From Halalkalibacterium halodurans (lineage in GTDB: Bacteria; Bacillota; Bacilli; Bacillales; Bacillaceae_D), in contig NZ_SNUY01000015.1 of the NCBI RefSeq assembly GCF_004376175.1, positions 401 through 32,400 on the forward strand: a DNA stretch of 32,000 nucleotides, written 5' to 3'. Below the pieces are notes generated by a model. That model searched no databases, was not told the DNA's origin, and saw nothing but the letters and a program-made list of their open reading frames with translations. Below, in pieces: positions 1 through 32,000 of the stretch (positions are counted from its first letter, which is position 1; every line of letters starts with the position of its first letter). Made by a program: the position numbers and the translations under genes.

Positions 1-104
1 CATTGTTCAAACAATGTTTGCAGCTCTTGATCGTCTGCATAATGTTCCTTTACTTGATCGATGATCGCTTGCAACGATCGCGGTATTTTTCTTTCAGCAG
101 CCAT
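1..104 (-). CDS. 5' end of a gene that runs off the left edge; possibly a GH125 exo-alpha-1,6-mannosidase
   Basis: The minus strand reads AAAGGGAGAC-ATG-GAG-ATG GCT..., giving M(EM)AAERKIPRSLQAIIDQVKEHYADDQELQTLFEQC. An SD-like AAAGGGAG lies at 113-120. The ...LF.(N/Q)C tail resembles my memory of GH125 N-termini, and the gene sits directly downstream of GH38. Only about 35 codons are visible. Confidence 0.3.
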   Translation of the reverse strand, partial: MAAERKIPRSLQAIIDQVKEHYADDQELQTLFEQ

Positions 105-119
105 CTCCATGTCTCCCTT

Positions 120-2812
120 TTATTCAAATCGTAACGTCACGATTTCTTGTGGTCGAACCTCTATCTGTACATTTCCCGTTCCAAGCTTCTCTATTTGTTC
201 TTCTAAAATGGTGCAACGGTAAATCTGTAAAAAGTGCGTAGACTGCACGATTAGCGCTTCGCCCTCACGCTTAGGGTTGAACCAGCGAAGAATCATCCCA
301 CGGCCATCCATTGTCGGCTTACACGCTGTTAATACAAGCCCTTCTCCTGACCATTGGAAAAGGTTTGTTGCATGAGGAAGGGGACCCATGCTTTGTTCTG
401 TTTGGATCACCGTCGGTTCCACGGGGTCATCATAGGCAGCCACATAGACATTTGCCGATAGAACATCCCCTTTATGTGGTAAAAGGACGAATTGCGCTTC
501 ATTTTGTCCAAAACATTGAGCCTCAGGTGTTTCAAACAGACCCCAATCACCAAGTTCTCCGACTGAGCGGAGCAGCGTAACAGCGATGCTATCACTTACA
601 ATCTCGTATTCATGCAAGCCCTTCGTTGCAATCGTTAGCCCGTACTCCCCATTATCTAAACTGACCAGTCGTTGCATATGGTGATCAAAGGCTGGATTTT
701 GCCATTTCGGATCTGGTGTATTCGGACGCTCTACGATTTCGTAGATGCTGTCCGCATAATGGTTGCCGCGGGCTCTTTCTACTGGAAAAAGAGCTCTCAT
801 TCGGTGGTCCTTTGCCGTATTGTCGATGTTCACGTTCACCTTTAATCCTTTTGCTCCTTGTTCTAACGTCAATTCCGTGCGCAGCGTGATGTCCGTTCGT
901 TCCTTAGATCTACCTGCCTTTCTGTCAGGATGCCACACTAACCGTTCCTGCTCCTCCTTCAATCGTTCGTCAGCTGCCGCTGGAACAGAGAGCGTCTGGC
1001 AAATCTCAACCGTCGCACATAATGAATTGTTTTCAATGATTCGGATCGATGCCTCACACGCCTCAGTCGTATAGCGAACCCCATCAGATGAAGCTTTGAA
1101 CATATATTCATTGCCAATGTCGCCCACATCTTCATATATTCCTAAGTGACGATATTCGAACCCTGTCGTTTTATCAAGAATAGAGTAGCTCCCATTTCGA
1201 TGAATCATCACCTTCATCGCTTCGTTTTCCAGCGTGTTCATAGACGGATCGCCAATCAACTCTTTTCGTGCCTCTGTTTGTTTCTCTTCAACCGGGACAA
1301 GAAAGCCACACTCGTATCCGAGATAAAGGTCAGAATCATATGAAAAGGTGACTTCTAATTCTCTCGCATAATACGGTCGTCTAAATCCGTCTCTTGGCAG
1401 ATCATAACCGAAGCGAACACCTGCATCTTGCACTTCGATAGGAACGCTTCCTTTGTTCGGGAATTCTAGCCGGTATGTCGGCATCACAATCTCTTTCAAG
1501 CGATCGGGAATATGACGAAAATCCATCTCGTCAAAGTAGATTTTTTCATAGCAACTTTGTGACGGACAACTCTCTTTCCAGACGTTCCGTTCGTCTTCAA
1601 CACAACGAGAGGAATAGCCTCCTCTGAATCATGTAAGGTGTTTATTTGGGTAGCGATTTCCTTTCCCTGCTCCGCAATAAATGTCGTCGCTCCGGCCTCT
1701 ACCTTCTCAAACCGCGTCTTCATTTCGCGGTGAACCGCATCAATGCTACAGCCGCAAATACTGTCATGGGGATGGTTTTCCATTAATAGCTTCCAATAAT
1801 ATTCGGAAAAATCACGATGAAGAGATTTGTTTTCAACTAGAAGACCCATCGGTTCCAATACGTTTGTCAAAAGTGTTTGGCAACGATCATTCGCCTGTTT
1901 CAAATAGATTCTCGCTGAAGCTGTATTGACGAGTGTTGACCAACCATCCGTCTTCTGGTTCCGCAACTCCCCTGTAATTTTTTGTAACTCCTTCGGTAGC
2001 TCTTCCTTTATTTGTGTGAGATAATCGTGAAAATTAGAATGCTTAAACGCTACATCGGGAAATAACGTTTCCGCCACTTTAATGGCTTGAGTGACATCCT
2101 TTTGGACTGGCTGATGATCACAGCCGTTCATAAACAATAACTGTGAAGTAGAGGCAAATCTCTCGGCGTCTCTGAGCTTTTTCACCCAAAATGTCTGCGC
2201 CTCGTCTTCGTCCGTTGGAATTTCGTTTCCATTTGAATACCAGTTTGCAAGCAAAATCCCTAATACTTGTGATCCGTCAGGCGCTTCCCAAATTAATTCA
2301 GAAAAGGGCGACGAATAGTCATCGTGCTGTACTTGGTTATTGAACCCCGTCGGCGTCACACCCCTCCCAAAAACCGCCGCACGGATACCTGCTTGTGCTA
2401 ACAATTGGGGCGCCTGACCGTAAATACCAAACGTATCGGGAAAGTAGCCAATTTGCTCTCTTTTCTGTCCAAAAGTCTCCGTATCTTTTATCCCGTACAA
2501 TAGATTTCGTACATTGGCTTCAGCGCTTGTTAAGAAAGCATCCTGCAAAATATACCAAGGGCCGATCACCAATCGACCGTCTTGAATATATTTTCTAACT
2601 TCCGCCTCTTTTTCTGGCCGAATGTTTAAATAGTCTTCGAGCATAATCGTTTGCCCGTCCATATGAAAGCTTCGAAAGTTCGGATCTGTAGCAAATAGCT
2701 CTAACAAGTCATCCATTAGTTGAATTAAATAGTAACGATGGCATTCGAATGGCATGTACCATTCTCGATCCCAATGGGAATGGGAAATAATATGGGCTGT
2801 TTTTTTCATCAT
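120..2812 (-). pseudogene. GH38 alpha-mannosidase, interrupted by a single frameshift (ORFs 1496..2812 and 120..1526)
   Basis: The N-terminal ORF carries the GH38 signature KKTAHIISHSHWDREWY. The two ORFs total about 910 aa, typical of bacterial GH38, and overlap by 31 nt in different frames. An SD (GGAGAGAGAGG) precedes ATGATG at 2812. The track's start at 2830 is a GTG inside that SD. Confidence 0.85.
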
Positions 2813-2844
2813 ACAATCCTCTCTCTCCACTAAAGCTGATCCAG

Positions 2845-3459
2845 TTATTCATTTACTCGAAACTGACGAAAACGATTTAATGCCACTTTCATCACCCAAA
2901 AAGCCGGTAGCGTGCCTAGCGCAAAAGGGATTAATCCGGGCATCTGATAAAGTAAAAAACCGATAACCGTTAGCCCGAGACCGATTAAAATATTTTGCTT
3001 CAAACTTATGAGTGTAATAATGAAAGGCTGCCATAAATACTGTTTCACCGTTTGCTCAAAATGGACATAGTACGAAAACATGTAGAAAAACGAAAATACA
3101 TAAATGACAAGACATGTGATAATGACGATCGTACTAATGAGAGCGATGATCCCCTTTAATTGCGTAACCAAATAAAGATCGAAAACTAACAAGGCACCAA
3201 GGAACAGATACACTGAGCCAATTCCGTTCATTTTCCAAAAGTTTATTCTATAAAACGTATGAAATGACTTCCAAATGGGAAGATCTAATTCCCCGTGCAA
3301 CCATCTCCTCGTCGTTGCAAACAATGCTCCTGTTGCAGGAAACAAGCCAAGAACGACGCCCCCTAATAAAATGTGAGCGAGCCACGCCCAATTCAACTGC
3401 ATCATTCGCCAAATCCAAAAACTCGCCTCGGTGAAAAATCCCCCTAAACGATTAATCAT
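2845..3459 (-). CDS. YesL-like (DUF624) integral membrane protein
   Basis: MINRLGGFFTEASFWIWRMMQLNWAWLAHILLGGVVLGLFPATGALFATTRRW is a typical YesL/DUF624 N-terminus, followed by several TM segments. An SD (GGGGGAGGGG) precedes ATG 3459. That ATG overlaps the ROK stop (ATGATTAA), which suggests translational coupling. Confidence 0.75.
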   Translation of the reverse strand: MINRLGGFFTEASFWIWRMMQLNWAWLAHILLGGVVLGLFPATGALFATTRRWLHGELDLPIWKSFHTFYRINFWKMNGIGSVYLFLGALLVFDLYLVTQLKGIIALISTIVIITCLVIYVFSFFYMFSYYVHFEQTVKQYLWQPFIITLISLKQNILIGLGLTVIGFLLYQMPGLIPFALGTLPAFWVMKVALNRFRQFRVNE

Positions 3460-4360
3460 CGCCCCTCCCCCTTTGATGTTCGTCGAGCCACCGTTTCGCT
3501 GCTCCGAACAATTGAGCCTGATCAAGATGCTCACAGAGAGCCAAGGAAGGCTTTATTGTTGCCTCCTGACGTCCTGCAAAAATGTCAGCCAGCCGTTTCT
3601 CAAGCTCCTTCATAAACCCAGGCTGTCTCGTAATTCCACCGCCTATGAAAATCTTTTCTGGATCCAACATATATTGCAGGTTAAACACACCCACCGCTAA
3701 CGATTGAAAAAAGACGTCGATTGACTCTTGTGCCTTCTTATGGCCTTTCGCCGCTTCCTCAAACGCAAGATATCCCGTCCATCGCTCATCATGAGGGGGT
3801 TCCCCTTTCAGCCGTTTAACGATGGCGACTGACGAGCCGATTTCACTCCACGATTTGGAATCGCCTCTCTCATCTACATTCATGATCGCATAACCGAATT
3901 CGCCACCGTGTAAATGGGCTCCGCGTCGGAGCTTCCCGTCAAGGACAAAAGCGCCACCGATCCCCGTTCCGCACACAATGCAGGCAAATGTGCTCACACC
4001 TTGTGCTGCCCCATTCCATCCTTCGGCGATCGCCGCACAGTTTGCATCATTCTCCATCGCTACAGGAAGTCCATATGTTTCTTCAAGCGTTCGCTTCAAA
4101 TTGTTCTCATGAACAAATTCAACTGCACTAGAACCGAGAACGTCACCAGTGGATGTGACACTTCCCGGACAGCTCATCGCGATGCCGATAATGTTGTAAC
4201 GCTGACTAAACCTTTCATAATATTCATCTACCATCTGACAAAAGATCGGTAAGCTGCTCGGTGTCGGCTGCTCGATTTTTTCAACCAATTGAGCACGGAC
4301 TGAAACGAGTGCCATTTTTGTAAATGTGCCCCCTATATCAATCGTTAACAAGTACGCCAT
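3452..4360 (-). CDS. ROK-family sugar kinase
   Basis: MAYLLTIDIGGTFTK matches the ATP-binding DxGGT motif. MENDANCAAIAEGWNG and CGTGIGG are ROK motifs. The start is placed at ATG 4360 (GAGGG about 7 nt upstream), because a TATAAT at 4384-4389 would put the transcription start inside the longer ORF-track start at 4378. Confidence 0.85.
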   Translation of the reverse strand: MAYLLTIDIGGTFTKMALVSVRAQLVEKIEQPTPSSLPIFCQMVDEYYERFSQRYNIIGIAMSCPGSVTSTGDVLGSSAVEFVHENNLKRTLEETYGLPVAMENDANCAAIAEGWNGAAQGVSTFACIVCGTGIGGAFVLDGKLRRGAHLHGGEFGYAIMNVDERGDSKSWSEIGSSVAIVKRLKGEPPHDERWTGYLAFEEAAKGHKKAQESIDVFFQSLAVGVFNLQYMLDPEKIFIGGGITRQPGFMKELEKRLADIFAGRQEATIKPSLALCEHLDQAQLFGAAKRWLDEHQRGRGDD

Positions 4361-4383
4361 CTTCATCCCTCGTTCCACTTAGA

Positions 4384-4402
4384 ATTATAGAAATCGCTTA
4401 CA
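4384..4402 (-). promoter_or_regulatory. Putative -10 box (TATAAT) plus an overlapping cre (CcpA) box for the ROK-yesL-GH38 unit
   Basis: The minus strand reads TGTAAGCGATTTCT (4402->4389), matching 10 of the 11 defined positions of TGWAANCGNTNWCA. It is immediately followed by TATAAT (4389->4384). Confidence 0.55.
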
Positions 4403-4675
4403 TCCTTTTTGTCTATCTTAGCGAGAAAGAGGCAAAGTTTGAACACGAATGATCTAAATCATTTAAAATGCACATGAAAACTTTAAAATTGACAAGGTTT
4501 ATGGAAAAGCACAAAGCACCGACTTAAAACGGAGCGACTGATCGAAGCACGGATATAAAGGAATGTGATGAGATGTTGCACCGATAGGAATGTTTAGAGG
4601 AGTCGCCTCGTTTTTGACGCCTGCACTAGGCGTCACCAGGTTCTTTACAAAAGGCAAGCTTTCATAAAGAGTAAA

Positions 4676-4705
4676 CAAAAAATAGAGAGGGTCTCCCCCC
4701 TCTAT
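4676..4705 (-). terminator. Rho-independent terminator after the GH85 gene
   Basis: Minus-strand RNA reads AUAGAGGGGGGAGACCCUCUCUAU followed by UUUUUUG, starting 13 nt after the GH85 stop. Confidence 0.8.
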
Positions 4706-4717
4706 CGAATGATCCAA

Positions 4718-7381
4718 CTAGAACCCGTGAGCCTCGAATTCATAAATTCGTGCCGCTTGATCGCCACCTTGTGTCGGTTTATCGATCAACAATCTTACAT
4801 ACCGGGCGCTCTCCAATGGAATGGAATGCTCGCTTGTTGCCTTTGTATTATTTACTACTTCGACAACCGGCTTCCACGATTCGCCGTTTATACTCGTTTC
4901 GATCGTATAGGCCTTTGTATTAAAGGCTGCTGGTTCTCCTCCTGCTTCCGCATGCTTAAGTACAAATTTCGCGATCGTGTAGACCTCTCCTAAATCTACT
5001 TGTAACCATTGATTTGTGCCTATAGCACACCATTTGCTGTTGTCAGATACGTTGCCGTCCACCGCCTTGTCTGGTCCTTCGCTTGACGCACATTGGCCAC
5101 TTGCTGTCGCTTTTTTCTGCAACGCAAGATTCGTCATCCTTGCCGCCTCTTCTGTAATCGTCACAAAGTTTTCGCGTATGAGAACATCTTCTCCTTCACT
5201 ATTTTTTGCCACGAGCTTGACGGAATATGTCCCTTCCTCCTGATAAACAATGACTGGATTCAGTTCATCGCTTCTATTCGGTTGACCACCTTCAAACGTC
5301 CATTCCACCGATTCCGTTACCTCGGAGGAATGATTGAAAAACTGAATCGACTCACCAGGTGCTGCAACCGTTTGGCTAACTGAAAAATCGGCTCTCGGCT
5401 TCGGGTATGGTGGCCACTCAAACGTTACCCGCGTACCAGATGGACGACTCGCAAACGTTTCGCTAACAGGAACGACTTCGAGCGTAGTTGCCTCTTCCTT
5501 CCCAACTCTTTTAAGCTTGGAAAGGTAATAAACATTGTTAGGTGTTGCACCTAGAAATTGTTTTTCACCGCTTGCCAGTTGACGATAAAGTTCATAATGA
5601 CGAACATTTTCGCCTCCTGTCCACTCAAGCGAAAGATCAGCATAAATTCCATCCTCAAACGAATGATTGCTCACCTTTACTTCAGTGACCTCTGGTGGCA
5701 CCTGTTGATTGTCATGCTTGTTGCTTATTTTTAATTCACCCACATAAAGGTGGTAATCGGTGATTCGCTGATCGCTCTCCACATAGAGTGATATGGCGGC
5801 GATTTGTTTCCCTTTGTGCTTTTTCAGCTTCACTTTTTCCGTCACCCACTCATGATCACCTTGCTTCTTCAAGTCAAAAAAGATAAACTCATCTGGATCG
5901 TCAAGGAAACTAATCCCTACCTTTAGTCCGTGTTTTTTCACAGGCGTTTTGTAGGTGAGTTGAATCTCTGTATCTTTTTCTATTAATAGATTGGTTTTAT
6001 AGAGCTTGACGTTTGTTGCGTTTTCTTTCGATAAGTCTCCTGATAGTTTCAGAGAGCTCCCTCCGTAAAATGATTCTCCCCAATCAAAGTCTACCGTTAG
6101 AGGCGTTCCGCCGCTTTCAGCCATCCATCTCCATGTTGGCAAAAGGTCTTGCAAGCTCCGATTGTTCCAAGATGCATCCGATTTGGTTTTACCATTGATC
6201 GCAAAAAATTGTCCGCTTCCCGTATTGAAATGGGTCACAAACGGTAGTTCATTAATGACCGTCTTCTCAGGAAAATAAGTAGCCATCCCTTTCCACTCCG
6301 CGTGTTCATCGACTTTAGCTGGATTTCTAGATGGACCGACCCAAAAGAGTTGTTCCCGATCATAGAAATCGCGCATCGTATCAGATGACTTAAAGGCCCA
6401 ATCCGGTCTGTAGATCCCCAGTGATGTGTGCGGCTCGCCACCTTCTGGAAACACTTGTTGCCAATTTACGTAAGTGTTCGTGCCATTAGCCTCTACATCA
6501 ATGCCTGCATATAAATCGTAAGGACTTCTTCCAAGCGATGCTGCTTTCTGTTTTGATCGTTCTTGGCTATGATTCCACCACCAAAAATTGAGAAACATAC
6601 TGTCAGCAACTTTTCGATTTCCAGCTTGAAAGAACATTGCATTTTCGTCGGTTAAATAGTTTTGCCAGCGAATGTCTCCATTCGAAATCATTGAGTCATA
6701 CCACATAATGTGCATTCCTTCTGGCTTATTTTCCTGAAGATAAAGGAGAAATTCCTGCATGTCCTTTGCTGTTTCAGGTGTCCCTCCTTCTGTTTCTTGG
6801 TTAATAAACCAACCATCAAATCCGTAGTATTCGGCTACTTCTAACAACTTATCCGCAGCCGGAAATGATCCGTCCTCCCCACGCGCAAGCATCTTGTCAA
6901 CCCATTCTTCTTGTCCCCCGTAAACTTTCGGTGGGAAAAACACGTTCCCTAAAATAGGCACGCCGTTGCGGTGAGCGGCATCAATGACGTCACCACTTGG
7001 CGGCGTAATGATTCCTTCACCGGCAGAACCTGCCCAATACACCATTAAATCAACGTATTGCCAAAAGCCGAACGTGTTGGCAAAAAATTCATTTCCTCCT
7101 TGGGAAGGAACGCCACTCGTATTGGGATTTAATGCGGATAAGGCCACAAGCTTAGCGTCCGTTTGCTGAATATCGTTCACGGTATACAGCACTTCCCGCT
7201 CACGAAGAGGAATGGAACTTCGGTTAAAGCGCGCATCAGGATCCGTCTCCGGACTCCAATCGAGCAACGTTTCAGGATACCAATATGAAGACTCAGGCTG
7301 ACTTGCAAACCCTTGACTCGGCAGCAACACGAGAATCAACACCGCAATAAACACAAAGGAAAAGACACTACCTTTTTTCAA
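4718..7381 (-). CDS. Secreted GH85 endo-beta-N-acetylglucosaminidase with C-terminal PKD and F5/8 type C (discoidin/CBM32-like) modules
   Basis: There is a signal peptide (MKKGSVFSFVFIAVLILVLLPSQGFAS). The GH85 core includes FGFWQYVDLMVYWAGSAGEGII and DGWFINQETEGG, with the catalytic N-x-E. A PKD-like segment reads ADFSVSQTVAAPGESIQF...GTYSVKLVAKNSEGED. The discoidin-like tail reads AVDGNVSDNSKWCA...ARYVRLL...IYEFEAHGF. The gene starts with TTG at 7381, preceded by the SD AAGGTGGGG. Confidence 0.9.
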   Translation of the reverse strand: MKKGSVFSFVFIAVLILVLLPSQGFASQPESSYWYPETLLDWSPETDPDARFNRSSIPLREREVLYTVNDIQQTDAKLVALSALNPNTSGVPSQGGNEFFANTFGFWQYVDLMVYWAGSAGEGIITPPSGDVIDAAHRNGVPILGNVFFPPKVYGGQEEWVDKMLARGEDGSFPAADKLLEVAEYYGFDGWFINQETEGGTPETAKDMQEFLLYLQENKPEGMHIMWYDSMISNGDIRWQNYLTDENAMFFQAGNRKVADSMFLNFWWWNHSQERSKQKAASLGRSPYDLYAGIDVEANGTNTYVNWQQVFPEGGEPHTSLGIYRPDWAFKSSDTMRDFYDREQLFWVGPSRNPAKVDEHAEWKGMATYFPEKTVINELPFVTHFNTGSGQFFAINGKTKSDASWNNRSLQDLLPTWRWMAESGGTPLTVDFDWGESFYGGSSLKLSGDLSKENATNVKLYKTNLLIEKDTEIQLTYKTPVKKHGLKVGISFLDDPDEFIFFDLKKQGDHEWVTEKVKLKKHKGKQIAAISLYVESDQRITDYHLYVGELKISNKHDNQQVPPEVTEVKVSNHSFEDGIYADLSLEWTGGENVRHYELYRQLASGEKQFLGATPNNVYYLSKLKRVGKEEATTLEVVPVSETFASRPSGTRVTFEWPPYPKPRADFSVSQTVAAPGESIQFFNHSSEVTESVEWTFEGGQPNRSDELNPVIVYQEEGTYSVKLVAKNSEGEDVLIRENFVTITEEAARMTNLALQKKATASGQCASSEGPDKAVDGNVSDNSKWCAIGTNQWLQVDLGEVYTIAKFVLKHAEAGGEPAAFNTKAYTIETSINGESWKPVVEVVNNTKATSEHSIPLESARYVRLLIDKPTQGGDQAARIYEFEAHGF

Positions 7382-7456
7382 CGTTCACCCCACCTTTTTT
7401 GTGGCATCGTCCAGAGAACGGATTGCCCTATAAAAATGCTAAATGCACACACCTAA

Positions 7457-7504
7457 TGTAAGCGCATTCACTCAGATCGTAGTAAAGCTCCTTCAAGGCG
7501 TCAA
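7457..7504 (-). promoter_or_regulatory. Putative sigmaA promoter plus cre box for the GH85 gene
   Basis: On the minus strand, TTGACG (7504->7499) is followed by 17 nt and then TACGAT (7481->7476). The cre-like TGTAAGCGCATTCA (7457-7470) matches 10/11 defined positions and lies just downstream of the -10, the usual position for CcpA repression. Confidence 0.5.
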
Positions 7505-7604
7505 TCCGCCTTGGCCAATCCCTTTAATTTTTGTAGCAAAAATTAACTTTGTCCATTCTAAGATAGTCAAGCCTTAATGATAGAAGCGCAACTTTCTTAA
7601 AGTG

Positions 7605-7642
7605 TAAAAAGCAGCTAATCAAATAACACTTGATCAGCTGCT
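7605..7642 (-). terminator. Rho-independent terminator
   Basis: Minus-strand RNA reads AGCAGCUGAUCAA-GUGUUAU-UUGAUUAGCUGCU, a 13-bp stem with one mismatch, followed by UUUUU. It lies 34 nt downstream of the stop of ORF 7676..7924. Confidence 0.75.
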
Positions 7643-7675
7643 CATCTCTACCTCAGACCTTTCGGCTAAGATTTT

Positions 7676-7924
7676 TCAACACCAAGGAATTTTTTCCAAT
7701 AAAAACGAAACTTGTTTATAAAAGAAATCGTCTTCCGCCTTAAGCTTATTTACGCGAGGGTCACACTTTTTTCTTGGCGAAGAAATATTAGGTACTCTTC
7801 CTCTAATTGTTGCTTCATAATTATGTAGAAAAGCTCTGGGATTGTCATCGTTCATTCCACCTCTGAGCACGGTGGTAGCATTTTTCTTTCCAAATCGAAT
7901 AAGTCTATATGGGAACAAATACAT
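7676..7924 (-). CDS. Hypothetical small protein (82 aa ORF); coding status uncertain
   Basis: The open frame is followed by a good terminator. However, there is no SD before ATG 7924, and the internal ATG (MNDDNPRAF) has AGAGGTGG only 1-2 nt upstream. I recognise no family. Confidence 0.3.
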   Translation of the reverse strand: MYLFPYRLIRFGKKNATTVLRGGMNDDNPRAFLHNYEATIRGRVPNISSPRKKCDPRVNKLKAEDDFFYKQVSFLLEKIPWC

Positions 7925-7937
7925 ACGACTAAAGTTG

Positions 7938-7946
7938 TGCTATAAT
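7938..7946 (+). promoter_or_regulatory. Extended -10 element (TGCTATAAT) upstream of the sensor kinase
   Basis: TGnTATAAT lies at 7938-7946, about 11 nt before the SD AGGAGGTG. The -35 region is weak. Confidence 0.4.
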
Positions 7947-7970
7947 TGAACTAGATAGGAGGTGAGTCTA

Positions 7971-9152
7971 ATGGATCAGAAAGCGACAATATTTATTAAC
8001 GGGATCATTTATACCTCGTTATTTGTCACATGGCTATTTTTGTTTGCTACAAATCCGGACCACCAGCTACACCTTTCACTTCTATGGCTTGGTTACACAC
8101 TAATTTATTTCGTCCGTCACCACAGGCATTACTCTTTAAGCAATCAAGTGATCGTTTTTCTTATGCTTTTGCAGTTACTCCTAGCTTTTTTCATCACCGC
8201 GATCGACGGCTCCTTTGTGCCACAAATTCTTTTATTCATCATCATTGCAGAAAGTGCCTTTTTGATGAATAAAAGAGTCAGCATTCCAATTGCGATCATC
8301 GCCTATGGGTGTTTTGTTGTTGGAGTCGCTGTCAACCTTCATTTTCCTAGCTTCTCAGAGCTTTTGTTTGTCATTCCAAGGTTGTTAGAATACATACTTT
8401 TTTTCGGGTTTAGTTATATATCCAAAATAACAATTGAACAAAAAGAGCAGCTAAACCTTGCCTATGAACGATTATCCTCCGCGGGGAAAGAACTAGAGAA
8501 AAAGACGTTAATGGAAGAACGGGTTCGCCTATCACGGGAAATTCATGATACGATTGGCCATACGTTAACGACCGCGATTGTCGGACTTGAGTCGGTCAAA
8601 CGATTGCTCCAACATCAGCGCACGGAAGAAGCCTTTGAAAAACTAACAAAAGCGCAGGAACATATTAAAAAAGGACTTGCTGAAGTACGTCGTTCCGTTA
8701 AAACCCTACATGAAAAACCTTCGTTTCTTCAATTCGTCCCGAGTTTGGAAGCTCTCGCAAAAGAAACGAGTGAAAGCACAGGAGTTAGTATTCATTGTCA
8801 TATCGGTGATTTGCCAAAGTTAACACCTGAACAGGAGCTCACCCTTTTTCGAGCGTTTCAAGAAGGGTTAACTAACGGAATACGCCACGGACAGAGCACT
8901 GAATTTTTTTTCACATTAGAAGCGAAAGACGAGCGAATTTGGTTTGAGCTCATTGATAACGGGCAAACGACTACTCCGATTAAACCTGGATTTGGTTTAA
9001 CGATGATGAACGACCGCGTCCAAAGTCTCGGAGGCGAAATTCACATTAGCCGCCATGGTTCAGGAGGGGTCCATTTAGGAATCACTCTACCTATGACGAA
9101 ACCAATTGATGGCGATTCCTCTGATAAAGTAGCTTCAACACGAGAGGATTGA
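7971..9152 (+). CDS. Membrane sensor histidine kinase, HisKA_3 (NarL/LiaS/DesK-type) family
   Basis: About six N-terminal TM helices are followed by EERVRLSREIHDTIGHTLTTAIVGLE (HisKA_3 H-box), the N-box LTNGIRHG, and the G-box DNGQ...GFGLTMMNDRVQSLGGEIHI. ATG 7971 lies 6 nt after AGGAGGTG. The track's 7962 start is a GTG inside the SD. Confidence 0.9.
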   Translation: MDQKATIFINGIIYTSLFVTWLFLFATNPDHQLHLSLLWLGYTLIYFVRHHRHYSLSNQVIVFLMLLQLLLAFFITAIDGSFVPQILLFIIIAESAFLMNKRVSIPIAIIAYGCFVVGVAVNLHFPSFSELLFVIPRLLEYILFFGFSYISKITIEQKEQLNLAYERLSSAGKELEKKTLMEERVRLSREIHDTIGHTLTTAIVGLESVKRLLQHQRTEEAFEKLTKAQEHIKKGLAEVRRSVKTLHEKPSFLQFVPSLEALAKETSESTGVSIHCHIGDLPKLTPEQELTLFRAFQEGLTNGIRHGQSTEFFFTLEAKDERIWFELIDNGQTTTPIKPGFGLTMMNDRVQSLGGEIHISRHGSGGVHLGITLPMTKPIDGDSSDKVASTRED

Positions 9153-9225
9153 TATCTTTACCATTAATCCTTTTCGGTTGCGCTAGAGATCTTTATTTTT
9201 ATAGTTACATGACTGCTTACAAAGA

Positions 9226-9275
9226 GATTCGCCTGCCTTCTGAAAGGCAAGCGAATCACCTCTTATTCTTTCTTT
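9226..9275 (+). terminator. Probable terminator after the kinase gene
   Basis: The stem is GATTCGCCTGCCTT-CTGA-AAGGCAAGCGAATC (13 bp plus one mismatch), followed by the T-rich tract ACCTCTTATTCTTTCTTTTCC. Confidence 0.6.
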
Positions 9276-9352
9276 TCCTGTATACGTCAAACAAGATCCT
9301 ATCCCCCATATTTACCCAATTTCTATCATCTTTTGATTGTTTCATTAAGTCA

Positions 9353-9389
9353 TATATGTTAACATATTTTCTAAACTGGTTAACATATA
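9353..9389 (+). promoter_or_regulatory. BirA operator (bioO) upstream of bioD-bioA
   Basis: TATATGTTAAC-N15-GTTAACATATA is a perfect 11-bp inverted repeat. Its TGTTAAC/GTTAACA half-sites match the Firmicute BirA box. It lies immediately upstream of the bioD SD. Confidence 0.8.
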
Positions 9390-9397
9390 ATCGGGAG

Positions 9398-10126
9398 GTG
9401 GTCATTATTCGTTCGTTTTTTATTACAGGAACAGATACTGATGTTGGAAAAACCGTTGTGACCTCTTTACTTACTCGTTTCCTCATCGACATGGGTGTAA
9501 ACGCTTTTCCATACAAACCGGTTCAATCTGGAGCTACTACTAATGGAGCTCGTATGATCCCGCCCGACGCTCAAATGTACCAGCTCGTCCGCCCTGAATT
9601 TGACGTAACCGACTTTAATACATACTTATTAGAAAAGCCGTGCTCTCCCCATTTGGCTGCTGATCTAGCAAACACAACGCTAGATCGGTCCGTCATCATG
9701 AAACAAGTGCATCAATTGGAAGAAACGTATGATGCTGTCCTCATAGAAGGCGCAGGGGGGGTGTATGTTCCGCTTACGAATGATGGGTATTGCTACATAG
9801 ACTTTATGGAAGAGCTTAACGTTCCTACGATTCTCGTTTCCGCTTTACGAGTTGGCACGATCAATCATACGGTCCTTGCCATTGAAGCCATGAAAGGTCG
9901 CAATCTACCAATTGCCGGCATTATCTTTAATCAACTACAAATAGGGGACCCAGTGATTGAGCAGTCCAATGTAGAGACGATTAAACAACTAACGGACACT
10001 CCCATTCTCGGGATTGTTCCATATTCGCCTGACATTCATACGGTGCTTGCCGATGACAAATTACGGAGACACCTATATAAAGATTGGGATAAACGACGAT
10101 TCAAGGAGTTGATTCACAGTGACTAG
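9398..10126 (+). CDS. bioD: Dethiobiotin synthetase
   Basis: (V)[20 protein letters not shown] (P-loop), PYKPVQSG and [12 protein letters not shown] match BioD. The start is uncertain. The only in-frame canonical codon near the SD is GTG 9398, which lies inside GGGAGGTG. ATT 9404 or 9407 is better spaced. Confidence 0.85.
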
Positions 10127-11477
10127 CAACGATCTCTTAGCGAAAAGTAAAAAGCACTTATGGCTCCCCTTCACCCAAATGAGTGACTACGAAAAAGACC
10201 CCCTTATTATCGAAAGCGGAAACGGTGTCTATTTAAAGGATATTGAAGGAAACACCTATTTAGACGGATACTCTTCCCTATGGCTTAACGTTCATGGTCA
10301 TCGGAAAAAGGAAATTGATGAAGCGATTGAAAAGCAGCTTCAGTTGATTGCACACTCGACGTTACTCGGAGCAGCTAATATCCCTTCGATACAACTTGCG
10401 GAAAAATTAGTTGAGCTCGCTCCTGAAGCGATCACACGGGTGTTTTACTCCGATAGCGGCGCTGAAGCTGTAGAAATTGCGGTAAAAATGGCTTATCAAT
10501 ACTGGCAAAATCGTGGATACGAAAACAAGAAATCATTTGTTACATTAAGCAACGGCTACCATGGGGATACGGTCGGTACAATGAGTGTCGGGTCCATTGA
10601 ACTCTACCACAAGGTATATACCTCGCTCCTATTTGATGCCATTGTTATCCCATTTCCTTCCTCTCGTCAGGAGGAGCAAACCGAATCAGACCTTTGCCGT
10701 GAAAGCCTTAAGCAACTCCGTGAGCTTTTTGAAGCGAAGCACGAAGAAATTGCCGGCATTACGGTGGAAGCACTTATTCAAGGTGCAGGTGGTATGAATC
10801 TCATGCCCAAAGGCTATTTAAAAGGGGTCGAACAATTGTGCAAGGAGTTTCATATTTTACTCATTGTTGATGAAGTCGCCACTGGCTTTGGTCGCACGGG
10901 GAAAATGTTTGCCGTTGAGCACGAAAACGTCCAGCCTGATATCATGACCGTCGCAAAAGGGATTACGGGTGGCTACCTCCCAATTGCAGCTACCCTTACA
11001 CAAGAACATATTTACGAAGCGTTTTACGGAGAGTATACAGATTTAAAAACATTTTTTCACGGCCATTCCTATACAGGAAACCAGCTTGGTTGTGCCGCCG
11101 CATTAGCTAATCTTGAAATCTTTGAAAAAGAGAACATCATCCAACAAGTGGAAGAAAAAGCCTTGTTTTTAGAAGAGCAGCTTAAACACGTTGCTGAGCT
11201 TGAATTTGTCGGTGCCGTCCGACAATTAGGGCTTATGTGCGGAATTGAACTCGTTCAGCATAAACGAACAAACGAGCCATTCCCCTGGGAACAACGTGTC
11301 GCTTACCGATCCACATTAAAAATGCGAGCCCTCGGGATGCTTACGCGACCTCTTGGAGATGTTATCGTTTTAATGCCTCCTCTTGCAGCAACGAATGACC
11401 AATTAAAGCAAATGGTCGATATTATGAAGGAAGGAATAATGGAAGCGGCGACTGAATGTTTAGAGCAACAAGTTTAG
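10119..11477 (+). CDS. bioA: Adenosylmethionine-8-amino-7-oxononanoate aminotransferase
   Basis: Class-III aminotransferase motifs are present: [33 protein letters not shown] and [15 protein letters not shown] (PLP lysine). GTG 10119 overlaps the bioD stop (GTGACTAG), and the SD AAGGAG lies 10 nt upstream. Confidence 0.9.
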
Positions 11478-11530
11478 CTAATTAGAAAAACTTCGATCAC
11501 GAGCGAAATTGATCGTTTTTCACAAAACGC

Positions 11531-11575
11531 AAAAAAGCTAATACCTCTTCAAGCGAGAAGGTATTAGCTTTTTCG
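11531..11575. terminator. Bidirectional terminator between convergent bioA and licT-like genes
   Basis: AAAAAAGCTAATACCT-CTTCAAGCGAG-AGGTATTAGCTTTTT forms an 11-bp stem flanked by an A-tract and a T-tract. Confidence 0.85.
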
Positions 11576-11576
11576 T

Positions 11577-12407
11577 TTATCGATGGATGACTCGATCAAT
11601 ATGGATCGTCAAATAGAGCATTTCTTCGTTTGTCAATTCATAATCGTACTGCTTTTTAATGTATTCTTTAATTTTCTCGGTGCAGGCAAATGAGTCTTTA
11701 TGTTTTTCCTTTACGATATCGAAAAATGTATCATCATCACTGCTTAAAAATGTTCGATTGATTAACCGTTGGCAGAAAAACTTCAAGTGAGTAATAAACC
11801 TGAAGTAGTTTAACGAGTCTTCATCTAAATCTGTGTTAAAATGATATTTAACAATTTTTAGAATGTGCTTCGTTAATTTCGTAATGTTGATCACGTTTGG
11901 CACTTCTTCATTCAACTCGGCATTAACGATATGGAGAGCAATAAACGCAGCTTCATCCTCAGGCAGTGTAATTCCTAGCTTTTTCTCGATAATTTCGATT
12001 GCATGTTGACCGATGGCAAACTCATCTTGGTAAAGCTTACGAATTTCCCAAAGAAGCGCGTTTTTGATTTCATAACCTTTTTTCACCCGTTCAATCGCGA
12101 AGTTTATATGGTCAGTGAGCGCTACATAAATAATGTCATTTAAATCTTTTTTATAGGCCATCTTCGCATGTTGAATGATTTGTTCCGTTACTTCCATCAC
12201 TTCAATCGGTACTTCGCGCAGGAGGGTACGAAACCGCTCGGTCGTCTCTTGACTGTTTAACGTAAAGATCTTTTCGATTTTCGTCTTGTCTACAGGATCA
12301 CCAGATTTCGCTTGAAAACCAATACCTTTCCCCATAATAATCAATTCTTTTTGCTGTTCATTGATTACGCTAATGACGTTATTGTTTATAATTTTTGCGA
12401 TTTTCAC
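11577..12407 (-). CDS. licT: BglG/LicT/SacY-family transcription antiterminator (CAT plus two PRD domains)
   Basis: (V)KIAKIINNNVISVINEQQKELIIMGKGIGFQ...LTDHINFAIERVKKG...FIALHIVNAELNEE...YFRFITHLKFFCQRL is nearly collinear with my memory of B. subtilis LicT. The start is placed at GTG 12407, after AGGTGAGG. Confidence 0.88.
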   Translation of the reverse strand: MKIAKIINNNVISVINEQQKELIIMGKGIGFQAKSGDPVDKTKIEKIFTLNSQETTERFRTLLREVPIEVMEVTEQIIQHAKMAYKKDLNDIIYVALTDHINFAIERVKKGYEIKNALLWEIRKLYQDEFAIGQHAIEIIEKKLGITLPEDEAAFIALHIVNAELNEEVPNVINITKLTKHILKIVKYHFNTDLDEDSLNYFRFITHLKFFCQRLINRTFLSSDDDTFFDIVKEKHKDSFACTEKIKEYIKKQYDYELTNEEMLYLTIHIDRVIHR

Positions 12408-12623
12408 TGACCTCACCTGCTCTCAAGTCATTCTCACCATCTACCTAATCTCCATGTTAAAAGGGTTACAGAAAGCGTTTTGCCTTTAACTTTTCCTCAT
12501 TATACATCATTTCCTTTTTAAGACCTAGTTCTTTAGTGAATCGTAAGACCTATTAATCAAAACGATCATTCATAAGATTTTCCCAATAAAAAACAGCGAT
12601 GATTAACACCGCTGCTTCACTTA

Positions 12624-13580
12624 TTATCCAATTGCATTTATTAACGACTGTGCGGTTGAATCGTCTGTCACTAGTACGTCTAAATACCCACCCTTTAACG
12701 CAGCTTCAACGCTATCGACTTTATGGGCTCCTTCCGAGACACCGATCACGATGGGGATGCGTTTTAGTTCGTCAAGATCGATTCCGATGACGAGCTCGTT
12801 TAGCGGATGATCGATGGGTTGGCCTAGCGCATCGTAAAAGCGAGAGCTCATATCACCAACAGCACCGATTTTCTTTAATGTGGCAATGTCTTCTTCCTTC
12901 AAATAGTTCATAACCTTCATGGTAGAACCTTTAAAAGGGCTACCGATCCCGACGACGGCCATTTTTACATTGCGCCCTTCCTCCAATACGGAGGCAATGT
13001 CTTCTGACTGGATGAGTCGTTCCTTTAGTTCTTTCGCCTCCACCATTGCTGGAGCATAAAGATACGAACACTCACAGTTCATTTTTTTTGCTAATTCGTA
13101 GGCTAACAAGTTCGAATGAAGCTCAACAAATTTCCGTCCCATTCCTCCCACGAGCGGAATTACTTTCAGCTCTCGGTGCTGTTCATACGGGTATTCTTGC
13201 ACAAAGCTCGAAACAGTCGTTCCCCAAGAAATGCCAATGGAATCCATTCCTTTTATATTTTTTGAAACATAATAGGATGTGGCTTTTCCGATCGCCCTTT
13301 TAATCATATCTTGCGTTAATCCAGACGTTGGAACGACGATAGCCTCTTTGAGATGGTATTTCTTTTCAAGCCTTTGTTCTAATTCCACCGTATGAATATT
13401 TTCATCTTTAATATAAATCTCAACAATTCCTTGTTCCTTTGCTTTATTTAATAGCTTCGAAATGACCGGACGTGAAACCCCTATTTTCTTCGCAACTTGT
13501 GCTTGTGTCCATCCTTCAAAATAATACAAGCTCGCCACTTTGACAATGAGTCTGCGCTCTTCCCAGTTTACCATCTTCAT
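12624..13580 (-). CDS. SorC/DeoR(CggR)-family sugar-binding transcriptional regulator
   Basis: The N-terminal HTH (LIVKVASLYYFEGWTQAQVAKKIGVSRPVISKLLNKAKEQGIVEI) is followed by a SorC sugar-binding domain (ISWGTT..., VVGIG...). An extended -10 (TGGTATAAT) lies on the minus strand at 13624->13616. Confidence 0.85.
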   Translation of the reverse strand: MKMVNWEERRLIVKVASLYYFEGWTQAQVAKKIGVSRPVISKLLNKAKEQGIVEIYIKDENIHTVELEQRLEKKYHLKEAIVVPTSGLTQDMIKRAIGKATSYYVSKNIKGMDSIGISWGTTVSSFVQEYPYEQHRELKVIPLVGGMGRKFVELHSNLLAYELAKKMNCECSYLYAPAMVEAKELKERLIQSEDIASVLEEGRNVKMAVVGIGSPFKGSTMKVMNYLKEEDIATLKKIGAVGDMSSRFYDALGQPIDHPLNELVIGIDLDELKRIPIVIGVSEGAHKVDSVEAALKGGYLDVLVTDDSTAQSLINAIG

Positions 13581-13662
13581 CCCTTCCCACTTTCATCTCG
13601 CACCCGTTTTCACTAATTATACCAGTAATCGCAAACGAGTATCTACCCATGCTCGTTTCAAT

Positions 13663-15051
13663 TTATGGTTGGTGGACCCCTTGTCCGAGCCAGCTAGCAG
13701 CAGTTTCATAAAGAGCCTCCGACACTGTCGGGTGTGGATGAATCATCGCTTTTAATTCGTCAACCGTCCCTTCTAAATGGATGAAAGCAGCCGGTTCTCC
13801 TATCATCTCTGTCACATGGGGACCGACCATCGTAACCCCTAAAATTTCCCCATAATTAGGGTCGGCAATCATTTTGACGAATCCAGTCGTTTCCCCTAAA
13901 GCCATCGCTTTACCATTCGCTCGAAGATCGACTTTTACAACTTTATATGAATAGCCCTTCTCTTTCGCCTCTTGCTCTGTCAAGCCGACACTCGCGATCT
14001 CCGGTTGTGTATAAATACAGCGCGGGATGACTTGACGATTAATGATTTCCACCTTCCCGCTAGCGTTAGCGGCTGCAACAAGTCCTTCAGCACTTGCCAC
14101 GTGGGCTAGCTGCCAGCCACCAATCACATCACCGATCGCGTAAATCGATGGATCACTCGTCCTCATCTGATCATCCACTTTAAGAAACGGACCTGCCATG
14201 CCCAATCCTAGCTCCTTAACCGCTGAAAGATTTGGTGTGCGTCCAACCGCCAGCAAAATCCGCTCCCCCTCCAGCCAGTCTCGGTCTCCGGTGCTCGTTT
14301 CAATCTCCACCTTCTGTTTATCACCTTGGAGCACCGCTGTTACTTTCGTGTTTGTCAAAAGATGGACACCTTTTGCTGCCAAAGCTTTTGCCAATACTTT
14401 AGCTGCTTCCTCATCCTCTTGTGGCAATATTCGCTTGCCCATTTCGACGATCGTTACATCAACTTGCAAACTAGAAAAAATGCAGGCAATCTCCACACCG
14501 ATCACACCCCCGCCAATAATGACAATCGATTGGGGAATCGAATCGAGTTCAAAAATCGTATCACTCGTGTCAACAACCGCCTCTGCTAATCCAGGAACAG
14601 GGGGAATGGTTGGCTCAGTTCCAGTCGCCACAATAATATTTTCTGTCCTTACACTGACGATTTCTGCTGTTTCTTTCATTTTGATCTTGACTGAATGATC
14701 TCGCTCTATTTTCCCATAACCAAAGTAAACATCAATCTTACCTTGTTTCAGTAAGAAATGGATCCCCGCTCGAAGCTTTTGTATGATTTCATTTTTTCGC
14801 ACAAGCATTTTCGGCAAAGATAACGTGACAGCCCCTGTTTCAATTCCCCATTCCTTCGCCTGCTTGATTTTCTCTATGATCTCTCCTTGATGAAGTAATG
14901 TTTTAGAAGGGATACAGCCGCGATTTAAGCACGTACCTCCAAGATCTTTTGCTTCCACAAGCGCGACTTTCTTTCCTAATTTCGCCGCTTTTATCGCAGC
15001 CACATAACCTCCAGGTCCTCCTCCGATCACCACAATGTCATAGCTCTTCAC
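13663..15051 (-). CDS. Dihydrolipoyl dehydrogenase (E3 component)
   Basis: YDIVVIGGGPGGYVAAIKAAKLG and GGTCLNRGCIPSK (redox disulfide) are followed by the C-terminal HPHPTVSEAL. The gene starts with GTG. Confidence 0.92.
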   Translation of the reverse strand: MKSYDIVVIGGGPGGYVAAIKAAKLGKKVALVEAKDLGGTCLNRGCIPSKTLLHQGEIIEKIKQAKEWGIETGAVTLSLPKMLVRKNEIIQKLRAGIHFLLKQGKIDVYFGYGKIERDHSVKIKMKETAEIVSVRTENIIVATGTEPTIPPVPGLAEAVVDTSDTIFELDSIPQSIVIIGGGVIGVEIACIFSSLQVDVTIVEMGKRILPQEDEEAAKVLAKALAAKGVHLLTNTKVTAVLQGDKQKVEIETSTGDRDWLEGERILLAVGRTPNLSAVKELGLGMAGPFLKVDDQMRTSDPSIYAIGDVIGGWQLAHVASAEGLVAAANASGKVEIINRQVIPRCIYTQPEIASVGLTEQEAKEKGYSYKVVKVDLRANGKAMALGETTGFVKMIADPNYGEILGVTMVGPHVTEMIGEPAAFIHLEGTVDELKAMIHPHPTVSEALYETAASWLGQGVHQP

Positions 15052-15064
15052 TCTTATCGACCCC

Positions 15065-15645
15065 TTACATCAGTAGTTGAAATGGCTGCTCTAGCATGGA
15101 TTTCACGTCTGTTAAAAAGGCCGCCGCCGGAGCTCCATCAATGACACGATGATCGAATGATAAACTAGCAGTCATCATCGGGCGAAGCTCAATCTGGCCG
15201 TCTATCCCTACCGGCTTTTCTTGAATTCTACCTACACCTAAAATCGCGGATTCCGGTTGATTGATAACTGGTGTAAAGACGTCAATTGCATACATTCCTA
15301 AATTGCTGATCGTAAACGTGCCACCGCTCATCATTTCTTGTGAAAGTCGATTGTCTCTAGCTGCCATAGCTACTGTTTTACACTCGTTTGTTAATTGGGC
15401 CAGTCCTTTTTTGTCTACATGCTTAACGACTGGGACGACCAATCCTCTTTCAACTGCTACGGCTAAACCGATATGCACGTCTTCATGGTAGACGATTTCA
15501 TCCTCAAAGAAAGAGGCATTAATGGCAGGGTGACTCATTAGCGCGTGAGCAACCGCCTTCATCACAATTTCTGTATAGGACAAACGGTAGCCTGTCTGTT
15601 GTTCAATCATCCCTAACAGTTGTGAACGGATTAACGCATGGCAAA
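15065..15645 (-). pseudogene. 5'-truncated dihydrolipoamide acyltransferase (E2); only most of the catalytic domain remains
   Basis: The fragment reads ...LIRSQLL...LSYTEIVMKAVAHAL...GGTFTISNLGMYAIDVFTPVINQPESAILGVG...SLSFDHRVIDGAPAAAFL. The lipoyl domain, E3-binding domain and start of the catalytic domain are absent. The ORF-track Met has no SD. Confidence 0.8.
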
Positions 15646-16107
15646 GAATTCTATGCCGCATTGCAACAAGAAAAACCGGAAGCTACAGACGTGATGTACG
15701 AAGGCTTCATGACGTATTTAGACGTACACACAGCCAATCAGCTCCTATTATTTATCGGGCTTTTTATCGCGTTGTTATTTTTCCTTGCCAATGGAAGTCT
15801 CATCTACTTTAAGCTGTTTACTGAATTAGAGGACGATCGGCAAATGTTTTTGATTTTAAGGAAAGTCGGCATGTCGGATCAAGAGATACGACGGGTTTTG
15901 ACGATACAATTGGCCATTCTCTTTTTTCTTCCTGTTCTTGTTGGGACGATCCATACGTTATTTGCCTTTAATAGCGCCCGTGCCGCTTTGTTTGCATCAA
16001 CCGTTTGGCAAACTGGTTCGTTTGCAATTGTCCTCTATTTCCTGTTCCAACTCATCTATTTTCTTCTCGCTCGGACGGTTTATACGAAAAAAGTACTTCG
16101 CTCGTAA
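15640..16107 (+). pseudogene. C-terminal fragment of a BceB/FtsX-type ABC transporter permease
   Basis: ...LLLFIGLFIALLFFLANGSLIYFKLFTELEDDRQMFLILRKVGMSDQEIRRVLTIQLAILFFLPVLVGTIHTLFAF... matches the last three TM helices of BceB-like permeases, which are about 640 aa when intact. There is no SD, ATPase gene or N-terminal part. Confidence 0.75.
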
Positions 16108-16183
16108 GAAAAGCATCCGAGACTACCGGAAACTAGCCACGAGCGATGGCATTGATGGTGAGTTTCCCTTACTTATTTACAAA

Positions 16184-16224
16184 AAATCCCCCTTTCTCAA
16201 CAATTAATGTGTGGAAGGGGATTT
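16184..16224 (-). terminator. Terminator overlapping the end of the MocA-like gene
   Basis: In minus-strand RNA, AAAUCCCC pairs with GGGGAUUU (the loop contains the stop codon), followed by UUUUUUG. Confidence 0.6.
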
Positions 16225-16833
16225 CCTCTTCATTAAATCATTCACTTTCTTGTAATCTTCGCAAGTATCCACATCCACAAGGACCCCTTGATCATGAACA
16301 GGAATAAGCATCCTCTCCAATTCCTCCATGAGTGTCTTTCCTCCTTTATCTCCGTTCACAGCTGAGCAATCCAGAGCGTGAATATTTCCCCAGTATACCG
16401 GATGCCCCTCTTTCTTCTCATACATGGGGCGAACAATAAAGGGCTCTTCTTGAACACGAGTTATCCCTTCATTCAACACTATGTTAACTGTTTCCTTTTC
16501 GATCAATGGTTGATCGGCAAGAAACATCATCACGGCGTCCCCATACTGTCTTGCTTGCTCCATCGCTAGCTTAAACGATGTGCTCTGTCCTTGCTTATAT
16601 TGGTCATTGACCAGCCATTGGACTCGCTTATCTTCCACTTGAATCATCTTCATTACTATGTCCGCCTGATGACCGACGATGACAAAAATGTGTTGAAATG
16701 GGTGGTTGCTCACTTGATCAATTACGTACTTTAGCATGTATGTCCCTTGTATTTTGGCTAACTGTTTCATTTCGTTCATTCTCGTCGATGTGCCTGCAGC
16801 TAAAATGGCGGCGCTAACCGATGGTTTCATCAT
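16204..16833 (-). CDS. MobA/MocA-like nucleotidyltransferase (molybdenum cofactor cytidylyltransferase, PucB/YgfJ-like)
   Basis: VSAAILAAGTSTRMNEMKQLAKIQGTYMLKYVID is the NTP_transf_3 N-terminal motif. Length is 209 aa. Confidence 0.75.
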   Translation of the reverse strand: MMKPSVSAAILAAGTSTRMNEMKQLAKIQGTYMLKYVIDQVSNHPFQHIFVIVGHQADIVMKMIQVEDKRVQWLVNDQYKQGQSTSFKLAMEQARQYGDAVMMFLADQPLIEKETVNIVLNEGITRVQEEPFIVRPMYEKKEGHPVYWGNIHALDCSAVNGDKGGKTLMEELERMLIPVHDQGVLVDVDTCEDYKKVNDLMKRKSPSTH

Positions 16834-16846
16834 TACCGTTCACTTC

Positions 16847-17100
16847 CTACAGTAAACTATGTTTCTCTTTGGAGAACGTTCTCCTCTTCACGCGAGCTTG
16901 AATGAGTTGGGCCATGATGCTGATACTAATTTCCTCTGCTCCTTCCGCGTGAAATTTGTCGCTAAGGTCTCTGCTCGCGAGTCTGTTTCATCGCAAACCG
17001 TTCGAATCACTTCATCACAAGATTTCCCCTCGTTTTTCCCTTCTATTCGCTACCACACCACACAACTACTGTGATAGATTTTCTTCATTTTGATTTTCAT
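16847..17100 (-). pseudogene. Eroded remnant of an XdhC/CoxI-family accessory gene
   Basis: The minus strand reads MKKIYHSSCVVW*RIEGKNEGKSCDEVIRTV..., then in another frame ...DLSDKFHAEGAEEISISIMAQLIQARVKRR*. The xEEIxISIxAxLI tail is the characteristic XdhC C-terminus. Total length is about 250 nt, against about 0.8-1 kb for an intact gene. Confidence 0.5.
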
Positions 17101-17112
17101 TTAATAAAACTA

Positions 17113-18450
17113 TTACGTTAACGCAGGCATTCGTTTTAGCAACCGTTCGATGGAACGATCCGACTCCCGAAGAACGATGGCTGGATCGATCGTTTTCATC
17201 ACCCGATTTTCCATGACGACGCGGCCATTAATAATCGTCGTCTCCACATCTGCTCGCGTCGCTGAATACACAATTCGTGAAATCGGGTCCACATCAAACG
17301 ACGGGTACGTATGAAAATGACGTAAATTCAAAATCGCAAGGTCTGCCTTTTTTCCTACCTCTAGGCTTCCGATCTCATGATCCATTCCGATGGCTCTTGC
17401 CCCGTTAATTGTCGCCATCTTAAAAACTGTACGAGCATCCATTGCCGTTGGACCGTGCACCGGCTTTTGAATTAATGCAGCGAGTCTCATTTCATTAAAC
17501 ATATCTAAATTGTTGTTGCACGGAGCGCCGTCCGCTCCTAAACTAACGGGGATTGCTTGATCTAACAAACTGGGAATGTCCGCGATTCCGGATGCAAGCT
17601 TTAAATTAGATCCTGGGCAATGGCTCACATGAATACCTCGTTCTTTGATGATCCGTTTTTCGTTTTCACTCAACCAAATGCAGTGTGCTAATATGAGCCG
17701 TTCGTTCGCTAAGCCAACATGATCAAGGTATTCGATGTTTCGCATCCCCGTCTCCTGTTGGACCATTTCAATTTCTCCGCGATTTTCAGAGGCATGGGTG
17801 TGAACATGGACTTGATAATGGGCTGAAAGCTTCCCCACCTCACGCAAAAGCTCCTCGGTACAAGAGACGACAAAGCGAGGTGAAAACGCATAACGTATTC
17901 GACCTCCATCAAAGCTGTGCCACTCTTCAAGCAGTTCGATACTTTTTTCAATCGACTGAGCCGTTTTCTCTTGCAATGGGAGCGGCACTTCCTCCCCTTT
18001 ATCCATCATCACCTTACCTGATATCGCGCGAATGCCGCTTGAAGCAATCGCTGCAAACGCAGAGTCTGTATGATGAACGGTTTCCATATCCACGATGGTC
18101 GTCGTTCCACTTTTGATGAGCTCACCGATACCTAGCAAGGCAGAATAATAGATTGACTCAGAATCATGCGCGGCTTCAAGCGGCCAAATTCGCTTTTTGA
18201 GCCAATCCATTAATTCTAAGTCGTCGCCCTTCCCGCGAAAAAGCGTCTGACATAGATGAATGTGCGTTTGAACAAATCCAGGAATCACCGTCCGTCCAGT
18301 GGCATCAATCACTTTCTCGACTCCCTCTTCGCTTAAGTCTTGACCGATCGCACAAATGAGCCCATCCTTAATCAATAGATCACCGTAAACAATGTCCTCC
18401 TTTGGATTCATGGTTACCATCTCTGCCTGTTTAATTAGGATCGTTGTCAT
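17113..18450 (-). CDS. COG0402 amidohydrolase (SsnA / guanine-deaminase / MtaD-like metal-dependent deaminase)
   Basis: PGFVQTHIHLCQT is the HxH metal site. HVHTHASEN, LAHCIWL and SLGADGAPCNNNLDMF are also present. The SD GAGGAGG lies 7 nt before ATG 18450. Confidence 0.85.
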   Translation of the reverse strand: MTTILIKQAEMVTMNPKEDIVYGDLLIKDGLICAIGQDLSEEGVEKVIDATGRTVIPGFVQTHIHLCQTLFRGKGDDLELMDWLKKRIWPLEAAHDSESIYYSALLGIGELIKSGTTTIVDMETVHHTDSAFAAIASSGIRAISGKVMMDKGEEVPLPLQEKTAQSIEKSIELLEEWHSFDGGRIRYAFSPRFVVSCTEELLREVGKLSAHYQVHVHTHASENRGEIEMVQQETGMRNIEYLDHVGLANERLILAHCIWLSENEKRIIKERGIHVSHCPGSNLKLASGIADIPSLLDQAIPVSLGADGAPCNNNLDMFNEMRLAALIQKPVHGPTAMDARTVFKMATINGARAIGMDHEIGSLEVGKKADLAILNLRHFHTYPSFDVDPISRIVYSATRADVETTIINGRVVMENRVMKTIDPAIVLRESDRSIERLLKRMPALT

Positions 18451-18511
18451 ATAAAAGCCTCCTCAAGCATTCGCTTTCTAAATAGCCAATACATCATGTT
18501 CCTCAACGCGC

Positions 18512-18563
18512 AAAAAACCTAGCCACAAAAGAACACATTAACTGCATTCTTTTCGTAGCTAGG
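18512..18563 (-). terminator. Riboswitch expression-platform terminator that shares its 5' arm with the aptamer
   Basis: CCUAGCUACGAAAAGAA (18563->18547) pairs with UUCUUUUGUGGCUAGG (18533->18518). That is 16 bp with one bulged G and one G.U pair, a 13-nt loop, and then U6 (18517->18512). Confidence 0.85.
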
Positions 18564-18617
18564 TATTTACGGTACCTGTAGAGACCCTCATCCCATATTG
18601 AGAGGATATACGAAGAG
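18549..18617 (-). promoter_or_regulatory. Purine riboswitch aptamer (G-box, RF00167 type), discriminator C
   Basis: The RNA reads CUCUUCGUA UAU CCUCUC AAUAUGG GAUGAGG GUCUCUAC AGGUA CCGUAAA UACCU AGC UACGAAAAG. It aligns almost position for position with the B. subtilis xpt aptamer (UAUAAUCGCGUGGAUAUGGCACGCAAGUUUCUACCGGGCACCGUAAAUGUCCGACUAUG). Confidence 0.9.
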
Positions 18618-18715
18618 TGTTGAGCTCGATTAAGTTACCGTTAGTATATGATGATTTTAGGCGAGAAACCATTCATTTGTAAGGTAACTTATCAGCATTC
18701 TTCAACCCGTTTCCG

Positions 18716-20044
18716 TTAAATCACTATGATTCCCATGAAGATCGCGATGATGAACAAAACCAAACTGTATCCCCATACCCAGAAAAGCGAGTAGCGGATA
18801 TGTTTCCCCATCTCTAACCCTGCCAAACCAAGAGCTAGCCATAATGCTGGCGCAAATGGGCTGACAAACGTACCGATGATGTTACCGATGATTAGAGCAT
18901 AAGCTGCAGTCACACTATCGACACCGTAACCGGTCACGATTTGCTCTACAACTGGTAGCAATGCAAAGTAGTAGGCGTCCGTATTAAGCACTAGCTCAAA
19001 TGGAACACCGAACACACCGATAATTAAGTGTAAATATGGAACCGCAAATGCCGGTAACACTTTTACGATATCTTCAGCGAGCGCATCGAGCATCCCAGTG
19101 CCACCTAAGATCCCTAAAAATGCTCCCGCTGCCAAAATGATGGACGCCATTAATAATGCATTAGGGGCGTGAGCTTTGATTCGCTCCATTTGATCTTTTA
19201 CCTTCGGATAGTTAAGCGGTAAAGCGACGCCTAGCGCGATCATAAAGACAAATCCTGCAGGAATTTCCCCCCAGACGAGCAGACCGATCAACGCGAGCGT
19301 AATCAATAAGTTGACCCAAAGCAATTTTGGACGAGCTAATGAACGATCCTTCTTCTTTGTTTGATCATCAGCTTTAATCTCTGCCTCTTGCGCCGCTGCT
19401 GTCTCTGCGATGGCAGCCGGACCAAGCTTGGCAATACGCCGTTTTTCTCGAATTCCTAATAAGACGGCAAGCCCGATTAAGACAAAGAGTCCGATAATTT
19501 GCAGTGGAATGAGCGGACGCCATAGCTCTGTCGCATCCATTCCTAGTACTGCTGCCGTTCGACCGAGTGGTCCAGCCCACGGAAGCATGTTTAGCACACT
19601 GGCACTCGTTCCGACCAACAATAGGAGCAAGTACGGATTCATATTCAATCGCTTGTATAACGGAAGCAATGCAGGGATCGTAATTAAAAACGTCGACGCC
19701 CCTGATCCGTCCAAGTGAGCGACCGCTGCGATAAGGACCGTCGCTACTGCAACCGCTATCACATTTCCTTTTGAAATAGCAATCATTCGATCAATGATCG
19801 GATCAAACAATCCGGCGTCTTGCATAATACCGAAGTAAAGAATCGCAAAAATGAACATAATGACAACATTAATGACCCTGTCGATTCCTTCATCGAAGAA
19901 CCCGCCGATCTCAATAATGTCGAAGCCAGCTACCAAAGCAGCCACGAGTGGAATGATAACTAATGCAATGATCGGTGTCATTTTGCCACGTAAAAGCATG
20001 ATGACAATGAGCAGGATCGTCGCCAAACCGATAAGACTAAGCAT
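18716..20044 (-). CDS. CitMHS-family (citrate-divalent metal:H+) transporter
   Basis: MLSLIGLATILLIVIMLLRGKMTPIIALVIIPLVAALVAGF... is a CitM/CitH-like polytopic protein. The SD GGGGGGAGA precedes ATG 20044. The track's start at 20083 has no SD. Confidence 0.8.
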   Translation of the reverse strand: MLSLIGLATILLIVIMLLRGKMTPIIALVIIPLVAALVAGFDIIEIGGFFDEGIDRVINVVIMFIFAILYFGIMQDAGLFDPIIDRMIAISKGNVIAVAVATVLIAAVAHLDGSGASTFLITIPALLPLYKRLNMNPYLLLLLVGTSASVLNMLPWAGPLGRTAAVLGMDATELWRPLIPLQIIGLFVLIGLAVLLGIREKRRIAKLGPAAIAETAAAQEAEIKADDQTKKKDRSLARPKLLWVNLLITLALIGLLVWGEIPAGFVFMIALGVALPLNYPKVKDQMERIKAHAPNALLMASIILAAGAFLGILGGTGMLDALAEDIVKVLPAFAVPYLHLIIGVFGVPFELVLNTDAYYFALLPVVEQIVTGYGVDSVTAAYALIIGNIIGTFVSPFAPALWLALGLAGLEMGKHIRYSLFWVWGYSLVLFIIAIFMGIIVI

Positions 20045-20085
20045 GCTTTCTCCCCCCTGAACGATCTTCACACGCCCTATCAAAT

Positions 20086-20099
20086 GTTAAGCGCTTTCA
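20086..20099. promoter_or_regulatory. Weak cre-like box in the CitMHS leader
   Basis: GTTAAGCGCTTTCA matches 9/11 defined cre positions, about 45 nt upstream of the start codon. Confidence 0.3.
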
Positions 20100-20211
20100 A
20101 AATAAGGCGTGAATTGAAGCAATTTTTTTAATATATAGAAACATACCATACAAAAAATACGGAGAAAAAGCTTACTCACATAAAACGAATTTTGTTTATT
20201 TTGTTCACGGA

Positions 20212-20243
20212 AGAACAAAAGACATCGCCATATAGACGATGCC
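20212..20243 (-). terminator. Terminator after the P-type ATPase gene
   Basis: Minus-strand RNA reads GGCAUCG-UCUAUAUGG-CGAUGUC (7 bp including one G.U), followed by UUUUGUUCUU. Confidence 0.6.
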
Positions 20244-20259
20244 TAGTTGTTTCATAGTT

Positions 20260-22173
20260 TTATCGTAACAGCCTGAGCCCATTTAGAATGACTAATATTG
20301 TACTTCCTTCATGCCCGATGACTCCCATCGGCAAGTGCAGAAACTGCATAAAGTTCGAGGCAATTAACGCAAGGATGACCACAATGGAGAACACGATGTT
20401 TTGCTTCACGATTCGATTCATTTTTTTCGAAAGTTGGACGGCTTCAGCGATTCGCGGCAAGTGGTTTTTCATGAGCACTACATCCGCCGTCTCTAGCGCC
20501 ACATCGGTTCCTTCCCCCATGGCGATACCGACGGAAGCCGTTGCCAAAGCAGGCGCATCATTAATCCCGTCCCCTACCATCGCGACAGTGCCGTATGCCT
20601 GTTTTAGTTTCTTCATTTCATCTACCTTCGTTTCTGGAAGACATTCTGCAACATACGTATCAATGCCACTTTCCTTCGCAATGGCCGCCGCCGTTTTTTC
20701 GCTGTCTCCCGTTAGCATGATCGTGCGAATCCCTGCTTTTTGCAATTGTTGAATCGCCGCGAGCGTGTCTTTGCGAACCTGGTCCTTAAGAGCGATCACT
20801 CCGGCTATTCCTTGCTCGTCTCTTGCAAAAACGATTGTTTTTCCTTCCTCAGCTAACCGGGTAGCGACTCCGCCTTTAAACTGCTCTGCTTCCACCTTGC
20901 CAACGAAATCAGCCTTCCCGATCTTCCAGGATACACCATTCAGATACGCGCTGACTCCGAACCCAGCCACATCCTCCATGTTTACAGGTTTTAGCTGATC
21001 GTTCATACAGGTGGATGCATGGCGAACAATGGCAGAAGCGAGTGGATGGTTTGAATATTTTTCAATCGACACCACATAGGTGAGTAGCTCCTCCTTCGTC
21101 ATTCCATCACGAACAATAACATCGGTCACCTCTGGTGTGCCTTTCGTCAATGTTCCTGTTTTATCGAACGCAATTGCTCTCAACTGGCCAAGATTCTCAA
21201 GGTGCACACCACCCTTTAGTAATATCCCTTTTCGGGCACCATTCGATATCGCCGATAAAGTCGCTGGCATGATCGATGCTACGAGCGCACAAGGGGACGC
21301 CACGACAAGCAAAATCATCGCTCGGTAAAACGTCTCCGTCCAGCTCCAGCCAAAGGCAAAATGGGGCACAAACATCATGAGCCCGACCGCCACAAGAACT
21401 GTTTTTACATACGGCCCCTCAAATCGTTCAATAAATTGCTGGGACGGCGATTTCTCACTTTGAGCCGTTTGCACTAATTGAATGATTTTTTGAAATAAGG
21501 TCTCGCTATTCGGCTTCGTAATTTCCACCATAATCGTTCCGCGCACATTCACCGTTCCGGCAAATACTTCGTCGTGTAATGACTTGCTAACGGGGATGGA
21601 TTCCCCTGTAATCGCCGCTTCGTCAAGACTTGTCTGACCTTCGATGATCTTTCCGTCGGAAGGCACCCGTTCCCCTGGTTTGATGACAATGACATCCCCG
21701 ACTAGTAACTGACTAACAGGAATTCTTTCCTCACTCCCATTTCTCACCCGTAGCGCTTCCTCCGGCTGTAATTCCATCAAGGCCGAAATTTCTTTATTGC
21801 TTTTGTTCATTGTGTACGTTTCAAGCGCACCGCTTAATGAGAAAATAAAGATTAATATCGCTCCTTCGATCCAGTACCCAATTGCCGCGGAACCAATCGC
21901 CGCAAAGATCATGAGCATTTCAACATTCAATTCTCTATTTGCAATTGTTTCTTCAATGCCTTCCTTTGCCTTCGCATACCCACCGATCACATACGCAGCT
22001 AAATAGACGGCAACAGCTACAGGAATGATTTGCTGATTTTCCAACACCCATCCAATGGAAATGAGCAAGCCGCTAAACAGAGCGGCTAACAGCTCAGCAT
22101 GAGGCTTTAATTTTTCAAACCAACTCGTATCCATTCGATTTGTTTGTTTCAAAGATTTTGTTTCTACAAACAT
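20260..22173 (-). CDS. pfeT: P1B-4-type heavy-metal P-type ATPase (Fe(II)/Co(II) efflux, PfeT/ZosA-like)
   Basis: DKTGTLT, TGDS and GDGINDAP are present. The TM4 motif is SPC (VVASPCALV) rather than CPC, and HEGSTILVILNGLRLL lies in the last TM. There is no N-terminal metal-binding domain. A strong SD (GGAGGAGGAG) is present. Confidence 0.8.
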   Translation of the reverse strand: MFVETKSLKQTNRMDTSWFEKLKPHAELLAALFSGLLISIGWVLENQQIIPVAVAVYLAAYVIGGYAKAKEGIEETIANRELNVEMLMIFAAIGSAAIGYWIEGAILIFIFSLSGALETYTMNKSNKEISALMELQPEEALRVRNGSEERIPVSQLLVGDVIVIKPGERVPSDGKIIEGQTSLDEAAITGESIPVSKSLHDEVFAGTVNVRGTIMVEITKPNSETLFQKIIQLVQTAQSEKSPSQQFIERFEGPYVKTVLVAVGLMMFVPHFAFGWSWTETFYRAMILLVVASPCALVASIMPATLSAISNGARKGILLKGGVHLENLGQLRAIAFDKTGTLTKGTPEVTDVIVRDGMTKEELLTYVVSIEKYSNHPLASAIVRHASTCMNDQLKPVNMEDVAGFGVSAYLNGVSWKIGKADFVGKVEAEQFKGGVATRLAEEGKTIVFARDEQGIAGVIALKDQVRKDTLAAIQQLQKAGIRTIMLTGDSEKTAAAIAKESGIDTYVAECLPETKVDEMKKLKQAYGTVAMVGDGINDAPALATASVGIAMGEGTDVALETADVVLMKNHLPRIAEAVQLSKKMNRIVKQNIVFSIVVILALIASNFMQFLHLPMGVIGHEGSTILVILNGLRLLR

Positions 22174-22364
22174 GGAAATCTCCTCCTCCGATTATCATTA
22201 AACTGAGATTCATTCTCGTTTAATCATTGGTTAAATGAGAATAAAAATCATCATTAATACTCACTCTAAATGACCAAAAACCCTTTAAAAATAACACTAA
22301 ATCATGATGAACATACATATCATAACATGAACAAACAAAAATTTAAACAATAATAATTTTAATT

Positions 22365-22392
22365 TGATAAAAATTATTGATAACGAATTTCA
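22365..22392. promoter_or_regulatory. Two overlapping Fur-family (Fur/PerR-like) boxes upstream of the ATPase
   Basis: TGATAAAAATTATTG (22365-22379) and TGATAACGAATTTCA (22378-22392) each resemble TGATAATNATTATCA, at roughly 11-12 of 14-15 positions. A third 7-1-7-like repeat, TGAGATTCATTCTCG, lies at 22204-22218. Confidence 0.35.
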
Positions 22393-22729
22393 TTTTCAAA
22401 GATTCTTGAGTTCTGCTTTGTGTTTTGAATAATTTACTATAAGCAAAAGCGCCGAAAGTGCCACACACCCTCATGGAACAGAAAAGGAACTCCTTGAAAA
22501 ATCAGAGGTTCATTTTTTTAAAAAAGGTAAAAGCCCATAGACTCAAATGTCAAAACAGCTCACCATTAGGTCGAAAGTCACATCATTTAAAACGAAAAAA
22601 GACCACAGAGACACATCTCTCCATGACCTTAGCCTGCACATGTATTACTGCTGCATTTGTTGACCTTGATTAGCTTGCGAAAGTGCTGTATTCGCCGCTG
22701 CCAGATCCACCCTTACTTGCTCTTCCATA

Positions 22730-23422
22730 TTATATGGATGGTAGTACCCGTTTTTCATCATGTATTCGGTCATTTGACCGTGAAAACGGAACGTCAATAC
22801 ATCCGCCAAGCAATCGTCCATTGATGGAGAGTGTTTGCTTTGGAACGCCTTGCCATTTCGTCTTTTCCGTTAAGTGGAACACACACGGAGTTGGTCGCTC
22901 AAAATCCCATTCCTTTTGATACTTTTTCGACGAATGTTGCACAATTGAATCACCTATTTTTGTCGAAAGCACAGGCTGCCACATGGCTGTCGTATCGTCA
23001 GAATACTCACCCCGTAAGTCGACGAGATTGGTCCCGTGAGCCGTGGCTATTCCCGTATTTAACGTTATCGCAAGCAGCAAGAGGCTCGTATCAGAATAGC
23101 CTAATATCCATTTCGGCTCCCATTGTTCAAAATCTAAAAATGGTAAAACTTCAATCAGTAACTGGCCACCCCAAGGCGGAATCATAAGATCAATTGCATC
23201 ATCTTCCATCATTGCTTGAAGCTCGGTCGCCCTTTTTTTCGCCTCAGATGACTTTGCCTTTTCCTGCGTCCACACCGTTTCCCCACAAACGACACGAAAC
23301 CCACGTTCCTCCATGCGCTCACAAGCGGCTTTTACCAAGTCGTGAAGATCTTTAGGTACGCCTGATGAAGGAGCGGTTACGCCAATAGTCGCTCCCTCTT
23401 TTAACACCGGATAGCGAATCAT
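22730..23422 (-). pseudogene. S66 peptidase (LD-carboxypeptidase/MccF-like), apparently truncated at the 3' end
   Basis: MIRYPVLKEGATIGVTAPSSG, the nucleophile motif ILGYSDTS and GRLLGGCIDV are present. The frame then ends after 22 unrelated residues. The roughly 90-100 C-terminal residues that carry the Glu and His of the triad are missing. The SD GGGAGGA precedes ATG 23422. Confidence 0.6.
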
Positions 23423-23556
23423 GTCATATCCTCCCATCATTTTCATTCATTTCTATAACCCTATTAGTTCATTCTACTTTATCCCTCCATTAAATCGCCA
23501 TATCTACTATTTAGCCGAGCTTCTTTTTCCAATATAGACGTAACGTTTACACCAAG

Positions 23557-24495
23557 TCAGCTTACTTTACAAGGTGCCTTTTCTTTCTCCGCGGAGGCTA
23601 TCTCCTTCTCTTTCAGCCATGCCATGATAAAAATCATTCCAAGAATACAAGCTGTTCCTAGCCATTGAAACGCACCGAACGGCTCATGGAGCCAGACAAT
23701 CATCGTCACGACGGCTGCTAATGGCTCAACACTTCCGAGAAGACTCGTTTCTTTCGGGGAAAGAGTTTGCAAGCTTTCGATATAAAACCAAAACGCTAGC
23801 ATCGTCCCGAATACTACGACAAACCCTAAATAAACATACGTTTCTAGCTCAAATTGGGCGAGGTCTACGCGCCACGGCGGGTGGATGATACTTAAAGCGA
23901 CACCACCGATCACCATGGCCCAACCGACAATCACTAAGGAATCGTATTGCTTTAATAAAGGAACAGCGTATAGTGTATAAAAAGCGAGCGCCACGCCGGA
24001 AAGGATCCCCCAAACAATGGCGGGTGTGGGCACCGAAAGCTGAGAAAGTGATCCGTTCGTTAATAAGAAAAAACATCCGAGCAAGGCGAGGGACACAGTC
24101 ACAAAATCTCGACCTGTAAATGGGCTTTGCCTGCGAACGAACAAATACAAGATGATCATTGCTGGCGCTAAATATTGCAGCAATGTGGCCACTGCTGAAT
24201 TGCCATGCTTGATCGAAGCCATGTACGTATATTGAACCGCGAGCATACCTACAATTCCGAAAATAAGTAGCTTCCCTGCTGTCTGTCTCGTCTGCCAAAC
24301 CCGGAAAACTTGCGTCTGATCCTTTAACACACATTGTATAGTTAAAAGCAAGGCTCCTGCCGCAAGCAACCTAGTCGACACAAGCCAATTCACATCGACA
24401 TCGTATTGTTGGAAAAGCTTTTGGGCAACGGTGCCACCTACACCCCAACAAATGGCCCCAGTTAAGACGAGAATAACTCCTATCCACCGCTTCAT
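23557..24495 (-). CDS. EamA/DMT-family transporter
   Basis: [28 protein letters not shown] begins about 10 TM helices with a duplicated EamA architecture. The SD AAAGGTGGAGAG precedes ATG 24495. The longer track ORF runs through the divergent promoter region. Confidence 0.85.
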
Positions 24496-24607
24496 GCTTC
24501 TCTCCACCTTTAAATACCATAATGGTGTTATAATAAGGGAAAAATCAGCTAAAAAATACTCAAATCGGACGAAAAAATATAAGAATATTGAGGTGAATCG
24601 AGTGGAG

Positions 24608-25498
24608 ATGAACGAAGTGATCATTGATGAAAATTTGAAAGAATCGATTGATCTCTGGACATTCATGCTACCCATTATCTCTCATCGAACAACCATTCGA
24701 AAGAACATCCATGGCTACATGCCCCTTCATTGGCACGATGAGCTACAATTTGTCGTCATCATTCAAGGGGAAGCCCGCTTTCAAGTCAATGAGGAAGCCA
24801 TCATCGTTCAAGAGGGGGACGGGTTGTTCATCAATAGCGGGTGCCTTCATATGGCGGAGGATGGGAACGGATCAAACTGTGTCTATATTTGCTTAAATGT
24901 ACCGGCACAATCGATCATATCCCGTGAACTGTATACTGCTTACGTGGCTCCGTACGTTCAAGCGACAAACCTCCCTTACGTGCTTATTCCTTCAAGTGAG
25001 ATGTGGGGACAAAACATAATAGAAGCGACGTTAAATATCCATCAATGTCTCGAGGAGCAGCCCCCGTACTATGAGATGGACATTACGACAAAGCTAACGG
25101 TCATATGGAAAAACTTAATTACAAACGGATTTCCATTGGAATACGATCAGTCCGCCATGATTAAAAACCAACGAATGAAAGCGATGCTTCAATGGATTCA
25201 TCTCCATTACGGGGAGAACATTCGCTTGGATGATATAGCGAAAGCCGGACAGCTAAGCCGCTCTGAATGTTGTCGTTATTTCAAACGAACATTAAAAATG
25301 ACGCCACTTCAATATGTGACAGATTATCGAATCCAAAAAAGCGTAACTCTCCTCCAGCAGCCAGAATCGAACGTCACAGACGTTGCCTATCAAGTGGGCT
25401 TTAACAGCACAAGCTATTTCATCGATCAATTTCGCAAAGCGATGAATATGACACCACTGCGCTACAAAAAGTCAAAGCTCGAACGTTTAATTGATTAG
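24608..25498 (+). CDS. AraC-family transcriptional regulator with an N-terminal cupin domain
   Basis: Cupin: [22 protein letters not shown]-terminal HTH pair: [28 protein letters not shown]...[28 protein letters not shown]. The SD GAGGTGA lies at 24590-24596, so the start is GTG 24602 or ATG 24608. Confidence 0.85.
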
Positions 25499-25508
25499 GA
25501 GTGAAGCT

Positions 25509-25952
25509 ATGTATTTTCCTTCTAAAAAAGATATTGGGCTTGGGGGCATCTATTGGCTCGTTATTTTCCTATTCACTCTTCCTCCCGTCGTCTTTTCTGA
25601 CTTCGGTGTGTTCATGTTACCAAGCTTTTTCGATACCTATCCAGTGAGATTAACCTTTTTCTATACAATAGCAGGATTGTTGTTGTGGATTTGGTTTCGA
25701 ACAGGCTATACCGTAACAGAGGATTGGCTCGTCATCGAATACGGCCCTATCCAAAAGAAGGTTGAGATCGAAACGATTGAAAGTATTCGTGAAACAAAAA
25801 ATCCGTTTATCGATCCAGCTCTATCGATAAACAAACTTCAGTTATATTATGGTAACGGTAGACACATTGCTATTTCCCCTAAAGAAAAAGAACATTTTAA
25901 GAAACAGTTAGTAAAACGAAATCCGAAAATAAAAATCATCAATCAAAGGTAA
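25509..25952 (+). CDS. Membrane-anchored bacterial PH (bPH)-like domain protein
   Basis: Two TM helices are followed by YTVTEDWLVIEYGPIQKKVEIETIESIRETKNP...LQLYYGNGRHIAISPKEKEHF, which fits the bPH pattern. The SD AGGAGTGA precedes ATG 25509. Confidence 0.55.
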   Translation: MYFPSKKDIGLGGIYWLVIFLFTLPPVVFSDFGVFMLPSFFDTYPVRLTFFYTIAGLLLWIWFRTGYTVTEDWLVIEYGPIQKKVEIETIESIRETKNPFIDPALSINKLQLYYGNGRHIAISPKEKEHFKKQLVKRNPKIKIINQR

Positions 25953-25981
25953 GAGCCAGATCATCACCGGACCTGGCTCTT
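25951..25981. terminator. Hairpin between convergent genes; weak U-tracts
   Basis: AAGAGCCAG-N13-CTGGCTCTT forms a 9-bp stem. Neither side has a strong T-run. Confidence 0.45.
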
Positions 25982-25998
25982 CCTGAGTACTCAAGTGG

Positions 25999-26247
25999 TT
26001 ATGAATGTAGTAAACGCTTTTTGGCAACCAATCTTGTCGTGAAATAAGCAGCCCCTAGCGCTAGTAAAGCAAGGACGACTGGAGGAATCAGACTTGCTTC
26101 TCCAAATACAACCTCTGATTGTAATGATGTGCCCCCTTCAAGCAGAAAGCTCGGTGTATAGAGCATTGTCATGATGAGACCGGCAGCTAGTTGCAAAGCA
26201 ACAAATGCAACAACAAAAACGCCAACAAACCATAGGTATTTTTTCAA
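25999..26247 (-). CDS. Small two-TM membrane protein (82 aa), unknown function
   Basis: The gene starts with TTG at 26247, with AGAAGGGA 6-7 nt upstream. The N-terminus reads KKYLWFVGVFVVAFVALQLAAGLIMTMLYTP, and a second TM follows (LIPPVVLALLALGAAYF). Confidence 0.55.
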   Translation of the reverse strand: MKKYLWFVGVFVVAFVALQLAAGLIMTMLYTPSFLLEGGTSLQSEVVFGEASLIPPVVLALLALGAAYFTTRLVAKKRLLHS

Positions 26248-26468
26248 AACAAATCCCTTCTTTCGTTATAGAGTTGATCATATACCCTATCTACGATCTC
26301 CGCCTTCTTTCGTTTCAAACTTCGTTTATATTTACCATCATTCGTATGCTTGTGAATCATTGCACCCACAACTCTTAAAAAACAACAAAATAAGTAACCC
26401 ACCCTAGCTTAGCTGTCAAGTAGTAGTGGATTACTTTCTCCAAGAGTTATTACTTCAATAAATCAACA

Positions 26469-26484
26469 GGAGGCAACTGCCTCC
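26469..26484 (-). terminator. Probable terminator of the MMPL operon
   Basis: Minus-strand RNA reads GGAGGC-AGUU-GCCUCC followed by UGUUGAUUUAUUG, about 20 nt after the stop at 26503. Confidence 0.5.
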
Positions 26485-26502
26485 CTTTCTCATGCCCTTA
26501 CT

Positions 26503-28302
26503 TTAGGAAAATAGATGTTTGAGCCGTTGCCAAAAACCTGGTTTCTCTTCTTCCTCTTCTACCGTTGTTTCTCCTTCTTCCACTTCAATCGGCTCGGTTT
26601 TAAGAATGAACTGAACCGAGTGAATGTTTTCGTTTTTTGCTGAAACAAAGGACACGGCTTCAAAATCAGATTTATCATAGTCGTCGATCATAGCATCGAT
26701 CTCTTCTTGCATTTGCTCTGGTAAATCGTTCGTCTCATTCGTTAATTCTTTCGTTCCTTTGTGAAGCTCGTCAACACCCGTTTCTAAATGAGACGTCCCT
26801 TCGGCAATGCCATCAAGACCGGAATGAATCTCGCTGTAGGAATCTGCGAGTTGGGAAATTCCGTCCGTATACGAAATGAGCCCTCCATGAAACTCCCCGT
26901 AATTCGCGGCAAGTTGTGCCACTCCCTCTTGTAGTTCACTCAAGGAATCAAGTCCCTCCATCGTTTCTAACGAGGCTGAGAGCTCACTCGCAAGCGATGC
27001 CAAGTGGTTGCTCATGTCATGAACAGAGCTGCTTGTTTGTTCAAGGGTTGCTTCTACAGCCGCAAAGGCTTCTTTTACTGCATCGTATGTTCCTTTTGCC
27101 GTCTGGGCAGCTACATAAACTTCAAGCAATTGATCGACCGTTTGCCGGTTGGCATCACTCTTATATAATTGCTGAACCTCGGTTTCTGTTATCTGATGGT
27201 TAGGGATTTCATCCATAGCCTCGTCCAAAGCAGCGTACGCTTTCGCATAATTGACTTTTAATTGACTTAATCCATCGGCAACCTCACGAAGACCGTCGGC
27301 TAATTGCGATAAGCCTTCTGGCAATTGAGCTAGCTCACTAAGGTCCATCTCTGCGGATGAACCGCTAAGAGCCTTCTCTAGAGCGATAAGAGATTCTTCA
27401 ATCGTTTCCGACGCTTGAATTAATTCAGAAGAAGAATGCTTTACTTCGCTCATCCCCGCTTCGTATTTACTAGAGCCCTCACGCAGGCGATGAACGCCTT
27501 GATTTAAATCAGAGACTCCTTTATTTAATTCTGAAACACCATCGTTCATTTCTGCAATCGCATCGCTTAATGTCCGCATGTCCTTCGTCATCTCATCTAT
27601 TTCTGGTGCATCAATAGCCATTGACAATGGAATAGCGGAAATGTCTATGCCCTCCATTTCAAAATCAACTACATCTGCTAGGAGACTAAATTCCCCGTCA
27701 CTCTCAGGCATAACATTAAACGCGATTTGTCTTTTTCTCCCTACGTTTATAATCGTCGCATCGGGGGCTTGAATATGGCTAGCAACCTCCGTATCTAACG
27801 TCATCATGATTTGCAATACATAGTTTTCATAGAATACTGGGTCGACCGTCTCATTGGCTGATGTTTTGATCGTGAGAAGTAACCGTCCATCCTTTCCTGC
27901 TAATGACTCTGGAGCGACTTTTTTCCCATCTAACCGATAAGAGATATCAATATCCCATGGTAGTTTTTGATCCTTCATATTTCCTTGGTAATAAAACGTA
28001 CCTGATGAAACGTGTAATTCTACCTTATCCTCTGACTGCTCAATATCAGAGAGGTCTGTAAGATTTTTAACCGTTGTATATGGACCATAATCTATGATAG
28101 AGCCAGGTGTTGTCACCTCTAATATGTTCACTACATATATTTCGTTCAACGTTCCAGCAGCCTTTAAGCTGGCGTATACGACCTCATCCTTCGTCGTGAT
28201 GTTCCCCTCATTTGTAGCATGATTCGTTGCCGCTAACCCTCTATTCGCAGGCATAACAAGCAGCACCGTGATTAAAACGAGAAGTATTCTCTTTGTCTTC
28301 AT
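26503..28302 (-). CDS. Secreted protein with an N-terminal beta-rich domain and a long YhgE/Pip-like heptad (xxxLxxG) coiled-coil region
   Basis: There is a signal peptide (MKTKRILLVLITVLLVMPANRGLAA). Repeats of the type DGVSELNKGVSDLNQGVHRLREG, PEGLSQLADGLREVADGLSQL and TDGISQLADSYSEIHSGLDGIAEGTSHLETGVDELHKG follow, and the tail is acidic (EEEEEK). ATG 28302 overlaps the MMPL stop (ATGA). Confidence 0.7.
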   Translation of the reverse strand: MKTKRILLVLITVLLVMPANRGLAATNHATNEGNITTKDEVVYASLKAAGTLNEIYVVNILEVTTPGSIIDYGPYTTVKNLTDLSDIEQSEDKVELHVSSGTFYYQGNMKDQKLPWDIDISYRLDGKKVAPESLAGKDGRLLLTIKTSANETVDPVFYENYVLQIMMTLDTEVASHIQAPDATIINVGRKRQIAFNVMPESDGEFSLLADVVDFEMEGIDISAIPLSMAIDAPEIDEMTKDMRTLSDAIAEMNDGVSELNKGVSDLNQGVHRLREGSSKYEAGMSEVKHSSSELIQASETIEESLIALEKALSGSSAEMDLSELAQLPEGLSQLADGLREVADGLSQLKVNYAKAYAALDEAMDEIPNHQITETEVQQLYKSDANRQTVDQLLEVYVAAQTAKGTYDAVKEAFAAVEATLEQTSSSVHDMSNHLASLASELSASLETMEGLDSLSELQEGVAQLAANYGEFHGGLISYTDGISQLADSYSEIHSGLDGIAEGTSHLETGVDELHKGTKELTNETNDLPEQMQEEIDAMIDDYDKSDFEAVSFVSAKNENIHSVQFILKTEPIEVEEGETTVEEEEEKPGFWQRLKHLFS

Positions 28303-30362
28303 GAATGATCCTCCCGATAAAAATTTGCTTTCCATGTCGTTTTACGTATCGCCTTATCAAACACAAGTAGCATCGCAGGTAAGAAAAAGATTACTAGAAT
28401 AAAAGCAAGTAAAGCCCCTCGGCCAAGCAACAATCCGATCGATGAGACAACAGGGTTTGAAGACGTGAGCCATAAGATAAAACCAACACTTGATAAAATA
28501 GCGGCTGAGATCGAGATTGAAAATGTTTTTTCGGTTAACGTCTTTGTGATCGCTTGTCGTCTCGGCATTTTTCTTCGATTGACGAGATAGCCTTCCGTGT
28601 AGAGAATCGCATAATCAACTGTTGCCGCGAGCTGTACGGTACCGACAATTAAATAGCCTAAGTAAACTAAAGGCGCATCTGTAAAATAAGGCACCGCCAA
28701 GTTTAGCCATACAGCTGATTGAATCGTTAGCAATAAAATGACCGGAATCGAAATCGAGCGGAACGTCAACAGCAAGACGATCGCTATGGCCACAACCGTC
28801 AACAGATTCACAACCCTATTGTCTTTCATAATTGTTGTTTTCATATCATACAAGGAGACACTTTCACCTAGTGACAGGGCGTCATCCCCATAATACGACG
28901 CGGCTATTTCCTGCACCATTTCAACGACTGAGAAAGCCACCTCCCCTTCTACATCGGTTTCCGTATAAAGGATGATCTGACTGTAATGTTCAGAATAGAA
29001 CTGCTCGGTGACCGATTCATCAATATACTCGGATGGAATCGTAGCACTGACTGATTGGTTATAGGAAATTACATTTGTGATGTAGTCTACTTTTTCTAAT
29101 TCTTGCTCCATCTCCACTTCTCTGGCCACATCCCCTTTTGGAACGAGAAGGACGATCGGGGTTGATTTCCCGAATACCTCTTCAATCGTCGCCGTATCAC
29201 TACCTGCACGACTGGACTCCGGTAGTTCCCCGATTCCATAAATAAACGACGTTTGGCCTTGTGCTAGATAGCTAGGAACAATGAGAAGAAAAACAACAGC
29301 TAAACTGATAAATCGTATCTTCATGACCTCGTTCCCAATTGACTGAAAGCGAGGAAAGAACGGTCTATGCTGCGTTTTATCAATCCATTTATAAAAACAT
29401 ATAGTTAAGGCTGGTAAAAATACCATGACACTAATGAAGCTCAATACAATGCCTTTGACGAGATTTAACCCTAAATCTGCCCCGATTTCAAACTGCATAA
29501 ACGTCAGAGCTGTAAAGCCGAAGAACGTTGTGGCAGCACTGGCTGCGATCGCTGGAAACGATTTTCTAACGGCTATTTGCATCGCCTCTTCCGGATCTTC
29601 TGTCTGTTTCCGATAATCTGAAAACCGATGAAGGAGGAAGATGGCGTAGTCGAGGGAAACAGCTAATTGCAAAATCGGACTAACCGATTGAGTGACGAAG
29701 GACACTTCCCCAATAAAGATGTTCGTTCCTAAATTGATAAGCACAGATACACCGATCGCTGTAAGGAAAAACAATGGCTCGATCCACGACGTTGTGGAAA
29801 TGATGAGAATGATTACAATGATCGGGATTAGCAACGATGCGGCGTATATTGTTTCTTTTCCAGTCATTTGCTGCGAGACTGCCGTATTGACAGCTTCCCC
29901 TGACAAGGCATTGTCCTCACCGATTAACTCATAAATAGCATCCGTTACCGCCACTTCATCCCCTTCACGAATCGTTAACGAAAACAGTGCGCTTTCATCT
30001 TTGTAGTACGATTTGACGAGATCTTTATCCGCCATCTCGAGGGGCGTCTCCAAATCGATAACTTCATCGAGCCATATAACATCTGACACGCCATCGATCT
30101 CTTCTAGCTCTTTTTTATACAAAAGCGCTTCTTGCACGGTCACATCACGTATCATGACCCTAGCGTTAGAGACCGTACGATCAAACTCCTCTTCCAAGAC
30201 CTCAATGGCTTTCGTTGATTGTGCTTCGTCTGGTAAGTAGTCGATCATATTGTAGTTAACCGAAACAAAAAACAGTGCAATGGCACTAATGAACGTTAAA
30301 ATGGCAAACGAAAGGACGATCGTTTTTCTTTTTTTTATGATGAACGCTGCGATGTCTGTCAT
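28299..30362 (-). CDS. MMPL-family (RND superfamily) membrane transporter
   Basis: MTDIAAFIIKKRKTIVLSFAILTFISAIALFFVSVNYNMIDYLPDEAQS is a typical MMPL N-terminus. Two 6-TM bundles each follow an extracytoplasmic domain. The start is placed at ATG 30362. The track extension to 30479 reads through a hairpin. Confidence 0.85.
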   Translation of the reverse strand: MTDIAAFIIKKRKTIVLSFAILTFISAIALFFVSVNYNMIDYLPDEAQSTKAIEVLEEEFDRTVSNARVMIRDVTVQEALLYKKELEEIDGVSDVIWLDEVIDLETPLEMADKDLVKSYYKDESALFSLTIREGDEVAVTDAIYELIGEDNALSGEAVNTAVSQQMTGKETIYAASLLIPIIVIILIISTTSWIEPLFFLTAIGVSVLINLGTNIFIGEVSFVTQSVSPILQLAVSLDYAIFLLHRFSDYRKQTEDPEEAMQIAVRKSFPAIAASAATTFFGFTALTFMQFEIGADLGLNLVKGIVLSFISVMVFLPALTICFYKWIDKTQHRPFFPRFQSIGNEVMKIRFISLAVVFLLIVPSYLAQGQTSFIYGIGELPESSRAGSDTATIEEVFGKSTPIVLLVPKGDVAREVEMEQELEKVDYITNVISYNQSVSATIPSEYIDESVTEQFYSEHYSQIILYTETDVEGEVAFSVVEMVQEIAASYYGDDALSLGESVSLYDMKTTIMKDNRVVNLLTVVAIAIVLLLTFRSISIPVILLLTIQSAVWLNLAVPYFTDAPLVYLGYLIVGTVQLAATVDYAILYTEGYLVNRRKMPRRQAITKTLTEKTFSISISAAILSSVGFILWLTSSNPVVSSIGLLLGRGALLAFILVIFFLPAMLLVFDKAIRKTTWKANFYREDHS

Positions 30363-30398
30363 CTTTGTATGAGTAAAATTATTGTGGGCAAAATTTAA

Positions 30399-30446
30399 CC
30401 CCCTCATTTGTTGAGGGAACGTTAGAACGCTCAACAAATGAGGGGG
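30399..30446. repeat. Perfect 17-bp inverted repeat (hairpin) in the MMPL upstream region
   Basis: CCCCCTCATTTGTTGAG-N14-CTCAACAAATGAGGGGG. On the minus strand it is followed by TTAAATTTTG. Confidence 0.9.
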
Positions 30447-30493
30447 CCACCAAGCGAAAGCGCGGTAGTTAATAAGCAAATAACATGAAAAAG

Positions 30494-31934
30494 AGGGTTA
30501 CTCCTTGGTAGAATCTTAGTCAACCAAAACTAAATCACAAACAAAGGAGTAACCCCTCATGCAAAAGAATAACACAGTATATCCAAATTTAAAACAGATT
30601 GAGCAATTAGTTTGGAGGCAATTACAGGAAACCTTCTCAAAGGTCATGAAAACACTATTAGAGGACATGGACAAGCAGATTGCAGAAGAACGAGATAAAA
30701 AACGCTATCGACTCATTGATAAAAGAAAATATCATATAACTAGTCTCTTCGGAGAGATTGAATTAAATCGTAATTATTACCGTGACCGGGAGACAGGGGA
30801 ATATGTTTTTCTCCTTGATCGTTATTTAGAGTTTGAGGATGCAGGTTCTTTTAGCCCATTGATTGAGGAGGTAGCTATTGAATTAGCTGTTCAGGGACCT
30901 TCCTATCGAAAAGCAGCCAGTACGTTAGAAACCCTTTTAGGCTATCGGGTTATTAGTCATGAGGCAATCCGTCAACACTTATTACAAGTTTCGAGTATTC
31001 CAAAAAAGCGTGAGCATGTACATCAACCTGTATTATTTGTAGAGGTCGATGGTTTGTTTGTAAAACGTCAAGGTAAACGAAAAAAGGGAAAAGAAGAGAA
31101 AATAGCCGCAGTTCATCAAGGCTGGGAAGTCAATGGGAAACGAGTAAGACTGAAGAATAAACGCCATTTCGTACATGAAGGGAACCAGCCATTTTGGGAG
31201 GCGTTTGAGGACTTTCTCATCGAAAACTTTGAGTATGATCCAACCATTCATAAGTTGGTAATAAATGGAGATGGTGCAAATTGGATTACAACTTGTCGTG
31301 ACTATTTCAAAGATCGTGCATTCTTTTCGCTTGATCGTTTCCATGTGGCACGGGAGATTCGAAGTTTGTTCCGTCATCACCCACGTTATCGTCCAATTCG
31401 TAAGGCGCTTGCATCATATGATTATGAGAAATTGCTTACAGAGCTTAACAGTGCAGTCGGAACGCTAGAGGATGATGAGCAAGAGGAACGTCTAGAAGCA
31501 TTTATTCGCCAATTAGAGAAATATCCAGAAGCCTTGGGAGATTATCGTAACTGGCTTAAAGAACAGGGTATAGATACAACAGGAATGCGTCCGATGGGTA
31601 GTGCAGAAGGAACCATGAGTGTATTTGCCAAAAGACTTAAAAATGGCCGTAGTTGGGTGGATAAAGGTGTAAGTGCCATGTTCACTGGTTTGGTAGCTTA
31701 CTTGGATAAATTGACCTTAAAAACACTATTTGGCAGGATCGAAAAATGGACTGAAACACAGGTGGAAAAGAACCCACCAAGATACTATAAAGAAAAAGTT
31801 ACGAGCACAATTGGTGAAGCCACTAGAGACAATGTTCTATATCTAAAAGGAAAAGCTAACATACCAGTTTACAAAGCATTAAAAGAGTTGTCTGGCTTTT
31901 AAAAAAGGCAAAATTCTTACCAAGAGAGTATCCT
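30494..31934 (+). mobile_element. ISLre2-family insertion sequence (ends approximate)
   Basis: A single transposase ORF is flanked by imperfect terminal inverted repeats. The left repeat is AGGGTTACTCCTTGGTAGAAT (30494-30514). The right is ATTCTTACCAAGAGAGTATCCT (31913-31934), whose reverse complement is AGGATACTCTCTTGGTAAGAAT. About 19 positions match, with small indels. Confidence 0.7.
30559..31902 (+). CDS. ISLre2-family (UPF0236) transposase
   Basis: ERDKKRYRLIDKRKYHITSLFGEIELNRNYYRDRETGEYVFLLDRYLEF and ...INGDGANWI...LDRFHVAREI are characteristic of ISLre2/UPF0236 transposases. The SD AAAGGAG is present. Confidence 0.85.
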   Translation: MQKNNTVYPNLKQIEQLVWRQLQETFSKVMKTLLEDMDKQIAEERDKKRYRLIDKRKYHITSLFGEIELNRNYYRDRETGEYVFLLDRYLEFEDAGSFSPLIEEVAIELAVQGPSYRKAASTLETLLGYRVISHEAIRQHLLQVSSIPKKREHVHQPVLFVEVDGLFVKRQGKRKKGKEEKIAAVHQGWEVNGKRVRLKNKRHFVHEGNQPFWEAFEDFLIENFEYDPTIHKLVINGDGANWITTCRDYFKDRAFFSLDRFHVAREIRSLFRHHPRYRPIRKALASYDYEKLLTELNSAVGTLEDDEQEERLEAFIRQLEKYPEALGDYRNWLKEQGIDTTGMRPMGSAEGTMSVFAKRLKNGRSWVDKGVSAMFTGLVAYLDKLTLKTLFGRIEKWTETQVEKNPPRYYKEKVTSTIGEATRDNVLYLKGKANIPVYKALKELSGF

Positions 31935-32000
31935 AAGAGTTTGAATCCGCTTTCAAATTTAAGGTGTTAAAAAAACTGCCTATAAATACTTGACTCAAAC

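Follow-up and report, generated by a model that had tools for sequence, protein, structure and literature searches.

In the Bacillus subtilis pbuE (ydhL) adenine riboswitch, the 5' arm of the terminator is made from the P3 3' strand, J3/1 and the P1 3' strand of the aptamer, and ligand binding prevents termination. The 8-oxoguanine riboswitch was described in Paenibacillaceae (PMC10556655), and its structure has been reported (PMC12982123). Guanine-II riboswitches occur in Paenibacillus upstream of phosphoribosyltransferase (PRT) genes (PMC9295807, PMC12445698). They have one extra base in J2/3 and three to four extra bases in J3/1 (CCAGGC), and these insertions make a C40-G62 pair and stacked non-canonical pairs (PMC12445698). 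In this class, a G at the equivalent of position 73 is compatible with nanomolar guanine binding, and changes around an unaltered pocket can shift specificity (PMC12445698). Xanthine-II is defined by U51G together with junction insertions (PMC9295807). A change at U51 leads to 2'-dG selectivity. In 2'-dG-III, all three joining regions differ from the guanine-I consensus, and this class is associated with nucleoside hydrolase genes (PMC9295807, PMC12445698). A literature search, in which most subscription papers were not searchable, found no prior description of the riboswitch-deaminase pair reported here.

We analyzed a 32,000-nucleotide stretch of Halalkalibacterium halodurans DNA (the window), in which a purine riboswitch precedes a deaminase gene on the minus strand. 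We consider it fairly probable that this guanine-I-type riboswitch acts as a transcriptional ON switch for the single downstream deaminase gene, and that the gene encodes a non-canonical guanine deaminase.

A covariance search with Rfam RF00167 matched positions 18633-18536 of the minus strand over the full-length model (1-102). The match scored 54.8 bits (E = 6.4e-07), and the gathering score of the family is 37. No Rfam family other than RF00167 matched anywhere in the 32-kb window. The aptamer itself (18617-18549) is a P1/P2/P3 three-way junction, defined by the RF00167 match, a family model, folding and covariation. P1 is formed by the 5' strand CUCUUCGUA (18617-18609) and the 3' strand UACGAAAAG (18557-18549), J1/2 is UAU (18608-18606), and P2 pairs CCUCUC with GAUGAGG. 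The loops are AAUAUGG (L2, 18599-18593) and CCGUAAA (L3, 18572-18566), and the GG of L2 and the CC of L3 provide the L2-L3 complementarity. J2/3 is GUCUCUAC (8 nt, 18585-18578), P3 pairs AGGUA with UACCU, and J3/1 is AGC (18560-18558). The pocket nucleotides, identified from the sequence and the Rfam alignment, are U22 (18608), U47 (18584), U51 (18580) and C74 (18558). The pocket and loop-loop nucleotides are all intact.

An earlier sequence-only reading had called this element a guanine-type aptamer with C18558 as the specificity pyrimidine. All of its aptamer elements were found where it had placed them, and C18558 aligns to model position 74. Its P1 was correctly located and needs one amendment: the helix has six contiguous pairs, one C.A mismatch and then two more pairs. 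It also described J3/1 as AGC and P3 as one pair shorter than in xpt, which is correct for the window. P3 has only 5 bp with an unpaired A beside the junction, and every relative has a P3 5' strand that is longer by 1-2 nt.

The nascent aptamer segment has the canonical junction as its minimum free energy (MFE) fold (-13.5 kcal/mol). The MFE of the leader is -42 kcal/mol (z = -5.2), and none of 200 shuffled sequences was equally good. A family covariance model built from relatives scored the window aptamer at 80.5 bits, and the relatives reached up to 96.4. We conclude that the window carries a true purine riboswitch of the guanine type, a well-supported and rather ordinary representative of a known class.

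The aptamer is followed by an intrinsic terminator (18563-18518, minus strand), a hairpin of 20 bp with one bulge that folds with -25.1 kcal/mol and ends in a U6 tract (18517-18512). The terminator had been described previously as 16 bp plus U6; the U6 tract stands, and the stem is longer. The 5' arm (18563-18543) is supplied by the aptamer through its P3 3' strand, J3/1 and P1 3' strand, a composition that had also been proposed. Because of this shared use, aptamer and terminator exclude each other, which makes the arrangement an ON switch. The full leader folds with -42.0 kcal/mol when the terminator forms and with -20.0 kcal/mol when the aptamer is enforced, so the terminator is favored by about 22 kcal/mol. 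The leader has the features of a pbuE-like ON platform: a terminator arm overlapping the P1 3' strand and P3, a U-tract, and no separate anti-terminator. These mutually exclusive folds, and the conservation of the design in relatives, bear out the ON wiring and pbuE-like architecture suggested earlier. The predicted folds support a transcriptional ON switch, and ligand would be expected to raise expression in vivo. A simple terminator scanner missed the window terminator.

We examined the leaders of orthologous deaminase genes from 80 Bacillales species. A covariance-model search detected an aptamer of the same type directly upstream of the deaminase ortholog in about 74 of the 80, and at least 74 Bacillales species keep this pairing of RNA and gene. 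In the alignment of relatives, 93.8% of cells are paired. Covariation was assessed with 71 distinct relatives: 17 of 20 pairs have double changes, a level reached in none of 500 shuffles. C74 is invariant (74/74), and an 8-nt J2/3 with both U47 and U51 is present in about 72 of the 74 relatives. L2 is 6 nt long in many of them. Clearly degenerate aptamer copies were seen in three leaders (L049, L051 and L042).

A terminator equivalent to that of the window was found in 74/74 relatives, with compensatory changes in four of the ortholog leaders (L031, L073, L079 and L072). An automatic test of the ON design was passed by 73 of the 74. The window passes by inspection and fails the automatic version because the MFE fold adds a spurious outer helix (GUAAA/UUUUU). 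The genes flanking the deaminase orthologs are unrelated and variable. We searched the relatives for a conserved operon as a clue to function and found none; a single ortholog locus (L078) was informative.

The junction next to the ligand-pairing C differs from guanine-I. In guanine-I aptamers, the purine at position 73 stacks above the ligand, next to the U22-A52 pair. The Rfam consensus gives A in capitals at this position, whereas the window has G (G18559), as do 71 of 74 relatives. In the aligned sequences, G73 is the sole consistent departure of the Bacillales set from guanine-I. The sequence-only reading had not singled out this real signature of the family. A18560 is the orphaned 3' partner of a P3 closing pair that is absent in the window. 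In the family alignment, the base before position 73 and the base directly following C53 are paired in 82.6% of cells, and this closing pair is weak in relatives (U-A or U.G). In every member, G73 also closes the terminator stem as part of a G-C pair, which offers a sufficient explanation other than ligand specificity.

We compared the window RNA with the described purine classes. It shares the three-way junction, the AAUAUGG/CCGUAAA loops, the 8-nt J2/3 and the nucleotides U22, U47, U51 and C74 with guanine-I (RF00167; B. subtilis xpt-pbuX type). The xpt-pbuX type has an OFF platform and A73, whereas the window has an ON platform and, like 71/74 relatives, G73; the P3 closing pair is weak in the relatives and missing in the window. 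The controlled gene also differs, as it encodes a deaminase and is not a salvage, transport or biosynthesis gene. The regulatory design is that of the pbuE adenine switch. However, C74 replaces the U74 of pbuE, which indicates a guanine rather than an adenine ligand class, and the window switch precedes a gene for a catabolic enzyme whereas the pbuE switch controls an efflux pump. The adenine class (U74) was rejected on the basis of C74 (C18558).

The 8-oxoguanine riboswitch was considered as well, given the ON wiring, deaminase gene and Bacillales host of the window element. This class is also ON, has the same scaffold, precedes a COG0402 deaminase gene in Bacillales relatives, shares the terminator-overlap design and has C at position 48 (J2/3 GCUCUAC there, GUCUCUAC in the window). 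However, it lacks U47 and has A73, whereas the window has U47 and G73. The U47-deleted aptamers that we retrieved precede a PRK08203 8-oxoguanine deaminase (597 bits) that is 32% identical to the window enzyme. The class was rejected on two grounds, the U47 of the window RNA and the different enzyme. Guanine-II also senses guanine, is ON and has a G directly before the ligand-pairing C (G63-C64 in guanine-II, G73-C74 in the window). It was rejected because the window J2/3 is 8 nt, J3/1 is AGC and the junction insertions are missing; in addition, guanine-II genes encode phosphoribosyltransferases. Xanthine-II was rejected because the window keeps U51 (U18580). Judged from their published descriptions, the features of the 2'-dG classes do not apply to the window. 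The earlier proposal had left the ligand open among guanine variants. The absence of the defining features of the 8-oxoguanine, guanine-II, xanthine-II and adenine classes narrows that choice, and the ligand is presumably guanine.

The gene downstream of the switch (17113-18450, minus strand) encodes an amidohydrolase of 445 aa (COG0402) that probably acts as a guanine deaminase. Matches to NF005557 and to Pfam Amidohydro_1 agree with the amidohydrolase assignment made previously from the open reading frame. A Shine-Dalgarno sequence (GAGGAGG, 18464-18458) lies 7 nt before the ATG and outside the region sequestered by the switch, and presumably functions as such. The protein shares 99% identity with an H. 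halodurans protein. RefSeq names it "5'-deoxyadenosine deaminase", and its score against NCBIfam NF005557 (5'-deoxyadenosine deaminase) is 740.7 bits with a cutoff of 522. RefSeq and UniRef give adenosine-type names to all orthologs; one submitter named an ortholog (P0038) guanine deaminase. The guanine deaminase models scored below their cutoffs (TIGR02967, 264 vs 375.4; NF006679, 237.8 vs 351), as did the 8-oxoguanine deaminase model NF006055 (PRK08203, 295.9 vs 532). Over the full length, and likewise for the N-terminal segment, the best PDB relatives are MTA/SAH-type deaminases.

COG0402 folds are all alike, and the fold does not separate substrates. We compared the active-site residues. 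The metal/catalytic set HxH...Q, H, E (HxxE), H, D is complete (H63, H65, Q68, H219, E222, H256 and D307). The window enzyme carries the motifs HIHLCQ (HxHxxQ), SPRF and HASENRGEIE (HxSENxxE), and these motifs are kept in 74-78 of 78 orthologs. Top matches to the SPRF/HASENRGEIE segment are the guanine deaminases of yeast (6OH9), human (2UZ9) and E. coli (6OHB) and 2I9U, all of which carry TPRF..SC and H.SEN..EI. R192-F193 and Q68 align with the TPRF and HxHxxQ motifs of these four structures. Guanine deaminases typically have the Q/E/H/D catalytic set (PMC13054789). In human GDA, Gln87 and Arg213, which is followed by F214, form hydrogen bonds with the guanine ring (PMC3360617). At the same positions, the MTA/SAH deaminase 4F0R has HGHSAM, APHAPYT and HIHETADEV. 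In place of the Met that follows HxH in 4F0R and the His of its APHAPYT motif, the window enzyme has Gln and Arg-Phe, as in guanine deaminases. The motif of 8-oxoguanine deaminases is APCSPFSVS, and the substrate-site motifs of the window enzyme differ from it and fit guanine deaminases.

In summary of the likeness, the enzyme shares HxHxxQ, the [ST]PRF..SC loop, H-x-SEN-x-x-E and the metal Asp with the guanine deaminases 2UZ9, 6OHB and 6OH9. Unlike them, it falls below the model cutoffs and is closer to the MTA/SAH type over its full length. The most likely assignment for the enzyme is a non-canonical guanine deaminase that converts guanine to xanthine, and guanine is accordingly its presumed substrate. 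If it is a guanine deaminase at all, it would represent a separate lineage. A Tm0936-related subgroup (Moth1224) reportedly deaminates guanine, according to Hitchcock et al. in 2013.

We propose the following mechanism. The aptamer (18617-18549) would fold first during transcription. Bound guanine would pair with C74, enclosed by U22, U47 and U51, and P1 and P3 would be held. The strand CCUAGCUACGAAAAG would then be unavailable, no terminator would form, and RNA polymerase would read into the deaminase gene. Without ligand, CCUAGCUACGAAAAG would pair with 18537-18518 to form the 20-bp hairpin followed by U6, and transcription would stop. Hypoxanthine or xanthine may act too, at higher concentration. 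As the enzyme is most likely a guanine deaminase, the substrate guanine would induce its own removal. Such an ON switch would be a counterpart to the guanine OFF switches that govern genes of purine salvage, uptake and synthesis.

The guanine reading has to be weighed against other ligands. The G73 family could be a specialised variant in which both the ligand and the deaminase substrate are a modified guanine (e.g., 8-oxoguanine, a methylated guanine or 2'-deoxyguanosine/guanosine). The replacement of the conserved A73 in 71/74 relatives would fit this, as would an enzyme that is non-canonical as a guanine deaminase by NCBIfam cutoffs. Peripheral junction changes alter guanine-II specificity with the pocket bases unchanged (PMC12445698), and several rare guanine-I look-alikes near purine-degradation genes sense other ligands (PMC9295807, PMC10556655). 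However, all four ligand-contacting nucleotides are those of guanine-I, and the published marks of variants (U47 deletion, U51G or U51C, junction insertions) are absent. True U47-deleted aptamers accompany a different enzyme, the substrate-site motifs are not APCSPFSVS, and the terminator stem sufficiently explains G73. We regard a modified guanine as distinctly unlikely. A broad oxopurine sensor, induced by hypoxanthine and/or xanthine as much as by guanine and turning on a purine-catabolic regulon, also seems unlikely. The gene directly controlled in 74 species encodes a deaminase, hypoxanthine and xanthine have no amino group to remove, and xanthine would be the reaction product. Guanine-I aptamers do bind hypoxanthine and xanthine, with Kd values of 0.008 µM for guanine and 3.0 µM for xanthine (PMC12445698). 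A same-type aptamer precedes xanthine dehydrogenase (XDH) genes, whose substrates are hypoxanthine and xanthine, at L078, and a MocA-like gene follows the window deaminase without an intervening terminator, yet L078 was the single XDH-linked example seen.

The database name could instead be correct, so that the enzyme deaminates 5'-deoxyadenosine, MTA or SAH and the switch couples salvage of radical-SAM/methionine by-products to purine status. This is very improbable in our view. The NF005557 equivalog score, the adenosine-type names of all orthologs and the nearest PDB relatives of the N-terminal segment and full length speak for it. Against it are Gln and Arg-Phe in place of the Met and His of 4F0R, at positions whose counterparts bind the guanine ring in human GDA (PMC3360617), and the guanine deaminase name given to P0038. 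A guanine-specific inducer would also have no obvious logic for an adenosine-analogue deaminase. We give the least credence to a decayed or non-regulatory aptamer in the window strain, in which the short P3 and unpaired A72 block folding and leave constitutive termination or read-through. The aptamer exceeds the Rfam threshold by 18 bits, its pocket and loop-loop nucleotides are intact, its segment folds into the canonical junction and its overlap with the terminator is preserved. The shortened P3 5' strand, a family-model score below that of most relatives and the degenerate copies in other leaders would be expected under decay. More tentatively, and with a rather low probability, the G73 ON-wired aptamers may be a distinct subclass of the guanine scaffold that has no name yet. 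A73G and the weak P3 base would tune their selectivity, for example towards rejecting the product xanthine like guanine-II or preferring a modified guanine. These aptamers would mark a widespread Bacillales enzyme family that is systematically misnamed 5'-deoxyadenosine deaminase or MTA/SAH deaminase and would in truth be a separate lineage of guanine or guanine-derivative deaminases.

If the guanine ON switch reading is true, at least 74 species would share a large, conserved group of guanine-type aptamers that switch on the gene of a catabolic enzyme. This group would mirror the well-known guanine OFF switches, with one ligand shutting purine supply and opening purine disposal. The riboswitch would serve as an independent functional label and, together with the active-site residues, would argue that a family named as adenosine-analogue deaminases across RefSeq and UniRef consists in fact of guanine deaminases. 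Many genome annotations and Bacillales metabolic models would then need correction. The published 8-oxoguanine riboswitch would be a sibling of a commoner guanine-ON/deaminase pair, giving a simple picture in which a new combination of sensor and enzyme could arise from a one-base deletion together with a paralogous enzyme. The significance is modest, and current understanding would not be overturned.

A consensus scan suggested a candidate sigma-70-type promoter about 35 nt upstream of P1 (18683-18654, minus strand), with CTTACA, an 18-nt spacer and TAAAAT. Its 9 of 12 consensus matches are no better than in shuffled sequences, and it can be proposed only weakly. Downstream of the deaminase, a MocA/YgfJ-like molybdenum-cofactor cytidylyltransferase is predicted (16204-16833, minus strand; TIGR03310, 136.8 bits, below the cutoff of 186.45). 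We searched the 280-nt gap between the two genes for a terminator and found none, and the MocA-like gene is possibly co-transcribed with the deaminase. At the L078 locus, the deaminase gene adjoins the second same-type aptamer that precedes the xanthine dehydrogenase genes, and the cluster includes a MocA gene.

Scanning the whole window with Rfam gave a single above-threshold match, RF00167 (Purine), at 18633-18536 (-). The match spans the full model and scores 54.8 bits against a gathering score of 37, confirming the purine aptamer recognized in the sequence-only reading. Within 18617-18549 (-), P1 (CUCUUCGUA paired with UACGAAAAG) leads through J1/2 (UAU) to P2 (CCUCUC with GAUGAGG) and its loop L2 (AAUAUGG). 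J2/3 is GUCUCUAC, P3 (AGGUA with UACCU) carries L3 (CCGUAAA), and J3/1 reads AGC. The P1 strands are those originally given, with the correction that one C.A mismatch lies inside the helix. The RF00167 alignment places C18558 at position 74, as had been proposed, and U18608, U18584 and U18580 at positions 22, 47 and 51. Compared with shuffled controls, the leader has a much more stable fold (z = -5.2).

A terminator hairpin of 20 pairs with one bulge (18563-18518, -25.1 kcal/mol) is followed by U6 at 18517-18512 (-); the U-tract is as first described, and the stem is longer than the 16 pairs claimed. Its 5' arm (CCUAGCUACGAAAAGAAUGCA) takes in the final three bases of the P3 3' strand, J3/1 and the P1 3' strand in full, plus a few further bases, so that aptamer and terminator cannot coexist. 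For the transcript up to the freshly made P1, the fold of lowest energy was the canonical three-way junction (-13.5 kcal/mol). The whole leader folds as the terminator (-42.0 kcal/mol) and reaches only -20.0 kcal/mol with the aptamer pairs forced, which makes termination the default outcome. If a ligand locked P1 and P3 while the RNA is being made, read-through would be possible. The overlap and the folding energies agree with the pbuE-type ON wiring suggested earlier, and we predict from them that the window riboswitch is an ON switch of this type. Because the Shine-Dalgarno sequence (GAGGAGG, 18464-18458 (-)) lies outside both folds, the switch would act on transcription.

The gene downstream (18450-17113 (-)) encodes a 445-aa protein with 99% identity to one from Halalkalibacterium (Bacillus) halodurans. 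Its orthologs (72-80% identity) were sampled from 80 species representatives, in Paenibacillus, Niallia, Domibacillus, Halalkalibacter, Alkalihalobacillus, Metabacillus, Amphibacillus and other genera. In about 74 of the 80 loci, a family covariance model built on the window and six relatives placed an aptamer immediately 5' of the ortholog (63-96 bits). Standard pairs fill 93.8% of cells in the family aptamer alignment and both-side changes occur in 17 of 20 pairs; no shuffle or slid register came near the observed covariation. All 74 have the terminator that uses up the P1 3' strand (73 by automatic test, the window by inspection), with compensatory changes such as CGAGAGA/UCUCUCG in ortholog locus L031 and CGAGGAAAA/UUUUCCUCG in L073. 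The aptamer with its pocket nucleotides and the terminator that excludes it are thus both conserved and covarying, which bears out the original observation and supports its interpretation. Genes flanking the deaminase vary by genus and have no purine connection, so the conserved unit is the riboswitch plus this single gene.

Some loci differ in their arrangement. Aptamers before the deaminase look degenerate in Alkalihalobacillus deserti (L049:3863-3933, most of J2/3 deleted), Paenibacillus validus (L051:3838-3912) and Priestia iocasae (L042:3779-3842), where a terminator-like hairpin persists; these may be decayed switches. The distance from aptamer to matched deaminase start is unusually long in Metabacillus sp. 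Hm71 (L073, 567 nt) and a Bacillus MAG (L024, 412 nt), with the terminator likewise remote, which suggests that sequence was inserted, that a small ORF intervenes or that the start is mis-set.

Each published variant of this scaffold has particular junction changes (PMC10556655, PMC12445698, PMC9295807). The 8-oxoguanine (8-oxoG) class lacks U47 and always lies 5' of 8-oxoguanine deaminase (PMC10556655), guanine-II junctions are longer by one base in J2/3 and by three or four in J3/1 (PMC12445698), and xanthine-II has U51G plus insertions (PMC9295807). The window J2/3 has the full 8 nt, including U47 and U51, and position 74 is C. The presence of U47 rejects the 8-oxoG class and the retained U51 rejects xanthine-II; guanine-II is rejected by the 8-nt J2/3 and by J3/1, in which no insertion of its type was found. 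Adenine switches carry U74, and the C at this position rejects them as well. At the level of junction sequence, the named variant classes are therefore excluded for the window riboswitch. We also searched metagenome contigs for a U47-deleted version of the same core. Three matches have GCUCUAC as J2/3, A73-C74 and an ON-type terminator, and the protein encoded behind them scores above the cutoff of the 8-oxoguanine deaminase model (597 bits vs 532); it shares only 32% identity with the window enzyme. The published 8-oxoG switch and enzyme combine a U47 deletion, A73 and a true 8-oxoguanine deaminase, whereas the window pair has U47, G73 and another enzyme. With different J2/3 and 32%-identical enzymes, the two pairs are siblings, not identical. 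L2 is 6 nt (AAUUGG or AAUCGG) in most Paenibacillus and Niallia family members, whereas the window shares the 7-nt AAUAUGG with the Rfam consensus. The cryoEM structure paper on the 8-oxoG switch numbers U22 and U51 as U8 and U35, which implies a short 6-nt L2 there too.

The base directly before C74 is G in 71/74 family members; the Rfam consensus there is a capital A, and A73 stacks above the ligand, beside U22-A52 (PMC12445698). In 82.6% of cells the base 5' of G73 forms a pair (U-A, U-G, C-G, A-U) with the base that directly follows C53, so J3/1 in most relatives is just G73-C74, the guanine-I length. The window departs from its relatives here only in having a P3 5' strand shortened by one or two bases. 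A18560 therefore lacks a partner, which explains the AGC junction and the P3 one pair shorter that had been noted, both of which are seen in the window. G73 could change the ligand, but two points temper this. The equivalent base is G in guanine-II and xanthine-II too, and guanine-II binds guanine with nanomolar affinity (PMC12445698). G73 also lies within the terminator stem in every member, mostly one to four pairs from the stem base beside the U-tract; because a G-C pair near the stem base aids termination, selection by the expression platform alone could account for G73.

The best NCBIfam model for the enzyme is NF005557, 5'-deoxyadenosine deaminase (740.7 bits vs 522), and RefSeq/UniRef ortholog names agree. 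The protein is under the cutoffs of the NCBIfam 8-oxoguanine and guanine deaminase models, and its nearest solved structures over the full length are MTA/SAH-type deaminases (~239 bits). Comparison with the MTA/SAH deaminase 4F0R revealed Gln instead of Met after the HxH metal motif (H63-I-H65-L-C-Q68), S-P-R192-F193-V-V-S-C vs A-P-H-A-P-Y-T in the next substrate loop, and H-A-S-E222-N-R-G-E-I-E vs H-I-H-E-T-A-D-E-V in the catalytic motif. A PDB query with only the 79-residue segment holding the substrate-loop (PRF) and catalytic (SEN) motifs reversed the ranking. The top hits were guanine deaminases from yeast, Clostridium, human and E. coli, all with TPRF..SC and H.SEN..EI, and 8-oxoguanine deaminase (APCSPFSVS, HLAENVNDI) and MTA/SAH deaminase ranked lower. 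Human guanine deaminase contacts the guanine ring through hydrogen bonds from Arg213 and Gln87 (PMC3360617), and guanine deaminase catalytic machinery is a Gln/Glu/His/Asp set (PMC13054789). The guanine-deaminase-type motifs are kept in 74-78 of 78 orthologs. A Tm0936-related subgroup, e.g. Moth1224, reportedly deaminates guanine, in work by Hitchcock et al. (JACS 2013).

Judged by these motifs, the window enzyme has guanine-deaminase-type active-site residues, and the name 5'-deoxyadenosine deaminase is a probable misannotation. Guanine is indicated twice, by C74 in the RNA and, independently, by the Gln and Arg-Phe residues of the protein. We infer the ligand, the direction of control in vivo and the substrate, and guanine-dependent anti-termination inducing a non-canonical guanine deaminase is the most likely reading. 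The riboswitch would be a new, well-populated member within the known guanine riboswitch type, with wider interest limited to the A73G signature and the probable misannotation.

In Natribacillus halophilus (L078) the deaminase has no upstream aptamer of its own, and a second G73-type aptamer lies immediately 3' of the gene (L078:5579-5655 (+)). Behind it, L078:5665-7702 encodes a PucE/XdhC-like Fe-S subunit, a MocA cytidylyltransferase and an XdhB-like FAD subunit; it is atypical for xanthine dehydrogenase genes to follow a guanine-I-like aptamer. No xanthine dehydrogenase genes were found in the window, which has a MocA/YgfJ-like molybdenum-cofactor cytidylyltransferase gene (16204-16833 (-)) 280 nt 3' of the deaminase. 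No recognisable terminator was found in this gap, and the MocA-like gene may be co-transcribed with the deaminase and so under riboswitch control. The L078 and MocA contexts support a catabolic role.

Elsewhere in the window, a 2-oxoacid dehydrogenase E2 ORF (15065-15661 (-), 198 aa) has the catalytic domain only, without the lipoyl domain, and adjoins an intact dihydrolipoyl dehydrogenase gene. On the opposite strand, a fragment-like membrane-protein ORF (15622-16107 (+)) is the sole content of the gap up to 16204; both ORFs look like gene remnants. At 120-2830 (-), the overlapping ORFs 120-1526 and 1496-2830 match two halves (C-terminal and N-terminal, respectively) of a single mannosylglycerate-hydrolase-like protein; the probable cause is a frameshift in the gene or a sequencing error. 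An ISLre2-family transposase gene (30559-31902 (+)) lies close to the window end.
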